A stretch of DNA of 62,384 bases, the filler included. It is 5 parts of 5 records of this genome, joined end to end, with 100 filler letters (N's around TTAATTAATTAA, not from the genome) between each part and the next. Parts side by side here need not be neighbours in the genome. Positions count along the whole stretch, not along the records: positions 36,377 to 48,491 come from SRR31147125_17052; 4 more parts are not named here. One strand, given 5' to 3'. Numbering within the stretch: position 1 is the stretch's first letter; the number at the start of each line of letters is the position of its first letter. The translations under genes were made by a program, and so were the position numbers. Shown here in pieces: positions 1 to 62,384 of the stretch. The notes beneath the pieces were generated by a model that was not told the DNA's origin, ran no database searches, and was given only the letters and a program-made list of their open reading frames with translations.

Positions 1-62
1 TTTTTTAACATAACTGCCCTCTTCCCCATATTCATATAAATGATGAATCTCTAAAAATTTAC

Positions 63-497
63 TCAACTCATCTGCCATTGATCAATTAAGTCCTTTGTCT
101 CTAGTGCATTTAATATAGCAAGTACTAAAATCTTTTTACTACTTGTATGTGTTTCATCAAACGCAATATTTACCGACTGCAATAAAATGATTTCTTCAGT
201 TATAATTTCTACTTCTTCATTAAAAAATAAACTATGTCTATTGATCAATATATCATCAATTCGATGATTTTCAATAGTCACAAATACTTCTACAGACATT
301 GGAAATATTTCGTAATTTCCACTATAGGTACCATCTGTCATTTCTGATAAATCATCATTTAGATCATATGATTCAAAAGTCATTTGATTAAGTGCATCAA
401 AATCAACACTTGATTTAACAAAAACAATAAATAATCCAAAGATGAGCAGTAGCCCTACAACAGATACTATTGATAAATAAATGTGTTTATTTCCCAT
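63..497 (-). CDS. Membrane-anchored FMN-binding-like domain protein
   Basis: N-terminal TM helix; DGTYSGNY..VEVFVTIENHRIDDILI..SSK..LAILNAL resembles the FMN_bind domain, but the canonical D..SGAT flavinylation motif is degenerate. Confidence 0.55.
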   Translation of the reverse strand: MGNKHIYLSIVSVVGLLLIFGLFIVFVKSSVDFDALNQMTFESYDLNDDLSEMTDGTYSGNYEIFPMSVEVFVTIENHRIDDILINRHSLFFNEEVEIITEEIILLQSVNIAFDETHTSSKKILVLAILNALETKDLIDQWQMS

Positions 498-618
498 AAA
501 ATACCTCGTAAGATTATTTTATCATATTTCATGAAAAGAATAAACTTTTTACTTTGACATTGCACCACATTTATTCTATACTTACTTATGAGTTAAATTA
601 TTGTAAAGGGGACATCAC

Positions 619-2022
619 ATGCAAAAATTTGAAAAATATTTATCAAGTCATTGGCATATCTTTACAGTCTTTATTTTTGCATTAATCATATGGACTATCA
701 AAGATCCCAATCAAAATGAAACAACCTTTGGTTTAATCAATATGATAGGTATTTTTGTCATTATCTTATCTATAACAATTATATTGTCATTATATCGAAA
801 TACATTATATACGATCCCCTTATATTTATCACTGATATTTGTTGTTAATAATTCACAAATGACATTTAACACACTTAACCAATTAGGTTTTCCATATGTG
901 GTGGTTGCACTTGTGGTTCTTGGCCCTATCATCCACATCATAAGATTTAGACCGTCCTTTAAAATAAGGAAATTAACACTGGGATTATTTTTAATCACAC
1001 TTGCTTATATGATTTCTTATTTAATGGGACCACTCAATTTAAAAGGCCTTGCCGTGTCTGGTATATCTATCTTATATTTCTTACTTTATGTATTTTTTTC
1101 AAATACAACAAAAGGAGATATCAATTATTTGTTTAAAATATTGTTATCTATTAATTTATTGTTATCAGCGCAATTAGGCATAAAAATATATGAAGGATTA
1201 ATGGCGCATACTGATTTATCAATTCTTGATAATTTTACGCAAGGCTCTAGTCACTCCTGGTATTCTAATTTTGGATGGGCAAATATTAATGATATGAATT
1301 TCTATATTGCACTTACATTACCAAGTATCGGTTATTTTATTTTTAAACATCCTAAAAATATTATTTTTTGGTTGTTATTACTTATACCTTCATCTGTGAT
1401 TATCTTATCAGGCTCTAGAGGTGGTGCCATTGGCTATTTATTAAGCCTCATGGGATTATTGCTTATTGTATTATGGCGTGGTAAACAACGCCATTATATT
1501 CATGCATTCATACTATTGGTATTAGTTCTAGGTATTGCATATCTATCACAAGATGTACTCATTAAGATATATGAGACATTTATCGCAAGTCTCCAAAGAG
1601 AATCGGTAAATAGTGTATCTAGTAGCCGTATATACATCTACGATCAAGGACTTCTTCAATTTAGGTCATCACCTATATTTGGTAAGGGTTGGTTATCAGT
1701 TGATAATATTGGATTCACTGGTCGTATCTTTATGTATCACTCAACGATAATACAAGTACTTGCAACCATGGGATTATTTGGATTATTTGCACTACTTGTT
1801 CACTATTATCAAATATTTAATGTTTTATATGATCATTTCACATTAGAAAAACAACTTATATTTATAGGATATATTGCAACTCAACTTCACGGTCTACTTG
1901 ATAATGTACAATTCTCTGTGCCTTATTCACTGATCATTGTTATGATTTTCCCTATTATTGAAACAGCTAAAAAACAAACAGTATTTAAAAAAGAAAAGCG
2001 TAAATACACATTTGATGTTTAA
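619..2022 (+). CDS. O-antigen ligase/Wzy_C-like polytopic membrane protein
   Basis: 467 aa, many TM helices; motifs SGSRGG, SSSRIYIY..GL..F..SPIFGKGW, YHSTIIQVLATMGLFG. Confidence 0.75.
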   Translation: MQKFEKYLSSHWHIFTVFIFALIIWTIKDPNQNETTFGLINMIGIFVIILSITIILSLYRNTLYTIPLYLSLIFVVNNSQMTFNTLNQLGFPYVVVALVVLGPIIHIIRFRPSFKIRKLTLGLFLITLAYMISYLMGPLNLKGLAVSGISILYFLLYVFFSNTTKGDINYLFKILLSINLLLSAQLGIKIYEGLMAHTDLSILDNFTQGSSHSWYSNFGWANINDMNFYIALTLPSIGYFIFKHPKNIIFWLLLLIPSSVIILSGSRGGAIGYLLSLMGLLLIVLWRGKQRHYIHAFILLVLVLGIAYLSQDVLIKIYETFIASLQRESVNSVSSSRIYIYDQGLLQFRSSPIFGKGWLSVDNIGFTGRIFMYHSTIIQVLATMGLFGLFALLVHYYQIFNVLYDHFTLEKQLIFIGYIATQLHGLLDNVQFSVPYSLIIVMIFPIIETAKKQTVFKKEKRKYTFDV

Positions 2023-2027
2023 TCACT

Positions 2028-2058
2028 AAAGAGCAAACCGTGTGGTTTGCTTTTTTTT
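2028..2058 (+). terminator. Rho-independent terminator
   Basis: AAAGAGCAAACCG-TG-TGGTTTGCTTTTTTTT directly after the stop codon. Confidence 0.8.
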
Positions 2059-2233
2059 ACATATTAATCATCATTTTTAATAAAATTAAGTAAATTTCCT
2101 GTATTTCTTTACACAAAACCTTATTATGAAAACATTTTCATAACCATTTAATGTAAATTTTCTCTAGAATACTATATAAATTTATTATTTTTGTTGTAAA
2201 ATTTACATAATATTAAAGGAAAAGGGGATTTAT

Positions 2234-3511
2234 ATGGATTTATCAATTGCAATTGACACAATGTGGGTCTTAGTCGCCACAGCACTCGTATTTTTTATGC
2301 AAGCAGGGTTTGCGATGGTTGAAACAGGTTTTACTAGAGCAAAAAATGCTGGGAATATCATTATGAAGAATTTAATGGATTTCTCTGTTGGATCAATTAT
2401 TTATTTCATATTTGGTTTTAGTATTATGTTTGGTGATAGTATCGGAGGTCTATTTGGAGAAATTCATTTATTTTCAAATGATTTATATATACATCTAGGT
2501 CTAACTATACCACTACCAGCTTTTATGATCTTTCAAACTGTGTTTGCTGCAACAGCAGCAACCATCGTATCTGGTGCGATGGCAGGCCGTACAAAGTTTG
2601 TTTCTTATTTAGTTTATAGTGTATTTATTACACTCGTCATTTATCCGGTGGTTGGTCATTGGATTTGGGGTGGCGGATGGTTATCATCTGTAGGACCTGG
2701 ATTCCATGATTTTGCAGGTTCTACTGTCGTTCATTCAGTTGGTGGATGGGCAGACTTAGTTGGCGCGATGATTCTAGGACCTAGAATTGGTAAATATAAC
2801 AAAGATGGATCAAGTAATAAAATAGGTGGCCATTCACTGACACTTGGTGCTCTTGGAGTATTTATTTTATGGTTTGGATGGTTTGGATTTAATCCTGGTT
2901 CTACTTTAGGTGTATCATCTGATGATGGTGCAAGTGCATCGCATATTTTCATGACTACAAACTTAGCTGCTGCTACTGGTGCAACCGTGACAATGATCAT
3001 CTCATGGATTAGAGATAAAAAACCATCTGTCGATGGTACATTAAATGGTGCTCTTGGAGGATTAGTTGCAATTACTGCCGGTACTGATATCGTATCATTT
3101 GCAGGAGCAATCGCCATTGGAGCTATCGCTGGTGTTGTCATCGTTTATGGTTCATCATTTATTGAAAACACATTAAAAGTTGATGATCCTGTGGGAGCTG
3201 TTGCAGTTCATGGTCTTAATGGTGCTGCTGGTACAATATTAGTTGGATTATTTGCAACTGATGGTGGTCTATTCTACGGTGGTGGATTATCACTTCTAGG
3301 TGTACAAGCACTCGGTGTCTTTAGTGTCGCTGCATGGACCATATCAACTGCTTTTGTACTTTTTAAAGCTGTAGATTTAACGATTGGATTAAGAGTTTCA
3401 GCTGAAGAGGAAGAAACCGGTCTTGACTTATTAGAACATGGTCTAGAATCTAGTTATCCAGATTTTGAATCAAAAAAGAAACCTATGCCTGCATATGATG
3501 CAAATAAATAA
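2234..3511 (+). CDS. amtB: Ammonium transporter (Amt family)
   Basis: FFMQAGFAMVETG, FHDFAGSTVVH, ILWFGWFGFNPGS, VDDPVGAVAVHG; twin His present. Confidence 0.95.
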   Translation: MDLSIAIDTMWVLVATALVFFMQAGFAMVETGFTRAKNAGNIIMKNLMDFSVGSIIYFIFGFSIMFGDSIGGLFGEIHLFSNDLYIHLGLTIPLPAFMIFQTVFAATAATIVSGAMAGRTKFVSYLVYSVFITLVIYPVVGHWIWGGGWLSSVGPGFHDFAGSTVVHSVGGWADLVGAMILGPRIGKYNKDGSSNKIGGHSLTLGALGVFILWFGWFGFNPGSTLGVSSDDGASASHIFMTTNLAAATGATVTMIISWIRDKKPSVDGTLNGALGGLVAITAGTDIVSFAGAIAIGAIAGVVIVYGSSFIENTLKVDDPVGAVAVHGLNGAAGTILVGLFATDGGLFYGGGLSLLGVQALGVFSVAAWTISTAFVLFKAVDLTIGLRVSAEEEETGLDLLEHGLESSYPDFESKKKPMPAYDANK

Positions 3512-3541
3512 GTTTCTTGTATTAAGAGATATATAAATAAC

Positions 3542-3588
3542 AAAAAGTCTTGATGATAGCATATGATGCTAACTTCAAGACTTTTTTT
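3542..3588. terminator. Bidirectional terminator between convergent amtB and amidase genes
   Basis: AAAAAGTCTTGA...TCAAGACTTTTTT inverted repeat with A/T tails on both sides. Confidence 0.75.
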
Positions 3589-3605
3589 ATATATTTTAAA
3601 TGATA

Positions 3606-6600
3606 TTACTTACTAAATAATGAACCTTGAATAATTGCGCTAAGTGTAATTGTTTGTGTTTCTTGAGATGGTGTTGTAATGGTTAAATCGTAAGTTACAA
3701 CAGTATCTACTAAAGGTATTTCAATGACACGTCCATGATCATCTAATAAATCAGAGTTTGATGTAAAACTTATTTGATAATCACTATAATTAGACATGAT
3801 GTCATATTCAGCAGCAATCATCTCATAAAAATCTTCTAGATGACCTGATGTCATCATTGTTCTTGGACATGGCTTACCAGAGAAATGATTATGTGTAACT
3901 GCTCTATCAATTGATAGATCATGTGTTAAGAGTAATGATGAAATTAATTTAGCAGATTTTTGCCAAGTTAACCAAACATCTGATCCCTTGTTTACAGCAC
4001 TTTCAATACCAATACTGTTGAGATTACCACCATGCATCGCAACTCTTCCACCATAACTTGATGTTTGATATGTTAGTGGTAAATAGTAATATCCATCATC
4101 ACCAATTACTGCACGGATACCATTTGTTACGATATCAGCAGTTGTTGCTGTAACACCATTAATAAGTGGTGCTGCGATGGTAGTAATTTCTCCCTCTATT
4201 TCATAATAACCATCATTGGATATCGAAACTAGTGGAAACATATCAGTTGCTAGTATTTCAGTTTTATAAAATGCAAATTCAACACTCGTACCATCACCTG
4301 CATGCCATCCAACCATTGTATCTTCTAATTGTTTGAAATATCCATCATTACCGACCGTATAATGCCACGCAGTTGAACTATTTGATGGATTAGTTGCCCA
4401 ATTTGAATTGGCTTGAGCAGTTGCTGAAGTCGCACTATTTGCAGTATCATGAATGACAATCCATTCAACACTTGACATGGTTTGTCCTGAATAATTACCA
4501 TTTGATGATGATATCATATTTTGTGTAATGTTTAAATCATCATTAAATAAATAACTACTGACTGATTCGCCAATCATATGATCATAATCTTTAGAACCAT
4601 CATCGCTACCAATATAAGTAATGACATCATGGTTTAGTTCACCTTTACTCATGTTAAGTAAAGCTTTTAATAATGGATCAGTTTGTTGTCCGTAAACATA
4701 TAGTTTAAGGACTTCTTGAGTCTGACTATTAAGTAATACAGTTACATCCACCATACCTTCACTCACACCAAGCATATTTCCTTGTTCAGTGATAACCAAA
4801 ATAGATTCATCGCTTGATGTATAAGATATGCTATCTTCACTACCATAAACATCAACACTAAGTGTTACACTCTCGCCAACTTCAAGTGCTTGATCATTGT
4901 TTAAATGAATATCTAGTCTTTCAATTGCTTCTACTTCTAATTCAAATGAATCAAAGATTGACATATCATTTTCACTATATACGGTAATGGTGACAAGACC
5001 AGCTTCAAGTGCTTTAATAACACCATATGCATCAACAACTGCAACACTTTCATCACTTGATTCAAAAATTAGTTTTTTATGTGTAGCATTTTCTGGTAAA
5101 TATGATACTTCTAATTGATGAGTAGCAAGTTCATCAAGCATAGTGATTTCATTCATTATGTCTAGTGATTCAATATGAATCTCTAGATTTTCTTCATATA
5201 CAGGAAGATCTTCTAGTGTTGTATAATAACTGCCAAAATCTGTAACATTTGAAAAGTGTTCTAAAACAGGTATAAAATCAGTTTCACCGGCATAAAAGTT
5301 ATATTTCACATCAGCCACACTGATTGTATCAAAGACACCAATATAATAATCTTCTGGAACAGTGACAAAATGATTATAGTTTGCATATACTTCTAGATCA
5401 TCTGCACCACGTTCTACGCGTAGTGCTGCATTTGGATAACCACTATAAATCTCATCAAATGTCACTTCATTATAGTTAAAGATTATTTTAGATTCATCTG
5501 CTAAATCATCGCTATAACGCATACGTATAGCACTTGTTCTAATATTGTTAAATACATTATGAATAAATCTTGCATCAACGCTTGTATAAGTTGTGATAAA
5601 AATAGCTGATTGCCCTGCATTGTTAAATGTATTATGATAAATAAATAAATCACCTGTAATTCCTACACTTGCTTGATTATCAAGCGCAGTACCAGTTATT
5701 CTAATAATATCTGTAAATGCGCTTGTAGAGCTTTCAAAAACATTATTTACGACATATAAACCATCAACATTTGATAATAATAAATATCTTGGTGCATGAT
5801 CATTCGTAAAATTAAATACATTATCAGTCACAATAATATCTTTTGAAATGTTTTCATCATCAGATGATGAAATTTCAATAAATCCTTGTGGTGTATATCC
5901 TGTAGCATAAGATAGGTTACTATCAACTTTATTATATTTAAATAAGAAATGTTCAATTGGACCTTGATTAGTGATTTGTGCTTCACCACTAAATGCTAAT
6001 CCACTCATTGTGATATATGATAGGCCAGATGCGAGTGTTACATTTCCAGTTAAAATTGCTTCAGACTGACGTGTATCTAAGATTGGATCTATTTCATGAT
6101 TAGGTCCTACAAACATCAAGTGATCTTTATTCATTAAAAAGTCTTCATCGTAAGTTGCGCTTACTAAATAAATCGTTGTTTGTTCTTGTGCTGCAATCAT
6201 TGCATCCGCAATGGTTGCAAATGCTGTTTGACCAACCACAAAATCCATTGATTGATACGTAATAACTTCATCATCTTGAAGTGAAGTTACGCTTGGATCA
6301 ACAAGTATTTTGTTTTCATATAGATTTACATCTAAACGATGCATCACTAAATCAATATCTTGATTCATATTTTGTTCATAGCTTGTATTACCAACGATGA
6401 TTGTTTCTAATACAGCAACATCATCAATGACTTGGCCTTGATCATCTAATATGTAATTTTGATTAAATACAGCTGCATCAAGTGTTTCGAATAAGACATA
6501 TCCAAGTGGTGCATTAAATAAGTTACCTGTGATGTTTGCATGCCAGTTTGATGTTGATGTTACATTTCTTAAATGCAATGTATTATATGTATTAATAAAA

Positions 6601-8720
6601 TCATTATTATGAATATTAATATATGTTTCTTTATCATTAAATGTTGACATCGCAATCACTGCAGAACCTGCATATGTTTCAGTTCTATCAAGCGTTGTTT
6701 CACCAATATTTTCAAATAGATTATCTTCTATATAAATATTTTGAACATTACCTGATGATGGACTATATGCTCTAAAGAGTATTGCATTATATCCACTTAA
6801 AGTATCATTTTTAAAAACATTATCTCTAATCACATAGTCACCATTATTATAGCCACCATCAAAACGTATCGCACTATTAGGGAAATTCATAAATGTGTTA
6901 TTTGTGATGACGATTGCTTTATCTACTGATGTTCTTGCTATTGATATAATATCAGAACTCATATTTTCAAATGTATTAGCATCAATGACGACATCACCAA
7001 CAACATTCGTTCCAGTTAGTGTGTAGAATCTAATAAATGATTGAACATCAACTCTATTAGATGGATAATAAGCAGATGCTTCTAGTGTTGTATCATAGAC
7101 GTGATTATTTGCAAATCCAAATTGATCGATATTACCAAGTGCAACAATAGATGCATTTTCTGTAAAATCAAGACCATCAAAACCTATTTGACTTACACCA
7201 CTATCAATAGTAATCGTTCCTGTAAGCACTGCACGATTTTCTGATAAAGAAGTAAAAGTTAATACATTTTTACTAATACTTAAATCTTCACTATGTGTAC
7301 CTTCTTCAATAAATATGATAGATCCTGCTTCAGCTGCATCAATCGCAGCTTGTAGTGAAGTATATCCTACTTCTTCGATGTATGCAACATAATCTTGACT
7401 AGCCTCTGATATATCGATTTGGTGTGTTGATTGGATATCATTAGAGGTAGTTGCAGTTATAGTTACTGTTCCTGCTTGTAATAATGAAACGATGCCATCA
7501 TTTGAAACAGATGCTATAAGTTCATCACTTGAAGACCAAGCGATATCTTGATTTGTTGTATTTGCTGGAAGAATAGTTGCAACCAATGTTAATTGGTCCC
7601 CTACTTCACCTTCAGCAAAACCATCAATTGATACAGACTCAGCTTCAATTGCTTCAACGGTAATTAATAATGTGTCAGTTTTATCATTTGAACTTGTTAC
7701 TGTTATTGTTGCTTGTCCAACTGATACAAGCGTAACTTCACCTTGATCATTTACTGATACGATTTGATCATCACTTGATGACCATGTAAGGCTTTGATCA
7801 GTTGCATTTGCTGGAAGTATTGAAACAGTTAATGCATAGATGCTCCCTACTTTATCAGTATCTGTTCCAGATATTGAAACACTTTCAACTTCTACCACTG
7901 GATCACTAATAATTATCTGATGTGTATCTGATTGATTATCAGCGGTTGCTGTAATCGTTACAGTACCAGATTTTAATAAATTAACAAGACCATTTTGATC
8001 AACAGTTGCGATTAAATCATCACTTGATGACCAAGTCACTGTTGGATTTGTTGCATCAACAGGTAGCACTGTAGCTGTTAATTGAATCGTTTCGCCAGTT
8101 AAACCAGTATCATCACCACTAATTTCTACACTTGATACATCAATCACTGGATCACTAATCGTAATCACATGTGTTGCTGATTTTGAATCAACAGTTGCTG
8201 TGATCGTAACTTCACCAGCTTTTAATAGTGATACTTTACCGCTTTGATCAACTGTCGCTAGCATCTCATCACTTGATGACCATGCTACATTTTGATCTGC
8301 TGCATTTGCAGGAAGTATCGAAGCAGTAAGTGATATGTCATCACCAACAACCCCTTCACTCAAACCTGAAATACTCATTGATTCAACATCAATAACAGCT
8401 TCAATGACATGTATTGTCAAAACTGCATCTAGTTCAACACCAGATATACTAGCTTTAACCGTAGCATCTCCTACTTTTAAACCTTTTATACTGTTATCTG
8501 TGACTTCAATGATATCATCTGGTGTTACAACCCAAGTGACATCCACAGTTTCTGATAAATCATAACCAATGCTATAAGATTCGCCAACCTCAATGGTTAT
8601 TTCATTATCATCAAAACTAAATGATGGTATGTCTTCATCGCATGAAATCAAGACAATACCTGATAAAACAATTAAAAATATAAATAGTATTTTTCTCATT
8701 TTGTTTATGTGGTAATCCAC
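3606..8720 (-). CDS. Large lipoprotein with Ig-like (Big_2) repeats, parallel beta-helix regions and a C-terminal N-acetylmuramoyl-L-alanine amidase (Amidase_2)
   Basis: Lipobox-like LISC; repeated P.NA.....WSSSD...ATVD..G.V units; Asn-rich beta-helix segments; amidase motifs WIVIHDTAN, AWHYTV, WHAGDG, NSIGIE, THNHFSGKPCP. Confidence 0.8.
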   Translation of the reverse strand: MDYHINKMRKILFIFLIVLSGIVLISCDEDIPSFSFDDNEITIEVGESYSIGYDLSETVDVTWVVTPDDIIEVTDNSIKGLKVGDATVKASISGVELDAVLTIHVIEAVIDVESMSISGLSEGVVGDDISLTASILPANAADQNVAWSSSDEMLATVDQSGKVSLLKAGEVTITATVDSKSATHVITISDPVIDVSSVEISGDDTGLTGETIQLTATVLPVDATNPTVTWSSSDDLIATVDQNGLVNLLKSGTVTITATADNQSDTHQIIISDPVVEVESVSISGTDTDKVGSIYALTVSILPANATDQSLTWSSSDDQIVSVNDQGEVTLVSVGQATITVTSSNDKTDTLLITVEAIEAESVSIDGFAEGEVGDQLTLVATILPANTTNQDIAWSSSDELIASVSNDGIVSLLQAGTVTITATTSNDIQSTHQIDISEASQDYVAYIEEVGYTSLQAAIDAAEAGSIIFIEEGTHSEDLSISKNVLTFTSLSENRAVLTGTITIDSGVSQIGFDGLDFTENASIVALGNIDQFGFANNHVYDTTLEASAYYPSNRVDVQSFIRFYTLTGTNVVGDVVIDANTFENMSSDIISIARTSVDKAIVITNNTFMNFPNSAIRFDGGYNNGDYVIRDNVFKNDTLSGYNAILFRAYSPSSGNVQNIYIEDNLFENIGETTLDRTETYAGSAVIAMSTFNDKETYINIHNNDFINTYNTLHLRNVTSTSNWHANITGNLFNAPLGYVLFETLDAAVFNQNYILDDQGQVIDDVAVLETIIVGNTSYEQNMNQDIDLVMHRLDVNLYENKILVDPSVTSLQDDEVITYQSMDFVVGQTAFATIADAMIAAQEQTTIYLVSATYDEDFLMNKDHLMFVGPNHEIDPILDTRQSEAILTGNVTLASGLSYITMSGLAFSGEAQITNQGPIEHFLFKYNKVDSNLSYATGYTPQGFIEISSSDDENISKDIIVTDNVFNFTNDHAPRYLLLSNVDGLYVVNNVFESSTSAFTDIIRITGTALDNQASVGITGDLFIYHNTFNNAGQSAIFITTYTSVDARFIHNVFNNIRTSAIRMRYSDDLADESKIIFNYNEVTFDEIYSGYPNAALRVERGADDLEVYANYNHFVTVPEDYYIGVFDTISVADVKYNFYAGETDFIPVLEHFSNVTDFGSYYTTLEDLPVYEENLEIHIESLDIMNEITMLDELATHQLEVSYLPENATHKKLIFESSDESVAVVDAYGVIKALEAGLVTITVYSENDMSIFDSFELEVEAIERLDIHLNNDQALEVGESVTLSVDVYGSEDSISYTSSDESILVITEQGNMLGVSEGMVDVTVLLNSQTQEVLKLYVYGQQTDPLLKALLNMSKGELNHDVITYIGSDDGSKDYDHMIGESVSSYLFNDDLNITQNMISSSNGNYSGQTMSSVEWIVIHDTANSATSATAQANSNWATNPSNSSTAWHYTVGNDGYFKQLEDTMVGWHAGDGTSVEFAFYKTEILATDMFPLVSISNDGYYEIEGEITTIAAPLINGVTATTADIVTNGIRAVIGDDGYYYLPLTYQTSSYGGRVAMHGGNLNSIGIESAVNKGSDVWLTWQKSAKLISSLLLTHDLSIDRAVTHNHFSGKPCPRTMMTSGHLEDFYEMIAAEYDIMSNYSDYQISFTSNSDLLDDHGRVIEIPLVDTVVTYDLTITTPSQETQTITLSAIIQGSLFSK
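7400..8400 (-). repeat. Four tandem Big_2-type coding repeats (about 82-83 aa each); outer boundaries approximate
   Basis: TCACTTGA(T/A)GACCA recurs at 7525, 7771, 8020 and 8269 (spacing 246/249/249 nt). Confidence 0.85.
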
Positions 8721-8951
8721 ACTCTCCTTTTTCTAATTTCTAATGGTAATTATACCACTAGATTTGAAAGCGTTTTACATTTGTGACATATTAGAATTGT
8801 TTTTTCATTTACTGAACAAATCAAACAATATCTGCTCATAATTACTCATTTTCAACTGATAAACATGCATGGAATTTTGAAAAAACATTTTCATTATAAT
8901 ATATATTTTCAAAAATATTGCTTTACATCTTTTAAAATACTTTTATTTCAT

Positions 8952-8978
8952 AAAAAAAAGGATGTCTAAGGACATCCT
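8952..8978 (-). terminator. Rho-independent terminator after the LacI gene
   Basis: AGGATGTC-TAAG-GACATCCT hairpin with a U-tract on the minus strand, at the stop codon. Confidence 0.75.
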
Positions 8979-9948
8979 ATTTGACTGATTCTCTTTCAAT
9001 TAAAATACATTCCATCATCACTTGATTAACTGGCGATTGTGGATTTTTAATTCTTCTAAGTAGTAACTTCGTTGCTTGATCTGCCATTTGTTTACGAGAT
9101 ATTTTCATTGTCGTAATCTTTGGTGTTGATAATCTTGAATATAAAACATCATCAAATCCAATGACACTCACTTCTTCTGGTACTTTAATACCTCTAGCTT
9201 TTAGCTTTTCGATGACTAAGTATGCTACATGATCATTATTGCATAAAAATGCTTGTGGAAGTATATCAGGTAACTCAAATTCAATGGTTGAATCATGGGC
9301 CATACGATCACTAATGATCCATTCTGGTTTTACCGTTAATTGATGCATTGTCATCGCTTTTAAAAACCCCATATATCTATCCATAATACTCATCGTCGCA
9401 TGTATATTTCCAATATAAGCAATCTCTTGATGCCCTTTATCAATTAAATAATTACCTGCAATATAACCAGCATGATAGTTATTGCTAAATATACTATCAA
9501 GTTTTAATTCATCATAATAAAAATCGACACAGATCATTGGTTTATTAAATCCTTTAACCACTTCGATATATTTTAGATCAAGTTCACCTAGTATAATAAG
9601 TCCATGATATTTTGATGGATCAAATCGCATATTTAAATGTTCTTCATCATCTTTTTTAACACTAATTAATGATAATTGAATGTTTTTAACATTCGCATTT
9701 TCATCAAGTCTTTTATATACTGTATTATAAAACATTTCTTGTTTCGATAAGAATTGCTCTGATAAAAGTACAGCAACTTCATACTTTTCTAATTTCTTAT
9801 AGGTGTATCCTAATTCTTGTGCGACAAGCAAAACTTTTTGTTTCATGTCTTCAGAGACATCAGATGTATTTTTAAAACATTTTGATATCGTCATTTTTGA
9901 TACATTGAGTTTATCTGCAATATCTTGCATCGTTACTTTTTTAGCCAT
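8977..9948 (-). CDS. LacI-family transcriptional regulator
   Basis: N-terminal HTH VTMQDIADKLNVSKMTIS; C-terminal VPEEVSVIGFDD. Confidence 0.92.
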   Translation of the reverse strand: MAKKVTMQDIADKLNVSKMTISKCFKNTSDVSEDMKQKVLLVAQELGYTYKKLEKYEVAVLLSEQFLSKQEMFYNTVYKRLDENANVKNIQLSLISVKKDDEEHLNMRFDPSKYHGLIILGELDLKYIEVVKGFNKPMICVDFYYDELKLDSIFSNNYHAGYIAGNYLIDKGHQEIAYIGNIHATMSIMDRYMGFLKAMTMHQLTVKPEWIISDRMAHDSTIEFELPDILPQAFLCNNDHVAYLVIEKLKARGIKVPEEVSVIGFDDVLYSRLSTPKITTMKISRKQMADQATKLLLRRIKNPQSPVNQVMMECILIERESVK

Positions 9949-9958
9949 AACTATTCCC

Positions 9959-10258
9959 CTATTGTCTTAGTAAAAATATATAAGTTGCTACAAATATTAA
10001 CACATTGGTTAGCATAACATAAAATGTGATGCTAACAATGATTTTTTTAGCTTTTGCTAATGCACTTCTTAAGTGATACATCATAAAATTAATCATAAAA
10101 CTCACAATAATTAACACAAATGATAAATAATACATAAAATAATCAATCAATTGATTTGATTGACTGATATAGTCATTCATTGAAAAAAAGACTATGATAT
10201 TTATTAATTGTAAAACAAACGCACCTAATGCGATAGAAAAGATCACTTTATTTGTCAT
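9959..10258 (-). CDS. Small membrane protein (3 TM)
   Basis: 99-aa hydrophobic ORF in line with the operon. Confidence 0.6.
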   Translation of the reverse strand: MTNKVIFSIALGAFVLQLINIIVFFSMNDYISQSNQLIDYFMYYLSFVLIIVSFMINFMMYHLRSALAKAKKIIVSITFYVMLTNVLIFVATYIFLLRQ

Positions 10259-10297
10259 ATTTATATTATATCGTAAAGTTACAAAATTGTAAATTTG

Positions 10298-11206
10298 TCA
10301 CTTGATTTCTATCCTTTGAACTTCACAATCAGATGTTCCTACATATAAATAAGTTCTATGATTGACTTTTGATAGTCCACCAGTGAAAATAACATCTTTT
10401 AAATCGTCACGTTTTGTAGGTCCATCAAGGAAATCTTTTCGCTCTGCAATAAGTTCTAAATCTGTATATGATAAATCATTTGGATTTAGTATAAAACGCA
10501 TGGCATAATAATGACGATTTCCTTCTTCATCAAAACATGCAATATGTCCTAAAACAAAGATACGTCCATCTGCTAATGCATATGCATCATTTGCACCACC
10601 CCATTCATCATCGCTAAACATATCAATGAGTGGTGCATCTTCTATAACTTTTGCACTCACTTCATCAAGTGATGAAAGAGTAGTAAAACCTATTTTGCCA
10701 CGACCACCTTTTTCGCCTTGTGGTCTAGAAAAAACGCCAATACGTCCATCATTTAAATCAACGACTCTCACATCTTTCATATTTTTAGGACCATCAACCC
10801 ATGGTTTAAGTGTTTCCAATGTTTTTCCAATAAATAACTTTGTATACCATTTAGCTGATCCATCTGCTAAAAACTTAACAGATGTTCCACCAAAAACATA
10901 TTGTCCTTGAATCATTGTGATAAATGGATCTTGTAGATCATAGACTGGTAATGTTTGATCTTGATAAAAAATATCATCTTTTTTATAGAAAAAAATGGCT
11001 TTTGAGACTTCACTATCTCTTTTTTCTACTCTTGCAACAATCATTTCTTTATCTTGATAAATAAATGATGCTGTTGGATTATAAATATCGTAATCATCAA
11101 AACCAGCAAAAACTATTTTTTCTGGATTTGATGTTTGATTATTTTTTCTGTGATTTTCTACTAGATTTTGTATAAGTTTAAGATTCATAAGATGACTCCG
11201 TTTCAA
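10298..11206 (-). CDS. DUF1861/MTP-like five-bladed beta-propeller glycoside phosphorylase (likely start ATG at 11188)
   Basis: DIYNPTA, RVEKRDSE, LQDPF, GPKNMKDVRVV, FSRPQG, EWGGAN, DVIFTGG. Confidence 0.75.
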   Translation of the reverse strand: MKRSHLMNLKLIQNLVENHRKNNQTSNPEKIVFAGFDDYDIYNPTASFIYQDKEMIVARVEKRDSEVSKAIFFYKKDDIFYQDQTLPVYDLQDPFITMIQGQYVFGGTSVKFLADGSAKWYTKLFIGKTLETLKPWVDGPKNMKDVRVVDLNDGRIGVFSRPQGEKGGRGKIGFTTLSSLDEVSAKVIEDAPLIDMFSDDEWGGANDAYALADGRIFVLGHIACFDEEGNRHYYAMRFILNPNDLSYTDLELIAERKDFLDGPTKRDDLKDVIFTGGLSKVNHRTYLYVGTSDCEVQRIEIK

Positions 11207-12239
11207 ATAATTCTAATAATTTTTCTTTGTTGATAGCAACACTTGCTATTTTATCATCAGCAGCACCATAATAAACGATATATTCACCGTTTTTTTCAAC
11301 TAATCCACATGTAAAGACGACATTTTGATAAAACCCGTTTTTTTCATATGTTTCATCTGGTGTTAATAAAGGATCTTTTAGGATATGAGTGATTTTATAA
11401 GGTTTTTCTAAATTTGTTAAAAAAGCACTTAACACATAACGATCACTTTGATCAGCTGCATGATAAATATGTAACCATCCTTTTTCTGTCTTTATAGGAG
11501 GGGCACCAGCACCAAGTCTTCCTTTTTGCCATGATATCTTTCCATCAACACTTAATAAACATTGGTGTCCACCAAAGTTTTTCAAGTCAGGTGAGCTAGA
11601 TATCCACATATTAGGCATACCGATAGCACTTGGTACTGGTCGATGAATTAAATAATATTTATCATTAATCTTTTCAGGAAATAAAACAACATCTTTATTC
11701 TCTGGCGGGAGAATGACCCCAAGGTGTTCAAAAGTTTTAAAATCTTTTGTTTTAATCATAGATGGACATACACCAAGGGGTGAAATTGCTGCGTAAGTGA
11801 TATAGTATGTATCATCGATACATACAATTCTAGGATCTTCAATGCCCCATGTTTCATACATTCCTTGTGGTATGATTGTTGGTTTAACATCAACTTTAAA
11901 GTTAATGCCATCTGTTGACTCTGCTAATCTAAAATGAGAGATAGATGTTAAATATTTAACATATTTACCTTCTTTAACGACTCTTTTGTCTTGATAATCA
12001 TAGATATCAACATGAGGATCAATCACTGTCTTTTCAAATTCACCTTTGTGATTGATTGTTGGAATATTAAGTTTGTGATTGTTCGATTTATATTTTTCTG
12101 CAACTCTAAGTAATAACATGGTTTTTCCATCATAAGTTGCAACACCTGCATTAAATACACCAATCACTTCCATATCATCTTGAGATGGCGTAATATCTTT
12201 AATTGTAATTAATGGATTTGCTTCGTTTCTTTTTATCAT
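11178..12239 (-). CDS. GH130-family glycoside (beta-mannoside) phosphorylase
   Basis: GVFNAGV, WGIEDPRI, ENKDVVLFPEKI, HRP, GAGAPPIKTEKGWL.IYH, NVVFTCG, YYGAAD. Confidence 0.88.
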   Translation of the reverse strand: MIKRNEANPLITIKDITPSQDDMEVIGVFNAGVATYDGKTMLLLRVAEKYKSNNHKLNIPTINHKGEFEKTVIDPHVDIYDYQDKRVVKEGKYVKYLTSISHFRLAESTDGINFKVDVKPTIIPQGMYETWGIEDPRIVCIDDTYYITYAAISPLGVCPSMIKTKDFKTFEHLGVILPPENKDVVLFPEKINDKYYLIHRPVPSAIGMPNMWISSSPDLKNFGGHQCLLSVDGKISWQKGRLGAGAPPIKTEKGWLHIYHAADQSDRYVLSAFLTNLEKPYKITHILKDPLLTPDETYEKNGFYQNVVFTCGLVEKNGEYIVYYGAADDKIASVAINKEKLLELFETESSYES

Positions 12240-12254
12240 AAGGATGAGGCCTTT

Positions 12255-14189
12255 CTACTCAAGTTTTAGTCGAATTGATGTTTTATCACTTAAACCTGAT
12301 GTTGTTTCTATATATATTTTAAATGTGTATGAGCCAGTATTAAATAGACTAGCATCAATGATCACATCATCAATATCATTAAATGTAAATGCTTGATCAT
12401 TTACATTGATGATAATATGTTTAATCGTATCACTATCATTGGTATTTACATATGATAGTTCAATTTTCCCATCGTCTTCAATGGTTTCATTCGCTTCATA
12501 ATTTGATACTTTAATTGTCACTTGATCACGTGCAATCACTTGATCATTTGCTACATATGATTGGTTATGATATACGACATCAATATCTGATGGGATTTCA
12601 TAAATAACAACTGAATCTCCGCTTGCTATGTCAAGTTTTACTTCACCAGTGACTTGAGTTGCAATCACTTCTTTAGACACAGCATCAAACAAATCAACGG
12701 CAGTATCACTTGATATCTCATAAGTAACTTTTTTATCTTTACCATATGGATTATATAGCATATATGCATCATAGAGTAAATCTAGCGGATCATCTTGATT
12801 AAGATCAATTTTTAATATGGCTTCAACATTTGTCTTTTCAAATGTTGATGCAAACATACCCAAATGTGCACCACTATATAATGAAAAATCAGTCATTGCC
12901 CAATCGTAAGCAACAGGATCTCCACCAAAATAAGGCGTTTTACTATCATATTGTTTTCTAATACCTTCAAAAGGGATTACACTATCAGAAGATTCGATAA
13001 AACTATCATAACCTAATCCAGATGATTGATTGTCTTCATCTGTTTGATCACTAAAGAAATATCTAGCATTACTCACGGTGTTTAACACCCATTTGCCAAT
13101 ACTTGATGCATATCTAGGATCATATTTGGCCACACTAGAGATATTGTAGACTGCACTATATGTATTCATTGAAAATGCATATCCTCCGCCATCACTAATG
13201 CTTCCCATGAGACCATTTACTTCATAATCTCCCCATGTGCCAACTGTTGATCCCCAACCACCTCTTGGAATAGAGGTACCATCAAATATATCATTGATAT
13301 ATGTTAAGATATCAAAATCAGCATCATAGAGTAGGTTGAATTTAGCAGCTAAACTTGGGGCGAAATACAATAGTATTTCATACATTGGACTTCCAAAAAA
13401 ATCTTCAGCATAAAGTAGTAAATCAAAAGCTGCATCTAAATATTTTTGGTTTTGCGTTAATAAGTATCCGTTATAAAATAACACTGCCATACCTACTGAA
13501 CTATCAGGTTCTTGCCATATACCATTTTGATAAGGTTGGTGGGTTAAAAAGTTAAATCCTGTAGTATTATATAAATCATCAGTATCACGCATAACTAAAT
13601 AAGCTTGATACCAACTTTCTATATTTTCTAAATTATGGTCATATATATCCTCATATTCTGGATAAAGCATGGATGCTTCACTATATAAAATACCAGGATA
13701 CAATAAATACCACATCGATGTTGTCACAGATGATCCATTTGGATTATTTGTGACAATTTTTTCATCATCGTTATAAAATATGTCAATTGCTTTGACATAG
13801 TCGATACCATCTTGATTGGTTTTATCAATATTCAGTTTTTTCGCACTGATGATAGACGCAATATATGTGACTGCTTCTTGTGTACCGTCAATCCCATAAC
13901 GATAATCTCCAACATATGCACTTATGCCATAACCATCATAAGTCTCATCCTCCCAAATTAATGGAAGAAAAGAACCTTCAAGGCTTTGATTGAAAACAAG
14001 TTCATCAAAGCCTTGTGCACGACTTTCATAGTCGATGAGTTCATAATCACTTGGCATCGTTTGATCATAGCGATTCACACGATTAAAAGTTTTTTGAAAT
14101 GAAGGTTCTAAAGCTTCTGAGGTCTTACATCCTACTAAAAATATGATTTGACATAATGAAATTGTTAGAATGAAGATCTTCTTTTTCAT
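12255..14189 (-). CDS. Lipoprotein, putative glycoside hydrolase-like protein of the sugar cluster
   Basis: Lipobox LVGC; aromatic/acidic-rich 644 aa; function inferred from context only. Confidence 0.5.
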   Translation of the reverse strand: MKKKIFILTISLCQIIFLVGCKTSEALEPSFQKTFNRVNRYDQTMPSDYELIDYESRAQGFDELVFNQSLEGSFLPLIWEDETYDGYGISAYVGDYRYGIDGTQEAVTYIASIISAKKLNIDKTNQDGIDYVKAIDIFYNDDEKIVTNNPNGSSVTTSMWYLLYPGILYSEASMLYPEYEDIYDHNLENIESWYQAYLVMRDTDDLYNTTGFNFLTHQPYQNGIWQEPDSSVGMAVLFYNGYLLTQNQKYLDAAFDLLLYAEDFFGSPMYEILLYFAPSLAAKFNLLYDADFDILTYINDIFDGTSIPRGGWGSTVGTWGDYEVNGLMGSISDGGGYAFSMNTYSAVYNISSVAKYDPRYASSIGKWVLNTVSNARYFFSDQTDEDNQSSGLGYDSFIESSDSVIPFEGIRKQYDSKTPYFGGDPVAYDWAMTDFSLYSGAHLGMFASTFEKTNVEAILKIDLNQDDPLDLLYDAYMLYNPYGKDKKVTYEISSDTAVDLFDAVSKEVIATQVTGEVKLDIASGDSVVIYEIPSDIDVVYHNQSYVANDQVIARDQVTIKVSNYEANETIEDDGKIELSYVNTNDSDTIKHIIINVNDQAFTFNDIDDVIIDASLFNTGSYTFKIYIETTSGLSDKTSIRLKLE

Positions 14190-14191
14190 AA

Positions 14192-14462
14192 TTATTTTGT
14201 ATTAATGACAAATAGTTGAGATACAGATACAGTTGCAGTTGGTCCACCCGCTGCAAAAATCCATAAAGTACCTGTTACTTCTTCACCATAAAGTGAGATA
14301 AAGTCTTCACCTAATTGAGTACGTAGGTCAACACCTGCATATTTATTCCATTTAAAGCTATTGTCTTCAAATAAGTAATAACCCCATTCACCTGTTTCAT
14401 CAACATTATCAGGTACAAATTTCATACCCCAATTTGATCCATCTGGTGATTCATAAATTTGT
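14192..14462 (-). CDS. 3' end of a gene truncated by the contig edge (probable extracellular protein)
   Basis: Reading frame stays open from the stop at 14192 to the spacer. Confidence 0.6.
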
Positions 14463-14562
14463 NNNNNNNNNNNNNNNNNNNNNNNNNNNNNNNNNNNNNN
14501 NNNNNNTTAATTAATTAANNNNNNNNNNNNNNNNNNNNNNNNNNNNNNNNNNNNNNNNNNNN
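14463..14562. other. Artificial contig spacer
   Basis: N44-TTAATTAATTAA-N44 (stop codons in all six frames). Confidence 0.98.
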
Positions 14563-14564
14563 AA

Positions 14565-15329
14565 AAACACCGGGAGAAAATATCAGCTTTGACAGCATAT
14601 GATTATGTCTTTGGGTATTTGCTGGACCAGGCTGGAATTGATATTGTACTTGTTGGCGATTCCGGAGCCATGGTGGCTGCCGGACATCAAACAACACTAC
14701 CTTTTACAATGGATGAAGCTCTATACCATTGCAAAGCTGTCAGGCGTGCTGTTAAACGGGCGCTACTGGTTGTGGATATGCCATTTTTGTCCTATCAGGT
14801 TTCCGTAAATAAAGCCGTCTATAATGCGGGGCAATTTTTTAAACAAGTTGAGGTTGACGCAGTTAAACTTGAGGGCGGCCGGACCATTTCAAAAGCAGTG
14901 AATAAAATTGTCAGGGCTGGAATGCCGGTAATGGGGCATTTAGGTTTGACACCACAATCCATAAGACAGTTTGGCGGGTATAAGGTTCAGGGCAGGACAA
15001 ATGAAGCCGCGCAACAGTTGATTGATGATGCCCTGGCACTCGAGGATGCAGGTGTTTTTTCTATTGTTTTGGAAAAGATACCTTCTACATTAGCTAAAAA
15101 GATTACGGAAAAGTTGACAATTCCAACCATTGGCATTGGTGCTGGTAATGATTGTGATGGACAAATTCTGGTTTCTTATGATATGTTGGGATTGTTCGAG
15201 AGATTTCAGCCAAAATTTGCAAGACGTTATGCTGAATTGGCCCTAACTGTAAAAAATGCATGTAAAACATATAGCGACGACGTAAAGTCAGGTTCTTTTC
15301 CCAATGAAGATGAGAGTTATTCAAGTTAA
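14565..15329 (+). CDS. panB: 3-methyl-2-oxobutanoate hydroxymethyltransferase, 5'-truncated
   Basis: LTAYDY, VLVGDS, VVDMPFLSY, VKLEGG, GHLGLTPQS; frame open back to the contig start. Confidence 0.95.
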   Translation, partial: KHREKISALTAYDYVFGYLLDQAGIDIVLVGDSGAMVAAGHQTTLPFTMDEALYHCKAVRRAVKRALLVVDMPFLSYQVSVNKAVYNAGQFFKQVEVDAVKLEGGRTISKAVNKIVRAGMPVMGHLGLTPQSIRQFGGYKVQGRTNEAAQQLIDDALALEDAGVFSIVLEKIPSTLAKKITEKLTIPTIGIGAGNDCDGQILVSYDMLGLFERFQPKFARRYAELALTVKNACKTYSDDVKSGSFPNEDESYSS

Positions 15330-15358
15330 AGATCGATTTAAAGGCCAAGATTGACAAC

Positions 15359-16207
15359 ATGGAAATTATTGCAACCAATAGAGAGATGCAAGCCAGGGCT
15401 AACCTGTTACGTCAACAAGGAAAGCGAATTGTCCTGGTGCCTACCATGGGTTATTTGCATGAAGGCCATCTTAGTCTTATTCGACGCGCCCGTGCGTGTG
15501 GTGATGTTGTTGTGGTCAGCATTTATGTGAATCCAACTCAGTTTGGTCCGCAGGAAGATTTTGAACAATATCCCAGAGACTTTAAGCGGGATGAGAAACT
15601 GGCAGCCGAATCAGGTACGGATATCATTTTTGCTCCAACAAATTCAGAAATGTATCCGGAAAATTTTCAGACTTTTGTTCAGGTTGAAAAAGTGACTCAG
15701 GGATTGTGTGGTGCTTCGAGACCTGTTCATTTCAGAGGTGTTGCTACGATAGTGACCAAATTATTTCATATCGTTAAACCACATGTTGCTGTTTTTGGTC
15801 AAAAAGATGCTCAGCAATCTGTTGTGATAAAGCAAATGGTTGCTGATTTGAATATGGACATTGATATTGAAGTGGCGGATATCGTTAGAGAGCCGGATGG
15901 TGTTGCCATGAGTTCCCGTAACAAGTATCTGTCGCCGGAAGAACGCAAAACAGCAACTATTCTTTACTCAGCTCTTTTATCTGCCCGAAAAATGATTGAG
16001 AACGGAAATCTTGATTCAGCAAAGGTGAAAGAGACCATAGTGAGTATGATTGAATCTGCACCAGGTAGTAAAATTGACTATGTTGAAATTACAGATGCCA
16101 GTAATATGCAGCCTGTTGATGTCATACATGGTGATGTTTTTATTGCCCTGGCAGTGTATTTTGGCAAAACAAGACTTTTAGATAATATAAAAATAAGGTC
16201 CCTCTAA
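15359..16207 (+). CDS. panC: Pantoate--beta-alanine ligase
   Basis: VPTMGYLHEGHLSL, VNPTQFGP, RPVHFRGV, FGQKDAQQ, AMSSRN. Confidence 0.96.
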   Translation: MEIIATNREMQARANLLRQQGKRIVLVPTMGYLHEGHLSLIRRARACGDVVVVSIYVNPTQFGPQEDFEQYPRDFKRDEKLAAESGTDIIFAPTNSEMYPENFQTFVQVEKVTQGLCGASRPVHFRGVATIVTKLFHIVKPHVAVFGQKDAQQSVVIKQMVADLNMDIDIEVADIVREPDGVAMSSRNKYLSPEERKTATILYSALLSARKMIENGNLDSAKVKETIVSMIESAPGSKIDYVEITDASNMQPVDVIHGDVFIALAVYFGKTRLLDNIKIRSL

Positions 16208-16444
16208 AATAAGTTGAATAATATTATTTTTTGAGAGTTTATTAGTATAGAGAATCCATTTGCAATTCCACTATTCTCGGATGAATTGAACCTTTTAGGT
16301 GTTCGTTCGTTAATAATATAAAAAGAGATGCTAAAAAGTTTAATTAAATTTAAAATATCTGTTGATTTTCAATCAATTTTTGTTGATATTTTATAGTAGG
16401 TTAATAACAATATGATGGCCAACCTCGAGGAGGTGAGATAAAGA

Positions 16445-16915
16445 ATGAAACGAATTTTGCTCATTACTTTGATGGTCATTACTCCGATTGTCGCAATCGC
16501 GCAATTCAAGACTTCAAAGAACGAAAAAGCGATCACAAATCAATTAAGAAATTTAGGCAGTGCAGGTCAAAATGTAGTCGGTATTCTCGGCCTCGATCCT
16601 TCACGGCTGCACATTTCTCATTCTTATCAAATGGGTTATATGTCGACAGGTGGACAGGGATTTAGTCAGGGCGTTTATCTTAATACCCTAACCTACCAGT
16701 TCACCATGCCAGTCACAATAGCCTTTCAGTGGGGAATGGCTCACCAACCTGGTGCTGGAAATGGAGCGCCTTTTCTTCAGAATGGTTTGTTTGTTTCCGG
16801 TGCGCAGCTTAGATATCAGCCCAAAGAGAATCTATTTATTGAATTGAATTATTCGCAAAATCCCAATTCGTATTATTACAATTCTTACTATCGAAATAGA
16901 TTCGGCATGTGGTAA
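16445..16915 (+). CDS. Exported hypothetical protein (possible small beta-strand outer-membrane protein)
   Basis: RBS GGAGG; signal peptide; alternating aromatic beta-strand pattern. Confidence 0.65.
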   Translation: MKRILLITLMVITPIVAIAQFKTSKNEKAITNQLRNLGSAGQNVVGILGLDPSRLHISHSYQMGYMSTGGQGFSQGVYLNTLTYQFTMPVTIAFQWGMAHQPGAGNGAPFLQNGLFVSGAQLRYQPKENLFIELNYSQNPNSYYYNSYYRNRFGMW

Positions 16916-17061
16916 TGGACAAATACCCATAAAAGGATCAATGGAGCCAGGAAGCATCTCCCTGGTGGGATTGACCTTTTTATTGGCGTCTGGTAATGTG
17001 ATTAAACGTCTTTATTATAAAATTTGATAACAGAGTATCCTATCCAAGTGAGGGGAGATAA

Positions 17062-17613
17062 TTGAACCGGAGAACCGTAAAACCAAGAGGAACTGTTCAG
17101 CGTAAAAGTAGCAAAAAGACAACAAGGAAACCTGCGCAGAAAAAGAAAGCGACATTGGGTCAATTTAAACAGAAATTAAATTCCATGTTTGTCTGGGTTC
17201 TTGTTGTGATAAACGTTGTCCTTATTGCATCAATGGTGCAAAAATTGATCACTGGAACGAATATCCCGGATAGTAATATCGCTGACATCGATTTTAGTGA
17301 GCCCCTCAAAGTTGAAGTATTGAATGGATGCGGTGTCGCTGGTTTGGCAAATGAATTTGCTGAATTCTTAAGAACTGAAAAATTTGATGTTGTTAACGTC
17401 GGAAATGCTCCAGGTAGCGATTTTGATTATGAAAAGTCACTGGTATTTAATCGCAGTCACAAGACAGAAAAAAGAATTAAAAAATTGTGTGATGTTTTAG
17501 GCATTAGTGAAGATAGAATATTAAATATAACCAATGACGCATTACAAACTGACGCCACTTTTATAATCGGACATGATTATACTAAATTGAAATCTTTTAA
17601 GCGTATGCATTGA
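17062..17613 (+). CDS. LytR C-terminal domain-containing protein
   Basis: TM helix then KVEVLNGCGVAGLA..DVVNVGNA..DATFIIGHDY. Confidence 0.8.
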   Translation: MNRRTVKPRGTVQRKSSKKTTRKPAQKKKATLGQFKQKLNSMFVWVLVVINVVLIASMVQKLITGTNIPDSNIADIDFSEPLKVEVLNGCGVAGLANEFAEFLRTEKFDVVNVGNAPGSDFDYEKSLVFNRSHKTEKRIKKLCDVLGISEDRILNITNDALQTDATFIIGHDYTKLKSFKRMH

Positions 17614-17681
17614 TAACGTTTTAATTTAAAAAGATATATCAGGAGAGGTGTTGGAAAAAACAAGAAAAAGTATAATAAGCT

Positions 17682-19001
17682 TTGATGAATTACGTTTTAT
17701 TTTTGTTATATAATGGCATTGTCGTTCCACTCATAATTGTCTTATCCAGAGTCGCGGCGATATTTAATCATAAAGTGGCTTCCGGTTTAAAAGGACGGCA
17801 AAATCTTTTTTCCGATCTTGAAAATCAGGTTAGCAAATTAAATAAAAATTATCCTTTGATTTGGATCCATGTTGCTTCAATGGGGGAATTTGAGCAGGCA
17901 AAACCAGTTATTCGTCAATTAAGAAAAGAGTTTGCACATATAAATATCCTTCTTTCGTTTTTCTCTCCTTCCGGGCTGGTAAATTCACACAATTTTAAGG
18001 AAGCAGATATTATCTGTTACCTACCCGTTGATTCCTATAGACGTACAAAAAAGTTTATAACTCTCATTAATCCTGCTCTTGTACTTATCGTGCGCCATGA
18101 CATTTGGCCCAATTATCAATACCACCTGAAAAGAATGGATATTCCGGTACTCCTGATCGATGGAAGTATTACTGATAAACGAATGAAAAACATTCGTTTT
18201 ATGAAGCCTTTTTATCGCTTTCTTTATGCGAAATTTTCAGAAATTATTACTGTTTCTGAAGAAAATAGCAGACGAATGAAAATGTTTTTTCCTAAAAAGG
18301 AAAACGTTCATGCATGGGGCGACACCAGGTATGACCAGGTCTATTTTCGATGTCTGGAAACCGATAAAATTAAAAACGTGCTAAATAGTAACTATTTTAG
18401 TCGGGATCGGTGTTTTGTAGCCGGAAGTACATGGCCTACTGATGAAAAAGTACTCTTGCCAGTATTAGTAAAATATATAAAAAAATATGGCGATTTTATG
18501 ACCATCATTGCCCCACACGAAACTACACCCCAGCATATTAAAGGCATTGAAACCTTTTTAAAGAATAAAGATATTTCGTTTGTCAGATACTCAGAACTCG
18601 AAGCGGTTTCAAACTGGTCTTTTCGTGTGTTGATAATGGATAAAATAGGCTTATTGGCCAATTTATATGCTCTTTGTCGGCTGGCTTTTGTTGGTGGCGC
18701 TTTCGGCCCCGGCGTTCATAATGTGCTGGAACCTGCCGCGCATGGTTGTGCCGTATTATTTGGTCCACGAAATTCAAATTCTGTTGAAGCACAGGCGCTC
18801 AAATCCAGCAAAGGTGGAGTGGCCATTTATAAACTGGAAGATTTTGAAGGTATTTTGAATAACTTTATAACAAATGTAAGTCAAATACAAGAGATGGGAA
18901 ATTGTGCCAGGCAGTTTGTAATGGAAAACATCGGAGCGAGCAAAAAGATTGTCGGGATTGTCCGCGCTTATTTAGAGAATAGAGAAGTTGAGGAGATATA
19001 A
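17682..19001 (+). CDS. waaA: 3-deoxy-D-manno-octulosonic acid transferase
   Basis: IWIHVASMGEFEQ, SFFSPSG, GDTRYDQV, VAGSTWP, VHNVLEPAAHG. Confidence 0.92.
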   Translation: MMNYVLFLLYNGIVVPLIIVLSRVAAIFNHKVASGLKGRQNLFSDLENQVSKLNKNYPLIWIHVASMGEFEQAKPVIRQLRKEFAHINILLSFFSPSGLVNSHNFKEADIICYLPVDSYRRTKKFITLINPALVLIVRHDIWPNYQYHLKRMDIPVLLIDGSITDKRMKNIRFMKPFYRFLYAKFSEIITVSEENSRRMKMFFPKKENVHAWGDTRYDQVYFRCLETDKIKNVLNSNYFSRDRCFVAGSTWPTDEKVLLPVLVKYIKKYGDFMTIIAPHETTPQHIKGIETFLKNKDISFVRYSELEAVSNWSFRVLIMDKIGLLANLYALCRLAFVGGAFGPGVHNVLEPAAHGCAVLFGPRNSNSVEAQALKSSKGGVAIYKLEDFEGILNNFITNVSQIQEMGNCARQFVMENIGASKKIVGIVRAYLENREVEEI

Positions 19002-20047
19002 TGGATGATATTCACGCCATACAGTGGTGTAATGGAAAGGTTCGAGTTTTAGATCAGACACAGTTGCCAAATGAATTGGTTTTACTGGAAATTAGTGATT
19101 ATAAAGGGATTGTTAATTGTATTAAAAGCATGAACGTTCGTGGTGCACCTGCCATTGGCATTGCTGCTGCTTTTGGTGTGGTTCTTTCTGTCTGGTACGC
19201 TGATGAGGTCGATCGGGCTGGTTTTTTAGATTCGGCAAATGAAGCTATCAACGCTATCAAGGAAACCCGCCCTACTGCCAAGAATTTGTTTTGGGCTTTG
19301 GAAAAAATGCGCCTGGCTTTATCCAGGAATTTAAACAGACCACTAAAAGAGATTAAATTGTCATTACTTAAAGAAGCGCAAAGTATCCTGGAAGATGATA
19401 TTGAGCGATGCCGAAAGATCGGCAAATTTGGAGCGGACTTGTTACCCATGAGATGCACTGTACTGACTCATTGTAATGCCGGCGCCCTGGCTACCGGAGG
19501 TTATGGCACGGCGCTTGGTGTTGTTCGTGCCGGAATTGAAGCAGGTAAAAAAATCAAAGTTTATGCTGATGAAACAAGACCTCTCTTGCAAGGATCACGA
19601 CTGACGGCTTTTGAACTTTTGGAGGATGATGTCGATGTAACGGTTATTGCCGATAATGCGGCCGCGACTGTCATGAAACAAGGATTGGTGAACGCTGTTA
19701 TTGTTGGGGCAGATCGAATTGCCAGCAATGGCGATGTCGCGAATAAGATTGGTACTTACGCATTAGCTGTTTTAGCTAAAGAACATGACATTCCGTTTTA
19801 TGTTGCAGCACCACTTTCAACATGTGACTTTGATATCGCCAGTGGTCAAGACATTCCCATAGAGGAAAGAGACAAGGAAGAAATATTGAAAATTGGTAAT
19901 ATGTACACGGCTCCCAAAGAAGTCAAAGTCTACAATCCTGCTTTTGATGTGACACCACATCACTACATTGATGCTATTTTTACAGATAACGGTGTTCTGA
20001 GACCACCGTTTAATGAAACATTAAAAGAGATGAAAAATAAAACTTGA
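19001..20047 (+). CDS. mtnA: S-methyl-5-thioribose-1-phosphate isomerase
   Basis: VRGAPAIG, RPTA.NL, THCNAGALAT, DETRPLLQGSRLT, GADRIA.NGD.ANKIGTY. Confidence 0.94.
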   Translation: MDDIHAIQWCNGKVRVLDQTQLPNELVLLEISDYKGIVNCIKSMNVRGAPAIGIAAAFGVVLSVWYADEVDRAGFLDSANEAINAIKETRPTAKNLFWALEKMRLALSRNLNRPLKEIKLSLLKEAQSILEDDIERCRKIGKFGADLLPMRCTVLTHCNAGALATGGYGTALGVVRAGIEAGKKIKVYADETRPLLQGSRLTAFELLEDDVDVTVIADNAAATVMKQGLVNAVIVGADRIASNGDVANKIGTYALAVLAKEHDIPFYVAAPLSTCDFDIASGQDIPIEERDKEEILKIGNMYTAPKEVKVYNPAFDVTPHHYIDAIFTDNGVLRPPFNETLKEMKNKT

Positions 20048-20113
20048 TTCACAAAGAAATTTAGCTTATATTTGTCACAATTTTACAAAAATATTAAAGT
20101 CTAGGAGAATAGA

Positions 20114-21211
20114 ATGAAAGCTAGAAAATTTGTCACTGTATTACTCATTTTGTCTTTCGCAGCTATTTTGCTCGTTGCTTGTCAGACCAAAGAGCTGACT
20201 TCAGCTAAAGTCTATATCCAGCAAGATAATTGGGCGAAAGCAAAAGAACAGCTTCAACTGGCTGTACAGAATTATCCAAACGATCCGGAAGCCCAGTACC
20301 TGTTAGGTGAGGCATATGCAAAAGAGAGCAATTGGACGGAAATGAATAAAGCCTTTAATAAATCCTTAGAGATTGCTCCAAAGTTTGAGACTCAAATTAC
20401 CAATGCTCGCGAAAAAGCGTGGGTAACCACTTTTAATGCTGGTGTTGTAAAAGTGAATGCTAATGACAATGATGGTGCTGTCAGTAATTTCAAAGACTGT
20501 CTGCTCATCAATCCCAAGAGAATTGAGACTTATAAGAACCTGGCAGTCACCTATATGCGCACATCAAATTACGAGGAAGCTGAGAAAATTTACCGCCAGG
20601 CTCTGGAAGTTGCACCAAATGATTTAGAAATTATGCAAAACCTCGTACAGGTACTATTTGAACTTAAAAAATACGATGAGATTGTAGAACTGGAAAAGAA
20701 AATCATCGAATCAGATCCTAATAATGTAGATGCGGTTGTTAATATTGCTTTGGCTTATGATTTGCTTGGTCAAAAAGATGATGCGCAAGCCGCTTATGAA
20801 AAAGCTTTGCAAAAAAACCCGAATGACAAAGATCTTCTTTTCAATCTGGGGCGGTTGAATTTTATCAATAATGACTATGATAAAGCTATTGAACTTTTTT
20901 CCAAAGTTATTTCAATTAATCCGGATGACTATGACTCAAATCTGAATGTTGGAAATGCCTATCTCACAATGGGTGATAACTTTCGTAAAAATTTAGTCAA
21001 AAAAGAGACTGAAGGTGCCAATATTGAAGAGAGCGATTATGACAAGTTGAAGGATTTTTACAAACAAGCTATTCCTTATCTGGAAAAAGCAGTTTCAATA
21101 AAGGACGATAACGCCAATATCTGGAATAACCTTGGTGTTGCCTATGTAAATATCGGTGAAGCTGAAAAAGGTCAAGACGCTTTTAAAAAGGCAGAAGAAC
21201 TTAAACAGTAA
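20114..21211 (+). CDS. TPR-repeat lipoprotein
   Basis: Lipobox LVAC; multiple TPR units (AYEKALQKNPND, NNLGVAY). Confidence 0.85.
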   Translation: MKARKFVTVLLILSFAAILLVACQTKELTSAKVYIQQDNWAKAKEQLQLAVQNYPNDPEAQYLLGEAYAKESNWTEMNKAFNKSLEIAPKFETQITNAREKAWVTTFNAGVVKVNANDNDGAVSNFKDCLLINPKRIETYKNLAVTYMRTSNYEEAEKIYRQALEVAPNDLEIMQNLVQVLFELKKYDEIVELEKKIIESDPNNVDAVVNIALAYDLLGQKDDAQAAYEKALQKNPNDKDLLFNLGRLNFINNDYDKAIELFSKVISINPDDYDSNLNVGNAYLTMGDNFRKNLVKKETEGANIEESDYDKLKDFYKQAIPYLEKAVSIKDDNANIWNNLGVAYVNIGEAEKGQDAFKKAEELKQ

Positions 21212-21234
21212 AAGTATCCGTTTTTTGGACTTGT

Positions 21235-21262
21235 GCCCCGTATTATTACGGGGCTTTTTTTT
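21235..21262 (+). terminator. Rho-independent terminator
   Basis: GCCCCGTA-TTAT-TACGGGGC followed by a T-run. Confidence 0.85.
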
Positions 21263-21340
21263 GTTCTTTTTAAAAGTCAGTCCATACAAAGTGCTTGATT
21301 TTGTTGGTAAATTAAACTATGTTATTTTGATTTTGTTAAT

Positions 21341-22117
21341 TTGAGGTTGTATTGTCAAGTGATTGAAGAAGAAAGAGTTAATAGGATAAAAAATCAGGGT
21401 AATCTACCATCGCATATCGCTATTATCATGGATGGTAATGGTAGGTGGGCAAAAGCCCGTGGCTTACCACGAGTTGAGGGCCATAAAAAGGGTGTTGATT
21501 CCGTACGGGCTGTTGTTGAAGCTGCCGGTCAACTGGAAATTAAAGCTTTAACATTATACGCCTTTTCCTCTGAAAACTGGTCCCGCCCGAAGAGTGAGGT
21601 TTCTGCACTCATGTCTTTGCTTGTTCGGACTATAAAAAATGAAGTGGCTGATTTAGATAAAAATAACGTTCGGCTCACAGTAATTGGAAATTTAGATGCA
21701 CTTCCGCTGGCGCCCAGGCTTGGAGTCAAAAACACTATTGCAAGACTCGAGAAAAATACAGGACTTGTGCTTAATCTGGCTTTGAGCTACAGTGGCAGAC
21801 AAGAAATTGTTCAAGCTGTTAAACGTATCAGCAGAAAGGTGCTTGAAGGGGAGGTAGATTTAAAGTCTATTGATGAATCTCTTGTTAGTGAATATATGCA
21901 AACCAGAACAATTGGTGATCCGGATCTTCTTATCAGGACAAGTGGAGAGATGCGGATCAGTAATTTTTTACTGTGGCAAATGGCTTATACTGAGATTTAC
22001 ATTACAAAAAAATTGTGGCCTGAATTTGGTCATTCTGATTTTTTGGATGCCATTGAATCTTACCAAAACAGGGAAAGACGATTTGGCAAGGTCAGTGAGC
22101 AACTTGTTAATAATTAA
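21341..22117 (+). CDS. uppS: Undecaprenyl diphosphate synthase
   Basis: HIAIIMDGNGRWA, YAFSSENWSRP, DPDLLIRTSGE.RISNFLLWQ. Confidence 0.95.
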   Translation: MRLYCQVIEEERVNRIKNQGNLPSHIAIIMDGNGRWAKARGLPRVEGHKKGVDSVRAVVEAAGQLEIKALTLYAFSSENWSRPKSEVSALMSLLVRTIKNEVADLDKNNVRLTVIGNLDALPLAPRLGVKNTIARLEKNTGLVLNLALSYSGRQEIVQAVKRISRKVLEGEVDLKSIDESLVSEYMQTRTIGDPDLLIRTSGEMRISNFLLWQMAYTEIYITKKLWPEFGHSDFLDAIESYQNRERRFGKVSEQLVNN

Positions 22118-22255
22118 TTGACGGAATGGCACAGTACAACAATTTATTAAATAAATACTAAACCTTGATGTCTTTATCTCCAGGTTATATAGCGTTCCAT
22201 AGTACAAAATAGGTGGAACACAATGCAAAATAACTGGTATAAAGTGTAGGAAATA

Positions 22256-22284
22256 AAAAGGCGGGTGTGTAATATCCGCCTTTT
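22256..22284. terminator. Probable terminator hairpin
   Basis: AAAAGGCGGGT...ATCCGCCTTTT. Confidence 0.65.
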
Positions 22285-22327
22285 CGATTTTCTGTTAATT
22301 ATTAAAGTGATTTTATTCAGGTAAATA

Positions 22328-25300
22328 TTGAAAAGACGTCGTTGGGTTCTCTATTTAGCCTTTTTGATAACAAGCATCGTAATTGTTTCATATTATGCAT
22401 TGAGAATTGTCAGGGCTAATGAGAGAATCAAAAAATTTCTCGTAACTGAAATGCAGCAGGTTTTTGGCGAATCAAGTGATATCCAAAAGGTCCGGGTAAG
22501 CATAAACAGAATCCATTTGAAAAGTGTTTATTTTCCCCTGCCTGATGCACAATTATCCTTGTTTATAGATGATCTACGTATTGGATATAATTTTTTCGAT
22601 TTATTAATACGTGGATTTGATCCGCGCAAAATTTCTCCGGATCTTTTGGCTGTTCATCCCAGGCTCGAAATATTTCAATTGCCAGCCGATTCCACGATAA
22701 GGGAGGAACGCGCGAAAATCAATTTGCAGGAACTTGAAGGCAAGTATGAACATAATATAAAACAGCTTGGCAATCTTCGTCGCCTCGTCGTCGACAATGG
22801 GGAGATCTTTTTAAATAATGAGCAAAATCAACGATACCAGCTGGCTAAAGGGATAAAAGGTTTGCTCATTCCTGAATCTGCAGATTCCATTCAAATCGTC
22901 ATGTCAGGTAATCTGTTTTCCTCACAAAAAGAAAATTTGTTCATTCACGGCAAAGCTGATTTGACCAGAGGTATAATTGCTTATGCGGAAGTAGAGCTGG
23001 AAGATTATGCTCTGGACGAGCAATTTTCTGCTCTTTTTAAGAATTTTATTCAATTTTCCGGTGGAAAACTGGATGGGCTTTTAAGGCTCTCTCGTTCTAA
23101 AATATTAGCTGAACGTTTCGATTTAAATGGTCGTTTGCAGATCAAAGACACCAATGCAAATATTTTAAATGAAATTTTGACAATTGAGAAATTAAAACTA
23201 TCTGCCATTGTCAAAGACTGGAATGTTTTTCTGGAAGAATCAACTCAAATTGTTAACGGGGCAAAAGTGAAAGTGGGAGGGGGTGTCAAAAATATTCTCA
23301 ATCCCCAACTGGATATTGATTTGAGTGTGAATTCATTAGATCTGAGCAATTTCAGGCCGATTTTAAATCAAAGTATCGTTGATGATATAAAAGGAAAAGT
23401 GAATTCTCATATATCCATTACCGGTCCTGCAACAAATCCACATTTTTCTGCTCAGCTTAAATCCGATCGAATTTTTGTCTTTGATCAACCTGTTTCAGAT
23501 CTAGTCATAGCAGCAGATTATGAAAAGGATATTCTAAGTATAAAAAAATGGCAAACTAATTTTGCCTATAATATGATCGATCTAAAGGCTCGTGTTGATT
23601 TATCCAAATCAACGGATAATGTGGGTGGCACAATATCTGTCAATGGTGACATCTTGCCCCTTGTTGAAAATGTGGCAACCGATACTTTAAAAGCATGCCC
23701 AACCTGGCTACAAGCAGACATTTCCGGTTCCCTTGAGAATCCCACTTTTTTCGGTGATGTGGGCATGGCTGTCGTAACAAAAACGAACGATTCTTTAAAA
23801 ACCAGAGCTGAATTCGCTCTGCAAAATCGAAAAGCGACATTCACATCCGTTGCAGGAAATGAATCCCCAGGTATTTTGGGACGAATTGATTTTAATACCC
23901 AATCACCACAGTTTAATTTCTCTTTCTCCAAATTTCAACCTGCTTTTTACTCTCTTTTCAATATACCTCAGGAAAGCTACCTGCAAAACAATACGGAATT
24001 ATCGGCCAATATTGCTGGTAATTTGGAAGAGTTTGATGTTGATTTAAACCTATCCAAAGTTGAAAAAGGCTATTTTATTAACCGTTTAGTGGCCTTGAAT
24101 GGAACAGTACGTAATAATAAGAACGGCTGGCTAAGCCGGGGAATAGTAAAATTTCATCCAAATTCATCCTTTGAAATGGAAGGTTATTTTCATTTAGTCA
24201 AGGAGGGGGACACTCTATCGGTAAAGAGAATATCTCTTGAGAATGATTTTTTAGCTACCGCTACCATAAATTTGTCCGATACCACAAATAAATGTGTGGA
24301 CGGACATATGACTTTTTCAAATTTGCAGACATCCCGCCTGTTTGGTTTGCCGGATTCGGTTTTTCAGGAAACCTGGAAGGGCTTGTTGAATTAACAGGTA
24401 CCAGACAAAAGCCGCAAATTTATGGGAATTTGATGTTGCAGGATGTGAATTTCAATCAGAGTGGGGATTTTGGCGGCGAGTTCTCTTTTGCTTATGATAG
24501 TTTGGGATTTTCTGTCAAAAAATTTGAATTAACATCTCAGAATGTAGAACAAATTGCCGTCGATGGCGGATATGATAAAAGCGGATTGGACTTTTCCATA
24601 AAGGGGGATGGATTGGATATGAAATCGATCTCTGCTGTCTCATCCAAATTTTTGACAACAACAGGGCGTGGTCACGTCGATATAAATATTTCGGGATCTT
24701 TTCAACAACCGGAAATTATTGGTAGTATCGGAATTATGGATGGAAGCATGCTTCACATTCCTTTTGATGAATTGGAATTAAGTATTGGTAAGCAACCCAT
24801 TCATGTGCTATCATATCAACCATTGAAAAAACCTTTACTGTATTTTGATGATATTAAACTGGTTCGTCATAATGATTTCGAAATGCATGGGATCGGTTTT
24901 TTACCAATTAATTTAAATGATAGTCTTGATATTCAAATTGAGGGTAAGGGTGATTTCCTCAGCTTACTCGGCGATGTGTCTTCCTTTTTTAAGAATTCTT
25001 CCAGTAACGGGCGGTTATCAGCCAGGTTAAATGGGACTTTTGAAGAACCTTCTATACAGGACGCCAAGATCCATTTTACCGGTGGCATAATGGAATTTGG
25101 CTCTGTGATTCCTAAAATTACTGAAGTTTCAGGGGATATTGAGTTCGAGCCTGCCAATCAGTTTGTTCATATTCACCAGTTGGAAGGAAAAATGGGTGGG
25201 CGGGATTTTCGAATTTCTAACAGTCTCTCCAATCCTGGTATGGCTTCAAGACAACTTGAAGATCTTGAATTTGGGGATGATGGAATAAATTTTGGTGTCA

Positions 25301-26481
25301 CAAGCTTTGAGACCTCAGAAGAGGGAGTACCGCTAAATATCCTCGGATTAATGGAGCGGGATGTGTATGGTCATTTGCAATTGTTTGGTCGGACGGATAA
25401 GGAAATGTTCTATTTTGCCGGGCCTACGGATCGTCCAACATTACGCGGAAATATAAACCTGAAAAAATTTCGTTTCATGTTTCCATTTGATGGGGGTGGC
25501 TCTGAACCCAATGAATTCATTATGAATTTGTTGATGAATATGGAATGGGATATTGGTTGTCGGGCAGTTGAAGATGTGAGGTATGTGAATACCCTGCCAG
25601 GTGCCATTGATAATGTCTATGTGAATCTACAGATGGATGAGAAATACGGTGGTTTGGATTTTCAGGGGCAGATGAATGATGAAACATTTCGTATAATTGG
25701 TGAAGCACGTTCTACAACTGGCCTGATAGAATATCTGGATATGGAATTTCGTATGGATCATGCTTTTGTGGAATTTGATAAAAGTGATTTGATACCCGTC
25801 GTTTCAGGACAGGCGAGGACGACTGTAACAGATACCCTGGGTATATCGTCGCAAATATTTTTGACAGTTCAGACTACTGATGAGACAATGGATGAAAAGC
25901 AGGTTGACGATAATGTGCTGCAAAATAAAGCCAGAGGCCGGTGGACGGATATTCAATTCAAGTTATCCACTGATAATCCAAATCTGGGCAACACTGAAGC
26001 TCAGATATTGGCCTCCCTGGGATATTCTACTGAAAATCTGTCTACAAAGGCTTTTGACGCCATTGGCATAGGAACTGAAAATTATCTGTTTAGACCGCTT
26101 TATAGACCTGTAGAACGAAAACTTGAAAAGGTTTTTGGATTGGATTATATTCGCTTTAGTTCCAGATTTACCCGAAATCTCCTGGCCCTTAATTTAAATC
26201 ATAGTACCAGAACGGCTAACAAGTTATCGCTTCTGAGAAGCACAAAGCTTGTTTTTGGGAAATTTTTAACGAATCAGCTCTTTTTTCAATATACCGGCCA
26301 GATCGAAGCTGGCCTGGATTATCAATATCAGGAGAAAGGACTCGGATTGCGACATACTTTTGCCGTGGATTATAAAATAAATCCGCAATTAATGTTGGAA
26401 CTTGAATATGATTACAATAGTTTGATAATAGTCAATAAGGATGACACTCGAATTGTTTTGCGACACTGGTTTCCTTTCTAA
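22328..26481 (+). CDS. AsmA/TamB-like translocation protein, split by one frameshift near 24360-24364
   Basis: ORFs 22328-24394 and 24292-26481 join if one T is added to the T5 run; repeated G..I.G....P beta-taco motifs; lies upstream of bamA. Confidence 0.7.
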
Positions 26482-26584
26482 TATCAAATGTATATTTTGT
26501 CAAATAAATGAGGTCCTGGATATTTTTCTTTACAAAGTGATTAAAATTTATTAAATTATACGACGTCTTAAAAAAAGGTGAATA

Positions 26585-28899
26585 ATGACTTCTCGATTTC
26601 GGACAGTAAATTTCATTTTTATGGTTATACTATGTTTTACATCCATTCAGTATGCCCAAAATCGTACAGTTCGTGTATTAGGTGTCTCTGTTGAGGGAAA
26701 TAAAACAACAGATGCCAATATGGTTCGGTTGAGTTCTGGCATGAATGCTGGTACTGAAATTACGGCTGATGGACTTCAGGATGCCATTCGTCAATTATGG
26801 CGTTTGGATTTATTTAATGATATTCAGATATTAGTAGACAGGCAATTGGCTGAGGGTGTCTATTTAACTATAAAGGTGGAAGAATACCCCCGTTTAGAGA
26901 GTGTTGAACTGTCTGGAAATAAAAAGATTAAAAAAGATGACATTGATGAAATGTTGAATTTTTATTCCGGACAGGCCATTAGTCCGACTATATTGAGCCG
27001 TTCGAAAATGAAATTGTTAGATAAATATAAAGAAAAGGGCTATTTACTGGCAAAGATCGACACGAAAATAGTACCGGGTAAAACAGATTCAAGTAAGGTA
27101 ATTGTTAGATTCCTGTTTGAAGAGGGAAAAAAAGTACAAATAAAAAAGATTCAGTTCTTTGGTAATTACGCCTTTAATGATAAGAAACTTCGCAAACAAT
27201 TTAAGGAAACGAAAGAAGATACATGGTGGCGTGGTGCCGATTTTAAAAAAGATGAATATCGCGATGACCTGGAAAAGCTACTTGATTTTTATCGTAATGA
27301 AGGATTTCGTGACGCAGAGGTATTGAAAGATTCTCTTTATTACAATGAAGAGAAGAAAGATATGTTTATCGATATTTGGGTTTTTGAAGGACCCCGGTAT
27401 AAATTCGGTGACATAACCTGGGAAGGCAATAAACTCTTTGAAGAAGAAGTGCTTGCCGGGACAGTTGGCTTTGAAAAAGGGGATACCTATAGCAAAGAGA
27501 AATTAGACAAAGCCATATTTGAAAAAATTGGCAGTCTCTATTACGACAGGGGATATATTTACTCATCTGTATCGCCAAGGGAAATATTGGATGAAGATGA
27601 GGAATTGGATATTCATTTTATTGTTTCAGAGGGACCTCAGGCTAAAATTAATGAAATCCGAATTTCCGGCAATACAAAGACAAAAGAAAAAGTTGTCAGG
27701 CGTGAATTACGCATTTATCCGGGTAGTACATTTAGCAGAGCTCTTTTGGAAAGAAGTCAGCGTGAAGTATGGATGCTCAATTATTTTGCCAATGTTGTTC
27801 CGGATGTGAAGCCCAGTTATGATGATCAGGAAAAAGTGGATCTTGAATTTAAAGTTGAAGAGAAATCCACAGATACTGCGAATATGTCAGCCGGATGGAG
27901 TGAGCGTGATAAGCTAATTGGAAGCCTGGGTGTTGCCATGGCTAATCTGTTTGGCAACGGTCAGCGATTGAGTTTTGATTGGAGTTTTGGACGATATTAT
28001 CGCTCCTTTAATGTGAGTTTTTCTGAACCATGGCTTTTGGATTCGCCGACATTGGCTGGATTCAGTTTTTATGATACCCATCGTGATGCCAGTTATTATG
28101 GGTATGAACAAGGAAGCCGCGGTTTTTCGGTTCGTTTGGGTCGTCGGTTTCGTTGGCCGGATAACTTTTTCGGGGTGATTGGATTTATGGGCTGGATGAA
28201 ACGAATTTATCCAATTTTGATGATTTTCTTATCGATAATAATTATAGTATCACCAAGCAGGAATGGCCCTTAACAAGTAGTACTATTACCCAGATTATAT
28301 CCAGAAATAGTCTGGACAGACCGGAATTTCCAACATCCGGCTCAGAATTTGCTTTCTCAAGTGAATTAGCTGGTGTCTTTTTAGGCGGAAATGTGGATTA
28401 TCATAAGCATACCCTCAAAATGGATTGGTTTACACCTTCATTTTGGAATCTTGTTTTATATACCAGCTTTCAGGGCGGCTATATGGAGGTGCTGGGAGAA
28501 GAAGATAATATTCTTTATACAGAACTGTTTTACATGGGTGGTGCAGGAATGTCCAGATCCATTCCACTTCGAGGATATGAGGATCCGTTGTCTAATCGGG
28601 TATACCTTAATGAAGGTGGAAGAACGATGCTTAAATACCAAGCTGAGCTTCGCATTCCAATTGCACCTAATCCAACCATATTTGCACTCCTTTTTGCTGA
28701 TGCAGGAAATACCTGGCCCACTTTTAAATCTATGGATCCTTTTAAGTTGAGAAGATCAATGGGATTTGGCGCTCGCGTTTACATGCCAATGATTGGAATT
28801 ATCGGATTTGATTATGGTTATGGGTTTGATCGTGTAGATACGAATGGTGATCCCGATCCTAAATGGAAAATGCATTTTGTTTTTGGTAAAAGTTTTTAA
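26585..28899 (+). CDS. bamA: Outer membrane protein assembly factor BamA, split by a frameshift at 28166-28170
   Basis: POTRA repeats (GNKKIK, GNTKTKEKVVRRE), NLFGNGQ, IPLRGY, terminal F; adding one base gives DNFFRGDWIY... continuous into the 28393-28899 ORF. Confidence 0.93.
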
Positions 28900-28945
28900 A
28901 CTAATCACTTATTATATTGAATTAACGCTCTTATAGGAGGCGCAC

Positions 28946-29500
28946 GTGAAAAAGCAAAATATTCTTGCAATGGTTTTAATTGCATGTTTGGTCATGTTAA
29001 CAATGCCAATTGGTGTTTTCGCCCAAAAGCTTGCTTATGTCAATTCACAAAGAATAATTGCATCGTTTAAAGAGGCACAGGATGCCCAGGAAAGCCTGGA
29101 TAAAATAAATAAGGAATGGGAAGATGAAGCCCGGGAAATGCAGAAACAACTCCAGGAACAAGGAGAAGCATTGGAATCCCAAAGCCTTTTGCTTAGCGAA
29201 GAACGTAAGCAGGAAAAAACGCAGGAATTGCAAAGCCTTTATTTGAAAATGCAAAAATTCCAAAATGATAAATGGGGCCAAAACGGCGAGCTTTATAAAA
29301 AGAACCAGGAAATTATGGCTCCTGTCATTGAAAAAGTAAATAAAGCCATTAAAAAAGTGGGTGAAGAAGAAGGATATGATTATATCTTTGATACTATAGC
29401 TGGAAATATCTTGTATGCCAGCCCAAGCCAAACAGATCTGACGGATCTGGTATTGGAAGAGTTGGAAAAGGGTTTGGAAGCTAAAAGCACTGGTCGTTAA
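28946..29500 (+). CDS. skp: OmpH/Skp periplasmic chaperone
   Basis: Signal peptide, KLAYVNSQRI, coiled coil, GYDYIFD..DLT; sits between bamA and lpxD. Confidence 0.92.
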   Translation: MKKQNILAMVLIACLVMLTMPIGVFAQKLAYVNSQRIIASFKEAQDAQESLDKINKEWEDEAREMQKQLQEQGEALESQSLLLSEERKQEKTQELQSLYLKMQKFQNDKWGQNGELYKKNQEIMAPVIEKVNKAIKKVGEEEGYDYIFDTIAGNILYASPSQTDLTDLVLEELEKGLEAKSTGR

Positions 29501-29529
29501 TCTGGAATATTTTAAGTTGAGGTAAATTC

Positions 29530-30567
29530 ATGCCATTTCGTCTTGCCGAGATTGCGAGTTTGATAGGAGGCAAGGTTGATGGGGATGATTCCATCGTTAT
29601 TGATGGCCTGGCTAAAATTGAAGATGCTCAGTCAGGCCAAATAACCTTTATTGCAAATCCCAAATATGCTAAATTTATAGATGATACACAAGCATCAGCT
29701 ATATTGGTTGATTTAGAATTTAGGGAATGTGATAAAACACTTGTGAGAGTAAAGGATCCCTATTTTGCTTTTCTTACTCTCCTGGAGCATTTCCACAAAG
29801 AGTCGTTACCTGTTGAAAAGGGAGTACATCCATCAGCCGTTATCTGTGAAGGTGCGGAGCTGGGAGAAGATGTTTCTATAGCTCCGTTTGTTTATGTCGG
29901 ACGGAACTGTGTCATTGGGCGTGGAACTCAATTACATCCTGGCGTGGTTCTTGAAGATGATGTTCACATCGGAGATTCATGTACACTGTATTCCAATATA
30001 AGTGTTCGTGAAGGATGTAAAATCAAAAACCATGTTATTGTCCAGATGGGCGCTGTCATTGGCTCTGATGGTTTTGGATTTGCTTTTCATAATGGTAAAT
30101 ATCATAAAATTCCCCAGACCGGAATAGTTGTCATAGAAGATGATGTTGAAATTGGTGCCAATACAACAATCGATCGGGCAACTATGGGGGAGACTGTTAT
30201 ACGCCGTGGCACTAAAATTGATAATCTTTGCCAGATTGCTCACAATGTCATTGTTGGAGAGCATACTGTTATTGCGGCACAAGCAGGTATTTCTGGAAGC
30301 ACCAAAATTGGAAATAATGTAAAATTGGGTGGGCAGGCAGGATTAGTCGGACATATTGAAATTGGAGACAATTCTATTGTAGGTGCACAATCCGGCGTTA
30401 TGACATCCGTAAAACCTGGTGAATTCGTTTTTGGAACGCCATCCAAAGGACATATAAAAACGAAACGTGAAGAGGTAAGTTTAGCCAAACTTCCGGATCT
30501 TATGAAAAGATTTAAAGCGTTGGAAAAGCAAGTCATCGAACTGAGACAGAAACTAGAAGAGAAATAA
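29530..30567 (+). CDS. lpxD: UDP-3-O-acylglucosamine N-acyltransferase
   Basis: Hexapeptide repeats, IGSDGFGF, KIPQTG, IGANTTIDR, KIDNLCQIAHN. Confidence 0.96.
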   Translation: MPFRLAEIASLIGGKVDGDDSIVIDGLAKIEDAQSGQITFIANPKYAKFIDDTQASAILVDLEFRECDKTLVRVKDPYFAFLTLLEHFHKESLPVEKGVHPSAVICEGAELGEDVSIAPFVYVGRNCVIGRGTQLHPGVVLEDDVHIGDSCTLYSNISVREGCKIKNHVIVQMGAVIGSDGFGFAFHNGKYHKIPQTGIVVIEDDVEIGANTTIDRATMGETVIRRGTKIDNLCQIAHNVIVGEHTVIAAQAGISGSTKIGNNVKLGGQAGLVGHIEIGDNSIVGAQSGVMTSVKPGEFVFGTPSKGHIKTKREEVSLAKLPDLMKRFKALEKQVIELRQKLEEK

Positions 30568-30682
30568 AGTCCTTTCATAAAAGCATACCAATGTTCCTTT
30601 CATGCCAAAGTGGCCATGCTAGCCGAGGGAATTCTTCACTTTGCACTTTTTATATTAATAAGCCTATAGTTCAGGAGGTTTA

Positions 30683-32080
30683 ATGTTAAAAAATCAGCAG
30701 ACAATCAAACAGGCCGTATCTTACGCCGGAGTCGGTTTACATACAGGTAATAGCACCAAAATCACTTTCAAGCCAGCACCGGCAAACTCTGGAATACTTT
30801 TTAAGAGAGTCGATATTCCGGACAGTCCTGTTATTCCAGCGGATGTAGATCACGTCATCGATATTTCCCGGGGTACGACTATTGGTATCGGTGAGGTTAA
30901 AATTCATACCGTGGAACATGTTCTTGCTGCCATTAGCGGATTGGAAATTGACAATGTCATTTGTGAAGTCGAAGAGAATGAGCCTCCGGTAGGTGACGGA
31001 AGTGCCTTGCCTTTTGTGGAAATATTGTTAAAATCAGGATTTGTTGAACAAGACTCTCCGCGTGATTATCTTATTATTGATAAAACCATCGCTTATTCCG
31101 ATCCGGAACGCGGTGTTGATATAGTTGTTTTTCCATCAGATGAGTTCCGTATTACTTTTATGGTGGATTACCAAAATCCTGCACTGGGTACTCAATATAC
31201 ATCCATGTATTCACTGCATGAGGAATTTGCTACTGAATTTGCAGCATGCAGAACATTTAGCTTTTTATCAGAGATCGAGGAATTATGGAAAGCTGGCCTT
31301 ATTAAGGGCGGTAGCCTTGATAATGCTGTTGTTATTATTGATCGGGATATGAAAGATCAGGAATTGGCAGATTTAAGAAAATTATTTGGTATTGATGAAA
31401 AAGTTACTCTATCAAATAATGGTATATTAAATGGAAAAGAATTACGTTATCCCAATGAACCATGTCGACATAAAGCACTGGATTTAATCGGTGATCTGGC
31501 TCTCCTGGGTGTGCCTTTAAAAGCTCATATTATGGCTGCACGATCTGGTCATGGTGCCAATGCAGAATTGGTCAAATTGATACGTAAAGAATATAAGAAA
31601 AAACTTATTAAATCAAAATTTCAGGTTCAGAGTGGCCAGGGTGTTGTTCTTGATAACGAAGCTATCATGAAAATATTACCCCATCGGTATCCATTTTTAT
31701 TAGTTGACAAAATAATAGATCTTGTTCCACAGGAACATGTGGTTGGTATAAAGTCTGTAACAGCAAATGAACCCTTTTTTCAAGGGCATTTTCCTGGAAA
31801 ACCGGTTATGCCAGGTGTTCTTATTGTAGAAGCTATGGCTCAGGTTGGTGGGATTATGCTGCTTAATTCTGAAGAAGATCCTGCTCAAAAACTGGTACTT
31901 TTCACCGGGATCAATAATGTCCGTTTCCGTAAGCAAATTGTACCTGGAGATACTATTCGTTTCGAAGTGGAAATGAGCGCTTTTAGAAGGTCTATGTGTA
32001 AAATGTATGGAAGAGCCTATGTAGATAATGAACTTGCCTGTGAAGCGGAATTAATGGCTGCAATTGTTGAAAAATCATAG
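30683..32080 (+). CDS. lpxC: Bifunctional LpxC-FabZ fusion
   Basis: GVGLHTG, TVEHVLAA, HKALDLIGDL (LpxC) followed by LPHRYPFLLVD, FFQGHFP, PGVLIVEAMAQ (FabZ). Confidence 0.95.
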   Translation: MLKNQQTIKQAVSYAGVGLHTGNSTKITFKPAPANSGILFKRVDIPDSPVIPADVDHVIDISRGTTIGIGEVKIHTVEHVLAAISGLEIDNVICEVEENEPPVGDGSALPFVEILLKSGFVEQDSPRDYLIIDKTIAYSDPERGVDIVVFPSDEFRITFMVDYQNPALGTQYTSMYSLHEEFATEFAACRTFSFLSEIEELWKAGLIKGGSLDNAVVIIDRDMKDQELADLRKLFGIDEKVTLSNNGILNGKELRYPNEPCRHKALDLIGDLALLGVPLKAHIMAARSGHGANAELVKLIRKEYKKKLIKSKFQVQSGQGVVLDNEAIMKILPHRYPFLLVDKIIDLVPQEHVVGIKSVTANEPFFQGHFPGKPVMPGVLIVEAMAQVGGIMLLNSEEDPAQKLVLFTGINNVRFRKQIVPGDTIRFEVEMSAFRRSMCKMYGRAYVDNELACEAELMAAIVEKS

Positions 32081-32157
32081 CACATTGATCACAACCAGAC
32101 AGGAATATTTATCTTAATTACTGTAAATTATGATTTTTAGAATAAAAGGATGTAAAG

Positions 32158-32927
32158 TTGACATCTATTCACCCAACAGCCGTTATTGATAAAAATGCTC
32201 AACTGGGATCGGATATTTCGATCGGCCCTTTTTCCATTGTTGAGAAGGACGTGATTATTGGTGATGGTAGCCAGATTGGTTCAAATGTTTTAGTCGCTGA
32301 TGGCGCTCGTATAGGTAAGAACTGTAAGATACACAAAGGAACTGTTGTTGCCAGCATTCCACAGGATTTAAAATTTGGAAATGAAAGTTCTCTTTTTATA
32401 ATTGGTGACAATACAACAATCAGAGAATATTGTACATTGAATCGTGGAACAGAGGCAAGCGGCAAATCTGAAATTGGTGCTAATTGTCTACTTATGGCTT
32501 ATGCTCACGTCGCTCATGATTGTGTTGTCGGGAATAATGTCATCCTGGCAAATGGTGTACAACTTGGTGGGCATGTTGAAATTGACAACTGGGCCATTAT
32601 CGGTGGTATGACCCCTGTTCACCAGTTTTGCAAAGTTGGTCAGCATTGTATGGTGGGGGAGCATACCGTGTTGTTCAGGATGTGCCTCCTTATATCACTG
32701 TTACCGGAGAACCGTTACGCTTTGCCGGTTTAAATTCTATTGGATTAAAACGACTTGGATTCGATTCAGAGACTGTACAGTTGTTGAAAAAAGCCTACAG
32801 GATCCTTTACCGTTCAAAGCTAAACACCTCCCAGGCCACAAGTCGTATTAAGGAGGAGATTGAGCTGAAACCGGAAATACAACACATTATCTCATTTATT
32901 GAGAATTCTAGCCGGGGTATAATATAA
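32158..32927 (+). CDS. lpxA: Acyl-ACP--UDP-GlcNAc O-acyltransferase, split by a frameshift at the G5 run 32655-32659
   Basis: IHPTAVI, PQDLKF, IREYCTLNRGT, HVAHDC; C-terminal QDVPPY..GLN.IGLKR in the shifted frame. Confidence 0.94.
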
Positions 32928-32955
32928 ACTATAAATTTCAGGATCTGCCGAAAAT

Positions 32956-33798
32956 TTGAGAGAACAGGATCAAACCAGGTCGTACTGGCGTTTTATAAAT
33001 TCGGGTTTACAAAACGGTCAGCACAACATGGCTGTTGATGAAGCCATGGCCAGAGCTATATCGGAGCAGAACCAAAACTATCCAACCTTGCGTGTATATG
33101 GATGGAATCCTCCTGCCATTTCACTTGGTTATCACCAATCCATTGATGAAATAAATATTGACCTGTGCCGTCAGGATGGTGTTGATGTTGTTGTAAGGCC
33201 AACGGGAGGCCGGGCAGTATTGCACGCCGATGAGCTGACGTATGCGGTTGTCATCCCGCCAAACTGTCATCATTATAGTCGGGATATAATGACTGTATAT
33301 GAAAAAATAAGCTTAGGTATCGTTGCCGCATTAAATGATTTAAATATTCCGGTTTTATTTGAACGATCGAAAAGAACACCCAAAAATTTTGCTCGTGGAG
33401 AACTTTCCAGTTTATGTTATGCCTCCTCGATACAGCATGAAATTGGCTATCAGGGTAAGAAGCTGGTAGGAAGTGCTCAACGTCGCCTGGGTGATATTAT
33501 TCTTCAGCATGGCTCCATACTCATAGGGCGTAAACATCTTGATATTATAAAATATCTTGCTAAGGGAGATGAAAAATGGAGGCTGGCTGTTCAACGATAT
33601 ATGGAATCTCATACAATTTGTCTAAATGATTTAAACCCTTTTCCTCTCTCTTTTGAACAATTGGCAAAAGCAATGAGGAAAGGATTTGAAAAAGCTTTAA
33701 ATATTGACTTTACTGAGAGTAACCTCTCGCCTGAAGAGAATGCTCTTGTAGATACAATGGAGGGAAATTCTGCCAAAGAGGCACTTCTTCCCGACTGA
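32956..33798 (+). CDS. Lipoate-protein ligase A/LipM-family protein
   Basis: NMAVDEA, LRVYGWNPPAISLGYHQ, VRPTGGRAVLH, KKLVGSAQ, LQHGS. Confidence 0.88.
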   Translation: MREQDQTRSYWRFINSGLQNGQHNMAVDEAMARAISEQNQNYPTLRVYGWNPPAISLGYHQSIDEINIDLCRQDGVDVVVRPTGGRAVLHADELTYAVVIPPNCHHYSRDIMTVYEKISLGIVAALNDLNIPVLFERSKRTPKNFARGELSSLCYASSIQHEIGYQGKKLVGSAQRRLGDIILQHGSILIGRKHLDIIKYLAKGDEKWRLAVQRYMESHTICLNDLNPFPLSFEQLAKAMRKGFEKALNIDFTESNLSPEENALVDTMEGNSAKEALLPD

Positions 33799-33822
33799 AT
33801 CAACTAATTACGGCTACCAGTA

Positions 33823-34980
33823 ATGAAAAAAATCGCCATTTTAGGTGCTACCGGATCTATTGGTGAAAATTGTTTAAACATTGTTGAGCAATGTCCCATG
33901 GATTTCAACGTTGATGCACTGACCACACATCAAAATGTGTCCAAATTGGTGCAGCTTGCTAAAAAGTTTCGTCCTGGTATGGTTGCTATAACACATGATC
34001 ATGTATCTCCGGAAGATATCGAATGGTTTCAGAATGCCGGCATACAGGTGTTTGTGGGTGACAAAGCGTTGTCTTCTATTGTTTGTAATGCGGAATATCA
34101 TATATTAGTCAATTCCGTGGTGGGAGCAGCCGGTTTTATCCCTACCTTGCAAGCTATTGAGCGCGGAAAAGATATTGCCCTGGCCAACAAAGAGACCCTT
34201 GTTGTTGGTGGTAAAATTGTTATGCAGGCTGCGAAACAAAACAATGTCCGCATTCTTCCCGTAGATAGTGAACATAGTGCTATATTTCAATGCCTCGTTG
34301 GTGAAACAAATACGAGCATTGAAGAACTTGTTTTAACTGCCTCGGGCGGTCCATTTCTGAACCTTGCAAAACAAGAGTTCTCAAAAATTACTGTTGAGCA
34401 GGCCTTAAAACATCCTAATTGGAGCATGGGGCAGAAAATAACCATTGATTCAGCGACAATGATGAATAAAGGTCTTGAAGTTATTGAGGCTAGCTGGCTA
34501 TTTGATATACCAACGGATAAAATTAAAGTGTTAATTCATCCGCAGTCAATTATTCATTCAATGGTCGCCTTTGTGGATGGCTCCTATAAAGCTCAGTTGG
34601 GACAACCGGATATGCGGGTTCCAATCCAATATGCCCTGACTTATCCTGAACGTAAACCATCTTCCTTTCCAAGATTGAATTTTGCCGAGATTCAAAATTT
34701 AACCTTTGCTGGACCTGATCTGGATAAATTTAGAGCGTTAGCTTTAGCTTACGAGACAGCCAGGGTTGGAGGATCGGCTCCTGCGGTGATGAATGCCGCA
34801 AATGAAGAAGCTGTTAAATTATTTTTACATAAAAAAATAAAATTTAATCAAATTACGGAATTTATTCAACAGACACTTGAAGCTCATTCTGTTCTTTCCG
34901 ATCCAGGTGCTGATGAGCTCATTCAAGCAGATCAATGGGCCCGGTCTTTCCTTATCGCTAAATGTGCTGGCAACAGTTGA
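33823..34980 (+). CDS. dxr: 1-deoxy-D-xylulose 5-phosphate reductoisomerase
   Basis: ILGATGSIG, ALANKE, PVDSEHSAIFQ, LTASGGPF, HPNWSMG.KITIDSATMMNKGLE. Confidence 0.97.
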   Translation: MKKIAILGATGSIGENCLNIVEQCPMDFNVDALTTHQNVSKLVQLAKKFRPGMVAITHDHVSPEDIEWFQNAGIQVFVGDKALSSIVCNAEYHILVNSVVGAAGFIPTLQAIERGKDIALANKETLVVGGKIVMQAAKQNNVRILPVDSEHSAIFQCLVGETNTSIEELVLTASGGPFLNLAKQEFSKITVEQALKHPNWSMGQKITIDSATMMNKGLEVIEASWLFDIPTDKIKVLIHPQSIIHSMVAFVDGSYKAQLGQPDMRVPIQYALTYPERKPSSFPRLNFAEIQNLTFAGPDLDKFRALALAYETARVGGSAPAVMNAANEEAVKLFLHKKIKFNQITEFIQQTLEAHSVLSDPGADELIQADQWARSFLIAKCAGNS

Positions 34981-35127
34981 AAAAAGGAATATTGTTTTAC
35001 AATTATTGGTTGTTTTTCCTGTAGAAATAATATTTATTATGGAACTAATATCAGATAAATACATCTAATTAATAATGAAATAAAATGTAATGATAATAAA
35101 ATATACTGTAATAACGAAGGAAATCTT

Positions 35128-36195
35128 ATGTTAGCTGCATTGAATGTTTTTACATCCTATTTGCTACCTACTGTTTTTGTTCTCGGTCTGCTTATCTTTA
35201 TTCACGAGTTGGGTCATTTCTTGTTGGCAAAACTTGTTGGTGTTCGAGTTGAACGTTTTTCTCTTGGTTTTCCACCACGCCTTTTTGGCAAAAAAATAGG
35301 TGATACAGATTATTGCATTTCTGCAGTACTCTTTGGGGGCTATGTTAAAATGTCAGGCATGATTGACGAAAGTATGGACAGTGGGAGCATTAAGGGTGAG
35401 CCTTATGAGTTTAATTCAAAACCAATTTGGCAAAGATCTCTTATAATTGCTGCTGGCCCTATTTTTAACATATTATTGGCTATAGCTATTTTTGCCGGTG
35501 CCTTTTTTATGCTGGGTGTTGCCGAACCGGAAGGACCAATTGTGGGTGCTGTTATGGAAAATATGCCCGCTCAGCAGATTGGTTTGCAAGAAGGGGATAT
35601 AATTCGTAAAATTGATGATAAGCCCATTGAGACCTGGAATGATCTCATCACCATCGTGCACGCTTCTGCTGATGAAAAGCTTACAATTGAATGGGAGCGT
35701 GAGGGTCAGGTCTTTCAGGAACAAGTTACACCAAAATTGGATGAAATTCAGGGTATTGGTCTGATTGGCTTTGGGCCAAAAACAAAAATTCGACCCGCAG
35801 GATTAATTGAGTCTATTGGCCTCGGAGCCGTTCGCAGTTGGGATTTGACAAAACTTTTAGGCAAGTCATTGAAATTATTATTCAGCGGTAAAGTTTCTGT
35901 TGGAGAGGGATTGGCTGGTCCGGTTCGTATTGCTCAAATGGCAGGCGATACGGCAAAATCGGGTTTCGGTAGTTTACTCATGTTTGCAGCATTCCTAAGT
36001 TTGAATTTAGGTTTGCTTAATATTTTTCCGTTTCCAGTCCTGGATGGAGGTCATCTGGTCCTTTTGGGTATAGAGGGTATAATGCGTAAGCCAATATCTG
36101 TTAAATTAAAAATGGCTGTTCAACAAGTTGGTATGTTCATATTGTTAGCTCTGATGTTGTTTGTTATTATAAACGATTTTGTACAAATTCTGTAA
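35128..36195 (+). CDS. rseP: RIP metalloprotease RseP
   Basis: HELGH, PDZ domain, NIFPFPVLDGGH. Confidence 0.95.
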   Translation: MLAALNVFTSYLLPTVFVLGLLIFIHELGHFLLAKLVGVRVERFSLGFPPRLFGKKIGDTDYCISAVLFGGYVKMSGMIDESMDSGSIKGEPYEFNSKPIWQRSLIIAAGPIFNILLAIAIFAGAFFMLGVAEPEGPIVGAVMENMPAQQIGLQEGDIIRKIDDKPIETWNDLITIVHASADEKLTIEWEREGQVFQEQVTPKLDEIQGIGLIGFGPKTKIRPAGLIESIGLGAVRSWDLTKLLGKSLKLLFSGKVSVGEGLAGPVRIAQMAGDTAKSGFGSLLMFAAFLSLNLGLLNIFPFPVLDGGHLVLLGIEGIMRKPISVKLKMAVQQVGMFILLALMLFVIINDFVQIL

Positions 36196-36216
36196 AGATG
36201 ATTATTACATTTATTT

Positions 36217-36243
36217 AAAAAACCGGCTTTAGCCGGTTTTTTT
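36217..36243 (+). terminator. Rho-independent terminator after rseP
   Basis: AAAAAACCGGC-TTTA-GCCGGTTTTTTT. Confidence 0.88.
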
Positions 36244-36249
36244 ATGGTG

Positions 36250-36276
36250 GTGTGCCCGGCATGGCCAGGACACTCG
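36250..36276 (+). mobile_element. 5' end of a probable group IIC intron, cut by the contig end
   Basis: GTGTGCCCGGCATGG matches the IIC 5' terminus as I recall it from the O. iheyensis intron; it begins a few nt after a terminator stem-loop, the known IIC target. Confidence 0.75.
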
Positions 36277-36376
36277 NNNNNNNNNNNNNNNNNNNNNNNN
36301 NNNNNNNNNNNNNNNNNNNNTTAATTAATTAANNNNNNNNNNNNNNNNNNNNNNNNNNNNNNNNNNNNNNNNNNNN
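36277..36376. other. Artificial contig spacer
   Basis: N44-TTAATTAATTAA-N44. Confidence 0.98.
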
Positions 36377-36397
36377 TTTTGCCGTATTGTTATTCAT
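36377..36397 (-). CDS. Start of a further gene (MNNNTAK...) running off the contig
   Basis: AGGAG RBS upstream of ATG at 36397 on the minus strand. Confidence 0.5.
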
Positions 36398-36561
36398 ACT
36401 ATTTCTCCTATTCCTTACATTTATTAAGTATTTCATTTTCTAAAAAGTCGTATCGCAGTGCTCATATTTGTCAATGCTTCAGCATCTAGTTAATAAAACT
36501 ATGATTAGTACAAGAACGCAGCTCTCATTGTATTTTCTCTCTAAATAATATCTATTTGCTT

Positions 36562-38580
36562 CTAGAAATCAAGACCTATTCCACTATCTGTATGTCTTTT
36601 CTCAGTATAACTTTTTGCACTTTTGTCATAATGCGGTGTGCTTTCATCTCCATGCCCACAGTCATGATCACCATTAATATAGTGCTCAGTATCCAAATGG
36701 GACGCTGGTGAATCCTTATGGTGAATATCCTTATGAACATCTGCAATATAATCTGTGTGCGGCTTAGTAATTATAGAAATCAAATCAGGATTTGTCGGGA
36801 TAATATCCTTAAATCTTTTATAAATAAAAATTATATTCTCTGCAATTTTCGTTCTGTGTTTCCAACCATAAGATTCTCTTTTTAACATTGTTGTCAACGT
36901 TTTCAATAATAATTTATTATATTCTATATCAATAATGTATTTGTTGGCATACATATCATTAAACACATTACCAGTAATTACTTTTTTCCAGTTTGCTTCA
37001 CCCAGCTTATAAAGTGATTCAGCCACTTTTACTCTGACATCATCATTCCTGTCAGCCAAAAATAGCTTTAGTGGTTCCACATCCATCTTATTATTTTTAT
37101 TTCCAATAGCATCAATCAAAAAGAGTTTATATTCATTACTTGATTCATTCATCATACCCAATATAAATTGATATATTTCTTCTTTCTCATATTTTTCACT
37201 AAAATAACCTGCAGAAACCAGGTCAGGTTTGTCAGGAATTAGGTCACTAGATTTTTCATATATAAAAACTATATCTTCTACAATTTCTCTTTTCTTTTCA
37301 TTGTTATTAAAATGTTCATATAGCATATCCCTCAATATTTTGAGCAATTGTCTATTAAATTCAATATCCTTAATCTGTCTTACAGCACGAATATCATTAT
37401 AAATATTACCAGTAATTACTACATTCCAATTTTTTTCATCTTTTACATAAAGCATTTCAGCAGCTTTTACTCTGATATCATCATTCTTGTCAGCCAATAA
37501 TAACTCTAGTGGTTCTATGTATATCTTATTGTTTTGACTTCTAAAAGTATCAATTAAAAAGAATTTGTGTTCATCAATTGATTCATTCATCATACCCAAT
37601 ATAAACTGGTACATTTCTTCTTTCGTATACTTTTCGCTAAAATAACCTGCTGAAATCAAATCAGGTTTATCTGGAATTAAATCATTATGTTTTCTACATA
37701 TATAAACTATTAAATCTGCAATCTCTCTTTCACTATTATTATTTTTAAAATTTTCATAAAACATACTTCTCAACATTTTAAGCAAATGTCTATTAAATTC
37801 GATATCCTCAATCTGTCTTACAGCATGAATATCACTATAAATATCACCAGTAATTACTGCCTTCCACTTCTTTTCGCCTAACTCATATAACGAATTAGCT
37901 GCATGAATTCTGACATTTTTATTTCTATCAGCCAGAAGCATTCTTATTGACTTAACAACCCGTTCACCCTCTTGGTTTTCCATTGCCTTTATTGCATATA
38001 TTTTCTTTACTTCTGATTTATCTGCCATTAAATCCAGCAAATATTGATATACATAGTCTTTTCTGTGCTTTCTGCTTATATGTCCAAGCATTACTGCCCT
38101 TTTTTTATTATATTTATTCAGTTCATCAAGATATTTCTTTAGCTTTTCATCATCAGCATATTTGAGCATAAAAAACATTTTTATATAGTTTACTATCGCA
38201 CTTGCTTTTAATCCATTGTATACAAATAAGTACAAGTTTATCATTAATACTGTAATACATAAGTAAAAATAAACATGTAATACATAATACACTATCACAT
38301 CTCTCTCTACTAAAAAAATAAATGCAATAATTATACCCAAAAAAGATGCAGGCATTTTTAAATATAAGTCTTCTTCATCTTCATAATGATGATTATGTTT
38401 AAAGTACTCTCGACCTATGATTAAACATTTGTTAGCAATATACCAAACAATAATGAAAACTATCCAGAAAACAAATAAGAACCTCATATCTTCATCAATA
38501 TTACGGTTAAGCACTTTGATAAATCCGTATTCACAATATACAATTTTCCTAATAAATTCCAAGTTAAATAATTTCATCAT
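36562..38580 (-). CDS. Membrane-anchored HEAT-repeat protein with 146-aa tandem modules and a C-terminal His-x-Asp repeat tail
   Basis: About 3 N-terminal TM helices; LAD.N..VR..AA..L HEAT-like units; tail HTD..HKD..HKD..HLD..HGD..HYD..HTDSGIGLDF. Confidence 0.8.
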   Translation of the reverse strand: MMKLFNLEFIRKIVYCEYGFIKVLNRNIDEDMRFLFVFWIVFIIVWYIANKCLIIGREYFKHNHHYEDEEDLYLKMPASFLGIIIAFIFLVERDVIVYYVLHVYFYLCITVLMINLYLFVYNGLKASAIVNYIKMFFMLKYADDEKLKKYLDELNKYNKKRAVMLGHISRKHRKDYVYQYLLDLMADKSEVKKIYAIKAMENQEGERVVKSIRMLLADRNKNVRIHAANSLYELGEKKWKAVITGDIYSDIHAVRQIEDIEFNRHLLKMLRSMFYENFKNNNSEREIADLIVYICRKHNDLIPDKPDLISAGYFSEKYTKEEMYQFILGMMNESIDEHKFFLIDTFRSQNNKIYIEPLELLLADKNDDIRVKAAEMLYVKDEKNWNVVITGNIYNDIRAVRQIKDIEFNRQLLKILRDMLYEHFNNNEKKREIVEDIVFIYEKSSDLIPDKPDLVSAGYFSEKYEKEEIYQFILGMMNESSNEYKLFLIDAIGNKNNKMDVEPLKLFLADRNDDVRVKVAESLYKLGEANWKKVITGNVFNDMYANKYIIDIEYNKLLLKTLTTMLKRESYGWKHRTKIAENIIFIYKRFKDIIPTNPDLISIITKPHTDYIADVHKDIHHKDSPASHLDTEHYINGDHDCGHGDESTPHYDKSAKSYTEKRHTDSGIGLDF
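36770..37945 (-). repeat. Intragenic tandem repeat, period 438 nt (146 aa), about 2.7 copies; boundaries approximate
   Basis: TGATTCATTCATCATACCCAATATAA at 37141 and 37579; protein LAD.N..[VI]R...W..VITG..PD.PDL repeats three times. Confidence 0.85.
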
Positions 38581-38610
38581 TTTCTCCTTCTTACAGCAAT
38601 TATTTTTGCG

Positions 38611-40944
38611 TTAGTAATCAATACTTAAATAATCCAGCGATGTTTTGTATAGTGCTTCATAATTTAGTTTAAGTGTAGTACAATCACCCTGCATTCTGCA
38701 CAATTCACATGTGCTGTTTTTACATAATGCTATACACATCCCACCGCACAAATATCTATAACGGCAAGATTTGCATTTTTCATTTTTATCCACACTGTAT
38801 TCACGCATCTTAGTAAAATTCACACTATTAATAATATTTTCTATTCCATCTTTTACCACATTCCCCAGATAAGCTTCTGTTGGACAATATGCATAGCAGG
38901 GATATGTATCACCTGTCGGTTGAATATATAAATTCTGACCAATACCACAAGTTTTATGAGGAACAATTCTATCCTCAAGAATGTCTATAGACAGTTTATC
39001 TAACTTAAAATAATTATCTTCTAATAATTCCCTATTTTCATTTGCTCTGCCTAGTGGAAGAATCGGAGTAAATTTCACTTTTTTTATTCCATATTTATTA
39101 GCCAGATATCTTACATGTTTGCCCTCTCTACCAAAAGCCTCTCTTTCCAGCATAGCTGAAGAAAGTGAGATTTTTGCCGTGGACACTCCGTCTACTGCAT
39201 TCATATATTGAGAGATATTGTTCACAGTTTTATCATAAGAGCCTTGACCTCGTCTAGCATCATGAGATTGTTTATCACCGTCTACACTCACTACAATTTC
39301 ATCAAATGCCTCACCTATCATTAATAATATTTTATTTGTAAGAGGCATAGAGAAATTCGTTCTCAATGCTATTTTGCACAGATTACTATCTTTTCTAATT
39401 TGAATTAATTTCCCTAAAAGTCCACTAATGTCTTTCAGAATTAAAGGCTCTCCTCCAGTAATCACAACAGAATCAAAGCCTTCCTTTGTACATTGCTTAA
39501 TAAGGTTAACAATATCTTTACTCTTCATATCAGAATCTTTATTGCAATTTCCTGCATTAGCATAGCAGTGACTACATTTCAATTGACAATTCCAAGTAAC
39601 ATGAATATATGCTTTGTTCAGATTATCTATATCATCAATATGCGTTTTCAATGCTAATAAAGAGTCTCGCAGTGTTTGTTTTGATTGCCCCAATTCCATA
39701 TCATAAAGACTTTGCAAAGTTAATTCAAAATCATTATTTTTACCCAATTCATAACACGCAACAATTCTCTTTGCCCTCCTTGCTACATCGTACGGATGAG
39801 CACCTTCTTTGTTTATGTTTATCAGTTTTCCCTCTCTAAGTAGCGGGTTACCTTTTGATGAAGCTCCATACTTCGCAATAGCTATTTCATTAGCAGGGCT
39901 AATCATCTCCTGATACAATCCATTCTTTATATAATCAAACACCGCTTTATATGTGTCGCAGTATATATCAACCGGTCTGTTGGACATAATTGCATTATAT
40001 GTACATCCGCCCTTGCAATACTTATAGTGTTCGCAATCCTTACACTCATTTTTCACGTCTTTTTGATGCTTAATAATTCTCTGACCCATATCATTATCAA
40101 TTAATTCATCAATTACAGGTTTATCGCCAATATTACCAAGACTATATTTACTGTTACCGGCAAATCTCTGGCATGAATAAATATCTCCATATGGGTCTAT
40201 CACCAAAAACATACCAAAACAGTCACAAAAGCTGCATACTCTACCATTATTGGAAGATACACTTTGACACATTTGATCAAGAGTGCTTATTTTTATTCTA
40301 TTAGAGTTTTCCTTATACCATTCAAAAATATCTTTCAGCAAAATCGCATACTCACTTGGTGAAATATCATAATCTGACTGTACATCATAGGTATTTACAG
40401 CACCGTGCACTGAAAAGTGCATATTATTTGAAATAAAAAAGTCAACTACTTCTTTATATTTAGGGGCAGAAAGAGCTGTAAATGTAGCTATGCATCCGCA
40501 GTTCATTACATATTTCCTAGCTAAATTAATTCCGCGCATTGTATTATCAAAGTAGCCTTCTCCACGCTGTCTGTCATTAATTTCTTTTGGACCATCTAGG
40601 CTGGTGCTTATATTCACATGATACTTTTTAAACAGTCTACAGTACTCATCATCCAAGAGCCATAAATTACTCTGTATGCCTACATTGGCATTATCAAATC
40701 TACTGTCTATTCCTACAAGTATAGATTTAATAATTTCATGCCCTGCCATTAGTGGTTCTCCGCCATGCAGCGTAATATTCACTTTATCCTGACCTGTTTC
40801 ATTCACTATTCTTTTAATATAGTCAAGGCTATTATTTACCATAGCTATATCCATTGTTTTCCCCTTATTATAGCCAAAGCAGTATTTACATGCCGCCTGG
40901 CAAGATAGTGATGGTATTATCATAAAGTTTGGTGATTTTATCAT
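38611..40944 (-). CDS. Double radical SAM/SPASM enzyme, probably peptide/protein-modifying (N-terminal half resembles the TIGR04083 type, from memory)
   Basis: Two CxxxCxxC motifs (CQAACKYC, CQLKCSHC), two GGEP motifs, two SPASM clusters (CKDCEHYKYCKGGC, CKSCRYRYLCGGMC). Confidence 0.88.
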   Translation of the reverse strand: MIKSPNFMIIPSLSCQAACKYCFGYNKGKTMDIAMVNNSLDYIKRIVNETGQDKVNITLHGGEPLMAGHEIIKSILVGIDSRFDNANVGIQSNLWLLDDEYCRLFKKYHVNISTSLDGPKEINDRQRGEGYFDNTMRGINLARKYVMNCGCIATFTALSAPKYKEVVDFFISNNMHFSVHGAVNTYDVQSDYDISPSEYAILLKDIFEWYKENSNRIKISTLDQMCQSVSSNNGRVCSFCDCFGMFLVIDPYGDIYSCQRFAGNSKYSLGNIGDKPVIDELIDNDMGQRIIKHQKDVKNECKDCEHYKYCKGGCTYNAIMSNRPVDIYCDTYKAVFDYIKNGLYQEMISPANEIAIAKYGASSKGNPLLREGKLININKEGAHPYDVARRAKRIVACYELGKNNDFELTLQSLYDMELGQSKQTLRDSLLALKTHIDDIDNLNKAYIHVTWNCQLKCSHCYANAGNCNKDSDMKSKDIVNLIKQCTKEGFDSVVITGGEPLILKDISGLLGKLIQIRKDSNLCKIALRTNFSMPLTNKILLMIGEAFDEIVVSVDGDKQSHDARRGQGSYDKTVNNISQYMNAVDGVSTAKISLSSAMLEREAFGREGKHVRYLANKYGIKKVKFTPILPLGRANENRELLEDNYFKLDKLSIDILEDRIVPHKTCGIGQNLYIQPTGDTYPCYAYCPTEAYLGNVVKDGIENIINSVNFTKMREYSVDKNEKCKSCRYRYLCGGMCIALCKNSTCELCRMQGDCTTLKLNYEALYKTSLDYLSIDY

Positions 40945-40985
40945 TATTCTTTCTATTCCCTTTCCATCTCGTTTAATAAAATAAA

Positions 40986-43369
40986 CTAAAAATCAGTGAT
41001 TTTTAAACCAATTCCCTTATCACGATGTACTTCAGAACTTCCTCTTATACATAACTCATCTCCCAAAAACTTAGTGTATGTTCTATCATCATGCTGTTCA
41101 GTCATTTTATCTTTAATCTGTTTTGTTATTATCTCTTTGCAAGGGTATTGTTTCGCAAACTTAATCAATCGTATTGCTGCTTGTCTTCTCAACTTCAATT
41201 TTCAATTATCTAGTGCTAATTTCATACCATCGATTAATCTATAATCATCAATTTTTGCTAATCTGTGAAAATCACTATCTTCTGCTTTAATTATATTTTG
41301 CCATTCGGGTTCTCCTAATTTACTCAAAGTTTTTGCTGCTTTAATTCTCACTTCAGATTCTTCACTGCACAGCCGAGTAACTATATAATCAGTGGCCTTT
41401 TTACTTCCAATCTTCCCAAGAGCATCTATCATTAATATAGTTTTTTCTGTATCATAAAAACAATTATTTAATTCTTCAATTAATGGTTCTACAGGTATCA
41501 TCCTTATTATATCACTATTAACACCTCTATATAAATCAAGTAATTCTATGCAAGTATTTGCACTACTATGTTTAAAAATTATTGCAAGACTATTCTGCGA
41601 ATATAAAGTGTCAATTTTCAGCAGTTCCTTTGCTACATCAATCAATGTAGAATCAGGTGCATTAATAGTAATGCGTTCTATTTGTTCTTTAACCCTAACA
41701 ACGCTTTCTTTATCACCAATTATTGCTTTAGTTTCATTCCTAATTACTTTATCATTACTATCTAATAATTCAACCAGTGCATCCATCGCCTTTTCACTTA
41801 CTATATTTCCCAAAGTTATTACGGCAAATTTTAGTGCTTCAGCACTCTTCATTCTACCTTTAGTTCTATTTAGCATACAGAAAATTAAATCTACATCATC
41901 ATCGTTCCCTAAATTTTGAATCGCTTTTGACGCTGCTTTTTTCACATTGTAATCCTTATCAGTTAAACAGTTTACTAAATGTTCATTAGCTTTTTCACTT
42001 CCAATGTTTTCTATAGCTTCAATTGCCGTTACTTGAATCCTACTATTTTTATTGCTAAGCAAATCTATAAATGCATCAAATGCTTGAATACATTTTAATT
42101 GTCCAAGCATTGCAAGTATTGATTCAACAATAACAGTATTCTTGATTTCAAGTCCCTCAATCAGAGCTTCTGTTGCTTCGGTATTATTAAGCTTACCCAG
42201 TACTTGTATTGCTGCTTTCCCAACCTCAACATCATCACTGTTCAACAATTTTGCGATATGTTTAATATCTATTTTATGTTTATAATCATACAACAATTCT
42301 AATACAGCGCATTTTACATCTGTATTATCATCATCTAATAATTTGATTAAACAGTTTAGTGACTTTATATTCTTCTTCTTCGCAATTAATTTAATTGCTT
42401 CCATCCGTATTTCTTCACAATATATATCGCAATCTGCAATGTAAATTAATTCATTTTGTGATTTTGTTCCTCCAATTTTACCAATACTCTTTACTGCAGC
42501 CATACTAAGTTCTATGTTCTTCTTATCCATTAAACTTAAAAGTACTTGAATAACATTTTCATCTTTTGATTCACCTAATGATAATACCTGTAATTTAAAG
42601 AAGCTAGTTATTTTACTTGACTCATCAATATTGCGACTCTCTAAAATAACATTTTCCACTAATAAATCATTTATATATTTATCATTCATCTTAGCAAGTC
42701 TACCAAAATCACCATTATTACCCTTTGTAAATTTATTCCATTTAGATACCCCAAGCTTTGTCAACATTCTGCAAATACCTAATCTTTTCTTACCATATTT
42801 ACAGATTATCAATCCTTTTGTTAATAAATCTATTACTTTTTTTCCACCAATATTCACTAATGTTTTTTCACATTCTTCGTCAATATTGATTGGATTCTTT
42901 GTAGTAGATATATATATATTAAATACTGGTCCAGCTACTCTTATATCTTTTATATTACCAAATGCCCCTATAACACATTTATACACATATCCTTCATAGT
43001 CATTACTATTTAATATTTCTAGTAGGATATCTATTGATTTACCGCTTCTTAACTTGCCAAGCACCTGTATAATCATTTCCAGTATAAGTTTCTCCTTTTC
43101 TATTTTTTTCTGCAAAAAAACTTCACTATTATCCCAATAATCTCTTTTTTTATTTTTGTTTTAGATAATTGACTTAACTCTAACATCGTATTTTTAAGTA
43201 ATAAAATTAAAGGTTCCTCTGCCTTAACATCACCCATTTTCTCCAATAAGTTTATTGCTTTTAGTTTAATATCACGATCAGGATTTTTTAATTCAGCAAT
43301 AATTAAATCTATCTTACCGCGTTTAGCCCATCTTTCCATCATGCGTTTTATTCTTTCTCTTGCACTCAT
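40986..43369 (-). pseudogene. HEAT-repeat protein with His-x-Asp/GIGL tail, interrupted by a T7 frameshift (43114-43120) and an in-frame TGA (41202-41204)
   Basis: ORFs 43100-43369, 41202-43115 and 40986-41198 join into one HEAT (PBS-lyase-like) protein ending HDD...HRDKGIGLKITDF. Confidence 0.75.
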
Positions 43370-43473
43370 AATTTACTCTCTTTCAGATTCGTATAATTAT
43401 ATACATTGAATCAGTAATAATAGCCCTGACATAGAAATATTCTTATCATCGATAATCATTCAACTTTAAATCT

Positions 43474-43517
43474 ATTATATACAAACCATAATTCCAATCG
43501 GTGTGCATTTTGCACAC
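43474..43517 (-). promoter_or_regulatory. Palindromic operator plus -10 box upstream of the HEAT/radical SAM operon
   Basis: GTGTGCA-N3-TGCACAC at 43501-43517, then 21 nt, then TATAAT (43474-43479) on the minus strand. Confidence 0.75.
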
Positions 43518-43575
43518 AAAAAAATCCACCACATTCTGTAATGGATTTTATAAGCCAAATATTTATATTATTCCA

Positions 43576-45201
43576 CTACTCATTCCCCTCAATATGCAGA
43601 TTATTTATCTCTGGCAATGCTGAAAAATCCGTAATATTGTTATTTTCAAGGAATAAATTCTCTAACTTAAGATTCACAAGTGGTGTGACATCTTCAACAA
43701 AGGCGTTATTAATATATAAAAACTTCAACCTGAACAGGTCTGCCAAAGGTGATAAATCAGATACTGAGGTAAAGGATGCATTTAGCTCGCTAAGGTATAT
43801 CATATCTGACAAAGCAGATATATCTGTAATAGGGTTTCCATCCAGATTCAAAGAAATGATTCCACTGCAGTCTGCAAGGGGCGATATATCTGAAATGTAG
43901 TTGCCAGCAGTATTGAGGTATTCAAGGTTTAGATGTGATAATGCAGAAATATCATTAATATTCTGATATACCAGATGCAGCGACCTGATGTTATTAAACA
44001 TCTTCAAATCATCAATGCTCTTTATCTGGCCCCTTTGTAACTTTGTATCGTTTCCCTCTTTGTAATCATCACGATACACATATACATTGTCAAAGCTCGG
44101 ACTATAGCTTATCATCAGCTCCTGACTATCATCAAAGTATTTATCTCCCCAGATATGCAGGTACTCTATTTCATCCAGTTCATACATCACAATTGGCTCG
44201 TCGTTTGTCTTGCCAAGCTGTTCACGTACTGCCATTTCAATAATTCCTGATTCAAACTCTACAATTTGGTCAGGGTTTTGATTGTAAAAAATTGGAATAA
44301 CCTCATATCTTTCCAATGCAATACCTAGTACAGTACCTATCAATAAACCAGCAGCAGCAAATGCAAAAGCCAGCATAAGAGATAGCTGAGACTTCTTCGA
44401 CTTCTCCGCCCTAATAATATCCGATTCTAATTCTTTTACACTATTGTATCTGTCCTTTGGAGAAAATGCTGTGCATTTATCTATTATTCTGGCGAATGCC
44501 TTATTGTCCAGCATATCAATGCGCTTGATATCAGTAGACAATGTAGTCAAAAACATCATCAATACCCCAACCGCATATATATCAGACCTTTCATCAGTCT
44601 GAGCATATCCATATTGCTCTGGCGGTGAATATACCTTTGTACCAATACATGTTGTGTCTTTGGTAGATGTTTCATCGAATTTCCTGGAGATATCAAAATC
44701 AATCAGTTTTATATTATTCTGAGAATCAATTATTATATTCTCCGCCTTAATATCTCTGTATATTATAGGTGTTTTCCTTGAATGCAGATAGTCAAGTATA
44801 TCTATAATATCTTTTATCACATTAAGTGCTTTTGCACTTGAGAATACCCCGTTCTGAATTATATAATCCGCTAGAGTAGTTCCATCAAAATACTCTCTAA
44901 TCAAATAAGTCTTTCCTTTAATATTATGATTCTCAACAAACGATGGTATTGCTGAATGTGATAATTCTTTCAAAATACTATCATTCTCCTCAAACATAGT
45001 ATCATGGATTTTTAGTACTCTTTTCACATAATCTTTTTTGCTCTTAATCAAATAAACTTCCGAGCGTTTTGACTTTGACAGCAATGTAATTATTTCGTAC
45101 TTTTCTAGTATAATAGATGGCAGTAACTCATCATCGTTCATCATCTGCACAAATTCCTGCTTAAACTCAACTACATCTTTTAATATATCTTTTTTTTCCA
45201 T
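43576..45201 (-). CDS. Hanks-type Ser/Thr protein kinase with TM helix and extracellular internalin-like LRR domain
   Basis: VLKI, YRDIKAENI, DFD, GTKVYSPPEQYG, SDIYAVG; TM helix; LRR units L..N.I.DISAL. Confidence 0.9.
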   Translation of the reverse strand: MEKKDILKDVVEFKQEFVQMMNDDELLPSIILEKYEIITLLSKSKRSEVYLIKSKKDYVKRVLKIHDTMFEENDSILKELSHSAIPSFVENHNIKGKTYLIREYFDGTTLADYIIQNGVFSSAKALNVIKDIIDILDYLHSRKTPIIYRDIKAENIIIDSQNNIKLIDFDISRKFDETSTKDTTCIGTKVYSPPEQYGYAQTDERSDIYAVGVLMMFLTTLSTDIKRIDMLDNKAFARIIDKCTAFSPKDRYNSVKELESDIIRAEKSKKSQLSLMLAFAFAAAGLLIGTVLGIALERYEVIPIFYNQNPDQIVEFESGIIEMAVREQLGKTNDEPIVMYELDEIEYLHIWGDKYFDDSQELMISYSPSFDNVYVYRDDYKEGNDTKLQRGQIKSIDDLKMFNNIRSLHLVYQNINDISALSHLNLEYLNTAGNYISDISPLADCSGIISLNLDGNPITDISALSDMIYLSELNASFTSVSDLSPLADLFRLKFLYINNAFVEDVTPLVNLKLENLFLENNNITDFSALPEINNLHIEGNE

Positions 45202-45628
45202 TATTCATCCTTCACAAATTCATCTAAAAACCATTGGTATTCCAAATAAGAATATCCCCGATTCAAGCAACGTATTGCTGCCGCTTCATTCAGTTTTCTT
45301 GGGTCAAGTTTAGATTTTCCTGCAGCTTCAAAGAGCTTAATTGCCTCTCTGCTATTCAAGCATAGCCCAAAACTTATTCGAATTAAGTTCTCACGGTTTG
45401 CCTTCCTTCTTCCATTTATTAAATGGTAACCAAATGTTCTTTCCAGATCAGATCCTTTTATTACATCCGATCTTTTTAAATCCTTTTTTTAAGCACATTC
45501 AGTACAAACTCATACAGTGAGCGATCAAAAAAATCATCCTCGTGTTTCTTTTTATAATCACCAAATCCAATGCCGTCTTCCAGCTCATCATACATGATTT
45601 GTGTAGTAGATTTATCTATTTCACTCAT
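45201..45628 (-). CDS. XRE/HTH-like transcriptional regulator, missed by the ORF track because of an A7 frameshift at 45484-45490
   Basis: With one added A: MSEIDKSTTQ...LKKKDLKRSDVIKGSDLERTFGYHLINGRRKANRENLIRISFGLCLNSREAIKLFEAAG...KDE; the stop overlaps the kinase ATG (TAATG). Confidence 0.75.
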
Positions 45629-45736
45629 TCTTTCTCTTTCCTCCCGGATACTTGATCTTAATTACTACTAATAATAATTATACCATACTTTGCAATTGAT
45701 AGTGTTGTATTCAAACAAGATTATTGTTGTAAATTT

Positions 45737-45780
45737 TTGTGCAAAATGCACACCATTTATTATTGCAGCAATAGTATATT
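45737..45780 (+). promoter_or_regulatory. Second operator copy plus -10-like box
   Basis: TTGTGCA-AAA-TGCACAC at 45737-45753, then 21 nt, then TATATT (45775-45780), upstream of the 45818 gene. Confidence 0.7.
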
Positions 45781-45817
45781 TAGTACATAAATAGAACATA
45801 CGAAAGAGAGAAAATTC

Positions 45818-46978
45818 ATGGACATATTATCAAACATAATAATTATAGTTATAACGTTAGCTAATATATTATTCTTTTTTATCAATGCTTCAGAAGGCTT
45901 TGCTCGAGGACGTAACTCATTTTCTTCCTTTTTATTCCCATCAATATTTCAAATAGGTTTGCCAATTATAGTGGGTGTAATATTAGCTAAATACAATTAT
46001 AATTCGCTGTGGTTATTACCTACTTTAGGAATAGGAGGTTATATATCATATAAACTATCCTTTTTGGGAACAGATTATAAAGGGCTACTAAATAGGGCAA
46101 AAACAAATACACCAGAAGAACTAGACTCTGTGTTAAAGGAACTCGAAAACGATGAACATAAAAATGCAATTGATGTTTTACTATGGATTGCAAAAAATGC
46201 TGCTATACCAGAACCTAACAGTAATAATGCTCCAGATAGAAGAGATATCGCAAGGCGCATGATAGGTGAAAATTTAAAAGGGAAAAAAGCTATTGATGCT
46301 CTTATTGAGTCAGCCCCTCCAAATCATGATTTCAAAAACGGATACATTCTAAAGTGTATGGAAACCTTAACAAATGAGGAACTGCTAGAGTATGCAGATA
46401 AACTGCCTGTATGCTCAAAAATAGTAGCCGATAATCGTGGAATAAAACTTAGCGAAATAATACCATGTAAAATATGTAATAAATGTGCTCGTAATAAAAA
46501 GCATGGTATAGTCTATAGCTATATAGTTAATTATACAAGGACTAGTAAAGAAATAGATACTCTTTACAGATATACAGTTACAAAGGATCATACTGAATCT
46601 CGTACTTGTTTTATATGCAAAGAATGTATTATCTCTATCATGAAATTAAAAGAATCTCACACACTCTATATAATTACTGGAGTAGTAGCTTCAGTAATCT
46701 GTGTATTGATTATGCTTATATGGAAAGCGTATTGGATTGGTGTATGTTTTTTATGCTGTGGTGTATTAGCTATAATATTTGGATTGATTGTTCAATTTAT
46801 ACATAACAAAAAGAACAGTAAAATGCTGGAAGACCTTAATAATAATTATTATGAAGATTACTTTGATTCAATAATATCATCTATTATCATCAATGAATTA
46901 TCCAACGGTGGTTCAGAATGCGATTTTGAAATCAAAAGCCTCCATCACAATATAATAGAGGTAATAAAACAAGATTAG
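45818..46978 (+). CDS. Membrane protein with a helical region and Cys clusters (putative Zn ribbon)
   Basis: 3 N-terminal and 2 C-terminal TM helices; CKICNKC and CFICKEC. Confidence 0.7.
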   Translation: MDILSNIIIIVITLANILFFFINASEGFARGRNSFSSFLFPSIFQIGLPIIVGVILAKYNYNSLWLLPTLGIGGYISYKLSFLGTDYKGLLNRAKTNTPEELDSVLKELENDEHKNAIDVLLWIAKNAAIPEPNSNNAPDRRDIARRMIGENLKGKKAIDALIESAPPNHDFKNGYILKCMETLTNEELLEYADKLPVCSKIVADNRGIKLSEIIPCKICNKCARNKKHGIVYSYIVNYTRTSKEIDTLYRYTVTKDHTESRTCFICKECIISIMKLKESHTLYIITGVVASVICVLIMLIWKAYWIGVCFLCCGVLAIIFGLIVQFIHNKKNSKMLEDLNNNYYEDYFDSIISSIIINELSNGGSECDFEIKSLHHNIIEVIKQD

Positions 46979-47066
46979 TTTTACTATTTATACTTCATGT
47001 TCAGACTTTTTGAAGACGTACATAAGACGAATAAGTAAATTCATAATATAATAAACGAGGTAATTT

Positions 47067-47195
47067 ATGACAACTACACAAGGTACAATAGAGGGCTTAA
47101 CCGACGAACTAACACCATTCAGTAAGCTGACTACAGCAATAATTACAGCATCTACAAATATACGCAGAGCTGGAAATATGCTGATTATTTACTAG
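47067..47195 (+). CDS. Possible 42-aa Thr-rich small ORF or gene remnant
   Basis: GAGGT RBS then MTTTQGTIEGLTDELTPFSKLTTAIITASTNIRRAGNMLIIY*. Confidence 0.35.
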   Translation: MTTTQGTIEGLTDELTPFSKLTTAIITASTNIRRAGNMLIIY

Positions 47196-47205
47196 TGCGC
47201 ATAGC

Positions 47206-47255
47206 CTATTGGTGTGCAAAATGCACACCAATAGCATCCCTCAAACATATATAAT
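47206..47255 (+). promoter_or_regulatory. Third operator copy (extended 13-bp perfect inverted repeat) plus -10 box
   Basis: CTATTGGTGTGCA-AAA-TGCACACCAATAG at 47206-47234; core ends at 47228, then 21 nt, then TATAAT (47250-47255). Confidence 0.78.
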
Positions 47256-47287
47256 AAAAATATAAATAATATGGAGGTACAAATAAC

Positions 47288-48003
47288 ATGAAAAGATATA
47301 TAGTTCTTGTTCTATTATTGCTATTACTAATAGCACTTTCAGGCTGCAGCAGCCAAACGCAGACAGCAGAGCTAAACGAAATCGAGACCACCTCTACAAT
47401 ATCAGAAGCAACACCTGAGCCAACAGTAGAAACAGCACCTGAACCAACATATGAAGCTCCAGCATATGAATCCATCATAGAGGGTTTTAATCCTGCATTG
47501 ATTGAGGCAGTCAAACCATATTCAACCAATGTATCTATATCTCTACAAAAGTACGATGGAAAATCAAAATATAAACTCCAGTTTAATCTAATCGAGAATA
47601 GTTTGGAGGACTGCAGGCAATCAATAGAATCTGCTCTGGACATTACATTTAGTAAGCTAGATAACGAAGATGGATATGAAGCAGAGTATGAAAAAACTGC
47701 AATAATCATGTTTATAAACGAATATGGTCAGGGGTAGAGATTCTAATCTCTGCACATAGTATGCCTGATAAGAAACTCTCAGATTACTACTTTGAGGAGC
47801 TGTCAATACCTGTACCAGATGACATGGAACTGTTTTTTACAAATCTGCAGATAAATTTCATAGAGAATAACGTTGTTGTACACCAAAATTACACAGTTGA
47901 TGCAGCTCAAAAGGATGCAGTCTATAATGCATATACCTTGGAACTTCAAAAGTATCCTACTTACAAGGAACACAACTTTTACTTAGTATCCTATCACAAG
48001 TAA
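47288..48003 (+). CDS. Lipoprotein with Pro/Thr/Glu linker, probably frameshifted at the G run near 47731-47734
   Basis: GGAGG RBS, lipobox LSGC, TPEPT repeats; one extra G links it to ORF 47761-48003. Confidence 0.6.
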
Positions 48004-48185
48004 TGATGAATAATGGATATACTGATGAGCAGGCAGACAGAATCAAAGAAATAGGTCAAAACGTATATGATGATCACGGTGCAATGGGTATGAAGGAAGT
48101 ATATCGAGGGGTAACAAGCAAGCTCCCTGCACTGGGCTCAACTCTATCGCAGATTTGGGATGGAGTCGCTGACTGGGCGTATTAA
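48003..48185 (+). CDS. Small helical domain or C-terminal gene fragment
   Basis: RIKEIGQ..HGAMGM..LSQIWDGVADW; frame open upstream to about 47928 with no clear RBS. Confidence 0.5.
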   Translation: MMNNGYTDEQADRIKEIGQNVYDDHGAMGMKEVYRGVTSKLPALGSTLSQIWDGVADWAY

Positions 48186-48263
48186 TAGTAATTAATCATA
48201 ATATGTAGCTGCAGACATTAAACCAACTGCAGTTACATTATCTATAGCACAAGGAGAATATTC

Positions 48264-48491
48264 ATGGATAATAACAATAAAACCGATCCTGTAGAATTAG
48301 CTCTATTCGCACTTCATATGAAGGCAACATATACAGTTAAACATACAGTTATTAATACCCTGGATTATCTTTCTCTAAAACCTTTTTCCACAGAAGAGCG
48401 CAATCAGTATACACCTATTGAGTGGATTGAAAAGCAGGAGATAAAAGCTACAGAACTACTTCGTTACACCAACAGTGTTGCACTGCTGTTT
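48264..48491 (+). CDS. Hypothetical protein, 3'-truncated
   Basis: AAGGAG RBS and ATG; open to the contig end. Confidence 0.55.
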
Positions 48492-48591
48492 NNNNNNNNN
48501 NNNNNNNNNNNNNNNNNNNNNNNNNNNNNNNNNNNTTAATTAATTAANNNNNNNNNNNNNNNNNNNNNNNNNNNNNNNNNNNNNNNNNNNN
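48492..48591. other. Artificial contig spacer
   Basis: N44-TTAATTAATTAA-N44. Confidence 0.98.
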
Positions 48592-49140
48592 TGTTTGATT
48601 TTGAGTGTTGTTCCTTTGATATTTACACTCTATGGGTCTGTTCTTCTTTCGACAGCATATTCCTCTATATTAGCTTTTTTTCTATTAGGGGCAACGCTTA
48701 TTGCGATTGGGATGTTTATTTCGAGCATAACGGAGAATCAGGTTGCTGCCGCAATTATCTCATTCAGCGTATTTTTTGTGGGATATCTATCTACTGCCAT
48801 TATCTCCTACTTATCGTTTTCAGTGATGGCATCATTTGCTGCAATCGTTATTCTTGCCCTGATAATCTGTGTTTTATTATGGGTAATCACAAAACAATGG
48901 CTGTTATCAGGTGGTTTTTTCTTGATTACTGTTATAGCACTAGTTTTGATACTGTTAATAAACAGCTCTGTTTTTGAGGGCGCTTTTCAGAATGTTTTGA
49001 GTTGGATAACACCGTTTGGACACTTTCAAAACTTTATAGATGGTTTGTTCGATATAAACGCGGTTGTATATTATATTACCACCACGATACTTTTTGTTTT
49101 TTTTACCGTTCAATCCATTGAAAAAAGGAGATGGAACTGA
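48592..49140 (+). CDS. ABC-2/GldF-like permease, 5'-truncated
   Basis: AIGMFISSITENQVAAA, F..F.DG.FD...VVYY, QSIEKRRWN. Confidence 0.8.
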   Translation, partial: CLILSVVPLIFTLYGSVLLSTAYSSILAFFLLGATLIAIGMFISSITENQVAAAIISFSVFFVGYLSTAIISYLSFSVMASFAAIVILALIICVLLWVITKQWLLSGGFFLITVIALVLILLINSSVFEGAFQNVLSWITPFGHFQNFIDGLFDINAVVYYITTTILFVFFTVQSIEKRRWN

Positions 49141-50561
49141 TGACGGATACATCAAAAAAGAGACGTCGACATGGTGCTCGAACAATTCTCTTAAGTGTTT
49201 TAGCGTTAATTGCTGTTTTGATTGTTAACTATTGCATAAGTCTATTGCCCACCGCAACGACACATATTGATTTAACAGAGTCGAATCTGCTCGAAATATC
49301 TGAAGGAACCTATACGGTGCTTGAAAATCTTGATGAAGATATTACGGTATATTATGTTGTTCAAAACGGGAATGAAGACACGAGCACAAGCGAGATGCTT
49401 TCGCGGTATGAGGATATTAATTCGCACATCAATGTTGTTCAAAAAGATCCGATATTATATCCTAATTTTACGTCCTCATATACAGATGATTCGCTTGAAG
49501 AGAATAGTTTGATTGTCACAAGTGAAAAGCGGTACACCGTTGTTCCGTATGAGGAGATTTATGTCTCATATTATACCTATGATACGGAAAATGCCACATA
49601 TTATGCAAATACGCGATTTGAATGTGAGCAGGCACTGACATCGGCTATTGATTTTGTTACAACCGATGAGTTGCCCACGGTTTATATGCTGACGGGTCAT
49701 GGTGAATTTTCGCTTTCAAGTTCGCTAAAAAACGAAATCGAGCGGCAAAATATGGTGATAAGTGAGTTGTATTTGCAAACGGAGGGTGGCGTGCCAGAAG
49801 ATGCTGGATGTGTATTTATCTATTCGCCGATTTCTGATATATCCGTACAAGAGAAGGAAATGCTACAACGTTACTTTGATAATGGTGGCACGATATTTTT
49901 GATTACCAGTTATACGACAAACGATATGTCAAATTTAGCAGCAATGATGGCGGATTATGAGATGGCTCTGATTGATGGCGTGGTTTTGGATAGCGATGCT
50001 GATTGTTATTTGGCTGGATATCCGTATTATTTGTTTCCTACACTTGGCGATCATGTTATTACTGAACCACTGACAGATGATGGGTATCGCGTTTTAATGC
50101 CATATGCACAAGGCGTTGAAATTACCGACACTTCCGACAAAACCCTTTCAGTCACACCGTTGCTAACTACTTCGGACAGTGCCTATTCAAAGATTCAGGG
50201 CTTTCAATCTGTGACGCAAGAAAAAGAAGAAGGCGATATTGAGGGACCATTTTATCTCGGAGTAGCGGTTGAGGATGAAGATAATGAATCCAAAATTGTG
50301 TGGTATACAAGCGCTATGCTTTTTGATGATGATGCAAATACCCGTGTTTCGGGTGGTAATACCAGTTTGATTATTAATTCACTTGGTTGGCTGTGTACAC
50401 ACCAGAACGCGATTACGATTCATGGAAAAAGTGTAATGTCACCGTATCTTTCAGTGCCACAGGGCGCAGCAAGAATATGGAATTTAATATTTATTGGTGT
50501 AATTCCACTGCTATGTGTTGTTGTAGGGATCGTAATATTTATGCGTCGAAAGAATGCATAG
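49131..50561 (+). CDS. GldG-like ABC transporter auxiliary component
   Basis: IDLT...L..ISE.T, EQALTSAI, YMLTGHGE, P.SDIS..E, C-terminal TM plus RRK. Confidence 0.85.
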   Translation: MELMTDTSKKRRRHGARTILLSVLALIAVLIVNYCISLLPTATTHIDLTESNLLEISEGTYTVLENLDEDITVYYVVQNGNEDTSTSEMLSRYEDINSHINVVQKDPILYPNFTSSYTDDSLEENSLIVTSEKRYTVVPYEEIYVSYYTYDTENATYYANTRFECEQALTSAIDFVTTDELPTVYMLTGHGEFSLSSSLKNEIERQNMVISELYLQTEGGVPEDAGCVFIYSPISDISVQEKEMLQRYFDNGGTIFLITSYTTNDMSNLAAMMADYEMALIDGVVLDSDADCYLAGYPYYLFPTLGDHVITEPLTDDGYRVLMPYAQGVEITDTSDKTLSVTPLLTTSDSAYSKIQGFQSVTQEKEEGDIEGPFYLGVAVEDEDNESKIVWYTSAMLFDDDANTRVSGGNTSLIINSLGWLCTHQNAITIHGKSVMSPYLSVPQGAARIWNLIFIGVIPLLCVVVGIVIFMRRKNA

Positions 50562-50638
50562 AATTTGTATGATCGATGCTGGAAGAATAAGCGGTTTGTC
50601 GCAAAGTGCGGAAGATGTATTTGTTAGGAGGCGGTCTC

Positions 50639-51427
50639 TTGAAGAATAGAGTAATAGTTGTTTTGGTTTTGGTTTTGTGCTTAGGTCTACCAACCGTAGC
50701 TTTGGCCTACGAAACAAGTGATGAAGCATCTGCTGCTTATCAGGCTATTGAATCAAGTATTGCAGAGATATATGGTATTGATTCGGAGACTGGTCTGACG
50801 CGTTACCCTGAGAGTTTTGGCGGCGCATGGATTGATGAGGATAATTATCTTGTGGTTGCACTCACGGATATATCTAAGAGTACGCAAAACTATTATATTG
50901 AGTTGTCTGGCAATGGTGATGTGCTCAAGTTTGTCGAAGTTCAGTATAGTCTTTCAGAGTTGCTGAATCTTTTTTATGAAATATATGATGAATCACAAGT
51001 ATATACAGATTTTATTATTGAGGAAATCAATTTTAGCTTAGTGGAGAATGCTGTTACAGTTTCGGTTATGGCGGATGGATATGATGTAGCAAATACTTTT
51101 TTCTCAAACACGTATGGCGACATGGTGATAGTGAGCGAAGGTAGTGAAATGTTGACTGAAGAGGAAATCTTAGATAGCAGCGAAGAAGTTGTGCAAAGTA
51201 TGATTGAAAATGAGGAGAACTCATCTATGGCAGATGGGTTTTGGCGATCGATTCCCATATGGTTGCGATGGTTAATCGTGGCTGTTCTCGTTCTGATAAT
51301 GGTTACATCTATTGTGATGATTATGAAGACGAGGCAGAAAGAGCCGGGGGTAAGAAAGCAATCTCTTAAAAAAGCATTAAAAGAAGAATTGAAAAACAGC
51401 GTTGACATCAAAGACAAAAATGATTAA
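50639..51427 (+). CDS. Exported acidic protein with C-terminal TM anchor
   Basis: GGAGG RBS before TTG at 50639; signal peptide; YPESFGGAWID; C-terminal TM and basic tail. Confidence 0.65.
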   Translation: MKNRVIVVLVLVLCLGLPTVALAYETSDEASAAYQAIESSIAEIYGIDSETGLTRYPESFGGAWIDEDNYLVVALTDISKSTQNYYIELSGNGDVLKFVEVQYSLSELLNLFYEIYDESQVYTDFIIEEINFSLVENAVTVSVMADGYDVANTFFSNTYGDMVIVSEGSEMLTEEEILDSSEEVVQSMIENEENSSMADGFWRSIPIWLRWLIVAVLVLIMVTSIVMIMKTRQKEPGVRKQSLKKALKEELKNSVDIKDKND

Positions 51428-51909
51428 GCAATAATGCGAGCGCAATGGAATGTACGACAACCTGATAAGCGGTCAGTCAAAGGTAAATGGTCCGATTCCA
51501 TAAAACTCAGCGCATCTCTTGATATTCTCTTGACCGATATAAAAATGTTTTTTACAAAGTAATCAACGTCATGGAATTTCTACTTGTCTTGCTCTTTGGT
51601 CATTTTACGTGCTTAGTGTTCTCACAACAGCGTTATCAATTCAGAAAACATCATGCTCCCAATCAGTATCAATCCGTCACAAGCCACATACTATTTTTTC
51701 ATCCACGTCGTATGTGTAGCTGCCAATGACATTCTGCCGTTCATCAGTATCACCCCTGATTAGTCTGCTAAGATCGTCATAAGTCATGGTTGACGAAATA
51801 TTTCCGCTACCTAAGCCATCACTAATGCCTGCATTCTAAATACGAAAATAGAAAGAACTGAAGTTCTCCCTCTCACTGTTACTACCCAAAGATATCCATG
51901 CTCACACCA

Positions 51910-52680
51910 CTATACCTGAAGCACAAACCGCTTACCGTCCACTTGCATCACATCCAGCCGTATTCCATAGATATCCTCAATGCGTTCGGGTGTAACGATA
52001 TCCTCCGGCGCACCTTGCGCTACAATAAACCCATCCTTTAAGCCCAATATCTCGTCGCTGTAGTGTATGGCCTGATTCATATCATGCAACACCATCACAA
52101 TGGTAATGCCAAATTCCCTGTTCAGCCGCCGAATCAGCTTTAGTATTTGCACCTGATATCGGATATCAAGGTAAGTTGTAGGTTCATCGAGCAGCAGCAG
52201 CTTGGTGTTTTGCGCCAGCGCCATCGCAATCCACACCCTTTGACGTTGTCCCCCCGAAAGCGCGGAAACCGCCTTATCCTGGTGCTTTTTTACATCTGTA
52301 ATCTCCATCGCCCAGTCGACCAACCGTTCATCTTCATCACGCATGCGCTGCATAAACGAAAGGAACGGAGTTCGCCCGTATCCTACCAGTTTTTTCACCG
52401 TTATATCACTGCTCACTGTATTTGTCTGATTGACGATGGCTACTTTTTTGGCAAAATCCTTCAGTTTGATTCCCTTGATGTTCCGTCCTTCGAACAATAT
52501 CTCTCCGCTCTGCAACGGTAGATTTTTCGTCATCAGATAAAAAAGTGTGGACTTCCCGCTGCCGTTGGAGCCAAGCACTGTAGTGACCTTGCCCTCCGGT
52601 ACCATGAAAGACACATCCTCCAGTACCCTGTTGTTCCCATAAGAAAAAGAAAGGTGTTTAATTTGCATAGTCTTTGCCAC
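51910..52680 (-). CDS. Heme/iron-siderophore ABC transporter ATP-binding protein (start at 52680 or 52668)
   Basis: GSNGSGKST, LSGGQRQRVWIAMALAQ, LLLDEPTTYLD, VLHD. Confidence 0.93.
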   Translation of the reverse strand: MAKTMQIKHLSFSYGNNRVLEDVSFMVPEGKVTTVLGSNGSGKSTLFYLMTKNLPLQSGEILFEGRNIKGIKLKDFAKKVAIVNQTNTVSSDITVKKLVGYGRTPFLSFMQRMRDEDERLVDWAMEITDVKKHQDKAVSALSGGQRQRVWIAMALAQNTKLLLLDEPTTYLDIRYQVQILKLIRRLNREFGITIVMVLHDMNQAIHYSDEILGLKDGFIVAQGAPEDIVTPERIEDIYGIRLDVMQVDGKRFVLQV

Positions 52681-53648
52681 TCCTTTTCAGTAAAAATACG
52701 AAGAACGGACCGCCGATTACCGCCATGATTATACCTGCCGAAATCTCGTAAGGCGCTGCGATCGTCCTTCCCAGCGTGTCGGCTAGCAAAAGAATGAAGG
52801 CCCCCAACAGTATGGAAAAGGGGATTAGTGTCTTATGATTCGATCCGACCAATATCCTTCCAATATGCGGCGCAATCAGGCCAAGAAAGCCTATAACACC
52901 GATAATAGCCGTTGAAATGGAAGCTAGAAGTACAGCGATGCATGATACCGCAAGTCGGCTTTTATCCACATCAACGCCAAGGCTTCGTGCGGTTTTATCC
53001 TCCAACGCTAGCAAGTTGCATTTTTGCGCCATTAAAACTGCAAGGATTAAGCCGACAACGACATACCAGAACAGCGTCCCTACGTCGTCCCATGTTTTCA
53101 TGGTAATATTACCGTTTACGATGGCGGCAACACCTGAAAGATTGCCTCCACTGAACGAATTGAACGCACTAGACAGCCCCACAAACATCGCATTAATCGC
53201 CACACCCACAAGTATGATCCGCGTCGGATTCAGTCCTGCGTTCCATGCGAGGCTGTATACAAGCAGGAATGCCAGTATACCACCAGCAAAAGCAAAGAGC
53301 GGCGTCAGGAAATACAGCGAAGGTGCAAGCGCGGTGATGATAACGGCAGTAAAAGCCGCTCCACTGGATATGCCGATTATACCAGGGTCAGCGATAGGAT
53401 TCTTCATTACTGACTGCATCAGCACCCCTGACACCGCTAAAGCTGCGCCGGCCAGCAGTGAAATCAGAATACGCGGAAAACGCAGGTCGTATATTGTTGC
53501 TACGTTATCGTCATATTCAACAAACAGGCCTCGCAGCAACTGCCCTGGATTCACCTTCAGGCTTCCAAGACTGACCGACACAAAAAAGAATCAGCAACAA
53601 CGTCGCCATGATAATAAAAGACAGTATTTTTCTTTTCTTTTTTGTCAT
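52658..53648 (-). CDS. isdF: Heme ABC transporter permease (FecCD family); frameshift in the T run at 53582-53587, true start ATG 53648
   Basis: DLRFPRI, NPIADPGIIGISSGA, IGFLGLIAPH; upstream MTKKKRKILSF frame overlaps the isdE stop (ATGA). Confidence 0.8.
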
Positions 53649-54526
53649 CCTTCCTCCTCATACAGCATTTCTTGCAAGACCTCAAGTGCATCAGGATAAT
53701 CAAAGTTCGCGCTCATACCAAACAGCTTATACGGCAAATCATATACCTTGTCCTCCTGAACAGCACGAAAATGTTTCCATATATCGTTTTGCTCAAACTC
53801 CTCCGCAAACATTTCCACCACATCATCTGGCAGAGCGTGAGCGGCGCGCAGAATGATATCGGGGTCTCGATTCAGCATGTCTTCGGTGTTGGCTGCGATA
53901 AACTCCTCGGTTTCACCCTCATAGACGTTTATACCGCCCGCCATTTTTACAATACTTCCCACATAAGAATTCTCCGTCGCAACAACGTATGAACCAGGAA
54001 GACCCATCAGCACCAGCACGCGCGGCTGTTCTTTCCCCGCATTCGTGTCCTTATACTCCTCATAAAAGGTATTATATTCCTCAATTAACGCATTGGCTTC
54101 ATCTTCACAGCCTAGCAGTTCTCCCAGATCTTCAATGGAGTTATACATGCCTTCTACGCTCCGCAGGTTCAGAAAGGCGGCGTTAACCCCCACAGCCTCG
54201 TATTTTGGTTTCAGGTCGACTTCAAGGCTGTTCGGACCAAACACCCAATCGGGATCCAGTGATTGGATAATTTCCAAGTCGGGAGACATTGGATACCCAA
54301 CCTCCTGCACATCCTGATATCTTTCAGGCGGCTCACTTAAATCACTATGAGGAATACCAACCAATTCAACGCCCAGCCTATCCATGATTTGCACCGTTGC
54401 CATGGACGTAGCCACGATACGCAGATTATCCGAGCTTTCGGCACTCTCTTCAGGATGCTGATCGACACACGCCGTCAGCGAAAGCGGAAGCATTACAGAC
54501 ATAATTATATATATTATCTTCTTCAT
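53645..54526 (-). CDS. isdE: Heme ABC transporter substrate-binding lipoprotein
   Basis: Lipobox LTAC; VGYPMSPDLE (Met ligand), LMGLPGSY, RAAHALP (His ligand), FGMSA. Confidence 0.85.
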   Translation of the reverse strand: MKKIIYIIMSVMLPLSLTACVDQHPEESAESSDNLRIVATSMATVQIMDRLGVELVGIPHSDLSEPPERYQDVQEVGYPMSPDLEIIQSLDPDWVFGPNSLEVDLKPKYEAVGVNAAFLNLRSVEGMYNSIEDLGELLGCEDEANALIEEYNTFYEEYKDTNAGKEQPRVLVLMGLPGSYVVATENSYVGSIVKMAGGINVYEGETEEFIAANTEDMLNRDPDIILRAAHALPDDVVEMFAEEFEQNDIWKHFRAVQEDKVYDLPYKLFGMSANFDYPDALEVLQEMLYEEEG

Positions 54527-54538
54527 TACTATTCGCTC

Positions 54539-54638
54539 NNNNNNNNNNNNNNNNNNNNNNNNNNNNNNNNNNNNNNNNNNNNTTAATTAATTAANNNNNN
54601 NNNNNNNNNNNNNNNNNNNNNNNNNNNNNNNNNNNNNN
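54539..54638. other. Artificial contig spacer
   Basis: N44-TTAATTAATTAA-N44. Confidence 0.98.
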
Positions 54639-54713
54639 CCCAAATTTTAATTTGGGACGCAGATTGAACTTGTCGTGCATATTACTTTATAACATTGCAT
54701 TAGTGAGGTAAAA

Positions 54714-55607
54714 ATGAAAAACATGATTCTTATCAGTCTGTTAATTCTGTTTTTTTCTGTTGCTGTAAATGGCGCGGATAACACTCCACTGCGCTTACTC
54801 ATCATCGGTGCGCATCCCGATGATGCGGAAAAATCCGGGGGAACAGCTGCAAAATATGTGGCTATGGGACACAAGGTGCAGCTGGTGTCCATGACCAATG
54901 GCGATGCGGGTCACCAAGACATGGGAGGAGGTATCCTGGCAAAGAGACGCACCGAAGAAGCGAGGCAGGCCGGATTGGTCATTGGATCCGAGTACCTGGT
55001 GCTGGATAATCATGACGGCGAGCTGATGCCAACACTGGAAAATCGTAAAGCGGTTATCAGGCTCATCCGGAAATTTCAGCCGGATCTCATTTTTACTCAC
55101 CGTCCAAATGATTATCATCCGGATCACCGATATACCGGGGAACTGGTGCGGGATGCCGCATATATGGTTATGGTGCCCAACATAGTGGCGGATACACCTC
55201 CTTTGAAAAAGAATCCGGTGATTATGTACATGAGCGATCGCTTTACCAAACCTATTCCATTTAAACCGGATGTAGTTGTGGGTATTGATGATGCCATTGA
55301 GAAAAAGATCGATATGTATCACTCTCATGTGTCCCAGTTGTATGAATGGCTGCCCTGGATCAGTGGTAAGCTGGACCAGGTACCGGAGAGCATGGCAGAT
55401 CGTCGAACCTGGCTGGCAGAGAAGAGAGTGAAACCAGGTGCAAAGAGCCTGGCGGATAAATACCGGGACAAGCTAATCGAACTATATGGCAAAGACAGAG
55501 GCACCAAAATCCGATATGCCGAGGCATTTGAGAATTCAGAGTATGGTTCGCCGATCACAGCTGAGAATATAAAGGTTTTGTTTCCGTTTTTTGATAAAAT
55601 GGATTAG
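54714..55607 (+). CDS. Exported PIG-L/LmbE-family de-N-acetylase
   Basis: Signal peptide; GAHPDDAE, TNGDAG, R..EA, DYHPDH. Confidence 0.9.
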   Translation: MKNMILISLLILFFSVAVNGADNTPLRLLIIGAHPDDAEKSGGTAAKYVAMGHKVQLVSMTNGDAGHQDMGGGILAKRRTEEARQAGLVIGSEYLVLDNHDGELMPTLENRKAVIRLIRKFQPDLIFTHRPNDYHPDHRYTGELVRDAAYMVMVPNIVADTPPLKKNPVIMYMSDRFTKPIPFKPDVVVGIDDAIEKKIDMYHSHVSQLYEWLPWISGKLDQVPESMADRRTWLAEKRVKPGAKSLADKYRDKLIELYGKDRGTKIRYAEAFENSEYGSPITAENIKVLFPFFDKMD

Positions 55608-55644
55608 TGCACAGATAATTCATGAATATATATAGAAAAAAATG

Positions 55645-55746
55645 AACCGCCGAGGACGCAAAGATCGCAGAGAAAAAAAGAAATTAAAAGCTCTTTATCC
55701 ATTTTAGCTCTTGCTCTTCTCCGCGTCCTCTGCGATCTCGGCGGTT
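55645..55746. repeat. REP-like long inverted repeat built of 9-nt units
   Basis: AACCGCCGAG-GACGCAAAG-ATCGCAGAG...CTCCGCGTC-CTCTGCGAT-CTCGGCGGTT around an AT-rich loop. Confidence 0.75.
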
Positions 55747-55853
55747 AAAAAGAGTATCCCAATTATTTTTGATTATGGTTGGTTTGAAACTAATCCGTAA
55801 TATATTTTAGAAATTCAGGACCATGTGCAACAACCAGGAAAGGTCAGGATGAA

Positions 55854-57500
55854 ATGAGATATTTATTCTGTTTGTTCGTTCTAATTTTTATGATAATACC
55901 CGGACTGGGAATTGAGAAGACATTTGCACAGGATAGCGGTGAGATCCAGGCAACCGTGATAGATGCGGAATCCGGTGAACCCGCACGCGCCCGCGTATAT
56001 GTGACGGATTGGGCTGGCCAGCCGGTGTTTGATGCGGATGGCATTCCGTTTATCAGAGAAACGTCCACAGATTCTGCGGAACAACATTTTACTACCCGGT
56101 CCGGCACGTTTAAAGTGACTGTGCCATCGGGCACAACTCATATTCAGATATACCGCGGACCGGAATATACCCCGATTTACGATACAGTAAATGTCAAGGC
56201 AGGTGAAACCGTTAAGAAAAAGTATACCTTGAAACGCTGGATGAACATGGCAAAGCGGGGATGGTATTCGGGCGATTTTCATATCCACCGGCCTTTGCAG
56301 GATATGAAGGATCTTGTTCTAGCAGAAGATCTCAATGTTGCCTTGCCGCAAACCTATTGGAATGCCCGGTCCGATTCGCTCCTGGATGATTATATAACAA
56401 AATCCGATAAAGATGGTGTTATTTATGCTGATCCTTCTCATCTTTTCACTGTTGTCGGTGAGGAAATTGAACGCTATGGCGGTGCGATTTTGCTTACCAA
56501 TCTGGGCAAGACAGTGATACCGTTTGAGAATTTGAGCGTCAGGGTACCCACAGATGTCTCTCTGATCCGGAAAACCCATGAACTGGGCGGTTATGTGGAT
56601 ATCGAAAAACCGTTCTGGCGGGAAGCCATTGTCAATGCGGCTGTGGGCAAGGCGGATTTTATTGAAGTGGTCCATAACCATATCAACCGGTTGGGCAGCC
56701 TCAATAGTCCGGCCTGGGGCTGGAGTCGGTCCACTTACAGACCAGACTATTCCACGGATATTGCCGGTCTGGTTTATTACAGTCTGGACATCTATTACGG
56801 ATTACTGAATTGCGGTTTACGTCTGGCTCCAACCGCCGGTTCTGCTTCCGGTGTGCTTCCCAATCCTGTTGGTTACAACCGGGTTTACGTTCACACAGGA
56901 TCGTTTTTTTCACTCAAAAGCTGGTTTGAAAATCTAAAAGCAGGACGGTGTTTTGCCACAAACGGGCCTCTCTTGTTTTTTAAAGTGAACGACCGCGAAC
57001 CCGGTGAAAATATCAGGAAGGATTCTCCTTTTAAAGCCAATATTGACATTGAGATCTATTCCAGAACAACGCCGGAATATGTGGAACTTGTTCTAAACGG
57101 TTATGTGGTCGACCGGTTTTTCCCCGAGCCTGGTTCAAAACCATTTTATTACAAGATAGAAGAATCACGTGAAATTAAGGAAAGCAGCTGGCTGGCGGTC
57201 CGGTGTTTTGAAAAGGTTACGCCACAAAAAATAAAATATGCCCATACAGCTCCTGTATATATCGATATTAAAGATAAACCATTACCCATAGATCGCAGAG
57301 CTGTTTCATTTTTCATCGAAAGAGTTGAAGCGTTGATCGAGGAAGCTGAAACAGGAAAAGCTGTGCACAGATCAGATGAACAATTTTACAGAGGTTTTTT
57401 GCAAAACATCGGATTTGAAAATGAAACGGATAAACAGGCGACATTAACCATTTACAGGGAGGCTCTGGCGTTTTACCAGAGTTTACTGGAAAGGAATTAA
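55854..57500 (+). CDS. Exported PHP-like (CehA/McbA-type) metallohydrolase
   Basis: RGPEY, GWYSGDFHIH, YYGLLNCG.R...AGSASG, VGYNRVYV, GRCFATNGP, AHTAPVY. Confidence 0.78.
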   Translation: MRYLFCLFVLIFMIIPGLGIEKTFAQDSGEIQATVIDAESGEPARARVYVTDWAGQPVFDADGIPFIRETSTDSAEQHFTTRSGTFKVTVPSGTTHIQIYRGPEYTPIYDTVNVKAGETVKKKYTLKRWMNMAKRGWYSGDFHIHRPLQDMKDLVLAEDLNVALPQTYWNARSDSLLDDYITKSDKDGVIYADPSHLFTVVGEEIERYGGAILLTNLGKTVIPFENLSVRVPTDVSLIRKTHELGGYVDIEKPFWREAIVNAAVGKADFIEVVHNHINRLGSLNSPAWGWSRSTYRPDYSTDIAGLVYYSLDIYYGLLNCGLRLAPTAGSASGVLPNPVGYNRVYVHTGSFFSLKSWFENLKAGRCFATNGPLLFFKVNDREPGENIRKDSPFKANIDIEIYSRTTPEYVELVLNGYVVDRFFPEPGSKPFYYKIEESREIKESSWLAVRCFEKVTPQKIKYAHTAPVYIDIKDKPLPIDRRAVSFFIERVEALIEEAETGKAVHRSDEQFYRGFLQNIGFENETDKQATLTIYREALAFYQSLLERN

Positions 57501-57687
57501 CGCTTTTTTCATCTTTGCATTTGTCAGGGATATGGGAGATGAACAGAAATTTTCAACTGTAGATGCAAAGTAACAGCTGCCTTTACGGTATGGAGGGGAT
57601 AAATATCCCGATTTATTTCGCATCCGACATGGATATGCAGGACGATCTGAATTTTAGATAAAAAAGATTACCTTTTAGGAGAAAAAA

Positions 57688-60042
57688 ATGAAAACACATT
57701 TTTTGATCAGATTTGTCAGTGCCAGTCTGTTTTTTTACTTTTTATTAACCAGTGCCTTATTTGCACAAACCAATAAAATAACAGGCATTTTCCCAATACC
57801 ACAGGAATGTGAGACTCTCAGTGGTTTTTTCGACCTGGATGAAGAAACGGTAATATTATTGCCGGAAAAAACATCTGAAAACGATCTGTTCCTGGCGCGA
57901 TCTCTTGTCAGTTTCTTGAGCGATCGTTATGGTCTGGCACTCAGGATGGAGCGGGCCGCAAAAATAACGGATGGCAAGAGTGTTATCCTGATGGGTTCTC
58001 TGGATAATCCCCTGGTGAAAACGTTTTGTAAGCGTGAAAACGTGAATATAACACCGGAAAATCCGGGTTCTGAGGGTTATATCCTGCACGTCCGTAAAAA
58101 CCAGGTTATCGTCGCAGGATGTGATAATCGGGGCGCCTTTTATGGCTTGCAGTCTCTACGTCAAATAATAAAAGAAAAAAAGAGTTTTCAGATTCCCTGT
58201 ATTCAGGTACGGGATTGGCCGCACATGCCATTCAGAGGGATCCGATTGTACATTCCGGGACGTGATAATATCCCTTTTTTCAAAAGATTTATCAGAGATT
58301 TTATGGCGCTTTACAAATACAATAAGGTTATTCTGGAAGTGAATGCGTGCATGAGATTCGATAAACATCCGGAGCTCAATGCCGGAGCCAGAGAATTCGC
58401 CAAAGACCTGCATTACACCCGCCGCGGTCGCCCTGCCGGTCCCAATGATGAGTTTCAGGATTCGGCCCATCATGATGCCGGTGATGGTGATATTCTGGAA
58501 AAGCAGGAAGTAAAAGACCTGGTGCAGTATGCCAGGAAACATTACATTGACGTGATTCCGGAAATCCCTTCTCTTACCCACACTTATTATATGTTGACCC
58601 AGCACCGGGACCTGGCGGAAGTCTCCAATGCGGAATGGCCGGATACCTATTGTCCTTCAAATCCGGATTCCTACAAACTCTTATTTGATATTTTCGATGA
58701 ATATATAGAGGTGATACAACCGAACATGATTCATATCGGCCATGATGAATGGCGAATGGATATGAATGTCTGTCCCCGATGCAAGGGAAAAGATTACACC
58801 CAATTATTCGCCCGGGATGTGAACAAAATATATGATTATTTAACGGCAAAAGGTATTAAAGTGGCTATGTGGGGAGACCACTTTTTAGAGAGTGTGAGGG
58901 AACGTGGTTTCAGAGAGCGGATATCATCCTCCGGATATAAATACAACATACCAGGCGGACTCGCACCGGACCTGGTAAAAGAAGCTATTCCAAAAGATAT
59001 TTTGATCTTTAACTGGTTCTGGGGTGAGCAGGAAAATGACCAACAGGTCAATGAATTTGGTTTTAAACAGATCTATGGTAATTTTAAACCCAATATCAGT
59101 GACTGGAGTACGCGTGTCAAAGAAGTTCCGGTTTTGGGTGGCGCGCCGTCCTCATGGGCAGCAACAACCGAGTTTAATATTGGCAAGGATCTTCTTTACG
59201 ATTTTCTGGGTTGTGCCAATCTGCTGTGGTCGCAGCATAAAATGTCCGAGCAGGAACTCACAGATACCGTACAATATGTGGCAGGTAAAGTACGCCGTAA
59301 TCTAAGTGGAAAATCTGTCCCCAGTGAAGAAATTGATTCAATAGCACCCGTTGATATTGCTCCATATTGTAATCTCTCTTTGCAGGAAAGCGTCTTTGGA
59401 ACTCATATTGGAGCCGTCAAAAGTGGCCCTGTTCGTAGCGGAAACCAGGTTTTTGAATTGATTAATCCGCAAAAAAACGAAAAAAAATCAGCCGTTATTG
59501 TCGGTTCACAAGGTGAAGGGGAAAATCCCTATACAAGAGGAGTCAAAGGTCTCAAAATTGACAAAGATGTCAGCAGTGTGATCTTTTTACATGCAAGTGC
59601 CAGGAGTGCTCTGAATAGTAAGGCATATCGTAAAATTTATAATTTTGACGATACATCCGATCTGTTGGGATGGTATGAAATTGTCTATGAAGATGAATAT
59701 ATCGAGACGATCCCGATTCGTTATGGTGTCAATATTCTGGAATGGAACGCGGGCGTGGATGTGGACAGTAAAAAATGGGAGGGTAAAACCGGGGCACCGC
59801 AGAACACTTATTGCTATATGGCAGATCCTGTTAACTGTTCGTCTATGCAAGAAAATCCAGTAAAATTTTATGCGTTCGAGTGGGTTAATACGCGCTTTGG
59901 CAAAAAAATTAAAGAGATTCATTTAAAAGGGACTGTCGATTACCGGAATTATAAAGACGAGATCATTCCTGCTAATGCGATTATACTGGCCGCGGTGAGT
60001 GTCGTAGAAAAGAAAGATATATCAACAGCAAGAGCTCGTTAA
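57688..60042 (+). CDS. GH20-family beta-N-acetylhexosaminidase-like protein
   Basis: GH20b domain (IFPIPQ, EGYIL, GAFYGLQSLRQ, RDWP..PFRG), VIPEIPSLTH, catalytic IHIGHDE. Confidence 0.85.
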   Translation: MKTHFLIRFVSASLFFYFLLTSALFAQTNKITGIFPIPQECETLSGFFDLDEETVILLPEKTSENDLFLARSLVSFLSDRYGLALRMERAAKITDGKSVILMGSLDNPLVKTFCKRENVNITPENPGSEGYILHVRKNQVIVAGCDNRGAFYGLQSLRQIIKEKKSFQIPCIQVRDWPHMPFRGIRLYIPGRDNIPFFKRFIRDFMALYKYNKVILEVNACMRFDKHPELNAGAREFAKDLHYTRRGRPAGPNDEFQDSAHHDAGDGDILEKQEVKDLVQYARKHYIDVIPEIPSLTHTYYMLTQHRDLAEVSNAEWPDTYCPSNPDSYKLLFDIFDEYIEVIQPNMIHIGHDEWRMDMNVCPRCKGKDYTQLFARDVNKIYDYLTAKGIKVAMWGDHFLESVRERGFRERISSSGYKYNIPGGLAPDLVKEAIPKDILIFNWFWGEQENDQQVNEFGFKQIYGNFKPNISDWSTRVKEVPVLGGAPSSWAATTEFNIGKDLLYDFLGCANLLWSQHKMSEQELTDTVQYVAGKVRRNLSGKSVPSEEIDSIAPVDIAPYCNLSLQESVFGTHIGAVKSGPVRSGNQVFELINPQKNEKKSAVIVGSQGEGENPYTRGVKGLKIDKDVSSVIFLHASARSALNSKAYRKIYNFDDTSDLLGWYEIVYEDEYIETIPIRYGVNILEWNAGVDVDSKKWEGKTGAPQNTYCYMADPVNCSSMQENPVKFYAFEWVNTRFGKKIKEIHLKGTVDYRNYKDEIIPANAIILAAVSVVEKKDISTARAR

Positions 60043-60100
60043 CAGAATCTATTTTACCATATTTTCAGATAGGGATCATAATTTTAGGAGGGATACCATA

Positions 60101-62332
60101 ATGAAAAATTTTTGCTCTAGTCGTAAAACAAGACCGCTTTTAGTCATAATAAATGTCCTGATTTTTATCAGTTTTTCGTTTTTGATTTTACCTAACAGGG
60201 CCATAGCAGAGGATGAAAATCTCCGGGTTCTGGACAGATGGATGAAATACACAGATGCGGAGAATTCTCTTTATCATCATCTAAGTTCGTTGGCTATAAA
60301 CCACCTTGAGCAAAGAAAGTCTGAAATTGCAGGACTCGACTCTAAAGACCAGTGGCTAAAAAGACAAAAAGACGTTAGGAAAAAGTTATTTGACATCGTC
60401 GGACCTTTTCCTGAGAAAACACCTCTAAAGGCGCAGATTCTTGCAAAGGTGAAGAAAGAGGATTATACTCTTGAAAAGATCGTTTATGAATCCATGCCGA
60501 ATTTTTACGTGACCGCCTGTCTTTTTGTTCCGGATGGCCTCAAAGGTAAAACTCCGGCTGTTTTGTTCTGCAGCGGTCACAGCGCCCAGGCATTTCGTCG
60601 TGATATTTATCAACAGACACTTCTTAATCTGGTTAAAAAGGGATTTATTGTTCTGGCTTTTGATCCCATTGGCCAGGGAGAGAGACTGCAATATTACGAT
60701 GCAAACATTGGCGAGTCACGGATTGGCGGCTCGACTTTGGAGCATTCGTATCCGGGAGCGCAATGTTTTATCGCCGGTTATTCTGTTGCCCGTTATTTTA
60801 TCTGGGATGGCATACGAGGGATCGATTACCTTTTATCGCGACCGGAGGTCGATCCGGACCGGATTGGCTGTCATGGATTGTCAGGCGGGGGAACCCAATC
60901 GTCCTATATCGCTGCGTTTGATGAGCGCGTCAAAGCTGTTGCGCCTGCAGGTTATATAACCAGTTTTCGTAAACTCTTTGAGTCCATAGGACCGCAGGAT
61001 GCGGAACAGAATCTGTTCGGTTTTGTTGCCAACGGATTGGATCACGCTGATTTGCTGGAAGTCAGGGTGCCCAAGCCTGCCCTTATTGTTGCCACGACAA
61101 GAGATTTTTTCAGTATTCAGGGATCAAGAGAAACCTTTAAAGAAGTACAAAAAGTTTATCAATTTTTTGGCAAAGAAGATAATATTGCCATATGCGAAGA
61201 TGATTATGTGCATGGTTATACAACTAGAAACCGTGAAGCCATATATGCCTTTTTTCAAAAACATCTGGATCTGCCTGGCGATGCGACAGACGAGAAGGTG
61301 GATTATCTCACTACCCGGGAATTGCAGGTAACGCCAACGGGCCAGATTTCTACTTCTTATAACTCGAAAACAGTGTATGACCTGAATAAATCTAAAAGTC
61401 AGGAACTATTAAGCAATCAGGAAAAATCACGACAGAATCCTGACAGAGGTATCGAGGAAGTAAAAAATTCAGCAAAAGAATTATCCGGTTTTGTCTATCC
61501 GGACAAATCCTCTGACGTCGTTTTTACCGGCCGATATCAGAGACAGGGATATTCGGTGGAAAAATATTTTATTCAGGGTGAAGGCGATTATATTATTCCT
61601 TTTCTTTTAATGGTTCCGGATGGAGACGTGCACATAGGAACTGTCATTTACCTGCATCCGGAAGGCAAAAGTGCGGGAGCGTCTCCTGGCGGAGAAATGG
61701 AATGGTTTGTGAAAAAGGGTTATGTAGTTTTATCTCCGGATTTAATAGGTACTGGAGAAATGGGCCCCGGTGGTTACAAAGGGGACGCGTATAACTTTAA
61801 AGTGGGGCGCGCATCGTTTAATATCTGGTTTGCGGCCATACAAATATCCAGGAGTATTGTGGGAATCCAGGCTGGTGATCTTGAACGAGTTGTCAATTAT
61901 TTGAAATCCCGCCAGGATGTAAAACGGGACAACATCCTTGCTGTGGCCAGGGGTAATATGTGCCCTGTTTTATTACATACAGCAGCACTGGATAACTCTA
62001 TAAACAGAGTCGCTCTTGTGGAACCGATGCTGTCGTATCGTTCCATAGCGATGAATCCATATTATAAACCATCATTTGTCCTTGCCAGTATTCCGGGCTC
62101 TTTGGGTATTTATGATTTACCTGACCTGTCTGCGTGTCTTGCTCCGCGACCGTTATTGATGGTTAATGTAACGGATCAAAATGGTCATCGAGCCAAAGAA
62201 AAGGCTGTAGATCAAGAGATGAGTATTGTCAAAAACGCATATCAGAAGGCGAATGCCAGTGCACAATTACAGATCACAACACTGGAGGCGCATGACACGA
62301 TGGATAAATTACTGACGGACTGGATCAAATGA
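60101..62332 (+). CDS. Two-domain alpha/beta-hydrolase (acetylxylan esterase-like)
   Basis: Signal peptide; CSGH, DPIGQGER, GLSGGG nucleophile elbow, DAEQ, HGY; second degenerate hydrolase domain. Confidence 0.85.
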   Translation: MKNFCSSRKTRPLLVIINVLIFISFSFLILPNRAIAEDENLRVLDRWMKYTDAENSLYHHLSSLAINHLEQRKSEIAGLDSKDQWLKRQKDVRKKLFDIVGPFPEKTPLKAQILAKVKKEDYTLEKIVYESMPNFYVTACLFVPDGLKGKTPAVLFCSGHSAQAFRRDIYQQTLLNLVKKGFIVLAFDPIGQGERLQYYDANIGESRIGGSTLEHSYPGAQCFIAGYSVARYFIWDGIRGIDYLLSRPEVDPDRIGCHGLSGGGTQSSYIAAFDERVKAVAPAGYITSFRKLFESIGPQDAEQNLFGFVANGLDHADLLEVRVPKPALIVATTRDFFSIQGSRETFKEVQKVYQFFGKEDNIAICEDDYVHGYTTRNREAIYAFFQKHLDLPGDATDEKVDYLTTRELQVTPTGQISTSYNSKTVYDLNKSKSQELLSNQEKSRQNPDRGIEEVKNSAKELSGFVYPDKSSDVVFTGRYQRQGYSVEKYFIQGEGDYIIPFLLMVPDGDVHIGTVIYLHPEGKSAGASPGGEMEWFVKKGYVVLSPDLIGTGEMGPGGYKGDAYNFKVGRASFNIWFAAIQISRSIVGIQAGDLERVVNYLKSRQDVKRDNILAVARGNMCPVLLHTAALDNSINRVALVEPMLSYRSIAMNPYYKPSFVLASIPGSLGIYDLPDLSACLAPRPLLMVNVTDQNGHRAKEKAVDQEMSIVKNAYQKANASAQLQITTLEAHDTMDKLLTDWIK

Positions 62333-62366
62333 CAGAGAAATGTTTATTGTTATTAATTCTGATCGC

Positions 62367-62384
62367 CCCGGGAATCCTCCCGGG
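62367..62384. repeat. GC-rich REP-like palindrome at the contig end
   Basis: CCCGGGA-ATCC-TCCCGGG. Confidence 0.45.

Follow-up and report, generated by a model that had tools for sequence, protein, structure and literature searches.

Radical SAM/SPASM maturases have been studied mostly with short secreted peptides. The anaerobic sulfatase maturase (anSME), a SPASM enzyme devoid of a leader-binding domain, has a whole protein as its target; it oxidises a cysteine or serine side chain of the sulfatase motif to formylglycine and performs no cross-linking. QhpD and PapB, which are likewise SPASM enzymes, join a cysteine sulfur to aspartate or glutamate carbons in the protein subunit QhpC and the peptide PapA, respectively, and in the His-Xaa-Ser system the repeats of HxsA are accompanied by two paired radical SAM enzymes, HxsB and HxsC. 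Triceptide maturases such as HaaB (motif HAA) and HtkB (motif HTK) act on aromatic-x-x units that are repeated in the precursor, connecting C2 of histidine to the beta-carbon of residue 3 with a loss of 2 Da, as described in PMC11499958. The family TIGR04083, to which the enzyme described below belongs, is listed in NCBIfam as a 'hypothetical equivalog'; its name gives no substrate, and a literature search returned no paper that mentions the accession.

The window, i.e. the whole stretch of 62,384 nucleotides that was analysed, consists of five pieces joined by short spacers (Table 1). The system of interest is confined to one 12.1-kb piece, and the window does not establish a linkage to dxr/rseP. 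On the minus strand of this piece lie, in the order of their positions, a gene for a HEAT-repeat protein (HEAT-A), a gene for a 777-aa enzyme with two radical SAM/SPASM domains and the body of a second HEAT gene (HEAT-B). A sequence-only reading had described this run, and its genes, modules and tails stand, while the continuity of HEAT-B, the frame of its N-terminus and the treatment of the window as a single stretch do not. Gene association and sequence architecture together make it rather probable that the locus encodes a two-component system of protein maturation, in which the twin enzyme would modify the C-terminal tails of the adjoining HEAT proteins. No published description of such an arrangement was found in the literature on the pairing, the enzyme family and two-domain radical SAM enzymes.

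Table 1. Features of the window, by position
Feature	Position	Strand	Remarks
Spacers N44-TTAATTAATTAA-N44	14463-14562, 36277-36376, 48492-48591, 54539-54638		Between the five pieces
Piece with HEAT/enzyme system	36377-48491		12.1 kb
HEAT-A, 672 aa	36562-38580	minus	ORF; Pfam HEAT_2 46.8 bits
HEAT-A tail, residues 608-672	36565-36759	minus	Ends HTDSGIGLDF; 7 HxD, one Cys
Hydrophobic region, HEAT-A residues about 28-124	38209-38499	minus	Kyte-Doolittle
Twin radical SAM/SPASM enzyme, 777 aa	38611-40944	minus	Pfam Radical_SAM, SPASM, Fer4_12, two stretches each
C-terminal rSAM/SPASM domain, residues about 438-777	38614-39633	minus	CX3CX2C C453/C457/C460; above no family cutoff
N-terminal rSAM/SPASM domain, residues 1 to about 345	39910-40944	minus	CX3CX2C C15/C19/C22; TIGR04083 part
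70-codon ORF with severed HEAT-B tail	40986-41198	minus	From TTG; tail profile E 4.2e-13
In-frame TGA, HEAT-B body/tail boundary	41202-41204	minus	Seen in both assemblies
HEAT-B body	41205-43369	minus	637 aa from TTG 43115; up to ATG 43369 if A run = 8
HEAT-B 637-aa body ORF including TGA	41202-43115	minus	
LGEPEWQNII of HEAT-B	41289-41318	minus	
HEAT-B N-terminus, 89 aa	43100-43369	minus	Other frame than body in the window
A7 run (gene strand)	43145-43151	minus	Site of HEAT-B frame change

HEAT-A follows the enzyme gene after a 30-nt spacer, which contains a GGAG Shine-Dalgarno sequence, and comprises a hydrophobic N-terminal region, three tandem 146-aa modules, present in the DNA as three 438-nt direct repeats, and the C-terminal HxD tail. 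In the hydrophobic region about three stretches exceed 1.6 in 19-residue Kyte-Doolittle windows, which agrees with the earlier claim of a membrane-anchored HEAT protein and makes this region a probable membrane anchor. Modules of the type LGExxWxxxI are present in both HEAT proteins, as had been noticed, namely at residues 234, 381 (as DEKNW) and 526 of HEAT-A and at residue 600 of HEAT-B. The HEAT-A tail reads KPHTD...HTDSGIGLDF, as had been noticed, and contains in total HTD, HKD, HKD, HLD, HGD, HYD and HTD, with its single cysteine located in DHDCG; the whole ORF matches a tail profile built from other loci with an E value of 1.7e-14. In this window HEAT-A is an intact, probably membrane-anchored, putative substrate.

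Both halves of the enzyme possess the features of radical SAM/SPASM proteins (Radical_SAM 98.1 bits, SPASM 60.8 bits), and the SPASM cysteines as well as C453, C457 and C460 are invariant among 23 sequences. The first radical SAM domain begins at residue 9 without a preceding leader-binding domain, and in the AF2 model (pLDDT 86.6) the linker between the domains, residues 350-437, is entirely helical. Compared with the TIGR04083 model, which has 376 positions and a curated cutoff of 300 bits, the whole enzyme scores 352.3 bits and residues 1-400 alone 310 bits, while the C-terminal half reaches only 56 bits; the model describes the first domain only, to which the enzyme adds a second. Following TIGR04083, the best-matching families of the N-terminal half are anSME, DynA, PapB and cyclophane synthases. 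Its closest solved structure and closest characterised sequence relative is anSME/AtsB (TM 0.77-0.82, normalised to the target; E 1.5e-30 against PDB 4k36), though the cutoff of the sulfatase maturase family TIGR03942, 349.45 bits, exceeds the scores of the whole enzyme (208.1) and of the N-terminal half (164.7), no sulfatase is encoded here and the target motif is different. The C-terminal half is matched best by StsB (104.5 bits), TIGR04053 (83.5), PapB (78.7), WgkB (75.4) and the SCIFF maturase (71.5); those among them that form thioethers have cutoffs of 625 (StsB), 340 (PapB) and 425 bits (SCIFF maturase), so that this likeness is a resemblance only. Further families whose cutoffs lie above the enzyme's scores are the cyclophane-forming XyeB (72 of 450 bits), GrrM/OscB (89.8 of 310), FxsB (88.3 of 370), YhhB (118.5 of 445) and AmcB (104.7 of 425) as well as HxsB (137.8 and 99 of 370). 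Since the scores remain far under the curated cutoffs, family likeness of either half does not fix the chemistry.

The association of the enzyme with HEAT genes was searched from both directions. In the neighbourhoods of enzyme relatives, HEAT genes are the sole conserved family, being found in 58 of 79 sources as compared with 10 sources for the runner-up, and 98 of 101 HEAT ORFs share the strand of the enzyme gene. One to six HEAT genes occur per locus. At least two HxD/E motifs are present within the last 60 residues of 73 of the 95 complete HEAT ORFs, but in only 20 of 991 other ORFs. Many of the 21 sources that lack a HEAT neighbour are contig ends; as a point against the pairing, though, no such neighbour is seen at L034, L044 and L055 or at several single-domain loci, where plenty of flanking sequence is available. 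For the reverse search, which the sequence-only reading had proposed, a degenerate DNA pattern for HxDxGIGxDFP, sampling GIGxDFP tails only, was applied to metagenomes and matched 83 loci, 73 of which carry true tails. The enzyme is present at 40 of these, always on the same strand (40/40) and at distances of 0-5671 nt, while at the other 33 the 5' flank measures 1979 nt or less, too short for the 2.4-kb enzyme gene, so that they are uninformative. In five genomes of 4.2-8.8 Mb the tail profile has exactly one match each; in one of them tail gene and enzyme gene are both present but 276 kb apart, hence adjacency is not obligatory. Tails occurring independently of the radical SAM gene, which the sequence-only reading had named as evidence against its proposal, did not emerge in either direction.

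Within the tails, HxD appears as the repeating unit. When 110 inner tail segments, from which the first and last HxD had been removed, were shuffled 1000 times, H.D was expected 20.7 +/- 3.9 times (maximum 33) and was observed 106 times, an about five-fold enrichment that corresponds to the repeated aromatic-x-x units of triceptide precursors, while HD, H..D, D.H, H.S (13 observed, 20.2 expected), H.E and H.N were at or below expectation. The middle residue of the unit is variable and the copy number ranges from 2 to 9; together with the several tailed paralogues per enzyme this variation is a pattern typical of repeated cores. As pairing and HxD spacing are conserved across genomes and loci, a chance origin of the arrangement is excluded on comparative grounds. 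Most tails have conserved Asp and Cys residues, with a variable spacing between them. The cysteine is found in 55 of 60 tails beside twin enzymes and in none of 16 beside enzymes comprising only the N-terminal half; the single-domain state, however, emerged independently in just three tree lineages among the loci with scored tails, so that a sign test cannot reach significance. At these loci single-domain enzymes pair with Cys-free tails only, while four twin loci also have Cys-free tails. All 16 Cys-free tails with only two HxD motifs retain the N-terminal half of the enzyme, hence cysteine chemistry is not the whole story.

Two-way gene association and HxD enrichment support, without proving it, the earlier proposal that the tails of large HEAT proteins are the substrate. 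The tail would be equivalent to the core of a RiPP, spanning the first HxD to the last HxD-x-G-I-G-h-x-F with 0 to 7 HxD in between and usually one Cys. Recognition may rely on the GIG-x-F end together with a conserved module that precedes the tail (W-x3-I-x-G...DF-x-RL...R-x2-AA-x2-L helix); the system has neither a leader-binding domain nor a partner protein. The N-terminal TIGR04083 domain would then act on the H-x-D units, most likely by a triceptide-type three-residue cross-link between the His and Asp side chains at -2 Da per unit, and the C-terminal domain on the Cys-containing segment, most likely yielding a thioether. In favour of such a division of tasks are the distribution of Cys between twin and single-domain loci and the best family matches of the two halves. 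The neighbourhoods of enzyme relatives in the 79 sources conserve neither a protease nor an exporter, nor any separate protein for recognition, which fits a modified protein end rather than a released peptide, and the product would remain on the HEAT scaffold. The features of a conventional RiPP cluster are absent in that the tails of homologues are fused to HEAT proteins, no family other than HEAT is conserved beside the enzyme, and the enzyme itself opens directly with its radical SAM domain and has an all-helical linker.

Compared with triceptide maturases, to whose solved member ChlB the enzyme is a structural neighbour (TM 0.78), the HxD units share the i/i+2 logic, but residue 3 is Asp rather than that of HAA or HTK, the enzyme is a twin without a conserved protease or exporter nearby, and the putative substrate is the end of a HEAT protein of 150-1500 aa instead of a short precursor. 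The His-Xaa-Ser system likewise combines repeated His-x-residue triplets with two radical SAM activities; here, however, the two enzymes are fused, the repeats reside on HEAT proteins and H.S is not enriched.

It is also conceivable, though unlikely, that the tail is modified by another chemistry, be it anSME-like side-chain oxidation, Cys-to-Asp thioethers alone as in PapB/QhpD, or epimerisation. The anSME likeness of the N-terminal half, whose kin oxidises a side chain, counts in this direction and against cross-linking, as do the PapB scores of both halves (118.7 and 78.7 bits) and the pairing of one Cys with Asp residues, which most tails have in common with QhpD and PapB targets. On the contrary, the strict i/i+2 spacing of His and Asp with a free middle residue is that of a three-residue cyclophane motif, the Cys-free tails speak against chemistry at Cys alone, and the scores stay below the cutoffs of the sulfatase maturase, PapB and QhpD families (the latter 70.5 of 453 bits). 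The system further differs from QhpD and PapB in that the Cys-to-Asp spacing is not fixed and amine dehydrogenase genes are absent.

HEAT-B requires separate consideration. Its body matches Pfam HEAT_2 in five stretches (162.3 bits), and the seeming frameshift near its N-terminus is not seen in a second, independent assembly for the probable source run, where an extra base in the A run joins the two frames; both are open across 43100-43160. The sequence-only reading had taken HEAT-B as one protein with an HxD tail, overlooking the TGA that cuts the tail off, and had seen no short precursor gene inside the run, where a 70-codon ORF lies directly upstream of the enzyme gene. Judged from its reading frames, HEAT-B is separated from its tail in this window: the last 71 codons lie past the TGA, forming an ORF of 70 aa from a TTG, and contain the RRQAAIRL helix, EQHDD, which opens the tail as had been claimed, ELC and the terminal HRDKGIGLKITDF. 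That this ORF is a stand-alone precursor or a product of TGA read-through, rather than the remnant of a nonsense mutation, is quite unlikely. The 71 codons are open and keep all conserved residues (R, AA, first H.D, Cys, H.D.GIG), the TGA is identical in two assemblies of one run, no other gene on the piece terminates in TGA, and a few metagenome loci also have short stop-to-stop tail ORFs (L079/L102, 62 codons; L113, 64; L136, 87). Yet the TGA falls midway in the C-terminal module, which is unbroken in every homologue compared, and two codons from the conserved Trp position, and neither the TTG nor an internal ATG is preceded by GGAG or another Shine-Dalgarno sequence, unlike HEAT-A. A code with TGA as Trp or Gly is unlikely, since the piece has 19 in-frame TGG codons and, across about 2,700 codons, this TGA is the sole one in frame.

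It is distinctly improbable that the HEAT proteins merely serve the enzyme as partners or scaffolds, with an unmodified metal-binding or docking tail and the true substrate elsewhere: a series of HxD, Cys and HxD is a classic set of metal ligands, HEAT repeats typically act as scaffolds and the genes can be unlinked, but no other gene or small-ORF family is conserved beside enzyme relatives in the 79 sources, the motif copies and tailed paralogues follow the repeated-core pattern, and specific conservation is confined to the C-terminal module and the tail, while the HEAT bodies range from about 150 to 1500 aa.

If the tail is the substrate, TIGR04083, a named but uncharacterised family, gains a candidate that can be tested, namely the tails at the C-termini of full-size HEAT-repeat proteins, and His three-residue cross-linking or a related reaction would reach from natural-product peptides to protein maturation. 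The enzyme would then be a natural example of a fusion in which the two radical SAM domains have separable tasks, for which single-domain lineages and Cys-free tails provide built-in controls, and many 'HEAT repeat domain' proteins lacking a known role would obtain a first functional handle. More speculatively, and with little probability attached, two different reactions of the fused radical SAM domains might turn the His/Asp/Cys tail by cross-linking into a protein-derived cofactor or a tight metal/redox site, made in situ on the HEAT scaffold; this would constitute a new cofactor class analogous to CTQ in QhpC and give the widespread 'PBS-lyase-like' HEAT proteins, which bacteria and methanogens share, an active part in an unknown pathway. 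Relatives of the enzyme amount to at least 534 confirmed stretches, those of about 750-900 aa being named 'TIGR04083 family peptide-modifying radical SAM enzyme' in the databases. Going by record titles, the matches listed cover many bacterial phyla and the methanogen Methanospirillum, and include the cultured carriers Lamprocystis purpurea DSM 4197 and Anaerolinea thermolimosa IMO-1, through which the system is readily open to experiment.

Clustering of all ORFs in 78 loci retained from an enzyme scan, together with those of the window (n=79 sources), revealed only two shared families, namely the radical SAM/SPASM enzyme itself (79/79 sources) and HEAT proteins (58/79). The scan, performed with one genome per species, had yielded at least 534 confirmed relatives among at least 600 matched stretches, and the retained loci are spread over many bacterial phyla and also include Methanospirillum. 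The next most common neighbour family occurs in 10 of the 79 sources, and no conserved protease, exporter or recognition protein was found near the enzyme in this set. HEAT ORFs share the enzyme's strand in 98 of 101 cases, most of them being directly adjacent, and two or more HxD/E units are present in the last 60 residues of 73 of the 95 HEAT ORFs whose 3' end is intact, the figure for other ORFs being 20 of 991. The end motif in its strict form (H.D.G[ILVM]G[ILVMF], at most 12 residues from the stop) occurs in 31 of the 78 loci, always on the strand of the enzyme, and a relaxed form gave 42 tails after removal of five rows without HEAT context.

The pairing is also seen when the tail is taken as the starting point. 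Five genomes (4.2-8.8 Mb) were found to have exactly one match each to a tail profile (alignment A2); in four of these it resides in the HEAT gene beside the enzyme, and in Anaerolinea thermolimosa 276 kb separate the single tail protein from the only twin enzyme. Among 201 genomes around the latter, a real tail match is confined to A. thermolimosa, two others having matched solely the HEAT part of the profile. The rarity of the system precludes a presence/absence table. The tail alignment contains no conserved stretch of 7-10 columns. A degenerate DNA pattern for HxDxGIGxDFP, which samples this one tail form only, retrieved 83 metagenome loci, 73 of them with a true C-terminal tail; the remaining ten lie outside the criteria, and two of these (L106 and L124) resemble real tails with long extensions. 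The enzyme is present in 40 of the 73 tail loci, on the same strand in 40 of 40, and the other 33 offer 0-1979 nt of DNA 5' of the tail ORF, which is too short for a 2.4-kb gene. Thus, the 73 loci contain no informative case of a GIGxDFP tail occurring independently of the radical SAM gene, in keeping with the dependence expected by the sequence-only reading.

The tails follow a recurrent five-part order, which starts with a W-x3-I-x-G...DF-x-RL module and continues with an R-x2-AA-x2-L helix, the first HxD and a variable segment in which S-D-C is frequent; the fifth part is the last HxD-x-G-I-G-h-x-F, which often ends in FP-h or, following an extension, in DF. The first His as well as the Arg and Ala of the helix are invariant or nearly so, though they were not selection criteria. 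In 110 inner segments, from which the first and last HxD had been removed, H.D occurs 106 times versus 20.7 +/- 3.9 in shuffles (maximum of 33 in 1000 shuffles), and HD, H..D, D.H, H.S, H.E and H.N are at or under expectation in the same segments. The middle residue of HxD is free. Among 112 distinct tails, 59 comprise two HxD/E units, 21 three, 19 four and 13 five to nine.

In variant tails, GIG is replaced but both the first and the last HxD are retained along with the Cys, as in a Bacillota group ending in VHFDL. In a Bacillota twin-enzyme clade (L038, L040, L041, L047, L048, L054), with as many as six HEAT genes at a locus, the tails read HxD...C...HxD and then V/A-H/T-F-D-L in place of GIG. 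Some homologues (L003, L061, L124) extend 60-90 aa beyond HxD-GIG; this extension has two CxxC pairs, resembling a zinc ribbon, and DF is again the C-terminus of the protein. A C-terminal Asp-Phe is found in a large share of tails (e.g. L001, L006, L009, L010, L016, L068), however long the stretch that follows GIG, and also in both tails of the window; other tails terminate straight after GIG-h-D-F-P-h. Two metagenome contigs, L079 and L102, share an identical 62-codon stop-to-stop frame with a typical tail end (HTD...HVDRGIGVDFPL), devoid of both a HEAT part and a Met, which represents a gene with a frameshift or else a short form.

Pfam assigns Radical_SAM, SPASM and Fer4_12 stretches to the enzyme, two of each, bearing out the twin architecture proposed from the sequence, and each half features CX3CX2C (residues 15-22 and 453-460). 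The N-half alone reaches 310 bits against TIGR04083 (cutoff 300) and is therefore a member of this NCBIfam hypothetical equivalog, a 'peptide-modifying radical SAM enzyme'; after this family it scores best against anSME, DynA, PapB and several cyclophane synthases, in each case under the cutoff. No NCBIfam family is reached by the C-half, its top matches being thioether-forming maturases and WgkB, all far under the cutoffs. A confident AlphaFold2 model (pLDDT 86.6, pTM 0.79) predicts two radical SAM/SPASM domains, with residues 350-437 as a helical linker between them, and has anSME, CteB and the triceptide synthase ChlB as the closest solved folds; an N-terminal leader-binding domain is absent from the enzyme. 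Relatives of full length are common: among 1934 matches, the best 120 have 726-900 aa and 37-48% identity.

The conserved association seen from both sides and the repeated-core look of the tails point to the tail as the putative substrate. The proposed chemistry draws on the spacing of the motifs, from weak family resemblances and from His-x-x cyclophane precedents, for which HaaB and HtkB are named in PMC11499958. The same tail might instead be the substrate of a different chemistry, or the tails might stay unmodified and serve metal binding or docking. A prediction of the enzyme in complex with the 70-aa tail scored 0.00 in two runs, in which alignments were unused, and speaks neither for nor against the pairing. 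The pairing of the enzyme with this putative substrate is genuine and conserved, apparently also undescribed, and would belong to radical SAM/SPASM peptide and protein maturation as a novel form. No description of a radical SAM, HEAT repeat and RiPP combination was found in the literature searched, which also lacks any mention of TIGR04083; subscription journals, supplementary files and NCBIfam comment text lay outside that search and may hold an earlier mention. Among the matches listed, SPASM with HEAT repeat led to muscle spasm and eukaryotic HEAT proteins, papers on two-domain radical SAM enzymes included none with a title or abstract that points to this family, and those on Mhun_1560, rSAM_pep_methan, TIGR04085 and 'PBS lyase HEAT-like' were by title or abstract without the pairing. 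The terms radical SAM, HEAT repeat, SPASM and C-terminal do co-occur in a conflict-systems paper (PMC7159879).

Some relatives consist of the N-half only, with a HEAT gene directly after it. Twin enzymes are accompanied by 55 tails with Cys and five without, N-half-only enzymes by none and 16, respectively. Counted by locus, twin enzymes go with a Cys-bearing tail in 37 cases, with a Cys-free one in four and with no scored tail in 29, the corresponding numbers for single-domain loci being 0, 10 and 7. In a FastTree phylogeny of 88 N-halves, three changes to the single-domain state are required by the 51 rows for which both traits are available, and with only three independent pairs a sign test cannot reach significance; one single-domain lineage has L029 and L109 as its closest twin relatives, and these likewise lack Cys. 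The pattern is suggestive of a second domain that may serve the Cys segment and a first domain that may suffice for HxD.

Within the window, all motifs quoted in the sequence-only reading were recovered in the translated proteins, and Pfam detects HEAT repeats in both large non-enzyme proteins. HEAT-A, with about three hydrophobic stretches within residues 28-124, has a C-terminal tail of 65 residues that contains seven HxD along with a single Cys and ends in HTDSGIGLDF. It comprises three tandem repeats of 60-76% DNA identity, each with the LGE..W module and the helix; the HxD tail is attached only to the last, and the first two module copies read ...PDLISAGYFSEKY where the third has the tail. 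A word-based protein search with HEAT-A residues 560-672 gave 13 candidates, none significant. NCBIfam holds no tail-specific model matching the window proteins or five homologous HEAT proteins, which match only generic CpcE/CpcF/NblB-like repeats under the cutoffs.

Coordinates of the features discussed
Feature	Source	Positions	Strand	Remarks
System-bearing piece	window	36377-48491		about 31% GC
HEAT-A	window	36562-38580	minus	672-aa ORF
HEAT-A tandem repeats	window	36776-38069		three of 438 nt (146 aa)
Enzyme	window	38611-40944	minus	777-aa ORF
Short ORF with severed HEAT-B tail	window	40986-41198	minus	70 codons
In-frame TGA before HEAT-B tail	window	41202-41204		
HEAT-B body ORF	window	41202-43115	minus	637 aa
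ORF overlapping 5' end of HEAT-B body ORF	window	43100-43369	minus	89 aa
A7 run	window	43145-43151		
Ser/Thr protein kinase	window	43576-45201	minus	Pkinase 116.1 bits
Asp-Phe tail ends	window	36565-36570, 40989-40994		
Palindromic element	window	43497-43520, 45733-45755, 47208-47232		21-24 nt
Spacers	window	14463-14562, 36277-36376, 48492-48591, 54539-54638		N44-TTAATTAATTAA-N44
Single twin enzyme	A. thermolimosa (G003), contig 1	2077044-2079380		
Single tailed HEAT protein	A. thermolimosa (G003), contig 1	2355425-2355685		
Extended tails	L003; L061; L124	5241-7916; 11026-12900; 1-1191		
62-codon frame	L079; L102	907-1095; 126-314		

The second tail (EQHDD...ELC...HRDKGIGLKITDF) is encoded by the 70-codon ORF, and the claim that HEAT-B ends in an HxD tail does not hold for the window, where an in-frame TGA parts tail and body. 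This TGA comes after the LGExxW...DF.RL module and before the R..AA helix, in a region that is unbroken in every homologue examined, and we read it as a probable disruption of a once-fused HEAT-B gene. Read-through of the TGA, or use of the 70-codon ORF as a stand-alone peptide, may be the case instead. No GGAG precedes the TTG or the internal ATG of the short ORF, HEAT-A having AAGGAG. TGA terminates other genes of the window. Of two further readings of the in-frame TGA, selenocysteine and a different genetic code, the latter is unlikely in view of the homologue alignment and of the codon usage of the system's piece, with 19 in-frame TGG codons and no second in-frame TGA. The apparent N-terminal frameshift of HEAT-B sits in the A7 run, where a second, independent assembly, made from the sequencing run that is the probable source, has one extra base, being otherwise identical over 40900-43400, TGA included. 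This run was the single match listed among sequencing runs, with none from RNA. Since both frames are open across the overlap of the 89-aa and 637-aa ORFs, the extra base fuses them into a HEAT-B body of about 722 aa. The window is thus read as having one putative substrate gene intact and one parted from its tail.

The window consists of five separate pieces with a GC content of about 31, 39, 31, 40-48 and 43%, and gene neighbourhood across the N spacers is no real linkage. A "low-GC island between dxr/rseP and gldG-like genes" was rejected, as the GC steps coincide with these artificial spacers. Moreover, dxr, rseP and lpxC-fabZ reside on a different piece from the enzyme system, and its host is therefore not inferable from them. 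Directly upstream of the system, on the same strand, lies the gene of a Ser/Thr protein kinase that has leucine-rich repeats at its C-terminus and also a transmembrane stretch; the ORF clustering of the 78 loci and the window did not find this gene kept beside the enzyme elsewhere. A promoter scan gave 65 sites versus 65.5 in shuffles and hence no excess. A palindromic element (GGTGTGCAAAATGCACACC-like) is present in three intergenic copies on the system's piece, after the kinase gene, before the gene of a 386-aa membrane protein and beside a 167-aa ORF, and two of the three also scored as terminator-like.
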